Assembly (NCBI GenBank): GCA_963674755.2
Contig: CAXXVS010000002.1
Coordinates: forward strand, 1,120,001-1,184,000
Source of the DNA: Desulfobacterales bacterium
GTDB taxonomy: Bacteria; Desulfobacterota; Desulfobacteria; Desulfobacterales; UBA5852
DNA: 64,000 bases
Reading direction: 5' to 3'
Shown here: positions 1-64,000 of the stretch, piece after piece
How the letters are laid out: every line of letters starts with the position of its first letter
Position numbering within the stretch: the first letter of the stretch is position 1
Notes under the pieces: model-generated
What the model was told of the DNA's origin: nothing
Databases searched by the model: none
The model's input: the letters and a program-made list of their open reading frames with translations, nothing else
Program-made: the position numbers and the translations under genes

Positions 1-993
1 GCAGGGGGTTATGACCAGCGTCGTCAAAGCGGCGAAACAGGGGTCTACACCCATGCCGGAGCTTATTGCCGCCACGAGGGGTTTCGACTGCGAACCGTCT
101 GCGATATCGATCCGCAAAAAGCCCTGGCCTTCAGGCAAACCTGGGGCGTCGAACGTTGGACCACCCGCCTCCGGGATCTGACGGACGACTTCCACGACGT
201 GATCAGCATCTGTACGCCCGACAAGACCCATGCCGCTCTTCTCCTGGCACTCATCGAAAGCCGTTGCTGCCGTTCGATTCTGGTTGAGAAACCTCTGGCC
301 ATGAATTGCAGGCAGATGGCCAAAATTATCACGATGGCTCAGGAGGCCGGCATTCAGGTGGTGGTCAATTACCAGCGTCGTTTTGAGCGAACCTACGAGG
401 ACCTTCGCCTTAGCATCGGAACGGACAGCCAACGTCCACGTCTGCTTGCGGCCAATGCGCATTATGTCAAGGGGCTGCTGCACATCGGCACCACCATGAT
501 CGACACGTTGACGGCAATATGCAGTTACCCGCGCCAAGTGCTGGCCTTCAACCGGGTTTGGAATGGTGAGATCAAGGCCTACACCTACGATTTCGTGATG
601 TTCTACCCCGACTTTAGTATTTGCGTGACCACCATCGATTCCGCCCGTGATCGCTATAACTATCACATATTCGAACTCGATTTCCTGCTGCGGGACGGCC
701 GCATCACCCTGACCGACTGCACGCGCTGCAAAGAGACGCGACCCCTGACAACTTTTGCCTACGACGGTGTGAAGGTCATCGATGACGGCCATCCGGTATG
801 CGAACGCACCGATTTCGACCACGCCATGGAAAATGCCATCGTCTATCTCCATGACATCACCACCGGTAAAAGACAGCATAGCGTCAATCGGCCGGAACAC
901 TCCTACAATAATGGTCTTATCATAGAAAAAATAATGCTTTCCTATCGCCTGGGTGCCAAGCTCACCCTGAAGGAGACCGAATGGATGCTGTGA
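1..993 (+). CDS. Gfo/Idh/MocA family oxidoreductase (5'-truncated by window edge)
   Basis: Frame 1 is open from base 1 (AGGYDQ...THAGAY...VCDID). Contains the family motifs ISICTPDKTH, LVEKPLA and VNYQRRF. Confidence 0.85.
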   Translation, partial: AGGYDQRRQSGETGVYTHAGAYCRHEGFRLRTVCDIDPQKALAFRQTWGVERWTTRLRDLTDDFHDVISICTPDKTHAALLLALIESRCCRSILVEKPLAMNCRQMAKIITMAQEAGIQVVVNYQRRFERTYEDLRLSIGTDSQRPRLLAANAHYVKGLLHIGTTMIDTLTAICSYPRQVLAFNRVWNGEIKAYTYDFVMFYPDFSICVTTIDSARDRYNYHIFELDFLLRDGRITLTDCTRCKETRPLTTFAYDGVKVIDDGHPVCERTDFDHAMENAIVYLHDITTGKRQHSVNRPEHSYNNGLIIEKIMLSYRLGAKLTLKETEWML

Positions 994-2225
994 GAACCAA
1001 ACCATTTCCGCCCTACAACCCGATCGGCCCGGAGGAAGCTGAAGCGGCCCGCCGCGTGGTGGCCGGCGGCATCTTATCCGATTTTATCGCCCGCGGGGGC
1101 GATCATTTTTGCGGGGGCCCACAGGTTCGCGAATTCGAATCGCGTTGGGCCGATTTCCATGGCGTCAAGCACGCCGTCTCGTTCAATTCAGCCACGTCGG
1201 GACTCATTGCGGCGCTGGGTGCCCTGGAGGTACTGCCCGGCGATGAGATCCTGGTGATCGGATACAGCATGTGCATTTCGGCAACCGTGCCGCTGTTTTA
1301 CGATGCCATCCCCGTCTTCGTGGATATTGAGCCGGACTACTACGGCATGGACCCGGCACACATCGAAGCGCACATAACACCGCGCACCAGAGTCATCCTG
1401 CCTGTAGATCTCTTCGGACAATCGGTCGACATGGATCGTATCAATACGATCGCCCGCAAGCATGGCCTCAAGGTGTTGAACGACGCCTCGCACGTCCCGG
1501 GCTGCCGCTATAGGGAGGGATTTGCGGGCACCTATGGTCATATCGGGGTGTTCAGCCTGAATCAACACAAGATCATCCATTGCGGTGAGGGAGGCGTGGC
1601 GGTTACCGACGATGACGACCTGGCCCTTCGACTCCAGTTGATCCGCAATCATGCCGAGGCGGTTGTCAGCGATATGGCCTACGGCAATCTGACCAACATG
1701 CTGGGAACCAATACCCGCATGGGTGAAGTGGAGGCCGCCATTGCCATCGAACAGCTCCGCAAGCTGCCCCGCCTGCTTGAACAGCGCATCCGCTTGTCGA
1801 CCTATCTAACGAAACGTCTATCGCGCCTGGAGTATCTGACGCCCCCAGCCGTGCGGCCTTCCAGCGAGCACGTATATTATCTTTATCCCATACGCTACCA
1901 TGCGGAGGCTACAGGGATCAGCCGCGCACGCTTCGTACGGAATTTGCGCACGCTCGGCATCCCCATCCACAAATTTGCCGAAGGCTATATCCGCCCCCTC
2001 TATCTCGAACCCATCTTTCAGCACCGGGACGCCCTTAAAAACGGCTATCCCTACAAGCTGCGGCCGGAATCGGAACGGCCACACTATTCAGAAGGTCTCT
2101 GCCCGGTTCAGGAGCGCTTGTATAGGGATGAAATGATCATAACCGCCTATAACTACCCGCCTCTCGAGATCTCCGACATGGAAGATGTCGTCAAAGCGTT
2201 TGAACGCGCGGGGTCGATGCCATGA
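981..2225 (+). CDS. DegT/DnrJ/EryC1/StrS family PLP-dependent sugar aminotransferase
   Basis: Motifs NSATSGL, PVFVDIE, PVDLFG, NDASH and FSLNQHKIIHCGEGG (PLP lysine). Confidence 0.92.
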   Translation: MDAVRTKPFPPYNPIGPEEAEAARRVVAGGILSDFIARGGDHFCGGPQVREFESRWADFHGVKHAVSFNSATSGLIAALGALEVLPGDEILVIGYSMCISATVPLFYDAIPVFVDIEPDYYGMDPAHIEAHITPRTRVILPVDLFGQSVDMDRINTIARKHGLKVLNDASHVPGCRYREGFAGTYGHIGVFSLNQHKIIHCGEGGVAVTDDDDLALRLQLIRNHAEAVVSDMAYGNLTNMLGTNTRMGEVEAAIAIEQLRKLPRLLEQRIRLSTYLTKRLSRLEYLTPPAVRPSSEHVYYLYPIRYHAEATGISRARFVRNLRTLGIPIHKFAEGYIRPLYLEPIFQHRDALKNGYPYKLRPESERPHYSEGLCPVQERLYRDEMIITAYNYPPLEISDMEDVVKAFERAGSMP

Positions 2226-3202
2226 GCCTTAACCATCTTGAAGCCTATAACCAGGACCTGCATGCCTATCTATTGGCGGTGGCATCCTATGCCCGTGAAC
2301 TTGGCACTCAAAACCTAACGTACCGTCCATGCCCCGTCTGTCGAGGAACCGATCTTTCCGGTTTCGCTCATAACGGATTTTTCAACTATGACCGCTGCGA
2401 TCAATGTGGGCTCGTTTTCATGAATCCCACCTTCCCTCCGGAACAAGTCAACGAAGGGTTTAAAGGGGAGGACGCTCTCCTGATGCAGTACTTCCAGCTT
2501 ATGATCAAATACAAGCAGCCGCTGCGTACCACCATCGAAGATCCCATGCAGGACGGGCAGCTAAAAGATATTTTTTCGTTTAAAAAGCAGGGACGCCTGC
2601 TCGATATCGGCTGTTCGGTGGGTGACTTTCTGCACAGGGCCAAACACTATTACGATGTCGAAGGAATCGAGGTTAATCCATATACCGCTGATGTAGCGGC
2701 CGATCATTTCAGAATCCACCGCGACTATCTGGGGAATCTTGCCTTGGGCAAAGACTACGATATTGTCACCTTGAACCAGATATTGTACGGCGTTCCTTCG
2801 CCTGTGGACTTATTGAATGAAATCCGTGCCGTGCTAAAGGAGGACGGTATCCTCTATGTCAACACGCCCAATGCTGACGCCTATGCGGTTCAGCTTTACG
2901 GCGGCCGCTGCAATCATCTTTACGGATATACCACTCAGCATGTTTTCAGCCATAGCGCACTGGCCAAACTGGCAGCCTGTTGCGGCTTTAAATTAGCTTC
3001 TTTCCGCACTGAATGGCTCGATATCTACTTGACGGATCTTTTAGTTTTCCTGGACGAACCGGATCATTTCATCCATCGGCGCAATGCCCAGGTACTAGAT
3101 TACGCGGACAGGATTCGCCGGGAGGAAGAACTGATTCGTCACATGAATTTGGAGCTTGGCCATCGGGGCAATTATCTCGTGGCCGTTCTGGTGAGACAAT
3201 GA
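2222..3202 (+). CDS. Class I SAM-dependent methyltransferase with N-terminal Cys4 zinc ribbon
   Basis: CPVC...CDQC; motif I LLDIGCSVG; LKEDGILYVNTPN. ATGA overlap with upstream gene. Confidence 0.85.
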   Translation: MSLNHLEAYNQDLHAYLLAVASYARELGTQNLTYRPCPVCRGTDLSGFAHNGFFNYDRCDQCGLVFMNPTFPPEQVNEGFKGEDALLMQYFQLMIKYKQPLRTTIEDPMQDGQLKDIFSFKKQGRLLDIGCSVGDFLHRAKHYYDVEGIEVNPYTADVAADHFRIHRDYLGNLALGKDYDIVTLNQILYGVPSPVDLLNEIRAVLKEDGILYVNTPNADAYAVQLYGGRCNHLYGYTTQHVFSHSALAKLAACCGFKLASFRTEWLDIYLTDLLVFLDEPDHFIHRRNAQVLDYADRIRREEELIRHMNLELGHRGNYLVAVLVRQ

Positions 3203-4293
3203 CGACCCCGCGCGTGCTATTTTTCAGTTGTGAAGCCGGTGGTGCGGAAGTACTGATACCTGTCGTCCGCCTTCTGGAAGCCCACGGTGGATACCATGTT
3301 ACCGTCGCCTGCTACGGCCATGCGCTTTCGCGCTTCACCCGCCGCAAAATTTCCTGCGCGACCCTTCAGCCCGTGCTCCGGGACGATGACGCATGGGTCG
3401 AAAGGTTCCGGCCGGATCTCCTGATAACATCGGCCACCAGCCTGCCGGCCGAAGACATGTCGGAAAAACATCTATGGCAGCACGCGCGCATGAACGGTAT
3501 ACCGTCCCTGGCCTTTCTGGACCAATGGCAAAATTACGCATTGCGCTTTTCCGGCCCCCGACCGAACGAGGGCCTGCGGTTTCAACCTGATTTTATCAAT
3601 TGCCTGAATCAAATCGGACATCAGGAAATGACAGCGGCCGGATTCGAAGCCCGGCGTCTGCTTATGCTGGGGCACCCCTATCTCGACAGTCTGCCGGCCG
3701 CCGCTGCCCGACTTGATCTTGAGGCGATCCGCAAAACGATGGGAATTGGGCTTTCCCGGCATGCTCTGCTTTTCGTATCGGAACCCATCCATGAGTACTG
3801 CGGTCTTTCGCGCGGCTACGATCAGTATACCATCCTGGAGAGCTTGCTGGAATGCTCGAAGAAGATGTCGCCGCCACCGGAGGTTTTGATCAAACTGCAT
3901 CCGAAGGACAATCCGGAACACTACCGAACTCTCCTATCGAGATTTAAAAACGATAGGGTGCATTTGCTCGACGCTTCGGTTAACCCCTTGCAGTGTATTG
4001 TCGCCGTCGATCGGGTTTATGGGATAAGTTCGGTGATGTTGCTGGAATCCTATGTTTTGGGCAAAGAAACCTTTTCGATTCAACCGAATTTGCAGATTGA
4101 TGATCCCTGCGTATTGTCCAAGTATGGTTATATCAAACGACTGGAAGTGATAAATTCGGTCACGATGACTGATAACGGCGGGGCAGGCGAAATGCCATTT
4201 GATTACCGTTTTGATGCCCATGCCTTTTTGTCGATCGTGATGAGGCTGGTTGCTCCGCCTTGGGGAGATTATTCGCCCGGCCGGCAATCTTGA
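3199..4293 (+). CDS. GT-B-fold polysaccharide biosynthesis protein (glycosyl/phosphotransferase-like)
   Basis: ATG at 3199 overlaps the upstream stop. FLDQW, GHPYLD, IKLHPK and GISSVMLLES resemble GT-B capsule/sialyltransferase-like proteins. Confidence 0.6.
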   Translation: MTTPRVLFFSCEAGGAEVLIPVVRLLEAHGGYHVTVACYGHALSRFTRRKISCATLQPVLRDDDAWVERFRPDLLITSATSLPAEDMSEKHLWQHARMNGIPSLAFLDQWQNYALRFSGPRPNEGLRFQPDFINCLNQIGHQEMTAAGFEARRLLMLGHPYLDSLPAAAARLDLEAIRKTMGIGLSRHALLFVSEPIHEYCGLSRGYDQYTILESLLECSKKMSPPPEVLIKLHPKDNPEHYRTLLSRFKNDRVHLLDASVNPLQCIVAVDRVYGISSVMLLESYVLGKETFSIQPNLQIDDPCVLSKYGYIKRLEVINSVTMTDNGGAGEMPFDYRFDAHAFLSIVMRLVAPPWGDYSPGRQS

Positions 4294-4606
4294 TCCTTGA
4301 CTGCCAAAATATTGACATCGGCCAAAAGAATTATGAGAAGCTGTGCTGTTGTTCCGGGTATTATCATCCCCCTTCTACGACCAAACCCGATCTCAGGAGC
4401 GTGTTTTCCTCCACCAGCGCTGAGTTCCCGCTGTTCACCACCGTCCTACCTTTGACCAGTCAATACGCGTCGGCGGGACCGCGCCGGTTATTCCACAATG
4501 GCATGTAAATTGCTTTTCCTTGTCGCTGACCGGTTCATCTCTCAGGCCGGAACCGTACCGCAATATTCGCAGCGAAGAACGCTATCTGGCATTTAAAAGG
4601 GCTCAT

Positions 4607-5236
4607 ATGAATATCCTGGCAATCGGAGCGCATTTTGACGATATCGAACTCGGGTGCGGCGGAGCGCTGGCCAAACACGTTCATGATGGCGATGCAGTTT
4701 TTGCCTACGTGGCCACCGTCTCAGGTTTCACCAGTCATGACCACAGGGTCATCCGTACGAATGAGGTGGCACGCAAAGAAGGGCGCAGTGCCATGGAGGT
4801 CCTCGGCATCACCCTTTTCGAAGGCCGGTTTCCCACCCTGAAAATCGAGTTCTCCGAAGCGTTGAACGCTGATATCTTGGCCATTGTCGAAAAGCATCAT
4901 ATCGACAGAGTTTACACCCATTGGACAGGCGATATTCATCACGACCACCAGGCCGTGGCTCAGGCTTCGCTGCACAGCTGCCGGCATGTCCCCTGCCTTC
5001 TGATGTACCGCAGCAACTGGTACCACTCCCCGCACGATTTCCACGGGAATTTCTATGTCGATATAACCCCCTACTGGTCCATCAAGGTGAAATCAATCAA
5101 AGCTCATGCTTCCGAACTGGAACGCACGCGTCACAAATGGCTGAGCTTTTTTGAAAACGAGGCCGAAAATGCGGGGCAGCGCATCGGTGTTCGTTATGCG
5201 GAAATTTTCGAGGTGGTCAAATGGCTGGAAAGATAG
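4607..5236 (+). CDS. PIG-L/LmbE family deacetylase
   Basis: GAHFDDIELGCGG and HHDH metal-binding motifs; ATG at 4607. Confidence 0.9.
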   Translation: MNILAIGAHFDDIELGCGGALAKHVHDGDAVFAYVATVSGFTSHDHRVIRTNEVARKEGRSAMEVLGITLFEGRFPTLKIEFSEALNADILAIVEKHHIDRVYTHWTGDIHHDHQAVAQASLHSCRHVPCLLMYRSNWYHSPHDFHGNFYVDITPYWSIKVKSIKAHASELERTRHKWLSFFENEAENAGQRIGVRYAEIFEVVKWLER

Positions 5237-6339
5237 CGAGCGGACCTACCCAGAGTTCAACTGAACCGTTTCGCTCGACCGGTACCGGTATGGCGCCTGA
5301 TGTATTTAAAAGCGATTCAGGGCCGCTGATCATAGCCGGCCCCTGCAGTGCCGAAACGGAAGCTCAGGTTCTGGCAACGGCCTGCCAGTTATCGGAAATC
5401 GGGCGGATCGACATTTTCCGGGCAGGCTTGTGGAAGCCCCGCACCCGGCCCAATAGTTTTGAAGGGGTGGGCCAACAGGGACTGCCCTGGCTGAAAAAGG
5501 CGAAAGCCCTGACCCATTTAAAGACCGCTACGGAAGCGGCCAATGCGCATCATATCGAACACTGCTTGGAACAAGGGATCGATTTCATCTGGATCGGCGC
5601 ACGGACGACCGTGAATCCCTTCCTGATCGAGGACATCGCGGAAGCATTACGGGGTGCCGATGTCCCCGTTCTCGTCAAAAATCCCATCAATCCCCAGATC
5701 GATCTCTGGATAGGGGCGATCGAGCGTCTCTATCGAAAAGGCGTTCGGCAAATTGCCGCCGTTCATCGGGGTTTCAGCCACAGCGCCCCCGGCAAATTGC
5801 GCTACGACCCCGCCTGGATGATTCCCATCGAGCTCAAACGTCATTTGCCGCATATCCCTCTGATATGCGACCCGAGCCACATGGCCGGCCAACGGGAGCT
5901 TATAAAGCCTTTAGCCCAGATGGCACTCGATTTCGGGATGGAGGGTTTGATGATCGAAAGCCATGTCCATCCAGCCCAAGCCTTCAGCGATACGGCGCAG
6001 CAACTGGAGCCCGTGCAGTTAAAGCGTCTGCTGTCCGACCTGGTAGTCCGCCGTCCGGGGACGCAGGGCCATGGCATCGACCAGGCCCTGGATACGTTGC
6101 GAAACCAGATCAACCTGACGGATACGCAAATCATCAATGCGCTCAGCAAACGAATGGGGTTGGTCCGTGAAATAGGCCACCTCAAACGCACCCACAATAT
6201 TCCGGTTTTTCAGCTGGAGCGATGGGATGCGCTCCAGAATGAACGCATATCCCAGGGATGCCGGGCCGGACTGGAAGATTACTTCATCAAAGGCCTTTTT
6301 GACCTTATTCATGCCCATTCCGTCGAGGCGCAGTTCTAG
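5221..6339 (+). CDS. Bifunctional DAHP synthase (class I-beta) / C-terminal AroQ chorismate mutase
   Basis: IAGPCSAE, RAGLWKPRTRP.SFEG, WIGARTT, ICDPSH, GLMIESH; C-terminal LDTLRNQI..TD.QII..LSKRM. True start may be 5290. Confidence 0.9.
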   Translation: MAGKIASGPTQSSTEPFRSTGTGMAPDVFKSDSGPLIIAGPCSAETEAQVLATACQLSEIGRIDIFRAGLWKPRTRPNSFEGVGQQGLPWLKKAKALTHLKTATEAANAHHIEHCLEQGIDFIWIGARTTVNPFLIEDIAEALRGADVPVLVKNPINPQIDLWIGAIERLYRKGVRQIAAVHRGFSHSAPGKLRYDPAWMIPIELKRHLPHIPLICDPSHMAGQRELIKPLAQMALDFGMEGLMIESHVHPAQAFSDTAQQLEPVQLKRLLSDLVVRRPGTQGHGIDQALDTLRNQINLTDTQIINALSKRMGLVREIGHLKRTHNIPVFQLERWDALQNERISQGCRAGLEDYFIKGLFDLIHAHSVEAQF

Positions 6340-6369
6340 TGGGCGCACGTTGTCTGAAAGGAAACGCTT

Positions 6370-7083
6370 ATGACCTCCGTTGGTGACACCATCGAATCCG
6401 GCAATGCCCGCTGGTCGTTTGGCGGCAGTGTTTGCGACATATTTGATCAACACGTGCGCAAATCGGTCCCCCTTTACGATCTAGGTCATTCCCTCGTCTG
6501 TCAGCTCAGTGATTTTTTTATCTACGAGAACGCGGTCTGTTACGAGTTGGGATGTTCCACCGGCGAGCTGCTGATTCAGCTTGCCTCGCGGAACGCCGAC
6601 AAGGCGGGGGCACGCTTTATCGGCATCGATAAAGAAGCAAACATGATCCAAAAGGCGGTCGACAAAAGCAGGGATCTTACCAATATCCAATTCGTTTGCG
6701 ACGATGTCCTACACCATGAATACGAGAAAGCCGACATGATCGTGGCCTATTACACGATCCAATTCATCCGCCCGGCGAAGCGTCAGACGCTGTTCGATAC
6801 GGTCTATCAGGCCTTGAATTGGGGCGGCGCCTTTCTGCTCTTCGAAAAAGTGCGCGGCCCCGACGCACGTTTTCAGGACATCATTTCCACCATGTACAGC
6901 GACTATAAAATCGAGCAGGGATATTCGGAAGCCGAGATCGTCAATAAAACACGGAGCCTGAAAGGCGTTCTCGAACCGTTTTCCACCCAGGGGAATCTGG
7001 ACCTGCTCAGCCGCGCCGGCTTCAAGGACTATATGACCCTGATGAAATCGATGTGTTTCGAAGGGTTTTTTGCGATTAAGTAG
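6370..7083 (+). CDS. CmoA-like SAM-dependent protein (carboxy-SAM synthase-like)
   Basis: WSF...FDQHVRKSVPLY, YELGCSTG, YTIQF, GGAFLLFEK, GYSEAEI.NK and AGF match the CmoA family layout. Confidence 0.75.
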   Translation: MTSVGDTIESGNARWSFGGSVCDIFDQHVRKSVPLYDLGHSLVCQLSDFFIYENAVCYELGCSTGELLIQLASRNADKAGARFIGIDKEANMIQKAVDKSRDLTNIQFVCDDVLHHEYEKADMIVAYYTIQFIRPAKRQTLFDTVYQALNWGGAFLLFEKVRGPDARFQDIISTMYSDYKIEQGYSEAEIVNKTRSLKGVLEPFSTQGNLDLLSRAGFKDYMTLMKSMCFEGFFAIK

Positions 7084-7095
7084 GATGAGCCCGCC

Positions 7096-7926
7096 ATGCT
7101 GATCGAATACGCCAATTTGAAATTCGGCTACCATGATGAAGGCTGGGACCTGGCTTTCCGGGACCGGGATATCGATCAATACCGTTTCCGACTGCTGATA
7201 AACGATCATACGATTCACTCGGTTTTCAAAGAAATCTACATGATCGTTGCGGATTTGCGGGCCGCCGGGCGGCCGGTTACCATGCTGGACGTGGGTTGCG
7301 GCACCGGCCACCAAATTGCCAGCCTCGCCTATCTTTGTGACCGCAGCGTCGGATTTGATATTTCGCCGGCCGTCATCGAAAACAATCGCTGTCTGAATAC
7401 GACGACCGAATATATCCTAGGCGACGCTCTCCGCCACCCGTCCTTCAAAGAGCCCTTCACGGTTGTTCTCATGGCGGGTGTTCTCTACAGCATCGACGGG
7501 CGTCGCGAAACGCATTTGCGCATCCTGCGGGAGGTGCACCGCGCCCTGGCGGATGAGGGCACCTTCGTTTTTTATCACCGCGGGTATCTCAGTCTGGTCA
7601 AATACCTGGATTTGCGCATCAGGGCCCTGCGGGACCGCATCATGAAAAACCAAAAGCGCGACTATGCCATGTGCTATTTCGATGATCGCTACATTCGTTC
7701 CTTGTGCGATCAGGTCGGGTTCGAAATTATTCGTTCGCGCAAATCCGACTTCGCCTACTATCTGTGCAATACGATTTTCAAAAAAATCCTGACGAGGCCG
7801 TCGCCCAACGTCTGGGACAGTTTCGCCAATCTGAACCTATTGGGGCGGTTTGTTTACATCGTCGCCAAATATGCCATGCCGTTTCTGTGCGCACGCAGTT
7901 CCACTTTCATCCTGAAAAAAGCGTGA
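7096..7926 (+). CDS. Class I SAM-dependent methyltransferase
   Basis: MLDVGCGTG, GFDIS, EVHRALADEG. Confidence 0.85.
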   Translation: MLIEYANLKFGYHDEGWDLAFRDRDIDQYRFRLLINDHTIHSVFKEIYMIVADLRAAGRPVTMLDVGCGTGHQIASLAYLCDRSVGFDISPAVIENNRCLNTTTEYILGDALRHPSFKEPFTVVLMAGVLYSIDGRRETHLRILREVHRALADEGTFVFYHRGYLSLVKYLDLRIRALRDRIMKNQKRDYAMCYFDDRYIRSLCDQVGFEIIRSRKSDFAYYLCNTIFKKILTRPSPNVWDSFANLNLLGRFVYIVAKYAMPFLCARSSTFILKKA

Positions 7927-7951
7927 TCGCAGGAAGGTTGTAAACGGCCGC

Positions 7952-9046
7952 ATGACCATTGGGAGACGTATTTTGGACACTTTGCAAATTCTCGAGAAAA
8001 ACCGTTCGCTACACCATCGGCATGCAGGCCAGCGCTGCTTTCTGATCGGCAACGGACCTTCGATCGCCGCCCAAGATCTGGTCGCGCTACGTCATGAGAT
8101 CAAAATCTGTTTCAACAGCTTCTACAAACATCCGCACTGCCAAGAAATCGCCCCCGATTACTGGATGGCGGCCGATCCCGCGATTTGGCAAAATAAAAAC
8201 CAATTTCTTCTTCCGCTCTTGGAAGCCGTGGAATCCGCAGGCATCGTGACCAAGCTTTTTTTCCCCCTTTGGGGTTCGGTCAAGGTCGGCGGCAGCCGCT
8301 TCCTCGATATCCATTACTTCTCCTATGATCAGGCAAGCCGCCATTTGACTACCAACATCGATTTCTGCACCGGTATCCCCCCCTTTGCCCAGAACGTGAT
8401 GCTCGTGGGTATGATGCTGGCTTTCTACCTGGGCTGCAATCCGATCATCATCCTCGGTGCCGATCATACCTGGTGGGAGTGGACCCGTGACGAATACGCC
8501 GGCAAAGAAACGCCCCATTTTTTTAAAAACGACTATAGTCCCATATCGAAACGCTATTCTTTTGATATCCTCCAGTCCACCATTGCCGTACAGCGCTATC
8601 AATACCGGCAACTTCAGAAATATGCCGCTCTTCGCGGTTTCGAGATATACAATGCAACCCCCCACTCCGCCCTGGATATCTTTCCCCGCATCGATTTCGA
8701 CACCCTGCGCTTCGCTGCTCACAGCCCCTATGTGGACCACGGCCATCCGTCCTGCTCGCCGGCGCCGGCCCAAGAGCTTGGCGCCGCGGCCCTCGGTCTG
8801 ATCGGGGCGGGACGCTATGTGCCGGCTTTGGCTCTTATCGATGAAGCACGGCGGCGGAACATCAACCGCTCCTCGAAGGTGCAGGGTCTGGATTATCTGC
8901 GCTCCCTGTGCCTGGCAGGCTTGGGTGAAAATCACGAAGCGCTCATCGCGGCCCACCAGGATTTTATCAGCAACCCCGCCAATCGCGGAAATGCGGGAAA
9001 TCTTCTGCGCGCCTTGGGGGATCGCAGCGTCAACCTTGCCGATTAA
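7952..9046 (+). CDS. Maf/DUF115 (MptE-like) domain protein, putative flagellin glycosylation factor, with C-terminal TPR-like region
   Basis: RCFLIGNGPS, PDYWMAAD, AFYLGCNPIIILGAD and IYNAT motifs; flagellin-island context. Confidence 0.75.
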   Translation: MTIGRRILDTLQILEKNRSLHHRHAGQRCFLIGNGPSIAAQDLVALRHEIKICFNSFYKHPHCQEIAPDYWMAADPAIWQNKNQFLLPLLEAVESAGIVTKLFFPLWGSVKVGGSRFLDIHYFSYDQASRHLTTNIDFCTGIPPFAQNVMLVGMMLAFYLGCNPIIILGADHTWWEWTRDEYAGKETPHFFKNDYSPISKRYSFDILQSTIAVQRYQYRQLQKYAALRGFEIYNATPHSALDIFPRIDFDTLRFAAHSPYVDHGHPSCSPAPAQELGAAALGLIGAGRYVPALALIDEARRRNINRSSKVQGLDYLRSLCLAGLGENHEALIAAHQDFISNPANRGNAGNLLRALGDRSVNLAD

Positions 9047-9106
9047 ACGACTGCATGGTGCGGACCATGCCGTTTGTCGTGTTATCCCGCTTAAAGAGGT
9101 CAGATT

Positions 9107-12100
9107 ATGATCATCGCCGGAAACAGCCATGTCACCCTATTTCGAGGACGCCTCCGGAACCGTGCCAACGACAGCATTGTCAGCGTAAGGTGGGTCGGGG
9201 CGCTCACCGCCGATCATTTCCTTAACAACCATTCAGCGGCACGGGCCATCCAAGCCGCCTTCGCGTCAACCGACGGCTGGAAGATTTTATCGATCGGTAT
9301 GCATGACATCTTCGGGTTGTGCCGGGCCTACTCCCAGAACGTTTACCGGCAAGCCTGCAACCAATTGCTGAAACGCTATCAGGACCTATTTGGGACCTTT
9401 GGCCAGGCGGGACGCTTTGCCTGGTTGATATCGCCCCAGCAGTTGGAGGGCACCGCCACCGCTTCTCTGTCTCCGGGAAAGGTTTTCGAAATCTCGGAAG
9501 AATTCAACCACCTGACGACAAAATGGTGCCGGCAGCGCCATATCGCGGTCATTAACCCGCTAAAGGCCTTGCGGCGGCCGGATGGCACACTCAACGCCAA
9601 GTTCGTTCAGCAAGACGGGATTCATCTCAACGATCAGGCGCTTGCGCCCTACGTCAAGGAATTGAAGGCGCAGACCGGCCTCGACCTTGCCATCGAAACT
9701 TTGCCGGCGAGCGCATGCCATCGTGTGAAGGCCCGGAATGAGCCGGAGTCCCTGGCGCTGCTGATCGCCGACGAATTGCAGCTGGGCTGGGACCATTCCA
9801 AATGGCCCTACGGTGAAAGGCAGGATTTTGAAGACGACCTTATCGCCCATGTCCAGCGCGGCTTCGATCAAAAGGGCCAATCCGTCACGCTGGACCGAAC
9901 CACATGCTACAATGCGGACAATGCCTTAAATTCAGCCGATCTGGTATCGCTCTATAACCACGCCACCGATTGCTTGGGCGTGGAACTTGCCTTCGATGTA
10001 AACATCCGCGAGCTGAACACGGTCGAAAAAATCGCCGATTTTCTGTTGGCGCGGAAACCGCTTTCCAAAAACGATTTTTACGAAACCCTTTCCAGGGATA
10101 GCGGCAATGCCCTGCGACAATCGGAAACCTTTATCGCCGACCGGAAGCTCGCGGCCCTCGATGAGGAACGCTATAGCCGTCTGAGGGAAATCATTCATCA
10201 TCTGACCGGGGGAGCCCCTTGTCAGTATGGCGTCGTCTATTTTTGGATAGCCCTCATCGAAGCCGAAAGGGGCAACTACGGGTGGGCCTGTCAATTGTTG
10301 GCGCTGGCCGAATCGCCGCACATCAGCTTTCCGTTGTGCTCTTCACGCGTGTCTTTCTATCGTCAACTCTGGCACGCCAAGTCCTGTCCGCCGCCCCCGG
10401 ATACAAGCGCAGCCGATCGGAAGGCGCCCCTGGCGACGGTCTATGCCGACGATCTCCATGACCTGGTGTCGCACTGGTCCCGGCAGGTCGAATCGCTGCG
10501 GTCAACCATCGGGCATCTTTACGTCGTTGCCGCCGATGACGGTACCCAACGTTTGCTCGAGATGTTTCCCCGCTTGCAGACCGTTGATCTCTTTGTGCCG
10601 CCCGCGGCGCGCCACCGTCAGATGGCTGAACGTTATCGCCATGATCCGCGCGTCAGGGTCTGGCCCTTTATGCTGTCGGATCGAACAGGGCATGAACTCA
10701 TTTCCTATGCCGAACAAAAGGGGAATCATAGGGTATCGGCCGGTGCTCCCAATACAGCCTGGCCCGCAGACATTCTTTCGACGGAAACCGTCACATGGGC
10801 GGATTTCCTCGACACGCACGCCGCGGAGCCTCCGGACTTGCTGATCTGTTCCGTCCCAGGACTGTCGGAGCGGCTCTGCGACGCCATTCCGGCCGCGGTC
10901 ATGGAAAATCTCAAGGCGGCATGTCTGGCGACTTCCCGGCTGGTAGCCCACCTTCCCGCGGCCCAAACTCCGGCCGACAGCAAGCCGGCCGCCAGGCCTT
11001 TTGATCTTTTCGGTCTGGTGCGTTCGTCCGGGCTTCAGCGCCAGGCCGTCACGGCGCTCTATATCAATCCTCGATCGGCGTCGACCGTCTATCAGAACCA
11101 GAGGATCCTCGACCGCCTCATGGCCAGTGCGGCGGCTGGAGCGCCCCTCTTGACGACACAGAATACGGTTCCGGCCGAATTTGACGAATGCGCGGCAGGA
11201 CTCACGGAAGAGTTGTATGGTTTGGGGCGACGGCTCCAAAAGGACCAGAAGAGCGAGGACGCCCTCTTCGTCTTCAATCAGGTCATGGACACCGATCCCC
11301 ATCATGCCGATGCCCTCTATCAGATTGGGGCGCTTCTCAATCGGGCCGGAAAGGTTAGCAAGGCCCTGCCCTATTGGGAAGCGGCATTCAACCAGCGGCC
11401 CTCCGACCGGATGATGGCCCTGGCCTACGCTCAGGCCTTGTGGTCTTCCGGACGCCAGGAGCAGGCGCAAGCGGTGTGCCGGCGCTATGCGGCCCGGAAT
11501 TGGCGCCTTGACGATCGTTGCGACGATCTCCTGGCGGATATCGCCTATCCCCATGGTCTTCCCAATGAGGACGAATCGGCGGCCCTGCACAACGTCCGGA
11601 GCCTAGCCGACCAAGGACAGCTGGGACAAGCCTATCAGGCGCTGTCCGAATGGGTGGCCGAACACCCCGATAGAGCCCAGGGCCATAACGATCTGGGTGT
11701 GTTGGCATGCCGTCGGGGAGACGACGAAAAGGCCCTAAATCACTATGCACGTGCCGTCGAGCTCGAACCGCATAACCGTACCTACCAGAAGAACCTGGCG
11801 GATTTTCGCCTTGCCCGCCAGGGCGACGTCGAAGCCGCCTTGCGAACATACACCGCCCTGCTCGCTGACGATCCCCGTGACACCGAAGTTTTGTATGCCC
11901 TTGCCCAAATCTGCCGCCAGGTTGGCAACGCCGATGATGCGCAGGAATTTCTCGCCCGCATTCTCGACATCGATCCCGACCATGGTGCCGCACGCGAGGC
12001 GCTGACCGCGATACGCGATGACGCCCCCGGCTGTCACCGCCTTGAGGCGGACGCTGCATCGCGGCCTCCCGTCGCCCCAGTGTCGGCTCCCGCCCCCGTC

Positions 12101-15100
12101 CTCATTGCAACCAGCATCGCGCCGCATTCGCTGGAAATTCAGCAAAAAGCGGTCAAGTCCTGGAAGGACCTGGGTTTCGATGTCGTCTCGCTGAATTCGC
12201 CGGAAGAAATCGCCGGTTTGAAGGACAGCTTCCCGGATATCGCTTTTCATGCGGTGGACCGCACCAGTCAAGCGCATTTCGGGAAACCCTATATCTACTT
12301 CGATGATGTCATTGCCCATTTTAAAGGCGTTGACCGGCCCGTCTACGGGATTGTCAACTCGGACATCCACCTGAAGGCCGACGACAATATCCTGGCCTTT
12401 TTGCAGGCCGAGGCGAACCAGTCCCTCCTCTTCGGCCATCGCTTGGATGTCACCTCCCTCTCCTCTAGCCAGGGCGACTTCTACCGGAACGGCTATGATT
12501 TTTTCTTTTTCGACAGATCCCTTTTGGGGCTGTACCCCGATTCGATCCTCAGTCTGGGCGTTACGTGGTGGGATTATTGGACCGTGTTGATTCCGGCGCT
12601 GAATGGATTCCCCGTCAAAAAGCTGGTGTCGCCCTTGGCCTACCACCTTGAGCACCCGAATCGTTGGGACCGCAAACAGTGGATCCATGTCGGGCGCCTG
12701 ATCTCCGCTTATTTGAAAGCAGAGGATATCGACCAGGGCCGGACATGGCCGGCGGATTCCCCCTGGTTACTGTTTCGTGAAATTCTCCAGAACGGGGCGG
12801 CGGTCAAATGCCTCCAAAAACCTTTCCAGGATCGCACGCGGCGGCGCTTCGCATACGGCGACAACTTTACCCTCAATATTTGCATCCTTGATTTTATAGA
12901 GCAAATTTGCCAAAAGGTTACCCTGCCCTGGGACGATGAATTGATACACCATGGCGACACCACCAAGGGGCCTAATTTTTCCCCGGATTTTTTTGACGCG
13001 CATCACCTCCCGACACCGAAGACGGTACCGCCGCCCCTGATGCAGGATTGTGCTCTGCGCACCCATCAGGCCCAAAGATTGTATCGCGAGGGGCGGGGGC
13101 CAGAAGCGCAGGCCATCCTGGAATCGATTATCCATGAGATCCCCGGCCATCCCCCCGCCTGCAACCTTCTTGGCGCGATGGCCTGGGAGGCAGGATCGAC
13201 CGATACGGCCCTGCGTCACTTCCACAACGCCCTGCGCTACAATCCTTACGACCGGCCGACGATCATTAACTGTTCGGCGGCCCTCGCCCGTGTGGGGCGA
13301 CCCGAGGAAAGCCGCCAGATCTATGCCGCCTATCTGCGTTTCAATCCGGGGGATATCGAAATCGGACGCTGGTGCCGCCGACTGGAAGCCGGCCAAAACC
13401 TCCAGCCGCCGGACCAGTTCACGCTCCACCAGCCGGGAGACCTGTCGCTATTGCCCATCCTCATCTACCAGATGGGCAAGGTGGGCTCCACCTCGCTTGT
13501 CGACTCGATCGCGAAACTGGGCCTGCCGGTCAAACACGTCCACACCCTTTCCTGGCCCGGCATCCTCCATGCCGAAAAAGCTTTCCGGGATGAAACGAAG
13601 CGCGAACTGCCCTCCTGGTTGACACACTATCGCGGTATCCGCACGCACATCGACCGCTTGGGTCAATCCGCCCACTGGAAGATCATCACGCTAGTCCGGG
13701 ATCCGCTCAAACGCTACATTTCCGATCTGTTTCAGAACCTGGACCGCTATTTTCCGCATCTGAACGATCTGCCCAATGAGGACCCGGCCCCCATCAGGGA
13801 GCATATCCTGCGCTACCTCGAGGAATTCGACGAGGCGCAAGACCATGCCTGCAGCTGGTTTGATAAGGAACTTCTGGGCGTATTTGGGGTCGATCTCCTG
13901 GCTTCCCCCTTCAATACGGCAAAAGGGTATCAGCGCTACCAGACCAAACATGCGGACATCCTTCTTATACGTCTGGAAGATCTGGAGTCCTGCGCTGCCG
14001 AAGCCATGGCCGATTTTCTTGCAATCGACACCTTTCAACTTGCGCATTCCAATGTCAGTGCCACTAAGCCATATGCCGCTCTTTATCGACGGCTGAATGA
14101 CGAATTGCGCTTCGATCGATCCCTCTTGGACAGATTTTACAGCAGCCGGTTGGCACAACATTTTTATACGGCCTCCGAAATTGAGGCTTTCAAAGCTCAA
14201 TGGTGTTCTCAACCCTCTATGCAAGACGCTGTTGTCTCGCAAACCCCACCCCGGGTTTCGGCGGTCGTATCGACCTATGCATCGGCGCGTTTCATTGAAG
14301 GCCGTCTGCAGAATTTGGTCGATCAGACGTTATTCCAAAAAGGCGGCCTGGAGATCATCGTCATCGATTCAAGTTCGCCCGAGGATGAAGGCGCCATCGT
14401 GGAACGCTTTGCGGCACGACATCCGAATATTTTTTATCTCCGAACCGATGAAAGAGAAACCGTATACACCGCATGGAACCGCGGCATTGAAATGGCACGC
14501 GGCACCTATTTCGTAAACGCCAACACCGATGATCGGTTTTCAACGAACGCCTTGGAGCGAATGGCGGACGCGCTCGATTCCCATTGTGAATATGACGCCG
14601 TTTACGGGAACTGGGTCGTAACCCGCATTCCCAACGACAGCTTCGACAGCGATGCCCCTAAGCGCCTTTTCATCTATCCCGAATTTGATCCGGGATTGTT
14701 TTTCTATCTCCAAATAACGAGCCATGCCAATTTCGTGCGGCGGTCCGTATTCGACTCTATCGGCGGGTTTGACGGATCCTACACCGTTTTCGGTGACCGT
14801 GAATTTATGCTGCGGTTTTCCGCCAGTGGTCACAAAGCAATGAAACTGGAAACCATCGTCGGACTCTACCTGGAAAATCCTACCAGCGTCGAGAGGGCCA
14901 ACAAAGAAATCGGCCTCCAAGAGTGCCGGGCCTTGTATGACCATTATCTCGAAGCCGACCGGTTTGCGACACTCATGGGTTTCGGAAAAGGAACATCCCC
15001 TGCCATCCTTTCCAAGGAATACACGCGGATCGGCTGCTTGGGGATGGGACTCTACGATATCGACGGCAAGTCCCTTCATGCCCTGGGCTCACCGGCACGA

Positions 15101-18100
15101 TTGTTCGCGAAAGCGATCGAGCTCAATCCCGAAAACGTCATCGCGCTGAACAATCTTGGCGTTGTCGCGCAATGCCAGGGTGCGCCGGAAGAGGCTTGTC
15201 AGTTTTTAAAACAGGCGCGCTCGCTTGCCGGCCCTGAACAGCGCGCGGTCATCGATAGCAACCAGGATCTGGCCGCTAAAAAAATCTCCGATCCGAACCG
15301 CTTGCAATTTCTGTTTCCGAGGGCCTTTACACCGATCCGGGTCAGCGAAACATCATATCCGGTTGACAGGCGCTTGTCCCCTCGCCCGGCGGTCCCATCG
15401 TCGGTGTCGGGTGCCAGCCGAAAGCGGACACCGCAGAGCCGCAAACAAATCAGGAAACAGAACCGCTCCCAAAAGCCTGAATTGGCGCCGGACTTGGCCA
15501 GGAGACCGGACGATGAAATCGTGGTTCCGCAACCAGCGACGGAAAGCGCTCCATGGCAGGCCTGCTTGAGAGGGGATTATGCCGCCGCGGCTTCGTTACT
15601 GCGCCGGAACATCGCTTCCCACATTGAAGATTGGGAGGCATACGCATTGTTGGTGGACGTGCTGTTGCAGTCCGGCCAGGAGGCCGCGATTGTGGAACAG
15701 CTGCACCCCTTGGAGAGCCGCCCCGATCTTCCGGCCGGCATGCGGGCCCTGATCGGCAGTGGCTACGAGGCCGCCGGCGATTTGAAAATGGCTGCGGATT
15801 TTGCCGAACAAGCCTTGGCCGCAGACCCCGACTGCGCCCGGGCATGGAACCTCAAAGGCGTGCTCGCCTTTCGCAGCGGCGACAAGCAGGCGGCCGAAGC
15901 GCATTTTAAAACGGCCGCCGGCAAAGATGCCGCCTGGGGAGAACCCTGGACCAACATGGGCACTGTCTACTGGGAGCAGCGTGATCGGGAAAACGCTCTG
16001 GCGTGTTTTGAAAAAGGCTTTCGCCTTTCCCCGGCCGCGCCCAACGTGGCCACCACCTATCATGTGGCCGTCAGCGAAACGGGTGAGTTTGAACGCGCCC
16101 GAGCGCTGTTCGAAGACGTCGTCACCCGCTACCCTGATTTCCGCCGGGCCCGCTTTCTCTTGATCGACATCCTGATCCGCCGGGAGGCCTTTCCGGACGC
16201 CCTGGAGCGGATCGAAACCGTTATGGTGGATTTCGGCGTCGATGCGCAGCTGCTGCAGGCGGCCAGGGCCGTCCGTGCCAAGGTGGGACCCATGACCGTC
16301 AAAAAACGCAAACGCCCTTCCCTGTCCCTTTGCATGATCGTGAAAAACGAAGAACGCTATCTGGCCCGCTGCCTGCAAAGCTTGAAACCCCTCGTCGATG
16401 AAATGATCATTGTGGATACCGGCTCCAGCGATGCCACCCGTGACATCGCCGAGGTCTTCGGCGCCAGGGTCTTTGATTTCGAATGGGACGACGATTTCGC
16501 CGCCGCCCGCAACCACAGCCTGGAAAAGGCCGTCGGGGACTGGATCCTCGTCATGGACGCCGATGAGGTCATCGCCCCCAGAGACCATGCCAAAATCCGC
16601 CGGCTCATCGCACAATCCAAAACCAGGCAACACGCCTATATGCTAACGACGCGTAACTACACCGATCGCCGGGACTCCGTCGACTATCGGGAAAACGCCG
16701 GCGAATACGATGAAGAAATGAGCACCGGCTGGGTGCCCAGCCGGAAAGTGCGGCTTTTCCCCAACCGACAGCACATCCATTTCGTTTTCCCGGTGCATGA
16801 GCAGGTCGATCCGGTACTTGCTGAAAGAGGTACGGCACTGGTGACATGTCCTGTGCCTGTTCATCACTATGGTAAATTGGATCATGACCGCACCGACAAA
16901 CGCTGGGCGCTGTATTATGCCATTGGCAAGCAAAAGCTCGATTCTCTTGGTGAAAACGAAAGCGCCCTAAAAGAACTGGCCATTCAAGCCGCGCTGCTCT
17001 CAAAATGGGAGGAGGCCGCCACCTATTGGAAACGCTATCTTGATCTCAAACCCGAATCCGTCGAGGCCTGTTTGAACCTTACCCGGGTCATGGCGGCAAA
17101 GGGTAACCATGCCGAGGCGCTCCAGTATGCCCGCCTGGCTTTTCAACTGGATGCCGATCGCCTGGAAACCCACTACAATCTGACGTTGAGCCACCTCCAG
17201 GCAGGAGAAGCCGCGCAGGCTATACAGACATCCCGTCAGATGACGGCAGCGTTTCCTGGCGATCCGGATGGACGGTTGTTGCAGGCTGCGGCCACGCTTT
17301 GTGCCGGGCAGCTTTCACAGGGAAGGCAACTGGCTTTAGACCTCGCTCATGAAATACCGGCTAAAACGCTCAAATCCCGCATCCTGACACTTATGGCGGC
17401 GATAGCTTCCGCCGGACTCATGGATTGGATTACCCGTCTCGTAGATGCCTTGTCACAGATCGATGGCCTGCACGATATCGGGGCGCAATTGAACGCCATG
17501 GGGCCTCAATCCGTGGCGCCTTCTCCCAAATCGCCGCCATTGGATAATCAACAGACCGGCGTTCTATTGGATGAAGCATGGCACAGCTACGTCCATGGGG
17601 ATTTTCAGGCTGCCGTTGACAACCTGGTATCCATCATTGTCGCAAATCCAGATCAGTGGGAGGCATACGCATTGTTGGTGGACGTGCTGTTGCAGTCCGG
17701 CCAGGAGGCCGCGATTGTGGAACAGCTGCACCCCTTGGAGAGCCGCCCCGATCTTCCGGCCGGCATGCGGGCCCTGATCGGCAGTGGCTACGAGGCCGCC
17801 GGCGATTTGAAAATGGCTGCGGATTTTGCCGAACAAGCCTTGGCCGCAGACCCCGACTGCGCCCGGGCATGGAACCTCAAAGGCGTGCTCGCCTTTCGCA
17901 GCGGCGACAAGCAGGCGGCCGAAGCGCATTTTAAAACGGCCGCCGGCAAAGATGCCGCCTGGGGAGAACCCTGGACCAACATGGGCACTGTCTACTGGGA
18001 GCAGCGTGATCGGGAAAACGCTCTGGCGTGTTTTGAAAAAGGCTTTCGCCTTTCCCCGGCCGCGCCCAACGTGGCCACCACCTATCATGTGGCCGTCAGC

Positions 18101-19552
18101 GAAACGGGTGAGTTTGAACGCGCCCGAGCGCTGTTCGAAGACGTCGTCACCCGCTACCCTGATTTCCGCCGGGCCCGCTTTCTCTTGATCGACATCCTGA
18201 TCCGCCGGGAGGCCTTTCCGGACGCCCTGGAGCGGATCGAAACCGTTATGGTGGATTTCGGCGTCGATGCGCAGCTGCTGCAGGCGGCCAGGGCCGTCCG
18301 TGCCAAGGTGGGACCCATGACCGTCAAAAAACGCAAACGCCCTTCCCTGTCCCTTTGCATGATCGTGAAAAACGAAGAACGCTATCTGGCCCGCTGCCTG
18401 CAAAGCTTGAAACCCCTCGTCGATGAAATGATCATTGTGGATACCGGCTCCAGCGATGCCACCCGTGACATCGCCGAGGTCTTCGGCGCCAGGGTCTTTG
18501 ATTTCGAATGGGACGACGATTTCGCCGCCGCCCGTAACCACAGCCTGGAAAAGGCCGTCGGGGACTGGATCCTCGTCATGGACGCCGATGAGGTCATCGC
18601 CCCCAGAGACCATGCCAAAATCCGCCGGCTCATCGCACAATCCAAAACCAGGCAACACGCCTATATGATCGTCACACGGAATTATACCAACCGGCACAAT
18701 ATCATCGGCTGGGAAGCCAATGTTGGGGAATATTCCCGGGAAGAATCCGGACTGGGATGGACGCCTAGCCCAAAAGTGCGCCTCTTTCCCAATCTGGCCA
18801 GGATCCGCTTCGAATATCCTGTGCATGAGGTGCTCGGCCCTGCCCTGTCCCGCAACGGGATTTCAGTGAAAGCCTGTTCCTGTCCGGTCCATCACTATGG
18901 GAAATTGGACGAGAGGCTGGATCGCCGGAAAGATGAACACTACTATCAAATCGGCATGCGCAAACTGTCCGATGCGGGCGATGATCCCGTGGCCATTCGC
19001 GAATTGGCGGTCCAGGCCGGCAGGCTGGAAAAGCATGAAGACGCCTTACGGCTTTGGAAGCGTTTTGTGACCCTTCAGCCTGAAGATGCCAAAGGCTATA
19101 TCAACATGGCATCCAGCCATGGTAAACTGGGACAATTTGACAAGGCCCGGGAAGCCGCCCGCATAGCCGTCCGACTCGCTCCCCGATTAAAGGAGGGCTA
19201 TCTCAATTTGGGATTGAGCGAGTTCCACTCAGGCAATCTCGTTAAGGCCGAACATATTTTCAGTGAAATCGTAAAGCAGCACGGCAACTATTATTCAGCC
19301 GTATTCCTGTATGGCGTAACCCAACTGGGCCGGAAAAAGATCAACGAAGGCGTTAAAACGCTACGTTCCTTGGAGGGCACGGCAATCATTTGGGACCATT
19401 TATCCTACGCTATCCAGGAGTTGGTCGAAAGTCTCATGAAATCCGGGCTAACTGGTATAGCGCGTCAATTGATTATCGGAGCAGAAAAACTGGAGCGTAC
19501 CAACGACTACCTTAAAGGCTATCACCGTCAACTTGAAATGGAGGCGGCCTAG
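9107..19552 (+). CDS. Giant multidomain TPR/glycosyltransferase (SGNH-like, ACP-like, degenerate FkbM-like, GT-A-like, sulfotransferase-like, three GT2 domains)
   Basis: 3481-aa ORF with RBS GAGG. Motifs GNSH...DGIH, LNSADLV, NSDI, YQMGKVGSTS/LVRDP, NANTDD, SLCMIVKNEE...MDADE (twice), and many TPR repeats. Confidence 0.9.
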   Translation: MIIAGNSHVTLFRGRLRNRANDSIVSVRWVGALTADHFLNNHSAARAIQAAFASTDGWKILSIGMHDIFGLCRAYSQNVYRQACNQLLKRYQDLFGTFGQAGRFAWLISPQQLEGTATASLSPGKVFEISEEFNHLTTKWCRQRHIAVINPLKALRRPDGTLNAKFVQQDGIHLNDQALAPYVKELKAQTGLDLAIETLPASACHRVKARNEPESLALLIADELQLGWDHSKWPYGERQDFEDDLIAHVQRGFDQKGQSVTLDRTTCYNADNALNSADLVSLYNHATDCLGVELAFDVNIRELNTVEKIADFLLARKPLSKNDFYETLSRDSGNALRQSETFIADRKLAALDEERYSRLREIIHHLTGGAPCQYGVVYFWIALIEAERGNYGWACQLLALAESPHISFPLCSSRVSFYRQLWHAKSCPPPPDTSAADRKAPLATVYADDLHDLVSHWSRQVESLRSTIGHLYVVAADDGTQRLLEMFPRLQTVDLFVPPAARHRQMAERYRHDPRVRVWPFMLSDRTGHELISYAEQKGNHRVSAGAPNTAWPADILSTETVTWADFLDTHAAEPPDLLICSVPGLSERLCDAIPAAVMENLKAACLATSRLVAHLPAAQTPADSKPAARPFDLFGLVRSSGLQRQAVTALYINPRSASTVYQNQRILDRLMASAAAGAPLLTTQNTVPAEFDECAAGLTEELYGLGRRLQKDQKSEDALFVFNQVMDTDPHHADALYQIGALLNRAGKVSKALPYWEAAFNQRPSDRMMALAYAQALWSSGRQEQAQAVCRRYAARNWRLDDRCDDLLADIAYPHGLPNEDESAALHNVRSLADQGQLGQAYQALSEWVAEHPDRAQGHNDLGVLACRRGDDEKALNHYARAVELEPHNRTYQKNLADFRLARQGDVEAALRTYTALLADDPRDTEVLYALAQICRQVGNADDAQEFLARILDIDPDHGAAREALTAIRDDAPGCHRLEADAASRPPVAPVSAPAPVLIATSIAPHSLEIQQKAVKSWKDLGFDVVSLNSPEEIAGLKDSFPDIAFHAVDRTSQAHFGKPYIYFDDVIAHFKGVDRPVYGIVNSDIHLKADDNILAFLQAEANQSLLFGHRLDVTSLSSSQGDFYRNGYDFFFFDRSLLGLYPDSILSLGVTWWDYWTVLIPALNGFPVKKLVSPLAYHLEHPNRWDRKQWIHVGRLISAYLKAEDIDQGRTWPADSPWLLFREILQNGAAVKCLQKPFQDRTRRRFAYGDNFTLNICILDFIEQICQKVTLPWDDELIHHGDTTKGPNFSPDFFDAHHLPTPKTVPPPLMQDCALRTHQAQRLYREGRGPEAQAILESIIHEIPGHPPACNLLGAMAWEAGSTDTALRHFHNALRYNPYDRPTIINCSAALARVGRPEESRQIYAAYLRFNPGDIEIGRWCRRLEAGQNLQPPDQFTLHQPGDLSLLPILIYQMGKVGSTSLVDSIAKLGLPVKHVHTLSWPGILHAEKAFRDETKRELPSWLTHYRGIRTHIDRLGQSAHWKIITLVRDPLKRYISDLFQNLDRYFPHLNDLPNEDPAPIREHILRYLEEFDEAQDHACSWFDKELLGVFGVDLLASPFNTAKGYQRYQTKHADILLIRLEDLESCAAEAMADFLAIDTFQLAHSNVSATKPYAALYRRLNDELRFDRSLLDRFYSSRLAQHFYTASEIEAFKAQWCSQPSMQDAVVSQTPPRVSAVVSTYASARFIEGRLQNLVDQTLFQKGGLEIIVIDSSSPEDEGAIVERFAARHPNIFYLRTDERETVYTAWNRGIEMARGTYFVNANTDDRFSTNALERMADALDSHCEYDAVYGNWVVTRIPNDSFDSDAPKRLFIYPEFDPGLFFYLQITSHANFVRRSVFDSIGGFDGSYTVFGDREFMLRFSASGHKAMKLETIVGLYLENPTSVERANKEIGLQECRALYDHYLEADRFATLMGFGKGTSPAILSKEYTRIGCLGMGLYDIDGKSLHALGSPARLFAKAIELNPENVIALNNLGVVAQCQGAPEEACQFLKQARSLAGPEQRAVIDSNQDLAAKKISDPNRLQFLFPRAFTPIRVSETSYPVDRRLSPRPAVPSSVSGASRKRTPQSRKQIRKQNRSQKPELAPDLARRPDDEIVVPQPATESAPWQACLRGDYAAAASLLRRNIASHIEDWEAYALLVDVLLQSGQEAAIVEQLHPLESRPDLPAGMRALIGSGYEAAGDLKMAADFAEQALAADPDCARAWNLKGVLAFRSGDKQAAEAHFKTAAGKDAAWGEPWTNMGTVYWEQRDRENALACFEKGFRLSPAAPNVATTYHVAVSETGEFERARALFEDVVTRYPDFRRARFLLIDILIRREAFPDALERIETVMVDFGVDAQLLQAARAVRAKVGPMTVKKRKRPSLSLCMIVKNEERYLARCLQSLKPLVDEMIIVDTGSSDATRDIAEVFGARVFDFEWDDDFAAARNHSLEKAVGDWILVMDADEVIAPRDHAKIRRLIAQSKTRQHAYMLTTRNYTDRRDSVDYRENAGEYDEEMSTGWVPSRKVRLFPNRQHIHFVFPVHEQVDPVLAERGTALVTCPVPVHHYGKLDHDRTDKRWALYYAIGKQKLDSLGENESALKELAIQAALLSKWEEAATYWKRYLDLKPESVEACLNLTRVMAAKGNHAEALQYARLAFQLDADRLETHYNLTLSHLQAGEAAQAIQTSRQMTAAFPGDPDGRLLQAAATLCAGQLSQGRQLALDLAHEIPAKTLKSRILTLMAAIASAGLMDWITRLVDALSQIDGLHDIGAQLNAMGPQSVAPSPKSPPLDNQQTGVLLDEAWHSYVHGDFQAAVDNLVSIIVANPDQWEAYALLVDVLLQSGQEAAIVEQLHPLESRPDLPAGMRALIGSGYEAAGDLKMAADFAEQALAADPDCARAWNLKGVLAFRSGDKQAAEAHFKTAAGKDAAWGEPWTNMGTVYWEQRDRENALACFEKGFRLSPAAPNVATTYHVAVSETGEFERARALFEDVVTRYPDFRRARFLLIDILIRREAFPDALERIETVMVDFGVDAQLLQAARAVRAKVGPMTVKKRKRPSLSLCMIVKNEERYLARCLQSLKPLVDEMIIVDTGSSDATRDIAEVFGARVFDFEWDDDFAAARNHSLEKAVGDWILVMDADEVIAPRDHAKIRRLIAQSKTRQHAYMIVTRNYTNRHNIIGWEANVGEYSREESGLGWTPSPKVRLFPNLARIRFEYPVHEVLGPALSRNGISVKACSCPVHHYGKLDERLDRRKDEHYYQIGMRKLSDAGDDPVAIRELAVQAGRLEKHEDALRLWKRFVTLQPEDAKGYINMASSHGKLGQFDKAREAARIAVRLAPRLKEGYLNLGLSEFHSGNLVKAEHIFSEIVKQHGNYYSAVFLYGVTQLGRKKINEGVKTLRSLEGTAIIWDHLSYAIQELVESLMKSGLTGIARQLIIGAEKLERTNDYLKGYHRQLEMEAA
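15632..16642 (+). repeat. 1011-bp intragenic direct repeat, copy 1 (TPR block + GT2 N-half)
   Basis: Matches 17657-18667 (offset 2025). The only difference seen is the synonymous C16510/T18535. Confidence 0.95.
17657..18667 (+). repeat. 1011-bp intragenic direct repeat, copy 2
   Basis: See copy 1; duplicated shadow ORFs in the six-frame track confirm it. Confidence 0.95.
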
Positions 19553-19909
19553 CTGTCCGTTCTAAATTTCTTCGACGCTGTGCGGTATGCCCGTCGCGAT
19601 ATCCGCTATGATTTGCAGCTGCCACAGATGGATGAAGCCGCTTCCGTTGTTTCGGGAGTGGCTTTGCCTTTAGATGCCTGCCTTTTGAGTCGGGCCGTCC
19701 CTGACAATGGCCGCCCCATCAGTGGCATTTTTTTGGATAGTGAGCCTTTTCCCTATAATAGCTTAACACGGGGGCCTTCTGTGTTGCCCCCTGGGTATAA
19801 GCAAAGGCGCATTCCGTTCGGTTGGCTTCTGTATGGAATGCGCCTTAACGATTGGTTTTATTTATGGTGGGGGTAGCGTTGGGATGATCCGTTAAGCGTC
19901 GGCAACTGA

Positions 19910-20296
19910 TTATACGCCCGGTCCGGGAGACCCTCGCAAACCAGCAGCAATATTCTGGTTGATGTTGATGATGATATTCAGCTTTTCAGGTGATGGATAG
20001 GCCATGACTTCGAAAATGCGCTTGTCGATAAAGGCCGCCAGACGAAGGATGTCGATTTTGAGCTTGCCGGGCAGCGGATTATCCTCGCGTTCCAATTCTC
20101 CCTGAAAAAGGCTCCAGATTTTCTGATTGTAGCGCAAGGCCTGATCAAGTTGCACCTCCAGATCGGAACTTCCCCAGTTCTCTTGGCATTTTTTCAGCTT
20201 GAGGGCCGCTTCGGTCAGGACCCGGGCTTCGGTTTCACGGCCCGAGATCGTCGATTTGTCCACCTGTTTATAAGCATTAACGGCAGGGTTATACAC
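19910..20296 (-). CDS. flaF: Flagellar biosynthesis regulator FlaF
   Basis: SGRETEARVL, ALRYNQKIWS, DNPLP, IININQNIAAGL; coupled to flbT. Confidence 0.9.
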   Translation of the reverse strand: MYNPAVNAYKQVDKSTISGRETEARVLTEAALKLKKCQENWGSSDLEVQLDQALRYNQKIWSLFQGELEREDNPLPGKLKIDILRLAAFIDKRIFEVMAYPSPEKLNIIININQNIAAGLRGSPGPGV

Positions 20297-20675
20297 GGCT
20301 CATGATCTCCTTCTCGTAGTCAATCAGTTTGCGGGCCAGTTTGAGAGCCTGATAATAATGGTTACCGACAATTTTTTCGCTGATCTGATCGATGGTGGTA
20401 ATGGTGGAAGGGGCGGCCTTGGTCATTTCTTTGACATAATTCCAGTAGGTGTTGTGGTGATCGATCAGATTTTCCTGGTCGATGTACATCAACTGGACCG
20501 TAAAATAAATTTTCTGGGCTACCGTTCGGGCATCGGCTTCACTCAGGATGTCTTTTTCCCGCAGGAGCAGCACCTTGTTTTCGATGAACAATTCGGCTTT
20601 GCTGTCACCGTTTTTAACGACGGCTCCGCCGATAATCATCTTCTCTCCGGGCTTCAACGAGATTTTCAGCGCCAT
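20289..20675 (-). CDS. flbT: Flagellar biosynthesis regulator FlbT
   Basis: MALKISLKPGEKMIIGGAVV.NGD, LLREKDI, IYFTVQLMY, YYQALKLARKLI.YE. Confidence 0.92.
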   Translation of the reverse strand: MALKISLKPGEKMIIGGAVVKNGDSKAELFIENKVLLLREKDILSEADARTVAQKIYFTVQLMYIDQENLIDHHNTYWNYVKEMTKAAPSTITTIDQISEKIVGNHYYQALKLARKLIDYEKEIMSRV

Positions 20676-20819
20676 GGTCAGTCTCCTTGCAGATTGTCGA
20701 CGATGTTCGGCCGCCCCTTCGAACCGCTCCTTAAGGGCCGGCCTTTAATGTGTAATCGGAAATCCTGTCCCTGTCAAAAGTCACTTTTCCATGACAACCT
20801 GCACTTCTGCTCTGCGACG

Positions 20820-21497
20820 CTACATCATTTTCTCTATCGATCGAATGACACGCCCGGCATCCTCTGCTAATTTGCTGCGGCGCTGCTGGATCGTCTGCCG
20901 TGCCTGACCGAGGGCTTTCTGCATCGCTGCAACCTGTTCATCACTCGAATGGATCGTAATGTCGGGCAACCCCAATCCATCCCTCCCTGTATGTACCGGC
21001 TGACGGCGTATGCTCTGTCCCGTCTTCTGTCCCCCGATTTCAACTTCCCACTCTTTCGTCTGTTCGGCACCAGAGGGCCCGATGAGGTATTTTGCTCCGG
21101 CGTCCGGCGGAATGGTCAACTGATCGATCTGTTTGCGCAGCAAGGCAAATCGGCTCAGATAGTTGACACGGTCCTCGCTGCCGGGTGGATAGGGTGGATA
21201 TTGCTTCAAGAACATCTCCACCTCGGACTCCATCTGTTCGACATTGACGTCGATCTCGGTCATGGCTTGGTCAGCAATACGGATGCTTCTGACCACAGCA
21301 TTGAACTCGGCGTTGAACTGCTGCAGCGGGTGGGTCGAAAAAGGGCTGATCTCTGCTTTGATGCCGTCTACCGCCTCTCCTTTAGGGGTCTTGATGCTGT
21401 CCTCGCTGCCGTGATTCTCTCGCGAGGCGTCATCTCCCTTGTAGATGCGGTTGATTTGTGTAAAGGCCTGATTCGCAGCAATCTTCGACGTAATCAT
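20820..21497 (-). CDS. Hypothetical protein with degenerate flagellin-like helices
   Basis: 225-aa ORF with RBS GAGG between flagellin and flbT; segments resemble flagellin D1 helices. Confidence 0.6.
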   Translation of the reverse strand: MITSKIAANQAFTQINRIYKGDDASRENHGSEDSIKTPKGEAVDGIKAEISPFSTHPLQQFNAEFNAVVRSIRIADQAMTEIDVNVEQMESEVEMFLKQYPPYPPGSEDRVNYLSRFALLRKQIDQLTIPPDAGAKYLIGPSGAEQTKEWEVEIGGQKTGQSIRRQPVHTGRDGLGLPDITIHSSDEQVAAMQKALGQARQTIQQRRSKLAEDAGRVIRSIEKMM

Positions 21498-21595
21498 GGC
21501 TCGTTATCCTCGGTATAGGGTTAGCCCGGGGGAGGCTTTCTACCTTCCCCGGGCCTTCTTCCTAGCTGACAAATTGGCGGTCAGCTATCGGCCTG

Positions 21596-22411
21596 TTAGA
21601 ACAGTCTCATGACGGACTGTGCCGCTTGGGAGGCCAGGCTCAGCGATGTGGTCCCCAGGCTCTGTCGCGTCTGGAGCATCAGCATGTTGGCGCCTTCCTC
21701 GTTCAAGTCGGCATTGACCAGTGTCGCGGCCCCATCCTCGAGGGTGTTGATCATCTTCGAGGTGAACTCCTGGCGCGTGGTGATCGTGCTCAACTGGTTG
21801 GACAGCGTCTTGGACGATGTCCGCAGGCTATCGCGAGCATCATCCAGAAGCGCAATGTCTCCGGTGATGTTGGCATCCGTTGCCCAACTGCCGCTGGCTG
21901 TGGTGCCGTTCAACGCACCGGTACCGTCCTTGCCGCTTACCGTCAATGTTGACTCGCCGGATTCGTCAAACGAGACGACGATGGACTGGCTGGCATCCAG
22001 CAGATTGGTGCCCTTGTAGCCGGAGTCGCCCCGCAATTCGGAGATCTGGGTCATCATCGTGTCGTACTGACCTGACAGCGTCGCGCGTTCCGTGGTGTCA
22101 TTGGTGGCCAGGGCGGACTGCGCCAGCGACTTGGCCGAAGCGATCATGTCGGTGATGGCCGAAATACCGTTGTCGGCCGCCTTGATGGTCTGGATGGCTT
22201 CGGACATTTCGTCCTTGCGCATGGCCAGGTCGTTGGCCCGCTGGGTGTGGCCCTGGGCCGCAAAGAAATTGATGGGGTCATCCAGCGCGGAATTGACGCG
22301 CTTGCCCGTGCTCAGACGGGTCTGGGTGCTTTCCATCAGGTTTTGGGTCTGCTGCAGGCTGTAAAGATTGGCCCGCATGCCGCTGGTCAGGGTGATGTTG
22401 TTCATAGCCAT
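21596..22411 (-). CDS. fliC: Flagellin (short, 271 aa)
   Basis: RLSTGKRVNSALDDP N-terminus; ADLNEEGANMLMLQTRQ...SLSLASQAAQSVMRLF C-terminus. Confidence 0.95.
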   Translation of the reverse strand: MAMNNITLTSGMRANLYSLQQTQNLMESTQTRLSTGKRVNSALDDPINFFAAQGHTQRANDLAMRKDEMSEAIQTIKAADNGISAITDMIASAKSLAQSALATNDTTERATLSGQYDTMMTQISELRGDSGYKGTNLLDASQSIVVSFDESGESTLTVSGKDGTGALNGTTASGSWATDANITGDIALLDDARDSLRTSSKTLSNQLSTITTRQEFTSKMINTLEDGAATLVNADLNEEGANMLMLQTRQSLGTTSLSLASQAAQSVMRLF

Positions 22412-22501
22412 GGTGTGTTGCTCCTTTCTAGAGGGTTTTCCCGGTCCTTCTGGCCAGGGAAATAGGGTTTATCCTTCTGGTAAACGGCGCCGTTAAGTCT
22501 G

Positions 22502-22528
22502 TTATCGGCCTTACTAAAAGAGACTTTA
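22502..22528 (-). promoter_or_regulatory. Sigma28 (FliA) promoter of flagellin 21596-22411
   Basis: Minus strand TAAA-N15-GCCGATAA, exact consensus. Confidence 0.9.
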
Positions 22529-22635
22529 GCATTATTAAGAAACTTAACGTAAAGCGTTCTATGAGTCTGCATCCGGTTGACAGACAAACGCTTAACCATT
22601 TTATTTTTTTACATTTTATATGCGGTTTTTTTACT

Positions 22636-22666
22636 AAAAAAGGGGCGCCGAAGCGCCCCTTTTTTC
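22636..22666. terminator. Rho-independent (bidirectional) terminator after flagellin 22718-23533
   Basis: AAAAAAAGGGGCGC-CGAA-GCGCCCCTTTTTT. Confidence 0.9.
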
Positions 22667-22717
22667 ATGCCTTTTACCACGACCGTCGGCCAATTGGCAT
22701 TGGCGCGCGGTTTTTCG

Positions 22718-23533
22718 TTAGAACAGTCTCATGACGGACTGTGCCGCTTGGGAGGCCAGGCTCAGCGATGTGGTCCCCAGGCTCTGTCGCGTCTGGAGCA
22801 TCAGCATGTTGGCGCCTTCCTCGTTCAAGTCGGCATTGACCAGTGTCGCGGCCCCATCCTCGAGGGTGTTGATCATCTTCGAGGTGAACTCCTGGCGCGT
22901 GGTGATCGTGCTCAACTGGTTGGACAGCGTCTTGGACGATGTCCGCAGGCTATCGCGAGCATCATCCAGAAGCGCAATGTCTCCGGTGATGTTGGCATCC
23001 GTTGCCCAACTGCCGCTGGCTGTGGTGCCGTTCAACGCACCGGTACCGTCCTTGCCGCTTACCGTCAATGTTGACTCGCCGGATTCGTCAAACGAGACGA
23101 CGATGGACTGGCTGGCATCCAGCAGATTGGTGCCCTTGTAGCCGGAGTCGCCCCGCAATTCGGAGATCTGGGTCATCATCGTGTCGTACTGACCTGACAG
23201 CGTCGCGCGTTCCGTGGTGTCATTGGTGGCCAGGGCGGACTGCGCCAGCGACTTGGCCGAAGCGATCATGTCGGTGATGGCCGAAATACCGTTGTCGGCC
23301 GCCTTGATGGTCTGGATGGCTTCGGACATTTCGTCCTTGCGCATGGCCAGGTCGTTGGCCCGCTGGGTGTGGCCCTGGGCCGCAAAGAAATTGATGGGGT
23401 CATCCAGCGCGGAATTGACGCGCTTGCCCGAGCTCAGACGGGTCTGGGTGGTCTCCATCAGGTTTTGGGTCTGCTGCAGGCTGTAAAGGTTGGCCCGCAT
23501 GCCGCTGGTCAGGGTGATGTTGTTCATAGCCAT
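22718..23533 (-). CDS. fliC: Flagellin (271 aa), near-identical paralogue
   Basis: Same as 21596-22411 (offset 1122) apart from a few 5' substitutions (LMETT/LMEST, LSSG/LSTG). RBS AAGGAG before ATG 23533. Confidence 0.95.
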   Translation of the reverse strand: MAMNNITLTSGMRANLYSLQQTQNLMETTQTRLSSGKRVNSALDDPINFFAAQGHTQRANDLAMRKDEMSEAIQTIKAADNGISAITDMIASAKSLAQSALATNDTTERATLSGQYDTMMTQISELRGDSGYKGTNLLDASQSIVVSFDESGESTLTVSGKDGTGALNGTTASGSWATDANITGDIALLDDARDSLRTSSKTLSNQLSTITTRQEFTSKMINTLEDGAATLVNADLNEEGANMLMLQTRQSLGTTSLSLASQAAQSVMRLF

Positions 23534-23616
23534 GGTGTGTTGCTCCTTTCTGGATGTTGATCGGGCATTCTGCCCTTTAGAGTGAGGCATTGACGAAATA
23601 TTCGTCGCTGGAATGC

Positions 23617-23643
23617 TTATCGGACGTCCGTGGAAAACCTTTA
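23617..23643 (-). promoter_or_regulatory. Sigma28 promoter of flagellin 22718-23533
   Basis: Minus strand TAAA-N15-TCCGATAA. Confidence 0.85.
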
Positions 23644-23919
23644 AGTTTTTTTTCACAACATGTGTCCCTATCCGTTTCCGGCACCGCCAGAGCCCCTCCT
23701 CAGAAATTCATGGAACCCATCTCAAATAAGTTTTCCCGCCCGTTATCGGCGCTGAAGCCTTGTGGCAGGTCCTCGACATAGTGGCGTATACTTGCGGGTT
23801 GATCCTCGGCTTCGCCCTGATCTCGAACGAAAACGCTAATTTTGAGCTGAGTCATGGTCTTTCCCGATGGATTGTCCTTTCTAATGAGCAATAGCAGGGC
23901 ATTGTATTTCACAAGCCTC

Positions 23920-23946
23920 TAAAGATTTCTTCAAACAATCCGATAT
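23920..23946 (+). promoter_or_regulatory. Sigma28 promoter upstream of the response-regulator/HDOD/kinase operon
   Basis: TAAA-N15-TCCGATAT. Confidence 0.75.
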
Positions 23947-24038
23947 AAAAAAAAAGAATCCTGCGCGCTGTCCAAAAACGACGGTCCGCAGCCGATATCG
24001 AAATGCAAAACGAGATGCCTTAATAAAGGATAAACACC

Positions 24039-24422
24039 TTGGACAGCCGAACGAAAATTCTGGTGGTGGACGACGAACCGACCATCTGCAGCATGATGAA
24101 GGTGTTTCTGACCCGAATCGGCTATGCGGTCAAAACCGTCAACACGGGCGATGAAGCCATCACGGTCTTTGATGAGGATCCTCCCGATATGGTCTTGTTG
24201 GATATCAGCATGCCCGGGATGCGCGGCATCGATGTTCTGCAGCTCATGAAGACCCGTAAAGCCGATTGCGGGGTCATTATGTTGTCAGCTTATGGCGACG
24301 AGCAAACCATCCAGGAGGCCATCGACATGGGGGCATACTGCTATATCCAAAAACCCATGGAACTGCTGGATTTAAAAAAGCGGCTGGAAGAATTGCATGA
24401 ACACATCTCGGAGGCAGCCTAA
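24039..24422 (+). CDS. Single-domain response regulator (receiver)
   Basis: ILVVDDE, LLDISMPGMRG, MLSA, YIQKP; TTG start after AAGGA. Confidence 0.92.
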   Translation: MDSRTKILVVDDEPTICSMMKVFLTRIGYAVKTVNTGDEAITVFDEDPPDMVLLDISMPGMRGIDVLQLMKTRKADCGVIMLSAYGDEQTIQEAIDMGAYCYIQKPMELLDLKKRLEELHEHISEAA

Positions 24423-24749
24423 GTGCGGCGTATCCAGCTGAAAGAGGCCCAGGTCGATATGATTCTGGCTGCCGATATCGACAATGCACAGCAGATGTTG
24501 CTATTGAAAAAAGGGACCTGTCTGACAGCGAAAAATCTACGTATGCTCAAATCCTGGGGGATTGATCGTCTTTATGTTGAATTGCCGGCGAATGATGATG
24601 CGGATAACGCTCAGGCGCCTGAAAATCTCATCGACCTGGAACAGCAAATCCTATCCCGATTTACCGGTCCCGTAGAAAACCCGATTGTATCCGAAATCTG
24701 TCACGTGGCGGCCGAAATCATTCATGACCGCAGGCCTCTGAAGGAATAA
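24423..24749 (+). CDS. Hypothetical protein (resembles the N-terminal module of HD-GYP/HDOD partners)
   Basis: MILAADI...LLLKKG..LT...L..LKSWGI pattern; tightly packed in the operon. Confidence 0.6.
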   Translation: MRRIQLKEAQVDMILAADIDNAQQMLLLKKGTCLTAKNLRMLKSWGIDRLYVELPANDDADNAQAPENLIDLEQQILSRFTGPVENPIVSEICHVAAEIIHDRRPLKE

Positions 24750-24753
24750 GGTC

Positions 24754-25659
24754 ATGCTGTCACCGCGACTCAAGGCACTTGTCCGTCACATTGATGATCT
24801 TCCTACCCTGCCCCGGACGGTTTTCCGCATCACGGAAATGATCAACAATCCCGGCGCGTCCGCCCGCGACCTGGCGAGCGTCATCACAGACGACCAGGTC
24901 CTTACGGCACGTCTGCTGCGATTGGTCAATTCCTCTTTCTATGGGTTTCCCCAGCGCATTTCAACGGTCACCCGAGCCATCGTATTGCTGGGCTTTGATG
25001 CCATTCGCCATCTTCTGCTAACCACTTCGGTGTTTGATGTGTTCTCGAATCGCAATCAAGAAACGACGTCTAGCCATGAAGACCTCTGGGATCACTCGCT
25101 GGGCTGCGCCGTGGCGGCCAAGGTCATCGGCCGACATATCCGTCACGAGAAAATTGAAGAATTGTTTGTCTGCGCCCTGCTCCATGATATCGGCAAAATC
25201 GTATCCATGGTGTACGCCCCCGATGATTATTATGCTGCCGTCCGCCTGGCCGCTGAAAAGAATAGTCTGCTGATCGAGGCGGAAACAGAACTTTTCGAGT
25301 TTACCCACACTGACACCGGCCGCCTGTTGGCGGAACGGTGGCACCTGCCGGCCATGGTCACCGAGGTCATCGTACACCATCACACACCCGGCCAAGCCGG
25401 CGCTTTCGTTCGGGATGCAACCATCGTTCACCTGGCGGATATTCTCTGCCGTGCGCTGCGATACGGTTCCGGTGGCGACAATCGTATTCCGGCTCTCGAT
25501 CAATGCGTTTGCGACCTGCTTAATATCCAAAAAGATCAAATCGATACGCTGTTGCGTGAAATTGAAGCAGGCTTTAATGACATCCGTCCGTTCACCGAGG
25601 CGATCACAACAGCGGCGTCCGATGGGCATAAGGCGGTGGTGACGCCTGTCATCTTTTAG
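24754..25659 (+). CDS. HDOD domain protein
   Basis: LPTLP, DQVLTARLLRLVNSSFYG, LWDHS, LLHDIGK, LAERWHLP. Confidence 0.92.
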   Translation: MLSPRLKALVRHIDDLPTLPRTVFRITEMINNPGASARDLASVITDDQVLTARLLRLVNSSFYGFPQRISTVTRAIVLLGFDAIRHLLLTTSVFDVFSNRNQETTSSHEDLWDHSLGCAVAAKVIGRHIRHEKIEELFVCALLHDIGKIVSMVYAPDDYYAAVRLAAEKNSLLIEAETELFEFTHTDTGRLLAERWHLPAMVTEVIVHHHTPGQAGAFVRDATIVHLADILCRALRYGSGGDNRIPALDQCVCDLLNIQKDQIDTLLREIEAGFNDIRPFTEAITTAASDGHKAVVTPVIF

Positions 25660-25686
25660 TCTATAGCCACTTAAGCGAGCCGTTAT

Positions 25687-26943
25687 ATGAATTTGCCCCT
25701 TCCTGAAAGCGCTATTCTCGCCTTTGTTGATAAAGTGGAGGATCTCAGTCTTTTCCAGGACCGCATCGAAAAACCATCCCGCATCCCCCAAATCTGGGAC
25801 GCTTTTCGAGAAGAGATCGAGCGACAGATAAAATCGACGGCCATTGCCTTGTTTCTGGTTGACCATAAAACGCGCAGCTTTGAGTTACGCCACTGGGCAC
25901 CCCTTGATTGTGAAAGCCCGTGTCGCCGCGAAGTCGATGCGCAAATCGAATGCGGCACTTTTGCCTGGATCATCAACCGCCGACTACCGGCGGTTATACC
26001 GTCACAGGTTTTCAGAGGCCCCCAGACCCTTGTCATGCTGCCCCTGGCAACCCATGCCCGAACACTTGGCGTTGCCATGGTCACGACGACGATCGAAGAA
26101 CAAGCCGTAACCCATGAACGTCTGCGCCTTTTGGGTATTTTATCCAAGCAATGCGCGTTGGTGATGGAGAACACCCTGCTTTACGATCAATTGAAAACGG
26201 AACACGCTTCCCTGCAGGCCGCGCAGGCGCAAATCATCCAGGCGGAAAAATTTGCCGCGTTTGGGAGGCTTACATCAGGCGCCTTCCATGAATTGCTGAA
26301 CCCTCTTAACATTATCAGCGGTCACCTGCAGCTCATGATGATGGCCGAAGATCTTAAGCAACCCTGGAGTGACGACCTCTTCTCAATGAAATCGGCCTCA
26401 GACCGTATTGCGGCCATTGTCAACAGTCTGCTGAAATTCTCCTCGAAGCGCGCCTCGAAAGGCGTTGCGATTGACGTCGCTGAGGCGCTTCGGCAACTGC
26501 TCGAAGACGTCAAAGCCCGTCGACCGGAGCGCCCTGTTGCAATTGAAATGTCATGCGAACCGGGGTTGCCCCCGATAACGGCTTATGAAGAAGATTTCAA
26601 AACCGTTCTTAATCATCTTTTAGACAACGCCTTCGATGCCATGCCGGAAGGGGGAACACTTCAAATTGGGGTTGGATATGCCACAATTACGATAGAGGAA
26701 AATGACGTCCGACAGGCCCTTGAAATCCGTGTGACCGACAGCGGATGCGGCATTTCGGAATCCAATACGCACAAGGTATTCGATCCCTTTTTCACGACCA
26801 AGGCCGTAGGAGAAGGAATGGGATTGAGCCTTGCCGTCAGCTATGCGCTGGTGTGTGCCATGGGAGGAACGCTCGCCTTCAAAAGCGCCGAAAATGATGG
26901 GACCGAGTTCTACATTCGACTGCCGATCGACACATCGCCCTAA
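25687..26943 (+). CDS. GAF-domain sensor histidine kinase
   Basis: H-box FHELLNPL, N-box NHLLDNAFDA, DSGCGI, FDPFFTTK, GMGLSL. Confidence 0.9.
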   Translation: MNLPLPESAILAFVDKVEDLSLFQDRIEKPSRIPQIWDAFREEIERQIKSTAIALFLVDHKTRSFELRHWAPLDCESPCRREVDAQIECGTFAWIINRRLPAVIPSQVFRGPQTLVMLPLATHARTLGVAMVTTTIEEQAVTHERLRLLGILSKQCALVMENTLLYDQLKTEHASLQAAQAQIIQAEKFAAFGRLTSGAFHELLNPLNIISGHLQLMMMAEDLKQPWSDDLFSMKSASDRIAAIVNSLLKFSSKRASKGVAIDVAEALRQLLEDVKARRPERPVAIEMSCEPGLPPITAYEEDFKTVLNHLLDNAFDAMPEGGTLQIGVGYATITIEENDVRQALEIRVTDSGCGISESNTHKVFDPFFTTKAVGEGMGLSLAVSYALVCAMGGTLAFKSAENDGTEFYIRLPIDTSP

Positions 26944-26987
26944 TCGTTTGAACTGCCCGCCAGTACTTTTTATGGGCTATTTTAGTC

Positions 26988-27014
26988 TAAAGGAAATGCG
27001 GTATCAGCCGATAT
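26988..27014 (+). promoter_or_regulatory. Sigma28 promoter upstream of cheX
   Basis: TAAA-N15-GCCGATAT. Confidence 0.8.
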
Positions 27015-27065
27015 GGGGTACAGAACATTTCAACCGGGTGACATCACAAGAAGGGACAATAAACG

Positions 27066-27539
27066 ATGGAATTAGCAACCTTTGATCTGCCCATTTTTCT
27101 CCGGGGAGCAACCCGGGAAGTGTTTGATACGATGTTATCCATGGAATTGAACGAACAGGATACCCTGTCCTTGGCGGACGGTAGCCGCATTGTGGGGTCC
27201 GTCAGTCTCGCCGGCAGCGTCTCAGGCACGGTCAATATCCATGTCAGTGACACTTTTGCGGCTCAGATTACAGCAAACATGCTCGGTATGGAGATCGATG
27301 AGATCGAAAGCGACGAAGAAGTCCATGACGTCATCGGTGAACTGAGCAACATGATTGGCGGCGATTTGAAATCCCGTCTGTGCGATGCCGGGTTCATCTG
27401 TGAACTTTCCATTCCGTCAATCACATCCGGCAGGGACTTCAACATCGAGTCGAAGGGCTGGGCGGTAAAAGAATCGGTCTGTTTTCAATATCAGGACCAC
27501 ATCGCGTTGATCGAGGCCTTTATCAAAAACGGCGGATAA
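27066..27539 (+). CDS. cheX: Chemotaxis phosphatase CheX family protein
   Basis: DVIGELSNMIGG (E-x-x-N active site) and SIPSITSG. Confidence 0.88.
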   Translation: MELATFDLPIFLRGATREVFDTMLSMELNEQDTLSLADGSRIVGSVSLAGSVSGTVNIHVSDTFAAQITANMLGMEIDEIESDEEVHDVIGELSNMIGGDLKSRLCDAGFICELSIPSITSGRDFNIESKGWAVKESVCFQYQDHIALIEAFIKNGG

Positions 27540-27562
27540 GCCGCCGCATTAGGAGGAAAACG

Positions 27563-28306
27563 ATGGGATTAAAAATTTTGACGGTCGATGACAGCAAGAC
27601 CATACGCATGATCGTTAAAAAAGCGTTCCGCCCCTATGATTGTCAGATTGTCGAGGGCGAAAACGGGGTGGAGGGACTGGCCCTGGCATCCAAGGAGAAG
27701 CCGGATCTGATCATTCTCGACATTACCATGCCCGTGATGAATGGGGCTGAAATGTTGTCCAAGATGAAGGAAGAGCCTGATCTCAAAAATATTCCGGTGA
27801 TTATGCTGACGGCCGAAGCCGGCAAAGACAATGTGATGAAAATCGTCCAGATGGGGGTCAAGGACTACATGGTCAAACCCTTCAAGGGGGAGCAGCTCAT
27901 CGAACGCGTTACCAAAATTATGCCGCTGTCAGAGAAAAAGGCGGAAGCGCCGGCGGAAGAAGAGAGCAGCAAATATTTTAATCTCGATGGTGATATTCAG
28001 CTGCTCGCCGTTCCTTCTAAAATTTTACGCCCCACGATCGTCGACGTTGAATCCCAGCTCAAGCCCAAACTCAAAGAGATGTCCAGCGGCGGCATTAAAA
28101 AAATGATTCTGGATCTTTCGAAAATTACCGAAACCAATGTCTCTCTGATCAAGCTGATCATCACCATACTTGACAATTGCCAACTGGCCGGCGTCAAGGT
28201 TCTTACGGTCGCCAGTGCCAGTCTTGGCAAGGAGCTTAAAGAATTTCAGGAAACAGGCAATATCCCCATTCATTTTTCCATCGACGATGCCAAAGCCGCC
28301 TTCTAG
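27563..28306 (+). CDS. Response regulator with C-terminal STAS-like domain
   Basis: Receiver (LTVDDS, ILDITMPVMNG, MVKPF); C-terminal MILDLSKI...IHFSIDDAKAAF resembles an anti-sigma antagonist (STAS). Confidence 0.8.
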   Translation: MGLKILTVDDSKTIRMIVKKAFRPYDCQIVEGENGVEGLALASKEKPDLIILDITMPVMNGAEMLSKMKEEPDLKNIPVIMLTAEAGKDNVMKIVQMGVKDYMVKPFKGEQLIERVTKIMPLSEKKAEAPAEEESSKYFNLDGDIQLLAVPSKILRPTIVDVESQLKPKLKEMSSGGIKKMILDLSKITETNVSLIKLIITILDNCQLAGVKVLTVASASLGKELKEFQETGNIPIHFSIDDAKAAF

Positions 28307-28760
28307 TATACCCGTTGCGAATTGACATGCCTGTCGACCGATCATTCCGACTGGTTTCAAGCCTCTCCTAATTCAACAAAGGGGGGCTGGAATCAGTTGG
28401 ATGACCGGGGAGCAGTCCGGCATCGTAGGTGTTGATGCCGCAATCCCTGAAAAAGCCCCCTCAGCTAAAACTAAGGCCCCCCGTCTGTTCAACCTCAACC
28501 GCACCACCCGCGTGGAAAATATCAGTGTTCATCCAGCGATGATAGATTTTGGTTTCTGGCTGGGCCCAAGCGCGTTTTCCCGCTCTGCGGGACTTCCTGT
28601 CTGATTGATGCCCATCGGTGGGTGTCAAGCGGAGGAATAGCGCGCCATTTCGAGGATTGAAAACAAGTGAGAACGCCGCCAGGCGCCGAAAGATGCCATT
28701 TATGGATGGACACGATCAAACGGGATCAAATCATACCCGGCCCTTCTTTTGGTTTAAATC

Positions 28761-28787
28761 TAAAGTTTTCCTATTAAATACCGATAG
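28761..28787 (+). promoter_or_regulatory. Sigma28 promoter upstream of the HDOD/hybrid kinase pair
   Basis: TAAA-N15-ACCGATAG. Confidence 0.65.
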
Positions 28788-28929
28788 TTTTCCATGATGG
28801 CGTATAGGTAGGCCACCCTGTCTATCGTTTCATCGGAGGTCATCACTGGTGTTTGCGATCAAACATGTGAAACGGAAAATGGAATGCGTGCCGTTACGGC
28901 CATACGATTTTCGGATTTAAGCCGTAAGA

Positions 28930-29883
28930 ATGACACATGACAAGCAAGCATCAACGGTTTTTCTAACGGTCGCCCTGCCGGCCATTCAATGGGACTGTAC
29001 TGAAATGAAGATACCCCCCAAAGCCATTGTTCCCCTCAATGACTTGATTGATCAGGTCAATCGATCCAACATTTCAACCATTGGCAGTGTCGTCGCACGG
29101 ATTATCGCCGTCATCAACAATCCCGATGCAACCGCCAAAGAACTCGTCGAGATCATTCTGACCGATCCGCCCCTGGCTGCCAATGTTCTGCGACTGGTGA
29201 ATTCCGCCTATTGCGCTCCCAAAAATAAAATTGCCGATATTCAACAGGCGGTGATTTTTATCGGTTTTGAAGCCCTTAAAGAGCTTGCCTTGAATCAGAA
29301 AGTTTGTGAAATTTTTAAGCGAAACCAGAACATTAACGGCTATTCCCGCGCCCGACTGTGGAAACACAGTGTGGCGGTTGCTCTGTTCAGCAAAATGATC
29401 TATAGACGAGAATTCGCACAAAGAGGTGAAAACGCTTACGCGGTAGGGCTATTGCATGATTTGGGCATCATCATCGAAGACCAGTTTCAGAACGAAATCC
29501 TGACCCATATTCTTGAAACAGCTTCCACCAGAGATATCGCCCTTGTCAGCGCCGAACGGGAAGTGCTGGGGTATGATCATGCCCAGATCGGTATGGCACT
29601 GGCGGAAAACTGGAAGTTACCGGCAGAGATTACCATGGGTATCGGATACCACCACAATCCAGAGCAGGCACCGGATGCTTGCGTGCCGTTCACCCGCGTA
29701 ATCCATATTGCCAATGCGAGCTGCCAGAAAAACGATATCGGCTATTGCGATGCAACCCAGCAGGATGAGGGTCTGTTCAACCAGTGCCGGCAAGCACTCA
29801 ACCTCGAACCTCACGCCCTCGACTTGATCATGCAGGAAGTCCAACAAAAGCTCACTGAAATGGAAGCCGAAGGCGTACTATAG
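28930..29883 (+). CDS. HDOD domain protein
   Basis: DPPLAANVLRLVNSAY, LWKHS, GLLHDLG, HAQIG..LAENWKLP. Start may be 29005. Confidence 0.9.
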   Translation: MTHDKQASTVFLTVALPAIQWDCTEMKIPPKAIVPLNDLIDQVNRSNISTIGSVVARIIAVINNPDATAKELVEIILTDPPLAANVLRLVNSAYCAPKNKIADIQQAVIFIGFEALKELALNQKVCEIFKRNQNINGYSRARLWKHSVAVALFSKMIYRREFAQRGENAYAVGLLHDLGIIIEDQFQNEILTHILETASTRDIALVSAEREVLGYDHAQIGMALAENWKLPAEITMGIGYHHNPEQAPDACVPFTRVIHIANASCQKNDIGYCDATQQDEGLFNQCRQALNLEPHALDLIMQEVQQKLTEMEAEGVL

Positions 29884-29893
29884 ACGCGCACTC

Positions 29894-31642
29894 ATGGAAC
29901 CGTCCCATTCATCAGAAGAAGATAGGATCAGGCCGCTAGAAACCAAAATCCGTCATCTGCAAAACGAACTCGATCTGACCCAGACGGAATATCAAAACCT
30001 GATCGATAATTATTTCAACATCTTCTCCAACATGGAAAAGATGGTCGAAGAGCGTACGCGTGAGTTAAATCAAGTCAAGTCACAACTGGAGGTCAAGACC
30101 CGCGAACTCCAGATTATGCTCGATGCGTCGCCGGCCCTGATTTTTTACAAAGACACCCGGGGCCGCTATATCCGTGCCAACCGCAAATTTTCCGATTTTC
30201 TGGATATTCCCATTACCGAGATCATTGGGAAAACTCATCACGATCTCCTTCCCGACAGCAATGAGCCCATCTTTTTAAACGACGAAGACGTTCTCTCATC
30301 CGGTCAGCCGATCCTGGGCCAATACAGCCATGTCAATACGCCGGCTGGCCGCAAGCCCATGATAATCGACAAAATTCCGAATAAGGATGCAAGGGGCAAT
30401 GTCATCGGCATCATCGGCTTTGCCACGGATATGTCCGAGCAGGAAAGAGCCCAGAAAGAGAAGCTCGAATTACAGGAGCGATTGGCCCGCTCCCAGAAAA
30501 TGGAATCCATCGGACTGCTGGCAGGCGGCGTGGCCCATGATCTCAACAATGTCCTGACCGGCTTTGTCAGCTATCCGGAATACCTCCTCATGGAACTTCC
30601 GGAAAACAGTCCGTTGCGCGATCCCATTTTGACCATCCAGGAGTCCGGGAAGAAAGCCGCCGCCATTGTGCAAGACCTGCTGACCCTTGCCCGCCGCGGC
30701 GTTACCCATACCGAGGTGCTCAACCTCAATGAGATCGTTACCAGCTATGTCGCATCTCCCGAACATCAGCGAATGGCATCCGATACCAGCCGCGTGCGCC
30801 TGGAGATGCGTTTGGGGGGCGATCTGCTCAACATCAAGGGCTCAGGCGTCCACCTGCGTAAAACCATCATGAATCTGGTGTTCAATGCCTTTGAGTCCCA
30901 GTCGGACGAAGGCCAGGGCCAGGTCGTCATCCGAACTTTCAACCGCTACGTCGACAAGTCATTGAAGGGCTATGACAACGTCCAAGAGGGCGACTACGCC
31001 GTTCTGGAAGTCCAGGATCACGGGATCGGGATAGCGGCTGAAGACTTGAACCGCATCTTCGAGCCCTTCTATACCCGCAAGGCGATGGGACGCAGTGGGA
31101 CCGGTTTGGGGATGGCGGTGGTCTGGGGAACGGTTCAAGACCACAAGGGCTACATCGACGTGGAGAGTATTGTTGGGGAGGGCAGCGTTTTTCGGCTCTA
31201 TTTCCCGGCCACCCGCGAAGCGGCCAGCTGCGGGGCCGATCCGATCCCCATTCAGGCCTACATGGGGCGCGGCGAGCGCATCCTTGTCGTCGACGATATC
31301 AAGGAACAGCGCGAAATCGCCACGAGCCTGCTGGGACGGTTGAATTACAAGGTCGAAAGCGTGGCCAGCGGCCTGGACGCCCTTGAATACCTCAAGCGCA
31401 AAACGTCTGATCTGGTGATCCTGGATATGATCATGGAACCGGGCATCGACGGCCTGGAAACCTACCGCCGTATTCTATCCATACGGCCGAAGCAGCGCGC
31501 CATCATCGCCAGCGGCTATTCGGAAACCCAGCGTGTGCACGAAGCCCAGCGGCTCGGTGCGGGCACCTACGTGCGCAAACCTTACATGCTCGAAACAATC
31601 GGCTTGGCTGTGCGCCGGGAGTTGGATCGACCGGCGGCTTAG
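29894..31642 (+). CDS. PAS-domain hybrid sensor histidine kinase/response regulator
   Basis: PAS (IFYKDTRGRY), H-box GVAHDLNN, GTGLG, receiver LVVDD...ILDMIM...KP. Confidence 0.93.
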   Translation: MEPSHSSEEDRIRPLETKIRHLQNELDLTQTEYQNLIDNYFNIFSNMEKMVEERTRELNQVKSQLEVKTRELQIMLDASPALIFYKDTRGRYIRANRKFSDFLDIPITEIIGKTHHDLLPDSNEPIFLNDEDVLSSGQPILGQYSHVNTPAGRKPMIIDKIPNKDARGNVIGIIGFATDMSEQERAQKEKLELQERLARSQKMESIGLLAGGVAHDLNNVLTGFVSYPEYLLMELPENSPLRDPILTIQESGKKAAAIVQDLLTLARRGVTHTEVLNLNEIVTSYVASPEHQRMASDTSRVRLEMRLGGDLLNIKGSGVHLRKTIMNLVFNAFESQSDEGQGQVVIRTFNRYVDKSLKGYDNVQEGDYAVLEVQDHGIGIAAEDLNRIFEPFYTRKAMGRSGTGLGMAVVWGTVQDHKGYIDVESIVGEGSVFRLYFPATREAASCGADPIPIQAYMGRGERILVVDDIKEQREIATSLLGRLNYKVESVASGLDALEYLKRKTSDLVILDMIMEPGIDGLETYRRILSIRPKQRAIIASGYSETQRVHEAQRLGAGTYVRKPYMLETIGLAVRRELDRPAA

Positions 31643-31734
31643 CCTCGACGAATGGTGTGTTCAGATTTGGATGGGGGGCACGTCAGTGCCCCCCTTGTAG
31701 ATTGGATGAGTGCGGATATTTGTTTGCCAATCAA

Positions 31735-32130
31735 TCACCGTGCGCCGCTTACGGCCACCGCCACGCTGAAAACCTGATCGATTATCGAGACCGCCACGTT
31801 GAAATTGCCATCATCATAACGCTCATCACTGCTGTAGTGATGGTAGACGTGCTTTTCAACCACCGGCCTTTTGCGGTCGTAGTCCCGGCGGTGATCCTGC
31901 CCCTGATGCCGATATTCCCGGCGCTGTTGGTAGCGGTTCCGGTGGGGGTTGCCCTTGCCCTTTTCCCAGCCGTAATGGTTCCCTGGAGGGGTTTTGTAGG
32001 TCTGATGATAAGCCTTGTCATTCCCCCGGTTTTTACCGCCCTTGCCGTGTCCGTCCGCCCAGGCGTTGCTGCCGAGTGCCAACGTAAGTCCAACCAGTGC
32101 GATGCCAATCATTATGAGCTTGCGTGTCAT
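31735..32130 (-). CDS. Small secreted His/Arg/Gly-rich hypothetical protein
   Basis: RBS AAGGAG; signal peptide MTRKLIMIGIALVGLTLALGSNAWA; PPGNHYGWEKGKGNPH. Confidence 0.7.
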   Translation of the reverse strand: MTRKLIMIGIALVGLTLALGSNAWADGHGKGGKNRGNDKAYHQTYKTPPGNHYGWEKGKGNPHRNRYQQRREYRHQGQDHRRDYDRKRPVVEKHVYHHYSSDERYDDGNFNVAVSIIDQVFSVAVAVSGAR

Positions 32131-32454
32131 GGCGATCTCCTTCGTTTTGGTTTGAGGACAATGCCGTATGGCCTGTTTGACGGGTATGACGAGGGTGCTC
32201 ACTAAAAAGTCTACATTTTGAAGGGGAGGAGCTTGACGGGGGAGATTCAGGCTTTTCTGTCCAAGTTTGTCGATGATGCCGAGGAAGCCTTCGATGAAGC
32301 GCTGGTCGTCTTGCGGGATGTCGAGTCGTAAGACATCGCGTATGATGACGAGAACTACGAGGATGATTAGAGGCCAGGCCTATGGGGTGCTGCTAAATGG
32401 CCATAAAACCGATCAATCGGAGCACCTTCTGCCACTGGGGTCAGGGAAATAAAA

Positions 32455-32484
32455 AAGGGAATCAAGCTTAACACCTTGATTCCC
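32455..32484 (-). terminator. Terminator hairpin downstream of tRNA-Arg
   Basis: GGGAATCAAG...CTTGATTCCC stem followed by a T-run on the minus strand. Confidence 0.65.
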
Positions 32485-32497
32485 CTACTCTTCTTTG

Positions 32498-32575
<78 letters not shown>

Positions 32576-32853
32576 AATGGGCTGTTGTTCAAACGAGGTG
32601 CTTCATAAGCCAATCCCTGGTTGATGTCAACGAATAATTGGGCAACGGCCGGATCGAGCTACCCCAGTTGCGGCCGGCCTAGGGTTTGAAGTCGTGCTGC
32701 GCTGTCTGGTATCCCCATCGTTGAGCCACCCCGGAAAAATCAATTCAATCGGGCGAAAACACTTTTTTGAGATAACTTCTATTCAACGGTTCTTGCCTCC
32801 GGGCGCCAAATCCTCTATGAAGCTTTGGTTTGCCATTATTTACAGGGAGAACC

Positions 32854-34675
<1,822 letters not shown>

Positions 34676-34676
<1 letters not shown>

Positions 34677-34752
34677 ATGCTGGTTTCTGGATACTGGATG
34701 CTGGGGACTGGATGCTGGATACTTGATGCTGGATGTTGGATTCTTGACGCCG
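34676..34752 (+). repeat. Degenerate 7-bp tandem repeat (consensus GATGCTG) x11
   Basis: gatgctg|gtttctg|gatactg|gatgctg|gggactg|gatgctg|gatactt|gatgctg|gatgttg|gattctt|gacgccg. Confidence 0.9.
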
Positions 34753-34834
34753 GGTCAAAAGCCTTTTTGCCCAAAGCCAAACGGAAAAATTGATTGACAT
34801 TTTAGGAGGTCTTTACTAATCAAGTCAGTCTTGT

Positions 34835-34911
34835 CGGGAAGTGGCTCAGCCTGGTAGAGCACAGCGTTCGGGACGCTGGGGTCGCTGGTTCAAATCCAGT
34901 CTTCCCGACCA
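34835..34911 (+). tRNA. tRNA-Pro(CGG); probable prophage attachment site
   Basis: CGGGAAGTGGCTCAG...CAGCG TT-CGG-GA CGCTG...GGTTCAAATCC...CCCGACCA. Confidence 0.97.
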
Positions 34912-34924
34912 AATTAAAACAAGT

Positions 34925-34965
34925 ACTTAGGGCGCCTTTCAAAAAGAGGGCGCCCTAAGTTTTTG
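34925..34965 (+). terminator. Terminator after tRNA-Pro
   Basis: ACTTAGGGCGCC...GGCGCCCTAAGT followed by TTTTT. Confidence 0.8.
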
Positions 34966-35052
34966 GTAACTTGGTTACCAATAGTTAGCTTGTCTAACTA
35001 ATATCGACCGCACTGTCTTCAAGACCACCTGCCCGGGCACCGATTCACCAAT

Positions 35053-35081
35053 AAAAAAGGGCGGGGAAAATTCCCGCCCTT
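35053..35081 (-). terminator. Terminator of the phage late transcript
   Basis: AAGGGCGGG...CCCGCCCTT stem with a T-run on the minus strand, just after the holin stop. Confidence 0.75.
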
Positions 35082-35110
35082 CCTCAAATTAAACCCTGTT
35101 TTACCGGCTG

Positions 35111-35533
35111 CTAACTCCGGACTTTGCTCTTCAAAATGTCGACCAAACCTGAATTTTTCAGAGCGCGTTCACCGAACCAAAAAGCAAGGACAATGATATT
35201 GATCGCCTTCAGCATCGCGATCGCTTCCGGTGCCCAGGTCGACGTTTGCCCGGTGAAAAACAAAAAGTCGAACCAGCCGACCAGGATCGTGAACGCCGGC
35301 CGGATCATGGCTCGCAAAATGACGATAAGGCGCGGGACGTCTTTCGCGGCGCCTTCGTATTGCACGACAAAATCTCGGAAAGCGCTTGATTCGGATCGCG
35401 CTTCCTTCGCGATGAACATTTCCATATTTTGTTTGAGTTCGGCCTGGTCTTTTTCCGACATCTTGTCGCGGACGAATTTATCAAGACCCGTGTTAACCAG
35501 GTCGAAGACCGCCGAAACCGGATCAAACGCCAT
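35111..35533 (-). CDS. Putative holin (3TM-holin-like)
   Basis: LDKFV, LRAMIRP, two hydrophobic helices, FWFGER.L.K C-terminal motif; end of late operon. Confidence 0.75.
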   Translation of the reverse strand: MAFDPVSAVFDLVNTGLDKFVRDKMSEKDQAELKQNMEMFIAKEARSESSAFRDFVVQYEGAAKDVPRLIVILRAMIRPAFTILVGWFDFLFFTGQTSTWAPEAIAMLKAINIIVLAFWFGERALKNSGLVDILKSKVRS

Positions 35534-35566
35534 GATGATTACCCCCCTCCCCTTCCGCCCCAGGTA

Positions 35567-35764
35567 TTAAACTCCCCTGGTGGCCTTTTTTAGCGCATAC
35601 GCCCTTGCCCGCGCCTTCGCCTTCAGCTCTTCGAATTCGGCCCGGATCGTGTCGTCAACGTTAAAAGCTTTTTCCAAATGCTTTTGATTGTTGCGCGCGA
35701 TAAAATAGGTAACGATCGCGCCGATAAGACCCCCGATGAAAAACACCATGACCAGCTCGAACAT
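35567..35764 (-). CDS. Small membrane-anchored phage protein
   Basis: N-terminal TM helix and charged tail; RBS GGGGA. Confidence 0.6.
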   Translation of the reverse strand: MFELVMVFFIGGLIGAIVTYFIARNNQKHLEKAFNVDDTIRAEFEELKAKARARAYALKKATRGV

Positions 35765-35781
35765 GACCTTCCCCCTTCCGT

Positions 35782-36207
35782 TTAAGAGTGGCAGTAAGGG
35801 CCGACATCGAACGATGTGATCAAGAGCGATGATTCGGCCGCGTTGTTCATTCTTTCGAGAAATAGACGGAATGCGGCGCTTGAAGACAATACGGCGCGTC
35901 GATCGATGCGACCGATCGACATGCCGGGCGCGATGCAGCCCTTTAAATCCGCGATGGTATTCCCGACGTGGAAAAGGATGCCGTTTCTTCCGGGTACGTC
36001 TTCAACCTGGTAGGTCGGGCCAAACTTTTCCGTGCCGAACCACGTTGCACGCTGCCGGACGGTATAGAGCCCGGGTGGAATACAGGAAATGCCGTTTTGA
36101 TTGCTGCGCCATGGCAATTCGAGTGAAAAGCAGATGATTTCCCCAGCGACGGAAAGAACGCCGAAGGTGCCGTCTTCCGTGTGTTCATGCCTGAAAATCT
36201 GAATCAT
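35782..36207 (-). CDS. DUF5675-like protein, putative endolysin
   Basis: GTFGVL, SLELPW, SCIPPG.Y, VPGR.GILFHVGN, GCIAPG; lysis-module position. Confidence 0.75.
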   Translation of the reverse strand: MIQIFRHEHTEDGTFGVLSVAGEIICFSLELPWRSNQNGISCIPPGLYTVRQRATWFGTEKFGPTYQVEDVPGRNGILFHVGNTIADLKGCIAPGMSIGRIDRRAVLSSSAAFRLFLERMNNAAESSLLITSFDVGPYCHS

Positions 36208-36653
36208 TTCTTTAGAAGCCTTTCTATCCGATCGTTCAGCAGCGCTGCATTCGTGTTGAGTTGATTGATCGAATGGTTGAGATCCGCGAACTTCTGGTCG
36301 CCGTCTTCCAATCGCTTGATCAGCGATGAAACCCGCTCTTCCATACGCGCCATGTCCGGCTTGATGTCCGTCACGACCTTTTCAACGGAACTGATCCGCT
36401 TCAAATGTTCGCCGCAACGATCCGGGTCCCATTTCCTGCGGTCCATGACCGGCCCGGCCGGTGTTTCGATTGTCGCCCGGCCGCGCTCTTCTTTTTTCGC
36501 TTTGTAGAAATCAAAACCGATTTTGCCCGATATCGCTGACACCTGGAGCGTCAAAAAAGCCATGACAAGGCGCAGCCAGGCCGGCAATTCCCCGCCTTGG
36601 GTCAGACATTCGCGCACAACCGCTTCAATTGCTTTGGTGGTTTCCGGGTCCAT
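36204..36653 (-). CDS. Phage membrane/coiled-coil protein (lysis module)
   Basis: One TM segment followed by a heptad-rich C-terminus. Confidence 0.55.
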   Translation of the reverse strand: MDPETTKAIEAVVRECLTQGGELPAWLRLVMAFLTLQVSAISGKIGFDFYKAKKEERGRATIETPAGPVMDRRKWDPDRCGEHLKRISSVEKVVTDIKPDMARMEERVSSLIKRLEDGDQKFADLNHSINQLNTNAALLNDRIERLLKK

Positions 36654-36670
36654 AAGTAAAATCGTCCTCT

Positions 36671-37471
36671 TTAACTTAGGCTGATAGCGCAGCCGCCGGC
36701 CGGGATCCGCACGACATCGCCCGACGCCGGCGACGCCTCATCGATGCCGGTATCGTAAAACAGCAGATTGCCGGCCGCCGCCGCGTCCGCGATCGCCATC
36801 GCGGTCAGGATCCCCCAGGTGCCGGTGGGCGTGTTGAAATTGACGACAGCCAGGTTGTCGACCAGCCCGGCGGCCGCCAGCCCCCAGGAAGGCGAGGCCC
36901 CGCCATTCGGATTGACGAGCGCGCGTGCATAGCCATTGCCCGGTTCGGTGATCGTGTACCCGGTATCCGCGTCGGATACTTCCGCTGTGCAAAGCGCCAG
37001 ATAGATTGCCGGCGATGCAAAGGCCTGGTTGCGGAACATGAAATCAAGCAGGGCATTGGCCAGATAGTCGGAAAAGCCCCCCGCGTTGAAACCAATCGCC
37101 ACTTCGCCGGCCGCAACACTCGGGTTGTTGCCCGTGACCACGTTTTTCGCCAGGACCAGCGATCCATGGGCCAACATGTTGCCCGCGGACAGCGCGTCGA
37201 ACAGTGCCCAATGGCTGACCAGACCCCAGGGTGCGGTTACCGTGTCGAACTGTACCAGTGCGCTTTGCTCTATTGCGCGACCGGCCGCCGCGTCGAAAGC
37301 GATCGCCTTGCGCGCATATCCGCCCCCCGACGGTTCGGCCAGACCGGCGCCGGTGTCCAAAGGATCGGCCGTCGACAAGCCCAAGTAGACCGTTGCCGGC
37401 GGCGTGTAGGTCACTCCGTTTAGGATGTGATCCAGAAGTTTGTTTTCGGCGAAATCGCTGATGCTTCCCAT
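36671..37471 (-). CDS. Phage tail-associated structural protein (two tandem homologous domains)
   Basis: Internal duplication SDFAENKLLDH...YARKA...WG.V / SDYLANALLDF...YARAL...WG.L. Confidence 0.7.
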   Translation of the reverse strand: MGSISDFAENKLLDHILNGVTYTPPATVYLGLSTADPLDTGAGLAEPSGGGYARKAIAFDAAAGRAIEQSALVQFDTVTAPWGLVSHWALFDALSAGNMLAHGSLVLAKNVVTGNNPSVAAGEVAIGFNAGGFSDYLANALLDFMFRNQAFASPAIYLALCTAEVSDADTGYTITEPGNGYARALVNPNGGASPSWGLAAAGLVDNLAVVNFNTPTGTWGILTAMAIADAAAAGNLLFYDTGIDEASPASGDVVRIPAGGCAISLS

Positions 37472-37484
37472 TTGAATTTCTCCC

Positions 37485-40400
37485 CTATGAGGCTTTCATG
37501 ATGAAGACCACGGTCCGGTGTGAGGGTTGCCAGGCATGACCGTTTAGCGTGCCATTATGGGTATGGATGAAGTCGGCATCCGTATGCCGCATGGCGATTC
37601 GTTGATTGGCCGGCATGGATGCCGTTTCGTTTTCGTGATCATGGACGCCGAAACCGTGGGTCGTGGAAATGCTGATATCGATCGTATGGTCGCCCGTCCC
37701 GGAAATATTCTCGTTACCTGTGGCAACGATTTCGATGAAACAATCCCGCAAGTCCGGTGTCCCGCTGGTGCCGTCGCAGATCAACCAGCCGCCGGGCGGC
37801 GTCCAGGATTCCCACATGCCGATCATGCCGGCGCTGGGTGCGAAGGCGGCCGATGCATTCGACCAGGCGGACAACAGTTTGCGCTTTAAATCCGGCGTCA
37901 CATTGACCGTAATTCCGGTGGGTGTGTGCTCACCATCATAGGTGAACCATTCCACCGTGTAGACAATGGTCCGATGATCGGCATCGACAAAGGTTGTGTG
38001 GGCATGGAATCCGCCTTCAGTCAGGTCGGCAGTCGGGCTGTTACCCCCGCCGTTTGCAGGCCCGCCGGCGTTGTTTATCCTCAAGTTGCGACCGGCCATG
38101 TTGATAAGATTGGTCAAGCCCGACAAGTTCCCGGTGGAAAGAACAACCGCATTAATGGGAATTTCTTCTTGGTCGGCGGTCGCCTGAATAAACGGGAAGC
38201 TTCCGTAGGGAGGTGTATAGTTGAAGGTTTCCAGAGTATGCGTATGACCGCCGGCAGCCACTGGTGGTGAACAACAGGGGTTCATGGCCACGCCGCCCAC
38301 ATCTTTGGGAACATAGAATGTCCCGCCGACAGCAAGATGCTCTCCGGCTTCGGAAAGCTCCAAGTAGGGAGAGGCGGCGGCCGCTCCGCCGGTATCCACA
38401 ACGGGATCGGCGCTGGTGGGCGCACCTTTCAGGAAATTGGCTTCGGATCCGCCCAACCATAGGGTCCAGCTGGCGGGCAGACTGGCCGGGTTTCCGTTAA
38501 AGGGCAGAATGAGGCCGGCGGGTACGGGAGAGCTTGCGCCGCCAAGGTCAATGGCCGTGGTCTGGGTAACGCCGGCAATCGTTGCGGTGGGTTCTACGAG
38601 GTTGAATACATCTATCGCCGTGGTCAACGTAGCGCCGCTCAGGGCGGCAGTAATCGAAAATTCGATTGCAAAATCGATTGCCGTAGTTTGGGTAGCGACG
38701 GCCATGGATGCGGATAGCTCCAGGGTCGCACCCACGTTAAGAACTTCAATCGTGCTGGTTTGGGTAGTCCCCTCCAGCGCGGCCGTCAGTTCGTTCAGTA
38801 GTACAAGCACCGCCGCCGTTGTGTCGGTTCCGGACGTCATGACCACCGTCAAATCGAAGTCGAGCACAAGGACGGCCGGCGCAGTTTCCGTATCAACCAC
38901 CATGGACGCGGCCAAATCGAATTGCGAAGCAGCAAAAACCGCCTTGATATGGATCGCGGCGGCCACATCGACCATGTCCATGATCCGGAAGTGATCGATT
39001 TGTGGCTTGATGAGGCGCAGCAAGGCTTTGTCCAGGGCGTCGCCTGATGAGAAATCGAAATTGATAACGTCGCCCCGCTCCAGATCGCTGCCTGAATAGC
39101 CGCAATCCATTTCAACGATGATACGCGGGAAGGCTTGTTCCTTTAGCCGCAAAGACAAAACGTCCAGGGCTTGCTGTTCGTCGATAATGAACGGAAAAGA
39201 AAGTTGACTGCCTTCCAACGTCCCGAATTTAGAAATGCTGGCCGCGTTTTCCGCTACAACAATCGCACGGTTCGCCTCGATGCTATCGCCATGCCCGGAC
39301 CACTCTCGGCCAAATAGTCCCGTTTTTCGGTTAACGATATCAACCCGTGGCGTAAAATGAAGGCGGCCTTGCCCCTGGTCGATGCGATCGGCGGTCAATG
39401 TTTTGGCGGCCGTTATGTCGCCGCCGATCGGAACCATTTCATGCGTCCCAGCCCCCCAAAATTCCATAGAACAGGCTTGAACCGCGATTTGGTTCAACAG
39501 TTCGCGAACGTTCGGCCGCTCCAAAACCGCAACGCCCAGGCGATAGCCATTGGCAGCGAAAAACGCGCCGGCGGCCGCATAGCTTGCTCCGATCGCATCG
39601 TTTGACAGGCCGCAACGGTCCAAAAGAATATGCTTGCAAATATGGTCCGGCCTTTCAATGAGCCCGAAAGGCGTGCCGGTATAGGTTCCCAGATCATCGT
39701 CCTGCCATCCCCTGATATCGACGGACACTTCGCTACCGATAACAACATCGGCGCCCGAATTCCCGGACAGAACAACGGTTCCAAGCTTCGATGCCGCGCC
39801 AAGCTTTGCAACCCCTGTCGCTTCCGAGGAATCAACCCGGTATTCGACGTCAAGCCACAACGCACAGCACATCATATGGGACAGGATGCTGTAACCCTGA
39901 ACCTTAAAATATCCGTTATTTATTTCGGACCAAGTAACACCTGAACAACTTTCCCAGGAGGTGACAACATTTGTTATCGTATGTTGCCCGGTTTTGACCG
40001 TTACGCGACTAACAATCGTTCCGTCGCTGGCCCGAAAAGAACCATAGATCGTCCCTTCGGTCACGCCTTCCGGCCAATAATAAACGATACCCAACCGCCA
40101 GCGGTATGGCGTCCCGCCAGGATTTTTCCAACCACAAAAGTCAAACGTCGCGACCGTGCTATCATAAATAAAGGCCATGGTATCCGGTACAAATCCTAAA
40201 ACCCGTTCCATATAATCACCATAGGTTCCGGGAGTTGTTTTTGACCGGATTGATTCGGGGTTTAAGGTGATATAGGCAAGATCACCGTGTTTGTGCGATC
40301 CTTGGTTGACATCTATCGTATCTTCGACTTCGATTTGATCTTCAATATTGATTTGTTTGGTAAGCGACGGCATCGTATTGAAGGCGATAACGGCGCGGCC

Positions 40401-41345
40401 AGGATAGGACGGGTGTTCGTCGCCGGATAGCCCCGTATAGGCCGTATAGTTGCCGCTTTGCCGAATCCGGTCGACATAGACCGCGACAACGGACTGAATC
40501 GGATGCCCCCAGGCGTAAACATAGGTACTTTGCACCTCGGAAACGGCGACCCCGGCCGCATGGTTTGCGGCCTTTGTCCCGCCTTGTCCGCGCGCGCAAC
40601 CGGTCAAACTGTTCGCGACGATCCCGGAATAGGTGATTTTTTCAAGTTCGATCTGGACCGTTCCGCTTGTCGCGAATCCGGTTGCATCGCTTATCGCTAT
40701 GCTGGTCGTGGTTGAATTGATAGCCACGACCAACCCGGTCCGGTTGCCGGCATCCACGGCGCGAAAAGGAACATGTTTTAGCCTTCCGTATCCCTGTCCC
40801 AACATCTTGCCGATATCGTCCGGGTCCGCGCTCGGAAAGGCATCGCTTGTCAAAATCGTATGGTCGAAGCGGTTCGCAATATCGAGTTCGAAGCCGGAAA
40901 GGGTCAACGTGACGCGGTCGGTTTCCATGTCCAGGGTGTCTTCAATCCGCCCTTTAAATCTGAAAACCTCATCGCTTGCCGATGTTGCGCCGATAAATAT
41001 CTTGGTAATTTCAACCGCGGCATAATGAGGATCATACAAAGAAAATAGTTCCGTGAATCGATCGGCGCCGCCAATGGGAACCGTATTATCGATAACGACT
41101 TCGGTTTCGCCGGGGTTTACCGCATAGCTAACCGGATCAATGGCGCCATGATTGTTCGCGCCCCAGGCTATAACGACGGGTTCGTAAATTTCACCCTTGA
41201 AAACATATTCTTCCCCCGGCGTGCCCCATACCTGGCCGCAAAGCCGCAGCGTGAAGCCGCCTTCAAAGGTGATCCTTAACAGCTTGACTGGTGCCACAAA
41301 CGGTTTGTCAATTGTGGATATGATTTCCGGGGATAGGCTTTTCAT
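37485..41345 (-). CDS. Tail tip / central fibre protein with C-terminal tail-collar-like domains
   Basis: 1286 aa after the Dit-like gene; ~21-aa Thr/Ala repeats; PAGLILPF and PGGWLICDGTSGTPDLRD collar motifs. Confidence 0.8.
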   Translation of the reverse strand: MKSLSPEIISTIDKPFVAPVKLLRITFEGGFTLRLCGQVWGTPGEEYVFKGEIYEPVVIAWGANNHGAIDPVSYAVNPGETEVVIDNTVPIGGADRFTELFSLYDPHYAAVEITKIFIGATSASDEVFRFKGRIEDTLDMETDRVTLTLSGFELDIANRFDHTILTSDAFPSADPDDIGKMLGQGYGRLKHVPFRAVDAGNRTGLVVAINSTTTSIAISDATGFATSGTVQIELEKITYSGIVANSLTGCARGQGGTKAANHAAGVAVSEVQSTYVYAWGHPIQSVVAVYVDRIRQSGNYTAYTGLSGDEHPSYPGRAVIAFNTMPSLTKQINIEDQIEVEDTIDVNQGSHKHGDLAYITLNPESIRSKTTPGTYGDYMERVLGFVPDTMAFIYDSTVATFDFCGWKNPGGTPYRWRLGIVYYWPEGVTEGTIYGSFRASDGTIVSRVTVKTGQHTITNVVTSWESCSGVTWSEINNGYFKVQGYSILSHMMCCALWLDVEYRVDSSEATGVAKLGAASKLGTVVLSGNSGADVVIGSEVSVDIRGWQDDDLGTYTGTPFGLIERPDHICKHILLDRCGLSNDAIGASYAAAGAFFAANGYRLGVAVLERPNVRELLNQIAVQACSMEFWGAGTHEMVPIGGDITAAKTLTADRIDQGQGRLHFTPRVDIVNRKTGLFGREWSGHGDSIEANRAIVVAENAASISKFGTLEGSQLSFPFIIDEQQALDVLSLRLKEQAFPRIIVEMDCGYSGSDLERGDVINFDFSSGDALDKALLRLIKPQIDHFRIMDMVDVAAAIHIKAVFAASQFDLAASMVVDTETAPAVLVLDFDLTVVMTSGTDTTAAVLVLLNELTAALEGTTQTSTIEVLNVGATLELSASMAVATQTTAIDFAIEFSITAALSGATLTTAIDVFNLVEPTATIAGVTQTTAIDLGGASSPVPAGLILPFNGNPASLPASWTLWLGGSEANFLKGAPTSADPVVDTGGAAAASPYLELSEAGEHLAVGGTFYVPKDVGGVAMNPCCSPPVAAGGHTHTLETFNYTPPYGSFPFIQATADQEEIPINAVVLSTGNLSGLTNLINMAGRNLRINNAGGPANGGGNSPTADLTEGGFHAHTTFVDADHRTIVYTVEWFTYDGEHTPTGITVNVTPDLKRKLLSAWSNASAAFAPSAGMIGMWESWTPPGGWLICDGTSGTPDLRDCFIEIVATGNENISGTGDHTIDISISTTHGFGVHDHENETASMPANQRIAMRHTDADFIHTHNGTLNGHAWQPSHRTVVFIMKAS

Positions 41346-41348
41346 AGC

Positions 41349-42095
41349 TTAAAGCATTTCAATCAACTGGACGTCGACGCGCGTGTGTGTCGCGTGGTTG
41401 AAATCGAACTGCGGCACTTCCACAAAACGCGCCAGGAAATAGGCGCCCCGATGGTCCTTGAAATAAAACGGCTGTGAGTAGCCATCGAGATAGCCGACAA
41501 CTGTTTCGAATTCAGCGAATTCGGCCTCTGACAGGAAAAAGGTGTATCGCCGGACCTTCCGTGCCGGCCCGTATTTGGTCGAGCGCTCCACGCCGCCGAT
41601 GGTGGTATTCCACTGCACGTTAACCGCATCTTCGCCGGTGGGGTTTTCTTCCCGCAGGCAATTGAATGCGAAGCCTTGCGAGAGGTAGATTTCCGAGCAG
41701 AACGGGTCGGCCATGCTGGCCAGGGTCAGGCGCCAATAGCGCGCGGTTATGGCGGCGCCCGGCAGCTTCACGATCGGGCTGTTATCGCTTGGTGTCCAGG
41801 GAGGGACGGCGTCGTTGACATCCGCCGCGAAATCATCGTCCGAATACTGCAGCGCCATGGCGGCGCCGGCGAAGTTATGGCGCGGGATGGCCAGGAAGTC
41901 GATCGCCAGATTCCCTTCGGCGCCCTGGTCTACCAGGAACGTCTTCGCTTCCGTTACGGTATCGCGCCAGTAAAGCGAAATGGAGCGATCATAGAGGCGG
42001 GATTCGGGAAAACCCGTGTCGGCCTCGCCGGTGACCGTCACCGTGGCCAGCGCCAACAGGTTGAAGGGGTAGAAATGAACGGTCCAGGTCGCCAT
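41349..42095 (-). CDS. Putative distal tail/baseplate protein
   Basis: Lies directly after the tape measure gene; beta-rich 248 aa. Confidence 0.6.
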   Translation of the reverse strand: MATWTVHFYPFNLLALATVTVTGEADTGFPESRLYDRSISLYWRDTVTEAKTFLVDQGAEGNLAIDFLAIPRHNFAGAAMALQYSDDDFAADVNDAVPPWTPSDNSPIVKLPGAAITARYWRLTLASMADPFCSEIYLSQGFAFNCLREENPTGEDAVNVQWNTTIGGVERSTKYGPARKVRRYTFFLSEAEFAEFETVVGYLDGYSQPFYFKDHRGAYFLARFVEVPQFDFNHATHTRVDVQLIEML

Positions 42096-42096
42096 T

Positions 42097-43452
42097 TCAG
42101 CCGCCCCACCGCTTGTTCAAATCATTCAATACGGTTCGGATTTCCGTCGCGACCGCGCGGGCGGCGCCGCGATCGCCGGTCATGAAGGTCGGCGCGATCG
42201 TTATGTTCCAGGTGTTCCCGCCGCCGGATCGTGCCGCCTTGCTTTCGGAGGGATTCAGGACGATTTCGCCTTTATGGCCGTAAAAAAGACCGTCTTTCGG
42301 AAGCCCGGCCGGCCCGGTGCCAACATCAAAGGAATCGAAACGCGAACTGGGCCCGGTTGTTGCTACTCCCCCGCTTGACGTTGGACTAAAACGTTTATCG
42401 TGCGCACTTTCTGACATGCCGGAAGAAGACAAACCGCTTTGGAACGATCCGCCGCCGGCCGCCGCCACGGCCGGCGAAGATATTTCGCCATAAATGAGCC
42501 GCCCGGCCGTCGTTCCGATGAATTCGCCGACGGTATTCATCAGCGATGCGGCTTGCTTCAACGGCCATAAAAGCATTTCGATGGTTTCTTTGAAGATTTG
42601 TATCTTTTCGTCTAGCTGGTCGACGGGACCGATCCAGTCGGCAAATTTTTGAACCAGTGCTCCAACTTGAGGCGTCAATTCAATGATAAATTCTTTGGCT
42701 TTGTTTATTAATGCGACGAAAACTTCGTTGTCGGTAATGGCAAAGCCGATTGTTTCCAAAAGATCGCCCCATACGCCTTTTAATTGCTTAAGGGCACCGC
42801 CGAAGGTTTTCGCCACCGCTTCGGCCGCGCCGCCGAATTCGCCCTTCAATTCGTCCAAAATAACCTTTTGGGCCTCCATGACGCGGCCCTCTTCCATCAG
42901 GGTCGCCACCAATTCCTTTTGTTCGTCCGTGAAGGAGACACCGACCTTCGATAAGGCGGTCATGCCTTTCAGCGGATCGTTCAAGGCCTTGCCAAGCTGC
43001 ACCATGGACGATTTGAGGTCTTGTTTCATGACGGTGGACATATCCAAGGCCGCCTTGGTGGCCGCCTCGAAGGCCTCGCCCTTGACTTCTTTGAACGTGG
43101 CCAGGATCGACATCCCCGACAAAATCGCTTCATCGCCGAAGGTCGTAACCGATTGCAACCCGGACGCCATCCCCTGCAATTGTTCTAGATTGTACCCGGC
43201 CGCGTGTCCGGTCGTCTCCAGAACGGCGTTTAATTGCGCCTCGGCCTCGCGCTGAACGTTAGCCGCTTCCGTGACGACTTGAACCCCCTTCGCCATGGCG
43301 TAGATGCCGCCGGCCGCCGCGCCGATCCCAAGCGCCACCTTTTGGAGCGAACCGAAGCCGCTTTCAGCGCCGGCCAAGTTCTTCTTGACGGACGCAAAGG
43401 CCTTGTCGGTCTTGTTTTGCGCTTCGATGTCGAATTTGACGTTATCGCCCAA
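42097..43452 (-). CDS. Tail tape measure protein (short, 451 aa)
   Basis: TFGDEAI, QLGKALNDP.KG.TALSKVG, GEFGGAAEA and HKGEIVL motifs; follows the chaperone genes. Confidence 0.88.
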   Translation of the reverse strand: MGDNVKFDIEAQNKTDKAFASVKKNLAGAESGFGSLQKVALGIGAAAGGIYAMAKGVQVVTEAANVQREAEAQLNAVLETTGHAAGYNLEQLQGMASGLQSVTTFGDEAILSGMSILATFKEVKGEAFEAATKAALDMSTVMKQDLKSSMVQLGKALNDPLKGMTALSKVGVSFTDEQKELVATLMEEGRVMEAQKVILDELKGEFGGAAEAVAKTFGGALKQLKGVWGDLLETIGFAITDNEVFVALINKAKEFIIELTPQVGALVQKFADWIGPVDQLDEKIQIFKETIEMLLWPLKQAASLMNTVGEFIGTTAGRLIYGEISSPAVAAAGGGSFQSGLSSSGMSESAHDKRFSPTSSGGVATTGPSSRFDSFDVGTGPAGLPKDGLFYGHKGEIVLNPSESKAARSGGGNTWNITIAPTFMTGDRGAARAVATEIRTVLNDLNKRWGG

Positions 43453-43465
43453 AACCGGCCCTTCG

Positions 43466-43609
43466 CTATTTCTTCAGGATGTCAATAAAGGCGAGCCAAC
43501 CGTGGAATTCATCTACCGTCATTCCCCCGATTTCGGTGACGGTTTTCCGCAACAGCAAGGCGACCCGGTATCGATCGACTAATCCCGGATCGCTTTTAAA
43601 TTTTTTTCC
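43466..43609 (-). CDS. Tail assembly chaperone gpT segment (expressed as gpGT by -1 frameshift)
   Basis: The -1 frame after the slippery run GGAAAAAAATTTA reads ...VALLLRKTVTEIGGMTVDEFHGWLAF, a typical gpT motif. Confidence 0.75.
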   Translation of the reverse strand, partial: GKKFKSDPGLVDRYRVALLLRKTVTEIGGMTVDEFHGWLAFIDILKK

Positions 43610-43932
43610 ATGTCCTTCACGCTGGCCACGCCCAGGATCGCATTGGCGACTTCGGCCACGGTCTTGCCATCGGCGGCTTTCCGCAAGGGGTAATAGTCTT
43701 CTTCCGTAAAGATCTTTTCGCCGGCCTCGTTTTCGCACTTCAAAACAAGCGCGCGCGCCAAACCAGCCAGCCCCGACTTTTGCGTCGCGTTGTAGATAAT
43801 GCCCTGTTCTTCGATGGTCAGCGGCGTCCAGTAAACAACCAGCGGCCCGGAATCGTCGCCCCATTCCTGGACTTCCAGGCTTTTGCGGCCGGCCGCTTTG
43901 TGTTTCGCCTTGATTCGGTCAATAACCGACAT
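43579..43932 (-). CDS. Tail assembly chaperone gpG-like
   Basis: Between tail tube and tape measure; ends MEKNLKAIRD over the slippery site. Confidence 0.8.
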   Translation of the reverse strand: MSVIDRIKAKHKAAGRKSLEVQEWGDDSGPLVVYWTPLTIEEQGIIYNATQKSGLAGLARALVLKCENEAGEKIFTEEDYYPLRKAADGKTVAEVANAILGVASVKDMEKNLKAIRD

Positions 43933-43959
43933 GCTTATGCCCTCCAGCTCGCGAAAAAC

Positions 43960-44352
43960 CTAAGAAACCAATGCGCGCGTCAAAACGCCCATGAATTTGA
44001 ATGAAATGGTGTTCAACCCGTCTTTCGGCCCTGAAATCGCCACCGTTTCAAGGACCACCGTTCCCGCATATTCGGCGTCACCAGCCGTGTCACCCTCCGG
44101 GTAAAGCTTGAGCCCGACAGACGCGCCGGCGGCCATCAGGCGTTGCCCGTTGGCGTCAGCTTCATCGAGCAGACATTCCACGGAACCGGACCCGGCCTTG
44201 CAACCCGACGGCAGGTAGCTGGCCTCGGTATCGCCCATGGATGTTTTTTCGACGATCGAGACGTCTTTTTCCTCATAGTTCCAGGATTGAACTTCGGCGA
44301 CGGAATTCGCGTCGATCTTGACGATCCCGTCGTTTCCGTGATGAACAGCCAT
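43960..44352 (-). CDS. Tail tube (major tail) protein
   Basis: G.DGIVK...VAEVQSW, TSMGD, LYPEGD, ISFKFMG.LT; siphoviral position. Confidence 0.8.
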   Translation of the reverse strand: MAVHHGNDGIVKIDANSVAEVQSWNYEEKDVSIVEKTSMGDTEASYLPSGCKAGSGSVECLLDEADANGQRLMAAGASVGLKLYPEGDTAGDAEYAGTVVLETVAISGPKDGLNTISFKFMGVLTRALVS

Positions 44353-44361
44353 AGCGCCCCC

Positions 44362-44775
44362 CTATGTCCTGTATTGGATTTGATAGGTCATTGTGATGAT
44401 CCCCACCGGCTTATTGCTTTCGGCATCGAATTCCATGGTTGACGACGCCAGGATGGTGAAAAGCGCCAGACCGCCTAGCTTGGGATCGGCTTCGATCGCC
44501 CCTTCGACGTCTTCGGCGATTTCGTCCAGGGCGTCATCGATCGCGCCGGCGTTCGGCTTCACATAGCCCTGAATTTTAACCGCCACGGTCCGGTCCAGGC
44601 TGCGCCCCATGGCGCCAGGTTCGGACGCTTCTTCGTCGGTATAAATCAACAGACCGGGCAATTTTGATTTATTGAAAGGGTATTTGCGGGACGCGAAGAC
44701 GTTCGCCCCGGTTGCGGGCAGCCCGGTCAAAACGGCCTTCAGGCGGTCCCGGATTTGTTTGCGCTTGTGTGCCAT
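44362..44775 (-). CDS. Tail terminator / gpU-like protein
   Basis: MAHKRKQIRD, LPGLLIY, LDEIAEDVE, YQIQYRT. Confidence 0.7.
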   Translation of the reverse strand: MAHKRKQIRDRLKAVLTGLPATGANVFASRKYPFNKSKLPGLLIYTDEEASEPGAMGRSLDRTVAVKIQGYVKPNAGAIDDALDEIAEDVEGAIEADPKLGGLALFTILASSTMEFDAESNKPVGIITMTYQIQYRT

Positions 44776-44778
44776 GGG

Positions 44779-45078
44779 TTACCCTTCAAGGATCAGATCA
44801 ACGATCCCGGTCCCGTCCGGCCGGACATTGACGATCGAATACGTCTTCCCGCTAATAACGATCGTGTCGCCTTGCGCCACGCCCGGAACGCTGGCGGCCG
44901 GACAGACGAAAACCGGCTGCGACCCCTCGACGCCTACCGGCCCGCCGACGTCTTCGAAATACTCATTGTTGAAAATGCCGACGATGTCAGGCACAGACGA
45001 ACCGCCGTCCGGCGTCCATACCGCCGTGACAGCATGGCCGCCTTGCTCGAAAAAGGCGCCGGTATCTTCATTGAACAT
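44779..45078 (-). CDS. Head-tail joining protein (gpFII-like)
   Basis: GDTIVISGKTYSIVNVRPDGTG motif; position. Confidence 0.75.
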   Translation of the reverse strand: MFNEDTGAFFEQGGHAVTAVWTPDGGSSVPDIVGIFNNEYFEDVGGPVGVEGSQPVFVCPAASVPGVAQGDTIVISGKTYSIVNVRPDGTGIVDLILEG

Positions 45079-45498
45079 TTACGCTTTGTCCTTGGATTTC
45101 TTGCCGCCGTCGCGCTTGGCCGTCTTTTTGTCGAGGTCGGCTTCCCGGTTTTCGGCCGTCGGACCGGTCATCATTTCCGGATCGACATCGAAGCCCGTTT
45201 CCAATTCATCCATTTTTGCTTCCATTTCGTCGACCCGCCCGGATAGAGCCTTCACGTCTTGGACGACCCCTTCGAGCGCCCCCGAAACCCGGTCGAAGGC
45301 TTCCGCCATGTGGGCGACGGTTCCCTCGATATCGCCCTTCTTGGCCTTGGAAAGTGCTTTGGCCCTGGCGCTATCTTCGGTGTCGGCCCAGCCCCGCGCA
45401 GCGAATTCGCGGGCGATTTTTTCGGGGACGTCGACCACATCGCCGATTTGATGCAAGACGCCGGCAATGCCGCGCGCTTCCTTCAATTTGATTTTCAT
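45079..45498 (-). CDS. Hypothetical head-associated protein (gpFI-like position)
   Basis: RBS GGAGG, ATG 45498; GDVVDV...AREFAARGWA motif directly after the capsid gene. Confidence 0.6.
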   Translation of the reverse strand: MKIKLKEARGIAGVLHQIGDVVDVPEKIAREFAARGWADTEDSARAKALSKAKKGDIEGTVAHMAEAFDRVSGALEGVVQDVKALSGRVDEMEAKMDELETGFDVDPEMMTGPTAENREADLDKKTAKRDGGKKSKDKA

Positions 45499-45575
45499 GA
45501 TTACCTCCGGCTGATCATTGGAACCGGACGCGCCCGCAATCAGCGCGCGCCCGGTTGTGGTTGATAGCGCCATGG

Positions 45576-47561
45576 TTAGTTCGTCAGGGCGTCCAGCATG
45601 GCCGAAAAGCTTTCCGCGTGGCGGACCGCGATGTCGACGTCCTGCAGCGCCCGGACCAGAAGACCGCCCGACTTGCTGTAGGTGTAAGGATCGACCAGGA
45701 TGTCGAGGGCGCCCCACATGCCGATAAGCAGGTCATTCCAATTGCCGTAGAAGATCGCGGAACAGACCGCCCCGGAACCGCCCTTGACCAGGTTCGATTT
45801 GACCTGATTCGTCACCAGCGCCCGGTAGCCGTTCAAGGGATATTGGGTATTGACGCGATCCCACACCCGGATGCCGGTGTCGGTCCCGATATCGGTCTTT
45901 TTCAGCTTGCCGCGCACTTTCGTATTGGTGATATAGGCCAGCGCACCCAGGTCCGCGTTGTCGATGGCGACCGCCGTTTCCAGGTCGATGATATGGCTGT
46001 CCGTGGGTGCTGCGCCGTCGGCGCCGCCCACCACTGACCCGATTCCGGACGTCGCGGCGACGCCGGTCGGCTGGTTGTCGAGCCCGGTGCCATGCAGGCC
46101 GGCCAGATCGATGCCCAGGGCAACGGCGGCCGCCAGGTCGTCGCGGGTCAACTGTTCGATGGCCGGCGAGGACTGCGCCAGCATCTGGCGCGTGATTTCG
46201 GAATAGGTGCCGACGGTCTTCGGGGTCAGACCGACCGTTCCGTAGGATGCTTCGGATTGGGTCGGGTTTTCCGTGATCCCTTCGGCGACCCAGTAGACCG
46301 ACGCCCCGGAGGTCCGTTTGGGGATCGCCAGGTTGCCCACCAGACCGTCGAGCACCCGTGCGCCGGCCAGCCGCAGCACAAGTTTGTTCCGCAGAATGTC
46401 GATGAAGGCGCTGGCCATGTGGACGGTTCCCACCAGCGCGGCATCATCCGTCGTGTTGAGGTCGCGTTGCCCGGAAAGCATCACGTCCATGGGAATGAAG
46501 GCGCCTTTCGCCTCCCTGTGCATCCGTTTGGCGACCGCGCGGGAGCATTCCATTTCGAAACCGGCCGCTTCCTGCGCCTGGCGGTCGTTGGGCGACGCCA
46601 GGGCGCGGATCAAACGGATAAAGGAAAAGCGTTTGGCTTCGTCGCCAGACAGACCGATGTTCGGATCCGGCTGTTCGACCGGGCGGGCGCCGCGCTTGGC
46701 CATTTCATCCAGCACGAAGGCGCGGAACTGTTCGACGGACTTCCCCTCCCCGATGGCCTTGACGGCCTGGTCGCGGAAGCCGTGGCTTTCGCCGATCGCC
46801 ATGATATCGGCGCAACGGTTCTGCTCTTCCTGGCGCGTGTCGGCCTTGATCCTGTCGACGTCGACTTCCGTCTCAGCCGGCGCGGCGGGCGCGGCCGGAG
46901 CAGCGCCGCGCGTCTCAATTTTTTCTTCGGTCCCTTGTTTCTTCATGGCCCTTTCCCCCTTTGCAGGTTTATTGTTGAGTCCAAATTGTGACCGGCATTC
47001 TTCAAAATCGGCGTCGAGGCCTTCGGCGATCTCGATTTCGGTTTCGAATTCCCGACCGTCTTCGGCGCGGCCGATGCCAACGCTGTCATCGGCCGGGATG
47101 GAAACGATGGAGATTTCCAGCGGCTTCCAATACACCCGGTAGGTGTTGCCCTTTTCCTCGTCTTTTTCGATCAGAACCGCCTTTTTGATTTGATATCCGA
47201 CCGAAACATTCGACCGAATGCTGTCCTTGACGTCGGAAAATTCATCTTCGGCCCGCTGCGACTTACCGAACCGCACGACCGCCTGGCCCCGTTTCCCCTT
47301 GATCAATGCGCTTTCGACAACGCCCGTCTGTTCGTCCCGCCAGTGCTCCCGCAACAGCGGCGCCCGCCCGGACGCCAGAAAGGACAAATCCACTTCTTCG
47401 GGCTTATGCCCCAGGATTTCGCGGCCGAAATAGCGTTCGACCGGTGTTTCACTGGAAAAGGACAAGGCCACGGTCCGCTTGTCTTCGTCGATGGCCCGGA
47501 TAACTTCCTCACCATCGATCAGCCGATAAAAAACGCCGGTTTTGATGGTATTGCGCTTCAT
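45576..47561 (-). CDS. Prohead protease-major capsid protein fusion (HK97 fold)
   Basis: N-terminal SFSSETPVER, PLLREH, SVGYQI, LEISIVSIPAD protease motifs; C-terminal capsid VYWVAE, LTPKTVG, QP.GV, VRH.ESF. Confidence 0.92.
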   Translation of the reverse strand: MKRNTIKTGVFYRLIDGEEVIRAIDEDKRTVALSFSSETPVERYFGREILGHKPEEVDLSFLASGRAPLLREHWRDEQTGVVESALIKGKRGQAVVRFGKSQRAEDEFSDVKDSIRSNVSVGYQIKKAVLIEKDEEKGNTYRVYWKPLEISIVSIPADDSVGIGRAEDGREFETEIEIAEGLDADFEECRSQFGLNNKPAKGERAMKKQGTEEKIETRGAAPAAPAAPAETEVDVDRIKADTRQEEQNRCADIMAIGESHGFRDQAVKAIGEGKSVEQFRAFVLDEMAKRGARPVEQPDPNIGLSGDEAKRFSFIRLIRALASPNDRQAQEAAGFEMECSRAVAKRMHREAKGAFIPMDVMLSGQRDLNTTDDAALVGTVHMASAFIDILRNKLVLRLAGARVLDGLVGNLAIPKRTSGASVYWVAEGITENPTQSEASYGTVGLTPKTVGTYSEITRQMLAQSSPAIEQLTRDDLAAAVALGIDLAGLHGTGLDNQPTGVAATSGIGSVVGGADGAAPTDSHIIDLETAVAIDNADLGALAYITNTKVRGKLKKTDIGTDTGIRVWDRVNTQYPLNGYRALVTNQVKSNLVKGGSGAVCSAIFYGNWNDLLIGMWGALDILVDPYTYSKSGGLLVRALQDVDIAVRHAESFSAMLDALTN

Positions 47562-49069
47562 AGCGTCCCTCCTGGTTGCTTGGGTGGCCCGGATAAAATA
47601 TCGATCGACAATCCGTATCTTTCGGCAAGTTTTTTCGCGGCCGCGATTTGTTCGAAAATTTCTTCGAGGTCCCGCCCCTGTGCGCCGGCGATATCCTGCG
47701 GCGACTGAAAGCCGTTTTTCACGGCCTTTTCATGGGCGGCCCCTTCCTGCGCCGGGTTGACCCACTGCCAGCCGCGCGGCCGCCAGATCACTGCATTGAA
47801 TTTGTCGAATTTGCGCGGCGGAAGCATGAGCCCGCCCAGGGTCAGCCCGGCGTCCAGCCAGGATTCCTGCACGTCGGTCAAGAAGTGCTCGATCATCCAG
47901 CCTTGCAGGGTCCGCCAGTGGTCCCGTTCCTCCTGCGTCCCCTGCCGAATGGATGAGAAGGAAACGCCGCGCAAATCATTGGCAAGACCGATATAGGAAA
48001 CGTTCAGGCCGGACGCCGCCCCGCGCAAAATCGCCAGAACAAAAGCCTCATAGGCCGCCACCGGGTGATCCGGATCCCACTTCACGAAATCCCAGCCTTG
48101 GGGCAATTCCTCGAACGTGCCGGCGGATGCGTCCATGACGGGCGCTTTCTTTTCGGCGCCCTCGTCTTCGTCGTATTCGTCGCCGGTGTAGTCTTCCCCG
48201 CCATCGTTCTTGAAAAACCCCATTTTGGCGGCCGCCGTGCGCGATGCGACAAGTTCGGCTTCCTCATAGCCGCCCAGCATTTGAAGGCGCCGCGCCGCCG
48301 TGTGCATCCAGGGGACGCCCCGGCTTTGACCGATCCGGTCAATCAAGAATTCGTGGATGATTTCATCGGCCGGGACCCGCTCGTGCCGGTCGTAATAGTG
48401 CGAGGTTTCCGAAAACAGATAGTCGGCATTCGTCCGCCGCTTGAGGTGATAGGCCACCGGCCGGCGCCATTGGTCGAATTCGACCCCCAGGCGGATCGAT
48501 CCGTCATTGGGCAAGGCCAGGTTCTTCTCATGATCGAGCAAATCGGGCTCGATGAACTGAAGCGCAAATTTGTATTTATTTCGTACCCACGGCCCCTTGT
48601 GCTTGCGGACGATCGATTCGCCGTCCCTGGCCACGGTTTCGATGAAAAGCTTTTGGCAATCGACCATGGAAAGCCTGCCGTCCACCGTGCAATTGCCTTT
48701 TTTCCCGAAATGCTTCCATTCCGCTTCGAGATAGTCGTTGTCGAATTTGTCCAGGTTGCCGGCGTCGTCTTTCGAAACGAATTGCAGGCGGATCCCGGAA
48801 GGCCCGACAACGTTCGTCCGCAGCATGTTGAAAAAGCGCTTGGCGTAATCGTTGTTTTTGGCCAGGTGCCGCGATCGGACACGCATCGGCGCCAGCGCCA
48901 TATACAAGTCGCGGTCGGCGGTCCCGCCGGTGGTCGGCCAGTCTTTCCAAAGGCGCCCGGCATCGGCCGCCGCATAGCTGCGCCGCGATCCGCCGGGGGT
49001 TCGCCGGCGCGGCGGGGTGGCCCGCTGCATCGTTCTGAGGTCAAGACTGTCGATCAATGGCAATCTCAA
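47558..49069 (-). CDS. Portal protein, lambda family
   Basis: RSR.LAKNNDYA, DGESIVR, GVEFDQW.RPVAY, QSRGVPW, SFSSIR, WVNP..E. Confidence 0.93.
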   Translation of the reverse strand: MRLPLIDSLDLRTMQRATPPRRRTPGGSRRSYAAADAGRLWKDWPTTGGTADRDLYMALAPMRVRSRHLAKNNDYAKRFFNMLRTNVVGPSGIRLQFVSKDDAGNLDKFDNDYLEAEWKHFGKKGNCTVDGRLSMVDCQKLFIETVARDGESIVRKHKGPWVRNKYKFALQFIEPDLLDHEKNLALPNDGSIRLGVEFDQWRRPVAYHLKRRTNADYLFSETSHYYDRHERVPADEIIHEFLIDRIGQSRGVPWMHTAARRLQMLGGYEEAELVASRTAAAKMGFFKNDGGEDYTGDEYDEDEGAEKKAPVMDASAGTFEELPQGWDFVKWDPDHPVAAYEAFVLAILRGAASGLNVSYIGLANDLRGVSFSSIRQGTQEERDHWRTLQGWMIEHFLTDVQESWLDAGLTLGGLMLPPRKFDKFNAVIWRPRGWQWVNPAQEGAAHEKAVKNGFQSPQDIAGAQGRDLEEIFEQIAAAKKLAERYGLSIDILSGPPKQPGGTL

Positions 49070-49611
49070 GAGAATTGCACCCCGATCTTGGACGGCCGCG
49101 CCAGGCCGTACTTGCGGTTGAAAGCCCGCAGTTCGTTGCGGTAATAGCCCCGCATTTCACGCAGCTCGGTCCAACTGTATTTGGACAGGGACCGGCCGGC
49201 GATCGAATAGGAATAATTGTCGGCCGTGGCCTTGCCCAAAAGAACGGCCTCGATGTTCTCAAGCGCCTGTTCGCAGTGCGCCCGCCATTCAAGACCATCC
49301 GTCGCGGCCGCCAGGCTGTCCTTGACTTCAATAATGCCTTCCCCAACCGTGAAGACGTCGTCGCCGTTTTCGATCCGGGCCTGATAGAAATAGCGGCCGG
49401 CCTCAAACACGCCGGAAGCCGCAGCCGCGATCGTGACCAAGTGGCTATCGCCGGAGGGCTCAGCCGTCAAAACGATCTGCTTCCCGGATTTGACCAGGTA
49501 ATATTTGAGGACATTCCCGGCGGACGCCGGATAAGCGGAAAAGAATTTCACCCACCGGACGGTATCGCCGGCGCGAAAGGAAAGCGGTTCTCGGGAAGGG
49601 ATGTCGGCCAT
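49066..49611 (-). CDS. Head-to-tail adaptor (gpW-like C-terminus)
   Basis: EP..FRAGDTV.W; SYSIAGRSL; directly upstream of portal. Confidence 0.7.
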   Translation of the reverse strand: MADIPSREPLSFRAGDTVRWVKFFSAYPASAGNVLKYYLVKSGKQIVLTAEPSGDSHLVTIAAAASGVFEAGRYFYQARIENGDDVFTVGEGIIEVKDSLAAATDGLEWRAHCEQALENIEAVLLGKATADNYSYSIAGRSLSKYSWTELREMRGYYRNELRAFNRKYGLARPSKIGVQFS

Positions 49612-49869
49612 AGAAAAACCCCATGCTTAATTTACCGGCTTCTTAGCATGGGGTATTTATGGCTTTCCGCGATCAAACCGAAAAAAGTATGAAATACACT
49701 GAAAAAGGCATTGATGAGGTCTTGACAAGTATTCTAAGTAAGTTTCTTACTAATCAACATATATATTGCATATTTTAATACTATTATTTCTCGATTAATC
49801 GGTGTGCCATAAAATTTGATAATACTTTACATCGTGTTATATCCAACCTTAAAAGGATTTTCTTTAGAA

Positions 49870-50574
49870 TCAGGGACGAGGAATCGGTTCCCAGTTTTGG
49901 TTTCCCCCATGATAATGAAAATAGGCTAAATGCAAAGCATTATGTCTATCCTCAAGTGGGTTAATAGTGTTCCAATCATAAGGAACATCATTTAGTGAAA
50001 CACTATATAATCGAGAAGAGAGGCAATAATATCTCCCTATATCGCTTTGCTCAACTACATAGTTGAAATTAATGACAGCGCTACTAAATGCTTGCAATGA
50101 AATTGATTCCAACCCAATTACTTTAGAATCTTTTATGGAAACAATGCCGGCATTGTTCTGCCAGTCAAAATTCGTAAAATCAAATATTCTAAGTTCAATT
50201 GTTACGCAGGGTGCATCTAAATCGCCGCTGTTTCGAACTGTGCAAGATATTTTTCGAGTTTCTCCAACCGGTCCAATCATAACTGCGCCAAGAAACTCTT
50301 GAGATATGTCTGTAGAGTGAACAGGATGAGTACACCCAGCATAGCATATATCTCTTATATCCTTTGTAAATTCGATTGGTCGTATTCCTTCATCATGTGT
50401 ATGGGTTTTTACATGGAGAAATGAATTCCCGATAAACACACCTGGCTTTTTTTTCAAAGAATTTGGAATCCTTTTCGTTTCTCTATTTTGCGTTTCTTTT
50501 AATTTTAAAATTGTTTTATATGTTTTATTGAGCTTCGATTTGGGGTTGGTGATAATATCTTTAGTAATCGGCAT
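49870..50574 (-). CDS. Moron gene 2: hypothetical protein with CARDB/Ig-like domain
   Basis: AT-rich; RBS AAGGAG; D.G.RP, STDI, V.NSG, YCL.SR and DRH.A patterns. Confidence 0.65.
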   Translation of the reverse strand: MPITKDIITNPKSKLNKTYKTILKLKETQNRETKRIPNSLKKKPGVFIGNSFLHVKTHTHDEGIRPIEFTKDIRDICYAGCTHPVHSTDISQEFLGAVMIGPVGETRKISCTVRNSGDLDAPCVTIELRIFDFTNFDWQNNAGIVSIKDSKVIGLESISLQAFSSAVINFNYVVEQSDIGRYYCLSSRLYSVSLNDVPYDWNTINPLEDRHNALHLAYFHYHGGNQNWEPIPRP

Positions 50575-50587
50575 AACGGACTCCTTA

Positions 50588-52420
50588 TTATATAATATCT
50601 TCATTTACTGGGAGATTATCCAAATCAATCGCAGGGAAAAGATCACTATCTGTTTCTTTTAATTTCCAACATTTGTAACCTATCCCTCTATCGCCATCTA
50701 AATTAAAATTCGGTATGTTTTTTTCTTCCTCATACAACCTTTTTAAGAGAGTTACTGTAAAATCAGGTGCATTCCCAAAACCATACTTATCTAAACAACT
50801 ACCTAAAGGATCATTGGACGATGAATTATTCTGTACTCCGTATTCCTCTCTAAGGTCATCTTCCGTAATACTGTCCACGATGTCTAAAAGGTCCCCGTTT
50901 GATCTGAAATCTCCGTTGATATACCAATGGTAACTTTTACGAAAATAGGTAAAAGGACTAACTAACCTTGATCTAGTTTCAATATCATCGGAATTTGCTG
51001 GAAATAATAAATGACCAGCACCATTCAAATCTACACCAGCATTGAATAGTTTAGTATGCGGATATTTTTTACTGCTAGCAATATAGTATTCATTATGGTC
51101 TGGTTTGGTTGGATCAAGCATATGCTGTATAAACCCATTACTCAAATGACTATCCAGTGGATAGCCCAAACCATTCAGAGCAATTCCCAATCTGAAATGG
51201 GAATATGCAGTAAACAAATACTCATAGATCAATGATATATAAAATCGTAGAGGTGATAGGGCAATAGTTGTTATAGCTCCTGCAATAAAATCTGCTAAAG
51301 CTGCTGCTAACAACAACGGGCATAGAATCGCTGCGGCGATTGCGGTAAATATGCCTAATATTCCCCCACCGCCAGCATCAAAAGAGTCAGGTATAAGATC
51401 GGATATTCCATCTATATTTCTGACAAATGTATCAAACGCCTCTTGAAGTTCTTGAGTTAGAGAATATGGTTCTGGTTGAGGAAGAGTACCAGTAGATGTA
51501 GTTGCTTTAAACCATTTAAACCAATACCAATATGATTCTTCGATATGTTTTAATTCGATTTTTTCTGCGAACAATCCATTATAAATTGTGTTCATACCTT
51601 CTTTTATATACTTTTGTAGTTCTTCTGGAAGAATACCTTCCTTATGTCCTGTCCCGAAACTAAATTTTTTATACAAATTGCTTCGGACAAAGTCGCCATC
51701 ACAAAACAATTTGTAGGCAGCAACATCTTGAAAGGACTCAGCCACTTTATGACGTTGTGGTTGATATCGATATGGACCTCCAGCAACCATGTTTACAAAG
51801 GGATGCCCTACAACGTCGGAGGCAATATGTGTAAGATATCCCAATGCATACGCATGCAGATTATTCCCTGGTTCCGCTTTTTTCAGTAAGAACTCTGCAA
51901 ATTCCCCAGTTCTACGATAGTGTAATCTATCAAACCACCACCATTTTGTAGGGTTGTCACCATTCTGAATTGGATGTCCAAGCATTTGAAATAGGTTATG
52001 AGATTCGATAATATATAACTGGACTTTAGCTTCCACGGTAGAATGCAAAGCACCTACTAGTTGATGAATCTGATTAACTAAGTCGTTTATTTCGCTTGTT
52101 AATGATGATGCTCGTTCTATTCTATCCTTGGCTTCTCTAATTGGTTTGATAATTTTATCAATTTTTTCTTTAAATTCTTGTACAAATACAGATACATCTT
52201 TGTACGCAGTTGCTAAATTACTGATTGGCATCCCAGATGCTAATTCAATGTCTTTTGGATTAAAGAATAAAAAATCAGGCCCAAGTGTGCCAGCGTGCAT
52301 ATAATTCGAATAATCTTCCATTTCTTGTTTTATATGACTAATTAATATCCTATCAGACAATTTGGATAAGTACCGATTAACTTCCTTTGCAACAATATAA
52401 TGTATTGCAGGCCCTGACAT
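50588..52420 (-). CDS. Moron gene 1: zinc-dependent phospholipase C/nuclease P1-fold protein
   Basis: N-terminal SGPAIH, GPDFLF, LH, LGYLTHIASDVVGHPFV and RHKVAE Zn ligands; long hydrophobic segment; RBS GGAGG. Confidence 0.8.
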   Translation of the reverse strand: MSGPAIHYIVAKEVNRYLSKLSDRILISHIKQEMEDYSNYMHAGTLGPDFLFFNPKDIELASGMPISNLATAYKDVSVFVQEFKEKIDKIIKPIREAKDRIERASSLTSEINDLVNQIHQLVGALHSTVEAKVQLYIIESHNLFQMLGHPIQNGDNPTKWWWFDRLHYRRTGEFAEFLLKKAEPGNNLHAYALGYLTHIASDVVGHPFVNMVAGGPYRYQPQRHKVAESFQDVAAYKLFCDGDFVRSNLYKKFSFGTGHKEGILPEELQKYIKEGMNTIYNGLFAEKIELKHIEESYWYWFKWFKATTSTGTLPQPEPYSLTQELQEAFDTFVRNIDGISDLIPDSFDAGGGGILGIFTAIAAAILCPLLLAAALADFIAGAITTIALSPLRFYISLIYEYLFTAYSHFRLGIALNGLGYPLDSHLSNGFIQHMLDPTKPDHNEYYIASSKKYPHTKLFNAGVDLNGAGHLLFPANSDDIETRSRLVSPFTYFRKSYHWYINGDFRSNGDLLDIVDSITEDDLREEYGVQNNSSSNDPLGSCLDKYGFGNAPDFTVTLLKRLYEEEKNIPNFNLDGDRGIGYKCWKLKETDSDLFPAIDLDNLPVNEDII

Positions 52421-52865
52421 AATTACACCTCCATGAAAAGAGAAATACCGCGATTATATGGAAAACTATGGATACTTGAAGAAAAGAGAAAGTATAGTAA
52501 ATTGGGCTATATCAACGATTGAAAGTTCATAACCAGCAGTATGTACTTTCCTATTGATAAAGTAATCTGTTTGAATCCAAATCAAGGCAAGTGATGCTTA
52601 ATGTAGCGATTGATTCAAACAGAAATAAGCCAGAGAAAAATGTGCAGGAGAGTAGAAATTCAGAGTTTGCTCGAAAGCATGGTAGGAGCCGATTTAGAAT
52701 ATCGAATAGAATATTTGATAAGATTGTATCATTCCTTAATCGAATCTGTCAATAATTTGTATATATAGCAATGAAAAAGGTGGGTAATTAGTAATTTACT
52801 GATTTTCTACAAAGTATTGAATACTGAAGTCTTTGTTAAATAAAATAAATATGAATATTATATTA

Positions 52866-53138
52866 TCATAGATCTGTGTCCAAGTCAGCGTCGCGCTTGG
52901 CATTTGGAAGGTATTTCCTTTGCTGACGGATCATCCAATTCTGGAGTTCGAAGCCAAGCGCCCGCCATGGTCCGCGTCCGTCGCGCTTCCAAGCCGGAAG
53001 GCCCTCCCTTTTCACCAGTTCCGGGATCTTCTTTGCGTCTTCCTTGATGAATTCCGCGATCTCGCTCGCTCCCCGTAACATTTCAACCGGTGTCGGTGGG
53101 AATTTGATCGGGCGACCCTTCGTTTTCGGTACTGCCAT
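52866..53138 (-). CDS. Small HTH (excisionase/MerR-like) DNA-binding protein
   Basis: LRGASEIAEFI...LVKREGLPAWK...WRA...L..W; RBS GGGGG. Confidence 0.65.
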   Translation of the reverse strand: MAVPKTKGRPIKFPPTPVEMLRGASEIAEFIKEDAKKIPELVKREGLPAWKRDGRGPWRALGFELQNWMIRQQRKYLPNAKRDADLDTDL

Positions 53139-53148
53139 CGTTCCCCCT

Positions 53149-55029
53149 TTACCAGTTATGGACCCAATTCTTACGCCTTGCCGTAGGCTTCCGCCTGATC
53201 GTCGCCGGTCGTTTCGTTTCCTGGCGGATCGGATGTTCCTGTTTTTGGGCCGCCGCCATCTTGGCCGCGATTCTCCGCCGAATGATATCGTATTTAGGCG
53301 ACAGGATAACACGCGCGACATAGGCGTACACCCGGCAATCAAGCGCTTCGTTGCGGCCGCCCTTTTTCTTAAGGCGCCATTCATAATAGCGCTGCCCCTT
53401 GCTGTATTTCGTGACACGGTGTTCGGCCGTCAGCATTTCGAAATATTTATCCGGGTAATGGTCCGGGAAATGACAAAAGCCCGGCCCCGGCGTATCGTTT
53501 TGCAGCCGGGCATAAATCGTTTCCTTGGCGACGTCGGTTCCGATCGGGAAAAGCTTGACCCCTTTGACAAGGGACTTTTTGGACGGCTTGGACACAAGCG
53601 GCCCGCCGGGTGTCGAACGCCCCTTTACGGCATAGATCCGGCGCCCCTGGCGCGGTTTGACGAAGGTTTCGACCATATGGGAATGCGCGCCGTGGTCGAT
53701 GCAGGCGCAGGCGATCCGAAAGCGCGCCGGTCCCCTGGTGAACGTTCGCTTGAGCTGTTCGTCGAGCTGGTCCCATACGTCGGCGCGCTCCGTATCGCCA
53801 TGCAAAACGACATAATCGAGCGACCATGATTCATCGCCCATGCCCCAACCGACGATTTCGAGTTCGATCCGATCGTCCTGAATGTCGGCGCCAGATGTTA
53901 TAACCAAGACACCGTCGGGCGCCGTGCCTTCCGAAATAGCGTCTTTCCTTTTGTCGAATATTTCGATTGTTTCGACGCCTTTTCCCTTTTCTTCCCAATC
54001 TTCGCCAAGGTCGGTATTGGTCCATGTCTTCAATTTCTCCGTGTCGCCCGTGTTTTTGAAATATTGGTTCGCCTCCAGGAATCGCTTGGCGATCATTTCC
54101 CACTTGGCCCCTGGTGAAAACGAATAGGCCGCCCAAAGATGAAAGCCGGCATGGCCCATATATTCCCGCGTCGCCCGCCACTCGCCGGCGTCGACCATGG
54201 CCCGTTGCTGCTTCTGGGGTATCTTGCCGGCGCAATTTTCACATTCATAATAGATCCGGCTAAGGTTGTTTCTGTCCGGGAATTGGATCCTGGACCACTG
54301 CAAAACCTGGAAGTGGCCGCAAATCGGGCAAGGGACGAACCGAAACCGCCGGTCTGATTCCTCGAAGGAATCCGTTACGCGCGACATATCCTTCACCGTC
54401 GGCGTCGACCCGATAACGCTCAGGCGGTTCCAAAAGGTTTCGGTCCGCTTTTCCCCCAGGGTGATTTGATCGCCTTCCTGGCCGGCCGCCACGGGATAGC
54501 CGTTGACTTCGTCGAAATAGACGATGCGGACCGTCAGGCGCCGGAAGCCGCGCGCCGAATTGGCGCCGATAATGTTCAGCGTCCCGCCGGGGTAGCTCTT
54601 TTTCATGATCGTGTTGCCGGAATCGCGGGATTTCGCGTCGGCGACCAACCCGGTCAGGCATGGCGTGTCGCGGATCATGGGTTCGACTTCGTCGCGGGAG
54701 TAACCTTTGCCGTCCTCGATGGTCGGCTGAACCACCAGTTGCGAGCATGGGTCGTGCTCGATGTGGTAGGCGATCGCGCAGTTGATCATTTTGGTGTAGC
54801 CGACCCGCGCCGACTTTTTCCAGGTGACCTTGTGGTTGCGCAGGTCGGTTATGGCGTCCATGGGGCCGCGCTGATAGGAATAGGTCCGCCACTTGCCGGG
54901 CTCCGCCGCCGATTCCGGCGACAGATAGAACTTTTCATCGGCCCATTCCGAGAGATTCAGGTTCGGCGCCGGAATAATGACCCGCGAATGTTCAACGACA
55001 AAGTCACGCGCGTCCGCTACCTGGTACAA
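53149..55029 (-). CDS. Terminase large subunit (lambda gpA family)
   Basis: LSEWAD, KSARVGYTK (Walker A), YFDEV, GSTPT, VPCP.CG, GADIQDDR, NEALDC.VY. Confidence 0.95.
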   Translation of the reverse strand: MYQVADARDFVVEHSRVIIPAPNLNLSEWADEKFYLSPESAAEPGKWRTYSYQRGPMDAITDLRNHKVTWKKSARVGYTKMINCAIAYHIEHDPCSQLVVQPTIEDGKGYSRDEVEPMIRDTPCLTGLVADAKSRDSGNTIMKKSYPGGTLNIIGANSARGFRRLTVRIVYFDEVNGYPVAAGQEGDQITLGEKRTETFWNRLSVIGSTPTVKDMSRVTDSFEESDRRFRFVPCPICGHFQVLQWSRIQFPDRNNLSRIYYECENCAGKIPQKQQRAMVDAGEWRATREYMGHAGFHLWAAYSFSPGAKWEMIAKRFLEANQYFKNTGDTEKLKTWTNTDLGEDWEEKGKGVETIEIFDKRKDAISEGTAPDGVLVITSGADIQDDRIELEIVGWGMGDESWSLDYVVLHGDTERADVWDQLDEQLKRTFTRGPARFRIACACIDHGAHSHMVETFVKPRQGRRIYAVKGRSTPGGPLVSKPSKKSLVKGVKLFPIGTDVAKETIYARLQNDTPGPGFCHFPDHYPDKYFEMLTAEHRVTKYSKGQRYYEWRLKKKGGRNEALDCRVYAYVARVILSPKYDIIRRRIAAKMAAAQKQEHPIRQETKRPATIRRKPTARRKNWVHNW

Positions 55030-55496
55030 TCCTCGACCCCCTTCGCCATATCGATCAAGGTTTCGTCTATGATCGCCTTCGCTTCGATAAACAGCCGCCG
55101 GCGTTCATCCGAATCGTCCACCATGGCCGACAGTCGCGATGGAAGCCCGGACAATTTTGTTTTAAAGCTCACCAGAAGCGTTGACAGTTCCCGGCCGACC
55201 TCGGCCGCCTCCAAAAGTTCACCGCGCCGCCTGGCGTTTTCAAGCTCCAATTTGTCGGCGCGCTCCTTTTCCGCCCGGGCGCGCTCTTTTTCGAAATCAA
55301 TATCGCGTTCAAACCCGTTTTCAGCAAAAGGCACATTACAATAAATTGCTTCAAGGGCTTTTACAGAATCCCAGCTATATGACTTGCCTTTTTCTCCTGA
55401 TTCAGCGGGCTTTAATCTCGCAGATTCAAGACGGGCGCGGATTACCCGATATGTCTTCCCGGTCAGACGACTTAATTCCGAATAGCTGACATCCAT
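55017..55496 (-). CDS. Terminase small subunit (Nu1-like)
   Basis: N-terminal wHTH; ERAR..KERADKLELEN..RRGEL coiled coil; LPSRL. Confidence 0.88.
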   Translation of the reverse strand: MDVSYSELSRLTGKTYRVIRARLESARLKPAESGEKGKSYSWDSVKALEAIYCNVPFAENGFERDIDFEKERARAEKERADKLELENARRRGELLEAAEVGRELSTLLVSFKTKLSGLPSRLSAMVDDSDERRRLFIEAKAIIDETLIDMAKGVEDCTR

Positions 55497-55562
55497 AAAA
55501 TTTCCCGAAAAGTTTTACTAGGGGTTGTGTTGCCTTGAAAAACCCCTGCGACTAATTTTTCA

Positions 55563-55610
55563 CCGCGCTCTCCGCGTTACCCTCGGTGGAGCGTTCCAGA
55601 AGGACCCGTA
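55563..55610 (-). other. Putative cos region (cosQ-like GGGTCCT + cosN-like segment)
   Basis: Minus strand TACGGGTCCTT...GGTAACG...CGCGG upstream of the small terminase, resembling the lambda cosQ/cosN layout. Confidence 0.65.
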
Positions 55611-55855
55611 TCTTTTAATTTTGGTTATATTTCAGCATGTTATAGACATCGTTCGATAGCCCCCCTTCCCCGGGCAATTTTTCTTAACTTTTACTCATCA
55701 TCTGAGGCGCCATATTAGACGCCAAGCAAAACGAATGCGGAACCATAGCCCCCCTTCATAAAGTGTATTGAGGATGGCCTCGCTTTGTTTCCGGCGGCCT
55801 TTCGCGACTTCCTTCCGAATCTTTTTTACGAGTCTCTTTTTCAAAGTCCCCCCTT

Positions 55856-56449
55856 TTACCGTCTCGCCGTATCGAGCGCCTTCGACAGTGACCGCGCAAA
55901 GTTGCGCTTAAACCTGGCGCGAACCGTCTTGACGGCCGTCCGCTTGAATCCGAAGCGCGGCGATATGTGCGCGGTCTTTGTCCGGATGAACAGCAATTCA
56001 ACGACCTGCTTGCGCTTCGGTCCCTTGCGCCGGTAGATGCCTGTCTTCGTTGAAAATGTTTTGCGCTGCTTGAGCATGACCGCCGCACCGCCTGATTTGC
56101 GCCGGGACTTGGGGACTTTGGACGTGGGGACCAGAAGGTTTTTAGATTTCATAGGCCGCTTGGTTCCGCCTTCCTCCTGCAATCGGGCGAAGGGGGCTTC
56201 GGTATAGACCCGCGCCGATAAACTTGTTTTCTTCGCCGGGCGGATCTTGATCCCGGTCGGTTGCTGTTTGAGCCACCATTTCTTTGTCACGTTGAAGACG
56301 TGCGGAATGTGTTTGATGATCGCCTTTTGAACGTCTTGCGCTGTCCAGGTCAAAGCCCGCGCCGTCGCGAAGGGCACTTGTTTCTTCTGGATCTTCGTCA
56401 ATCCGCGCGTGAATTCCCTGACGTTTGATCGAACGCTGATTTTCAGCAT
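55856..56449 (-). CDS. Phage morphogenesis/tail-completion-like basic protein
   Basis: KQVPFATARALT.TA..., QEEGG.K; very basic; precedes cos. Confidence 0.65.
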   Translation of the reverse strand: MLKISVRSNVREFTRGLTKIQKKQVPFATARALTWTAQDVQKAIIKHIPHVFNVTKKWWLKQQPTGIKIRPAKKTSLSARVYTEAPFARLQEEGGTKRPMKSKNLLVPTSKVPKSRRKSGGAAVMLKQRKTFSTKTGIYRRKGPKRKQVVELLFIRTKTAHISPRFGFKRTAVKTVRARFKRNFARSLSKALDTARR

Positions 56450-56470
56450 CGTTCCCCGCTTCCTTGGCCT

Positions 56471-56503
56471 TTTTTTGATCCGTTAATATTACGTTATCAG
56501 GAT
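56471..56503. repeat. Putative recombination site A (direct repeat with 58349-58381)
   Basis: TTTTTTGATCCGTTAATATTACGTTATCAGGAT; 30/33 identical to site B; imperfect palindrome. Confidence 0.75.
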
Positions 56504-56592
56504 TAAAAACCCTTAGCCGTATTGGCTTTGCGCGCTAACCATGTCAGGACAATTTTGTTCATCGAACCTTTTTCATCCATTCGGGTTTCCCC

Positions 56593-56742
56593 TTAAAGAA
56601 CGCCTTCCATTTCGGCCGCTCGCGCCGCCGCATCCTCGCTGCATTGCAATTCGAAAAGGCAGTCGTCACAAATGCAATATCCGGCTTCCGCTTCGCTAAC
56701 GTTCTCGTCCGTTCCGCATCGATAACAGCATTTATCTTCCAT
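56593..56742 (-). CDS. Small Cys-rich (zinc-finger-like) protein, 49 aa
   Basis: Hand translation MEDKCCYRCGTDENVSEAEAGYCICDDCLFELQ...; overlaps the upstream stop; below the ORF-track cutoff. Confidence 0.55.
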   Translation of the reverse strand: MEDKCCYRCGTDENVSEAEAGYCICDDCLFELQCSEDAAARAAEMEGVL

Positions 56743-56959
56743 TGGCTTCCCTTCGCTGAATAGCGGATCCGCCGGCCATGACGATTACTGACAAGCGTTC
56801 GTCATCCGATTCGACCTTGACGATCCTGATGTTCCCGCCGGTAACCGCATTGCCGGCGATCACCAGCGCCGCGCTGAATTTGTCTACGGCAAACATAGAG
56901 CCCGGTTGATTCCGGGTGAATTCGTCAACGGTTTCGAAATACGATAGTTGGTATTCCAT
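56732..56959 (-). CDS. Hypothetical phage protein
   Basis: 75-aa ORF coupled to the ParB-like gene. Confidence 0.5.
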   Translation of the reverse strand: MEYQLSYFETVDEFTRNQPGSMFAVDKFSAALVIAGNAVTGGNIRIVKVESDDERLSVIVMAGGSAIQRREANGR

Positions 56960-56962
56960 GGC

Positions 56963-57937
56963 TTAGCCTTCGCTGAGGACGGCCCGCTCCCGGACCACGT
57001 TTTGTCTATGTTCCTTCGCCGCTGCTTCGTAGCAAGGCCCGCAAAGGTCCGGCTTGTCGACCTTTTCGCCGCATTCCGGGCAGCAATAACGCCCGTCTTC
57101 GTCGGGTTCCTGTTCCCAAAGCGGTTTCTGGTTCGGTTTCACCGGGTTGATAGTGATCCGGATGGACTCGGCATCAAAGCCGGCATGGTGAATCGCGGTT
57201 AAGATCTCAGGGTCCGAAAGGACTTTTCGCAACGGTTCACAAGAGGCGCCCTTGAATCCGGTTTCGCGCAAATCGCCCTTTTTGAATGACAAAACCAATT
57301 TCCGCGCCTTCGGCTTCGCCCGGGCCTTGGTCAATTCCTGTTTTTGGTTGTCGATCTTGCCGTCGGATTCTTTGGCGATCTTCTGCGCCTGGCCGATGGT
57401 GATGTCGCCGGCGTCCACGGCCGCCTTGACCTCCGGCGAAGCATCGGCCAGCGCCAAGCGGTTGCGGACATGGCTGACCGACTTGCCGGACCGGGCCGCG
57501 ATCACCCTGACATCGATGCCCCAGTTCGCCAGGCGACGGAAGGCGGCCGCTTCCTCGGTCGCCGTGAAGGCCTTGCCGCCGTTGGATGCGATCGCTGTAA
57601 AGAAAAGCTCCGCTTCGCCGGCCCCGCGCCGGGCCACGATGACCGGGACGGACTGGAGCTCGGCGCCCTCGCTGATCGCCCGCAGGGCCGCCCGCAGCCG
57701 GCGTTCACCGTCCACCAGCTCCAGGCGCTTATCCAGGGTTTTGCGGACCAGCAGCGGCGGGAGCGTCCCGCCCGCCTTGATGAATTCGACCAGGTCTTCT
57801 TCGCCGTCGAAATCCCTTCGCGGGTTCCAGCCCTCGACGATTTCGATATGGTCCGGGGCGATATGGAAAACGTCGGACCGGCGGACCACTTCACAGACAT
57901 CGCCTAAAACGTGTTTGGGGATCTTATTGGCGGTCAT
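56963..57937 (-). CDS. ParB/Srx-domain protein with HTH and C-terminal Cys4 ribbon
   Basis: WNPR, LPPLLV, LVDGERRLRAA, HTH IAARSGKSVSHVRNRL.L, CPEC...CGPC. Confidence 0.88.
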   Translation of the reverse strand: MTANKIPKHVLGDVCEVVRRSDVFHIAPDHIEIVEGWNPRRDFDGEEDLVEFIKAGGTLPPLLVRKTLDKRLELVDGERRLRAALRAISEGAELQSVPVIVARRGAGEAELFFTAIASNGGKAFTATEEAAAFRRLANWGIDVRVIAARSGKSVSHVRNRLALADASPEVKAAVDAGDITIGQAQKIAKESDGKIDNQKQELTKARAKPKARKLVLSFKKGDLRETGFKGASCEPLRKVLSDPEILTAIHHAGFDAESIRITINPVKPNQKPLWEQEPDEDGRYCCPECGEKVDKPDLCGPCYEAAAKEHRQNVVRERAVLSEG

Positions 57938-58328
57938 GGCTATGAGGCCCTTCCTTGGCCGTCGATGAAAACTTCCCGACGGGGATTTCGGCATTGATTC
58001 TGCCTGATTCGGCCCTGACGACGATTTTTCCGACAAAGAAGTCGATCCATTTGTCGCCGTAGGCAACGCGGATATCGCCGCACTCGGCCGCGAGGCGCGG
58101 CGCCTGATACGGCCGCTCGAATATCATGACCTGGTTGTCGGATGGCATGGGCGCCGTCGCGGCAATCGTTTCGATGGCCGCCTTGCCGGTTTCCCAGATC
58201 TGACGGGCCTCTTGGGCGCTGATGGGCTCCGCGCTGATGTCATCGATGAATTGTTCCCATTCGACATCTTCGGGCCGGTTCCCCGGGATGTCGGATTCGC
58301 TGACGCCTGGTGGTAGGTTTGACAGCAT
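57924..58328 (-). CDS. Hypothetical phage protein
   Basis: MLSNLPPGVSESDIPGNRPED start; RBS GGGGG. Confidence 0.6.
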   Translation of the reverse strand: MLSNLPPGVSESDIPGNRPEDVEWEQFIDDISAEPISAQEARQIWETGKAAIETIAATAPMPSDNQVMIFERPYQAPRLAAECGDIRVAYGDKWIDFFVGKIVVRAESGRINAEIPVGKFSSTAKEGPHSHDRQ

Positions 58329-58348
58329 GATGACCCCCTTTTTGCCTG

Positions 58349-58381
58349 TTTTTTGCTCTGTTAATATTAAGTTATCAGGAT
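58349..58381. repeat. Putative recombination site B (direct repeat with 56471-56503)
   Basis: TTTTTTGCTCTGTTAATATTAAGTTATCAGGAT; 1878 bp from site A. Confidence 0.75.
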
Positions 58382-58734
58382 CGGAAATCCGCATCCGCCA
58401 AGGGTTTGCGGCCGCTGCATCCCTGGAGGAATTTCCAGCGTTCAGGAGTTTTTCCGATGGCGCATTCGATCACCCGCGCGCCGTAGGTCGTGCCGGAAAA
58501 CAGCTCGTTTTGATCCCAAACCGCGCGGTCAAAGCGCGCCGATGTCTTGAAGGCGGCCTCGATCAGGGCCGCATCCCCGTTGAACAGCTTGGCGAAGTGC
58601 CGGCAAAGGGAAACGTCTCCCTGCTCGGCTTCCTCCCGCCGTTGGGTTTCGTTGTGATAGAGCCGCCGGAAAAGCGCGGTCCCCCGCTCCCGGAAAGAAT
58701 CCTCGATCAGTCGGATCATTCGCTTTTGGTCCAT
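58375..58734 (-). CDS. Stand-alone primase-polymerase helix-bundle-like domain protein
   Basis: D.SLC..FA....GD...I...F..S....R..WD......TYG...I..AI pattern of NrS-1-type primpol helical domains. Confidence 0.6.
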   Translation of the reverse strand: MDQKRMIRLIEDSFRERGTALFRRLYHNETQRREEAEQGDVSLCRHFAKLFNGDAALIEAAFKTSARFDRAVWDQNELFSGTTYGARVIECAIGKTPERWKFLQGCSGRKPLADADFRS

Positions 58735-58748
58735 GGTCCCCTCCCCTT

Positions 58749-59726
58749 TCAGTCCAGAATACCCCCGCCGGGGTTGTTCATGATCTCACCGTCCTCGTGG
58801 TAGCCGATCACCACGGCCACGGTCTTGTGGGTCGTCATCTGCATCACGTCCCGGATCGGGATCCCCTGGCGCCCGGCCTCGGTCACGAAGCCCCGCCGCA
58901 GCGAGTGCCCGGCGTAGTGCTTGGGATCCCGCCCGCAGCGTTCCACCCGCTCTTTCACGATGCCGACGACGGTTTCCGGGGTGATCGGGTCATCCGTGAT
59001 CCGGCCGCGATGAATGGCGCGGAAGAGAAACCCGTCGGTAATCCGCGAAGCCCGCAACCAGGCCGTAAGCGCCTTTTTCGCCGTTCCCCGTATGGGCAGC
59101 CGGTAGCCGTGCCCGCCCTGGTCGGTCTTGGAGCGGGTCAGGTTGTAGATATAGCCGCCCCGCACCGCGTCCAGATCGTCCAGGCGCGCGGCCGCGACCT
59201 CGCTCCGGCGGCGCCCCCCGGAGCCGAAGGCAAACAGCAGGATCGCCCGGTCCCGGGTGTCTTTCAGCGACGTTCCGAAGGTGTCGACCATCTCATCCAG
59301 CAGCTTTTTGGTGATGGCCCGCTTCACTTGCGGCCGGTCGCCGGCCTTGGCCCGGGCCGCCTTGGATTTGGTCATCACCAGGCGCACCCGCCCGCCCTTG
59401 CACGGGTTCTCGGCGTCCTCGATGCCGCGCGACTGATGGGCGTAGGACAGCGAGGACAGGCGCCGTTCCACCGTGGCCACGGCATGGGGGCCGCGCTTGC
59501 GCTTGATGCCGGACGCCACCAGGATCTTGTCGTGTTCCGGGTCCAGGCCGTCCAGGTGGTCGGTGATGAAGCGGATCACCACGTCGGCCGCCACGGGATA
59601 GTGCGGGACCAGGCCCATGGTCACCTGCGCCCAGGCCCAGAAATATTTCATATCGCCGTCATGCGCCCGGTGGGTGTTCTCCGCCGTTCCCGCTTCGATG
59701 ATCCTGTCGATCCGGTCTTGGCTCAT
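58749..59726 (-). CDS. Tyrosine recombinase, Cre/TnpS-like
   Basis: Catalytic set GGRRRSE (R), SKTDQ (K), GHSLRRG (HxxR), THK (H), IGY (Y); N-terminal SAM-like AENT.RA...D..YF..W; ATGA overlap with the rep gene. Confidence 0.92.
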   Translation of the reverse strand: MSQDRIDRIIEAGTAENTHRAHDGDMKYFWAWAQVTMGLVPHYPVAADVVIRFITDHLDGLDPEHDKILVASGIKRKRGPHAVATVERRLSSLSYAHQSRGIEDAENPCKGGRVRLVMTKSKAARAKAGDRPQVKRAITKKLLDEMVDTFGTSLKDTRDRAILLFAFGSGGRRRSEVAAARLDDLDAVRGGYIYNLTRSKTDQGGHGYRLPIRGTAKKALTAWLRASRITDGFLFRAIHRGRITDDPITPETVVGIVKERVERCGRDPKHYAGHSLRRGFVTEAGRQGIPIRDVMQMTTHKTVAVVIGYHEDGEIMNNPGGGILD

Positions 59727-60550
59727 AGATCTCCGATTCCCTTCAAAAGTTCCCGGAAGCGCGGGTCCAGGGTGATTTCCCGCTTGAACTGCGCGGACCG
59801 CTCGATGGCCTCGCGCTCGTTGAAATTGCCGTTCACCGTGCGGATCGTGGCGTCCGCGTAGGCCCAGGGCTTGCCCGTGCGCACCGGCCAGGCTTTCTTC
59901 AGGCTGGCCAAGGTCTTCACGATCGCGCCGGGATGCGCGTTCCGGTTGGTCCAGTACTGCACCCACTGGAACACGTTGAAGTGCTTCCGGCTGCACACGG
60001 CCGCGATGGCCTCGCACAGCGCCACGATTTCGGCCGTCTCGGGGGCGTCTTTGTGGTGGAAAAGTTGACCGGGATTTTCGGGTTTGGGGACGGGTTCGGA
60101 AGGGGCGGCGCGGGCCTGGCCTGCGCCGTTGTTTTTAAAATCTACTTCTGTTTCTACTTCTAGGCGGACTTTTTTAGGATGTGAATCCGGCGCGTGTCCG
60201 GACAAGCTCGCGATTTGCTTGCGGGTGTATTCGTCGGCAAGCTCTTTTAATTTCGGGCAGTTGAGTTCTATTTGCTCCAGCCGTTTGTCGTGAAAAAGTC
60301 GGAAAAAAATGCGCTTTTTCTCCTGGTAAAACCCAAGTATAGTTCGGACTTTTCGCCAACTTATTCGGAACTTTTTCCTGAAATAGATCACCGAAAAGGT
60401 GTTTTTCCCCGGCCTCCGGGGGTCGAATTCGCGCGACATGATTTCCAAGGTCCTGAAATACACATAGTAGCCGTCCGGTCCGAAAACGCTGATCGCGTCA
60501 TCGATGTCGGGGTCGTCCCCGCTGTCCACCAGATGCTTGAACCATTTCAT
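59723..60550 (-). CDS. Phage replication initiator (Lin1244/DUF4373-like N-terminus)
   Basis: MKWFKH..D...DP....G..GY.VYF..LE; CPKL....DEYT; EVETEVD linker; C-terminal PWAY. Confidence 0.7.
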   Translation of the reverse strand: MKWFKHLVDSGDDPDIDDAISVFGPDGYYVYFRTLEIMSREFDPRRPGKNTFSVIYFRKKFRISWRKVRTILGFYQEKKRIFFRLFHDKRLEQIELNCPKLKELADEYTRKQIASLSGHAPDSHPKKVRLEVETEVDFKNNGAGQARAAPSEPVPKPENPGQLFHHKDAPETAEIVALCEAIAAVCSRKHFNVFQWVQYWTNRNAHPGAIVKTLASLKKAWPVRTGKPWAYADATIRTVNGNFNEREAIERSAQFKREITLDPRFRELLKGIGDL

Positions 60551-60804
60551 ACGCGGCGGCTTTGTCCTGAAACCGGGTGCCATTTGTATCTGTAGGGCCG
60601 GCCCCGGTCATGCCCCTCGTTCGTACCCGCCAACCAGGCGTCCTGTTGCGCGGAGCCCAAGGGGTACGGGCACGGCCCCACCGTGGCGGCCTCCCCCAGG
60701 TAGAATTTGAGCGCCGCCAGCACGCCCGCCTTGTATTCCGCGCTGCGCGGGTCCCGTTCGTTGGAAAAAGCCGCCTCGAACAATTCCTTCGCCGTCTTTT
60801 TCAT
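60547..60804 (-). CDS. Hypothetical phage protein
   Basis: RDPRS.EYKAG...CPY..G....DAW.AG..EG; ATGA-coupled on both sides. Confidence 0.6.
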   Translation of the reverse strand: MKKTAKELFEAAFSNERDPRSAEYKAGVLAALKFYLGEAATVGPCPYPLGSAQQDAWLAGTNEGHDRGRPYRYKWHPVSGQSRRV

Positions 60805-61220
60805 GACATTGCCTCCCGCACCCATTCCGCCGGCACGTCAAAGAGCCCCAGCCGCCCCGAACAGGGATGGAAGATTGTGGGCACGGCGCCTTCCATCACC
60901 AGCCCCATGGGGCCGAAGAACCAGAGTGACGGGTGTTCCGTAACGCAGTCGACCAAACGGGCGCGCCCCACGATACCGCCGGTATTGAAGTCTTTGGGAT
61001 GTGGATCGCGCCAGCCGAAGACGTTTCCCAGGGCCGCCAGAATCCAATCCAGTCCGTCGAAATCGAAGCGCTGGCCGGCGTGGATCGCCAACGGCCCCCG
61101 GTAGCGTGGCGGATATCGCCAGTCGCGGTTTTCAACGGGCTTTACCCCGTGAGCAAGGCACCAGGCCCAGGGCTGGCGCACGGACAAGCATTTGATCGTC
61201 GTCGTCATAGAGCACATCAT
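60801..61220 (-). CDS. ASCH domain protein
   Basis: LSVRQPWA...G.K.VENR.W...YRG.LAIHA; GIVG.A.LVDC; GRLGLF. Confidence 0.9.
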   Translation of the reverse strand: MMCSMTTTIKCLSVRQPWAWCLAHGVKPVENRDWRYPPRYRGPLAIHAGQRFDFDGLDWILAALGNVFGWRDPHPKDFNTGGIVGRARLVDCVTEHPSLWFFGPMGLVMEGAVPTIFHPCSGRLGLFDVPAEWVREAMS

Positions 61221-61549
61221 TTTCCCTCCGCGCGCAGTCCGTGCAGCACTGTGGCATGGCTGCGGTTGAATTCCCGGCCGATCTCCTCCAGCGTCGCCCC
61301 GATAATCTCACGGCAGTGAAGCATGGCCGCGTTTCGGGCACGCACCACCTGCCGCCTGCGGGACGTGGACGATAGGTCCCCCACGGAAACGCCGTGCTCG
61401 GCGGCTGCCCGGCGCTTGATATCCTCGTAGGAGGTGACGCGCCGCTCCAGCTCGTCAGCGCAGGCATCAAACGCGGCGGCCGTGGACTCGTGGCCGGTCC
61501 GGCGCAGCTCCCTGGCCTGCCTGCGCCAATGGCGGATCATCCCCACCAT
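61217..61549 (-). CDS. DnaA domain IV-like HTH protein
   Basis: GVSV.DL.S..R...VVRAR..AM..CRE....TLEEIG.EFNR.HATVLHG. Confidence 0.85.
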   Translation of the reverse strand: MVGMIRHWRRQARELRRTGHESTAAAFDACADELERRVTSYEDIKRRAAAEHGVSVGDLSSTSRRRQVVRARNAAMLHCREIIGATLEEIGREFNRSHATVLHGLRAEGK

Positions 61550-61672
61550 TGCGCGAAGCCCTCGCAGGCGAACCGGTTGACGGACCGGGAGAGTATCTCA
61601 CCCCTGTCTGGTTTCATGGCCAGCAATCCACTCGCAAAAATTTCTTTGTGATCGCGCCGCATGCTTGTGCCC

Positions 61673-61870
61673 CTATCCTTCCGCCGGTCTGGCCCGGAAA
61701 TAGGCCCCCGGCGTGGGGATCACGTCGCCGCCCTCCACCATGCAGGCGATGGCCGGGTCCGTGTCCGCGAAGAGGATTGTTAGTTCGCTGCGCGCCTCCG
61801 CTTCGCTTATCGCCTCCCACGGCCCGGCCTGCCCTCCCCGCGCCCGCCGCTCGAACATCACGCCCTTCAT
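61673..61870 (-). CDS. Hypothetical phage protein
   Basis: 65-aa ORF in the early operon with ATGA coupling. Confidence 0.45.
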   Translation of the reverse strand: MKGVMFERRARGGQAGPWEAISEAEARSELTILFADTDPAIACMVEGGDVIPTPGAYFRARPAEG

Positions 61871-62078
61871 TGGATGGCCGCCAGAGCACCGCTCTGCTTC
61901 ATGGCGTCCAGCAGTTCGTAAAGGATCCAGAAGCTGAACAGCGCGAAAATCACCATTTCCAGCAGCATTTGATTGAGCTTTCCCATGTCAGAATCCCCCT
62001 TTCTCGATGGCGTGGATCACTTCCAGCGCGGCCCACAGCATCAGCAGCAGAAGCGCGGCCGCGCACAGCAGATCGCTT

Positions 62079-62264
62079 TTAAGGCGTTTCATCTTTGGAT
62101 TTCCTCTTCTTCTTGGCCCCCGGCCGGGGCGGAAAGGTGTAGGGCTTGTCATGGCGTGGCCGTGGCAGGAGCGCCGCCAGGGTCTGGTTCTGCAGCTTCA
62201 ACTCGTGGATCAGGCGGTTGTTCCAGGCGATGACTTGGCGCACCTTTTGTTCTTGTTCATCCAT
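62079..62264 (-). CDS. Hypothetical phage protein
   Basis: 61-aa ORF in the early operon. Confidence 0.45.
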   Translation of the reverse strand: MDEQEQKVRQVIAWNNRLIHELKLQNQTLAALLPRPRHDKPYTFPPRPGAKKKRKSKDETP

Positions 62265-62295
62265 GAGATCCGCCCTAAAGGCTTGATTTTGCTAC

Positions 62296-62333
62296 GTGCA
62301 CCCAGGTGCACCTAAGTGCACCAAGGTGCACCT
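62296..62333. repeat. Four 10-bp-phased GTGCAC palindromes
   Basis: GTGCACCCAG GTGCACCTAA GTGCACCAAG GTGCACCT. Confidence 0.9.
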
Positions 62334-62349
62334 GACAGCCCAAAATTTT

Positions 62350-62622
62350 TTATGGTAGAGCATCAACGATCGGCTCGATCTTCTCGTGATGCCGCTGAAA
62401 CTTGTCCCGGTGCGGATACCATTCGAGGTAAAATTCGATGGCTTCCTTGATCAGCGTTGAACAGCCCTTGTTTTCGGATTTGGCGATGGCCTGCAGGTGG
62501 TTCTTTTGGGTGGGCGTCAGCTTCACGTTCACGTCTGCCGTGCGGCTTTCGTTCTGCGCGGCGGATTTGAAGCCCTCCAAATGGATTTCGATGGCCGTGC
62601 CGTTGTTTCGATCGATGCGCAT
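62350..62622 (-). CDS. Ribbon-helix-helix-like DNA-binding protein (CII position)
   Basis: RTADVNVKLTPTQK..LQAIA......STLIKEAIE.YL; RBS AAGGA. Confidence 0.65.
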   Translation of the reverse strand: MRIDRNNGTAIEIHLEGFKSAAQNESRTADVNVKLTPTQKNHLQAIAKSENKGCSTLIKEAIEFYLEWYPHRDKFQRHHEKIEPIVDALP

Positions 62623-62683
62623 GGATGCCGATTCCTTCCCCCGCCGACGGTCCCTATTGCTTGACTTACCGTTATTATTTGGT

Positions 62684-62902
62684 TTAGGACTTAACCTCGG
62701 AGGCTTGCGCATAACGGTCCGGGAAAACCACTTCCACGGGCTTCCCGATCTTGTCGGCCACCAGGCGTTGCAGGTTGTCGCTGCGCATCTTGCGGCTGAT
62801 GACCCGACTGACCGCTATTTCGGTGACGGACGCCTCGCGGGCGATGGCCGCCTGGGTGACATGCCTTTTACGGAGTTCGAATTGGATCGTTAGAGGGTCC
62901 AT
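62684..62902 (-). CDS. Cro/Ner-like HTH protein
   Basis: LRKRHVTQAAIARE..VT..AVSRVI...IG.PVEVVFPDRY; divergent from the repressor. Confidence 0.85.
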   Translation of the reverse strand: MDPLTIQFELRKRHVTQAAIAREASVTEIAVSRVISRKMRSDNLQRLVADKIGKPVEVVFPDRYAQASEVKS

Positions 62903-62909
62903 AAATAAC

Positions 62910-62983
62910 TCCAATTGGGTTAGGTTTAGTGTATTTCTAAACCCAATTGGAATATTTTGTCAATATTATTTTTCCATTTGGGT
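62910..62983. promoter_or_regulatory. Immunity region: three operators (TCCAWTTGGGT) and a pR-like promoter
   Basis: TCCAATTGGGT 62910-62920, inverse copy 62941-62951, TCCATTTGGGT 62973-62983; TTGACA on minus at 62958-62963. Confidence 0.8.
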
Positions 62984-62988
62984 CTATT

Positions 62989-63468
62989 ATGGATGATATT
63001 CTGAAACGACTACTTGAAATTATTGAAGATCAGACCGGTGGAAATCGTAAAAAATTTTCGGAAAAGGCGGGAATTAGTAACAACACACTGACGAACTACA
63101 TTAATGGGCGGTCACCGAAAGCAGAATTTCTTAAGAGCATTTGCGAAACCTATTCGGTAAATCTGAATTGGCTTTTGACCGGTGCCGGCGACAAATATAT
63201 CGACATCGGCAACCCGGATGACGAACCCCCGCCCATCGGTGGCAAGGCTTTGCCCGATGGGCAGTTCCTTGATATCCATCGCACATTGCAGGAGTTGGCC
63301 GGGCTCAGCGATACCGCCTTGCGGGACGTCGAGATGTTTCTGGCGGGAATGGTGAAAGGGTTGCGCAACCGCGCTGGCGCACAGGCGGGCGATAGCGGCC
63401 GCCAGGCATGGGACGGCATCGAGCGCCGCTCCGGCCGGGATCGGCGGAGCGCACAGGGGGGAGATTAG
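62989..63468 (+). CDS. CI-like repressor (XRE HTH, no S24 peptidase domain)
   Basis: FSEKAGISNNTLTNYING.SP...L..I...Y.VNLNWLLTG.G; divergent from cro. Confidence 0.88.
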   Translation: MDDILKRLLEIIEDQTGGNRKKFSEKAGISNNTLTNYINGRSPKAEFLKSICETYSVNLNWLLTGAGDKYIDIGNPDDEPPPIGGKALPDGQFLDIHRTLQELAGLSDTALRDVEMFLAGMVKGLRNRAGAQAGDSGRQAWDGIERRSGRDRRSAQGGD

Positions 63469-63577
63469 CGGAGGGCTTTAATTCGAACGATGACCGCCCG
63501 GCCCGCAGCCGGATCAGCCATCGCGTCGCGAATATTATATATGTTGAGTTCGGGATCTGAACCGGGAGGTTATTGGT

Positions 63578-63913
63578 ATGAAGCGCATTGCTTTGTTACT
63601 GATCTTTCTCGCCGTGCCCGCCTACGCCCTTGACTATTCGGTTGTCGAAAAGCGCCTGGCTTACCTCAACGACATCGAAGGCGTTGCCCAGGTCGCCTTC
63701 GAACGCAACAACGTCTTCATCGGGTTTGAAACCCTGCCGGACGACTATGAATCAATCGTCCGCGCCGCCGCCTTCCATGGCAACAAAGCATTAGGCCGCC
63801 GCGTCCATGTTTGGGCCTGCAAATACGATGCGGAAATAGCTCCTGATCGCTGGCCTGTTTATTGTTTCGCGACCGCTCAGAACGGCAAAGTCGTTAACTT
63901 CGAGAAGCCCTGA
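63578..63913 (+). CDS. Secreted/periplasmic hypothetical protein in the lysogenic operon
   Basis: RBS GGAGG; signal peptide MKRIALLLIFLAVPAYA; two Cys. Confidence 0.7.
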   Translation: MKRIALLLIFLAVPAYALDYSVVEKRLAYLNDIEGVAQVAFERNNVFIGFETLPDDYESIVRAAAFHGNKALGRRVHVWACKYDAEIAPDRWPVYCFATAQNGKVVNFEKP

Positions 63914-63916
63914 TAA

Positions 63917-64000
63917 ATGTCCGTCCATCAGCTAAAAGACGGCCGATGGATCGCCAAGTTTCCGAAAGGGACGCTCACCGACGACCCAGGCCGGACCCGC
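63917..64000 (+). CDS. Probable phage integrase, N-terminal arm-binding fragment (truncated by window)
   Basis: MSVHQLKDGRWIAKFPKG... resembles integrase N-termini; position downstream of cI at the prophage end. Confidence 0.55.
   Translation, partial: MSVHQLKDGRWIAKFPKGTLTDDPGRTR

Follow-up and report, generated by a model that had tools for sequence, protein, structure and literature searches.

The window analysed here (a stretch of 64,000 nucleotides from a Desulfobacterales bacterium) includes an integrated prophage in which two direct repeats bracket a four-gene block with a ParB-like gene, downstream of a tyrosine recombinase. This arrangement raises the question of whether the repeats are targets of the recombinase and what recombination at such a pair would accomplish. 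The reading favoured here, with a probability of about 0.6, is a phage-borne module of the TnpS/Cre type lacking TnpT, whose site serves as an entry and exit point for cargo and whose basic job probably lies in replication.

Recombinase, sites and neighbouring genes

The prophage probably starts at a tRNA-Pro gene (Table 1), and a copy of its attachment sequence, matching at 20 of 21 bp about 7.2 kb past the window end, marks the tentative right end. The recombinase is intact and coupled to the gene upstream, as the first-pass annotation had stated: the catalytic residues R173, K200, H274, R277, H300 and Y309 are all present, and the start codon overlaps the stop of the preceding gene as ATGA, an arrangement that implies translational coupling. 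That preceding gene is probably a phage replication initiator. The same label had been given before; it rests on ESM Atlas features (0.95 to the Phage_rep_org_N and Lin1244_N clusters) and from a C-terminal half 42% identical to a protein matching PHROG replisome-organiser families, but finds no direct initiator-type match in Pfam or PHROG. The recombinase model (pLDDT 92.2) has Cre as its top fold match (TM 0.74, against 0.46 for XerA), and its score with the integron integrase profile TIGR02249, 15.8 of 265 bits, is far under the cut-off. Identity to TnpS of Tn4651 and TnXax1 is only 24% and 27%. A quick tree clusters the protein with the enzymes of phages G698 and G018 (SH-aLRT 99); the join of TnpS and Xer in this tree is flagged as a long-branch one. 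Four TnpT-like queries gave no tblastn match to a TnpT/KfrA_N-like gene in the genome itself (G000); such a gene is present at 112 of 159 loci of recombinase relatives.

Table 1. Coordinates of the features discussed, numbered from the first nucleotide of the window
Feature	Position	Strand	Remarks
tRNA-Pro, probable left attachment site	34835..34911	+	
First late gene, gpZ/HK97-gp10-like	55856..56449	-	next come the small terminase and a lambda-type large terminase
Site A	56471..56555	-	core 56482-56498: GATAA, 7-bp spacer CGTAATA, TTAAC; 33-bp repeat 56471-56503; GCAAA 56527-56531; AAATT 56551-56555
Segment of 1878 bp missing in a related phage	56493..58370		joint anywhere in 11 shared bases, 56493-56503 / 58371-58381
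Cys-rich cargo ORF, 49 aa	56593..56742	-	no family match at E<=0.01
Cargo ORF, 75 aa	56732..56959	-	no family match at E<=0.01
ParB-like protein, 324 aa	56963..57937	-	ParB_N + HTH
Hypothetical cargo gene, 134 aa	57924..58328	-	missing from the variant in run X3
Site B	58349..58434	-	core 58360-58376: GATAA, 7-bp spacer CTTAATA, TTAAC; 33-bp repeat 58349-58381; GCAAA 58405-58409; AAATT 58430-58434
Stand-alone NrS-1 helix-bundle-domain ORF, 119 aa	58375..58734	-	PF22763, E=2.2e-8; 4 homologues of equal length
Cre-fold, TnpS-like tyrosine recombinase, 325 aa	58749..59726	-	PF00589; Cre E=2e-8 by sequence; intact catalytic residues; no arm-binding domain
Probable phage replication initiator (replisome organiser)	59723..60583	-	ATGA overlap; ESM Atlas features; gene pair recurs in L177 and L047
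Separate prophage integrase, 377 aa	63917..64000	+	start only; rest past window end

The two repeats were recovered at the coordinates first reported for them, in the same orientation, identical at 30 of 33 bp and 1878 bp apart. The sites themselves are longer than the 33 bp originally assigned: in each, GCAAA recurs at -33 and AAATT at -57/-58. Within the window, a 22-nt site core has two matches at <=3 mismatches, a number reached in 0 of 100 shuffles, and at <=4 mismatches sites A and B are its only matches in the 6.7-Mb genome. Arm symmetry is weak (6-7 of 13, with 7 bp between TAA and TTA), and both cores end 31-32 bp 5' of the following start codon. The earlier inventory missed the 119-aa ORF between recombinase and site B, whose stop codon falls within the left arm of site B and whose 3' end includes the accessory motifs of that site. 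The Cys-rich ORF of the block is corrected to 56593-56742, with 49 aa. The 134-aa cargo gene has no match in Pfam, PHROG, NCBIfam or Atlas.

Site family and related phages

The proposal that recombinases of this family target sites like the two repeats is supported by the relatives. An exact GATAA-N7-TTATC lies <=500 bp upstream at 126 of the 159 loci (mostly related proteobacterial elements, 35-44% identity), and control spacers of 5, 6, 8 and 9 gave 0, 1, 1 and 0 matches there. Clustering retains the signal at 90% identity (sites in 56 of 71 clusters) and at 70% (18 of 27), but at 60% only 7 of 15 clusters have a site; in G012 such a palindrome precedes all three homologue loci. The same core was found between tnpS and tnpT of TnXax1, where the presumed TnpS core of rst had been placed (PMC4337579). 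Sites A and B each depart from this family core by one mismatch, the right arm being TTAAC in both, and the spacer varies across the family. The short core is not rare in the host genome (3 exact and 61 one-mismatch matches). At <=3 mismatches the site pattern occurs in 58 of 301 genomes of the order, with 83 matches outside G000 against about 63 in a reversed control (hand count); the seven inspected by eye lie in ordinary genes, and these matches were dismissed. A single match among viral sequences, within a coding region of an unrelated phage, was set aside as chance.

Provirus G698, whose enzyme is 44% identical, has the order initiator, recombinase, ORF, site and then a second direct site (40/45 identical) directly before the same late gene. 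Its two sites, both perfect family cores, thus occupy positions matching A and B, and between them lie ASCH, an integrase and attP, in keeping with the earlier expectation that relatives would carry different cargo there. The accessory motifs GCAAA (-33) and AAATT (-57/-58) are common to the four phage sites. Spacers match at 6 of 7 positions inside each phage and at 2-3 of 7 across the two, whereas the upstream flanks match at 28/60 and 34/60; such a pattern would be expected if spacer homology matters.

Paired sites were found in two phages only. The G018 prophage has the enzyme and a recognisable site at neither position; in phage G697 (CheckV 100%), whose late gene is 64% identical, the recombinase has no match and the late gene is not preceded by a site, but an exact core match falls within the replication gene. 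Five further initiator-related viral loci gave no recombinase match. Among 251 genomes from the order, 3 have the recombinase and 1 has the ParB gene; the recombinase is present in 1 of 401 from the phylum and the late gene in 2 of 301 genomes (own genome counted in each). The family of G018 yielded a match in 1 of 4 genomes. No long DNA match was obtained in 16 other genomes of the host's own family, nor DNA of close relatives in viral sequences by single-protein scans and a scan with alignment A1. A metagenome scan returned 2 loci at 35-36% identity. Relatives at 83-87% identity exist among the protein matches, and the longest contigs for recombinase, ParB and 119-aa ORF relatives match in size (5444, 33729, 9009, 2385), which suggests that these genes may share contigs.

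Filled and empty alleles and their interpretation

Run X8, which belongs to another study, includes a contig of 4184 bp (about 95% identical) that is without exactly the 1878 bp and retains one hybrid site. Its joint runs from 56492 to 58371 with 255+ bases on either side, and the 11 shared bases include the arm/spacer border; regions of X8 without cover were not counted, the joint alone being used. Loss of the block leaves the operon intact, as predicted. Of the 4 runs examined (10 listed), X8 alone shows this empty allele, as a single contig with a depth of 3. The predicted hybrid junction is present in X8 but not in contigs of run X2, the probable source sample, where the filled allele alone was found. 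A variant in run X3 skips the 134-aa gene, and run X7 has short fragments only, one starting at 56504, to which no meaning was attached.

In the favoured reading, the module would consist of the initiator, the coupled recombinase, one ORF and, at the boundary of early and late genes, a site resembling rst, about 85 bp long, in which accessory motifs on one side precede arm, 7-bp spacer and arm. The enzyme presumably binds and recombines sites A and B, the direction of events and the part played in replication being reconstructed from the sequences. Its basic job may be to recombine sister copies of circular phage DNA at the start of replication, by dimer resolution or circle fusion. The 1878-bp block would end in a second copy of the site, which could thereby double as a cargo entry and exit point: one crossover at the left arm/spacer border would interconvert filled and empty alleles and keep the spacing of the downstream gene. 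The one-base spacer mismatch and the missing TnpT helper probably make block loss rare, so that cargo would change on an evolutionary time scale rather than per induction. The slot looks like a place where modules are gained or dropped because a close relative lacks exactly this block and a distant one has integration genes between its sites. A bolder version, tentative and rather doubtful, holds that a slightly mismatched site pair with a replication-coupled TnpS/Cre-type enzyme constitutes an exchangeable module slot, in which A x A and B x B recombination swaps cassettes between co-resident phages and A x B occasionally drops the block; in G698 the same reaction would free the phage body of about 30 kb without its integrase, or yield a non-integrating variant.

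The position of the joint fits both site-specific recombination and deletion between short repeats (microhomology). It is conceivable, if unlikely, that the enzyme owns both sites but uses one to resolve dimers, the other having been left behind by an old duplication or a fusion of phages, and that the block is not moved by the recombinase, the empty allele having arisen by slippage or relaxed phage recombination between the 33-bp repeats. The spacer mismatch in both phages, the single empty contig and the lack of clear sites in G018 agree with this, as does the mosaic ParB gene, whose crossover lies within the coding sequence (P0123; run X3) and implies that homologous exchange shapes the block. 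However, two distant phages conserve both cores far more strongly than the flanks, which a functionless leftover does not need, and the joint lies at the arm/spacer border.

Much less probable is that the repeats are promoters or operators through which the recombinase or a phage regulator controls the late operon and the cargo, with recombination incidental (a dual role is possible). The distance from core to start codon is 31-36 bp, in two phages the first late gene follows site A, and rst regions are reported with promoters (PMC7157771, PMC4619425). Yet 0 sigma-70-like promoters were found in 55400-60000, the spacer differs among family members but hardly within either pair, and an empty allele exists.

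Action of host XerC/XerD on dif-like sites, with the phage enzyme unrelated to them, is very unlikely. The left arm of A and B has seven inner bases, CTGATAA, in common with the host dif candidate, which lies at C2:1005685, close to the skew maximum (1020682), and GATAA is also part of the TnpS-type family core. Some elements that exploit Xer recombination have 7-bp overlaps and a poor XerD arm. But in the host site the spacer is 6 bp long and one arm is of XerD type, and this 11-6-11 layout is absent from the phage sites, so that A and B were ruled out as host dif sites and the initial description "dif-like" was dropped; furthermore, the 7-bp-spacer motif tracks the recombinase family, and the sites of G698 are perfect family cores. 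Equally remote is the programmed switch suggested at first, in which presence or excision of the ParB block would toggle the prophage between integrated and plasmid states: the CTP-binding motif region of ParB appears intact and the G698 block is an integration module, but a motif search, which a divergent ATPase could escape, found no ParA-type Walker motif KGGxGK[ST] in the 36,362-bp prophage, the motif turned up at just 2 of the 80 viral loci that carry a related ParB, a ParB-like gene before the terminase is a described phage locus (PMC6536676), and the phage is integrated by a separate integrase with the block present.

The favoured module would place a transposon-type resolution enzyme in temperate phages without its usual helper and with natural filled and empty alleles. 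These alleles nominate both substrate and crossover interval, making the system directly testable. If active, it would let phages become mosaic at the early/late boundary by site-specific recombination, and integration modules might be among those gained or lost.

Comparison with known systems

The closest parallel is the TnpS/TnpT-rst system of Tn3-family elements (Tn4651, TnXax1, TnXocp1). Shared features are a Cre-related tyrosine recombinase with intact catalytic residues, the core GATAA-N7-TTATC as in TnXax1 (one mismatch per right arm here) and one-sided accessory sequence. The phage differs in that no divergent tnpT (KfrA_N) with a site between the genes was found, and its sites are downstream, paired and direct. 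Its setting is a lambdoid prophage replication operon whose neighbours are phage replication and packaging genes rather than a Tn3-family TnpA. In Tn4651, TnpS alone reportedly integrates, and resolution is said to require TnpT. Variable cargo adjoins the rst region in TnXocp1-type elements (PMC4619425). A search of the openly available literature found no paper on paired TnpS-type sites around phage cargo.

With integrons and pdif modules the locus shares promoter-poor-looking cargo right behind a recombination site near a recombinase, and the existence of empty alleles that depart from the filled ones precisely at that site (one contig here). In contrast to integrons, the enzyme is not of the IntI family, there is no attC-type hairpin array and there is one block, not an array. 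The sites of pdif modules are inverted Xer sites with 6-bp spacers.

In the ParB-Tls locus of tailed phages, the variable slot immediately ahead of the terminase likewise contains a ParB-like gene (PMC6536676); here recombination sites bound that slot, and none of the 80 viral loci with a ParB relative has a recombinase of the present type. Unlike plasmid ParABS partition, no ParA ATPase was found beside ParB.

Cre/loxP of P1 has in common the Cre fold, the lack of an arm-binding domain and a phage enzyme distinct from integration. The role of Cre in P1 is stated as dimer separation (PMC8138268), and loxP has a nearly symmetric 13-8-13 layout (PMC10250229). Here 7 bp separate less symmetric arms, accessory motifs are present, the phage is integrated and two sites bracket cargo. 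A published screen for 8-bp spacers predicted about 500 pairs (PMC10250229); if active, the present Cre-fold enzyme with its 7-bp-spacer site pair would be of a kind outside that screen.

Paired sites and a Cre-like recombinase

The two direct repeats noticed in the first-pass annotation stand as described: sites A and B are 1878 bp apart and identical at 30 of 33 bases. Their core has no counterpart in 100 shuffles, and no further copy at ≤4 mismatches occurs elsewhere in the host genome (G000). The region is part of a lambdoid prophage, which has its own, separate integrase and probably extends from a tRNA-Pro to ~7 kb past the window end. Its right end is tentative, because the copied integrase end, the repeats beside it and similar pieces next to a broken integrase on contig C1 near 1.29 Mb point to the remnant of a related element.

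As proposed, the tyrosine recombinase is intact: its ORF of 325 aa is complete and has R173, K200, H274, R277, H300 and Y309. Its structure model (pLDDT 92.2) best matches Cre (TM 0.74, versus 0.46 for XerA). The suggested coupling to the initiator holds in that the recombinase start overlaps the stop of the upstream gene, although the identity of that gene is only probable. The earlier gene list was incomplete, having overlooked a 119-aa ORF whose end falls within the right-hand site.

Coordinates of features (window positions unless a genome, contig or fetched locus, L, is named; C2, contig of G000)
Feature	Coordinates	Remark
tRNA-Pro	34835	
Two-gene insert	49870-52420	low GC (~35%), between terminase and head genes; one gene with zinc-dependent phospholipase C domain
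First late gene	55856-56449 (-)	
Site A	56471-56503	left repeat
Site B	58349-58381	right repeat
Stand-alone NrS-1 polymerase helix-bundle domain ORF	58375-58734	domain usually a primase part; 4 homologues, each 119 aa
Recombinase	58749-59726 (-)	
Probable initiator	59723-60583 (-)	
Three GTGCAC-containing repeats	62292-62331	early region, 10-bp period; possible operator or origin element
Small secreted-looking protein	63578-63913	adjoins repressor
Apparent homologue of the preceding	L213:1892-2284	between G698 terminase genes (by eye)
Integrase	63917	
Host dif candidate	G000:C2:1005685-1005712	
159-bp copy of integrase 3' end, three copies of a 120-290-bp repeat	G000:C2:1184871-1189507	
MqsR toxin, MqsA antitoxin and SecB-like chaperone, consecutive	L051:6646-7980 (G000:C2)	~5.6-7 kb past window end, near RNase H-like gene; probable toxin-antitoxin-chaperone module in prophage right-end cargo
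tRNA-Thr 3' fragment fused to apparent enzyme gene start	L213:120-200	left end of G698

Filled and empty alleles

Contigs from 4 of 10 sequencing runs were compared with window 54500-61500. The hybrid junction predicted for loss of the block was sought in X2, the probable source sample, where one contig spans the filled allele and contains no joint between sites A and B. The junction is seen in X8, a run from another study, in which one 4184-bp contig (depth 3) joins 56492 to 58371, removing exactly 1878 bp. This contig differs from the window at 93 of 1993 bases left of the joint and 32 of 718 right of it. Because, at the mismatched spacer position, the joined site retains the base of site A, the crossover lies within 11 shared bases (left arm and first spacer base). 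An enzyme of this class, like Cre and Xer, is expected to cut here. A deletion by microhomology could fall in the same 11 bases; that the second site is a leftover and the block was lost in this way is conceivable but unlikely. Run X3 covers both site regions and carries a variant block: a 606-bp contig passes at 58326 straight to a diverged version of the ParB N-terminus and leaves out the 134-aa gene. The related ParB protein P0123 shows the same mosaic, and homologous exchange therefore also acts at the block.

The reading we favor, with a probability of roughly 0.6, is that induction would lead to production of the recombinase together with the initiator; the enzyme would then act on its site between circular genome copies, and cargo would have come in or gone out at that same site. 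In Tn4651, TnpS alone reportedly joins molecules, and resolution requires TnpT. If this rule holds, the TnpT-less phage enzyme would favor capture and multimer formation over excision, a bias that would fit the stable filled allele.

Cargo in a related provirus

Comparison with a related prophage bears out the expected difference in cargo. The IMG/VR provirus G698 (CheckV 95%) has counterparts of the first late gene (67%), the recombinase (44%) and, both at 42%, the terminase and the C-terminus of the initiator, and holds other genes between such sites. Its first site, a perfect core, follows the initiator, recombinase and one ORF; a direct copy precedes the first late gene by 36 bp (40/45 bases identical, spacers differing at base 1). 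On the circular map the integrase lies between the two sites, together with ASCH, a probable excisionase and a tRNA-Thr 3' fragment, which marks attP by comparison with the G018 prophage. Since the sites enclose integration genes and attP on the circle, they flank the ~30 kb phage body in the provirus. The sequence joined to the tRNA-Thr fragment resembles the beginning of a gene for an NAD-binding enzyme, which suggests that G698 integrated at a secondary site. That the slot is a natural place of module exchange, able to hold an integration module too, is the boldest proposal and an unlikely one.

All four phage sites (window and G698) have GCAAA at -33 and AAATT at -57/-58. Spacers agree at 6/7 positions within each phage and at 2-3/7 between phages, and upstream flanks at 28/60 and 34/60. 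The G018 prophage, with the same gene order, speaks against this pattern, having no recognisable site. A role of the repeats as promoter or operator only is highly improbable.

Recombinase family, host dif and known systems

The family set comprised 159 loci (80 from genomes, 79 viral) whose recombinases are 35-44% identical to the phage enzyme. An exact GATAA-N7-TTATC lies ≤500 bp upstream of the enzyme in 126 of them; spacers of 5, 6, 8 and 9 give 0, 1, 1 and 0 matches. As these loci are kin, the raw count needs clustering, after which the core is found in 56/71 clusters (90% identity), 18/27 (70%) and 7/15 (60%). A divergent KfrA_N gene of TnpT type accompanies 112/159 loci, which makes the family TnpS/TnpT-like; no TnpT-like gene was found in the host genome or in the G018 and fetched G698 loci. 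The motif is also present between tnpS and tnpT of TnXax1, where one account puts the presumed TnpS core (PMC4337579) and another describes a 23-bp core with variable cargo (PMC4619425). The window's sites match the family core save a single right-arm mismatch. By itself, so short a core does little to identify a site, given 61 one-mismatch matches in the host genome and an exact match inside the replication gene of an enzyme-free phage.

Three recombinase homologues in genome G012 (L048, L049, L050), at least one apparently broken, each have a copy of the family core at a distance of 1-2.4 kb upstream; in two, small genes between site and recombinase resemble toxin-antitoxin pairs. Further phage-like contigs (L009, L142, L191, L199) encode enzymes of this family, with no exact core in the vicinity.

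The label "dif-like" finds no support. The host's candidate dif, which lies close to the GC-skew maximum and ~170 kb from the phage sites, has a XerD-type arm and a spacer of 6 bp, and has only CTGATAA in common with the phage left arm. That host Xer acts on the sites is a very unlikely reading. The sites are better explained by the recombinase family than by host dif. A ParB switch between integrated and plasmid-like states, as first suggested, has little support in this phage and is just as unlikely, because no ParA-type motif was found in the prophage, 80 viral loci with a related ParB include 2 with such a motif and none with this recombinase, and ParB-like genes before the terminase are known as the ParB-Tls locus (PMC6536676).

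Among open-access papers, the searches brought up none on pairs of TnpS-type sites flanking phage cargo. The phage system is neither an integron nor a dif module. It resembles TnpS-rst and Cre-loxP in its presumed working but belongs to neither: unlike the former, it has no TnpT and no transposon context, and unlike the latter, its site is not 13-8-13.
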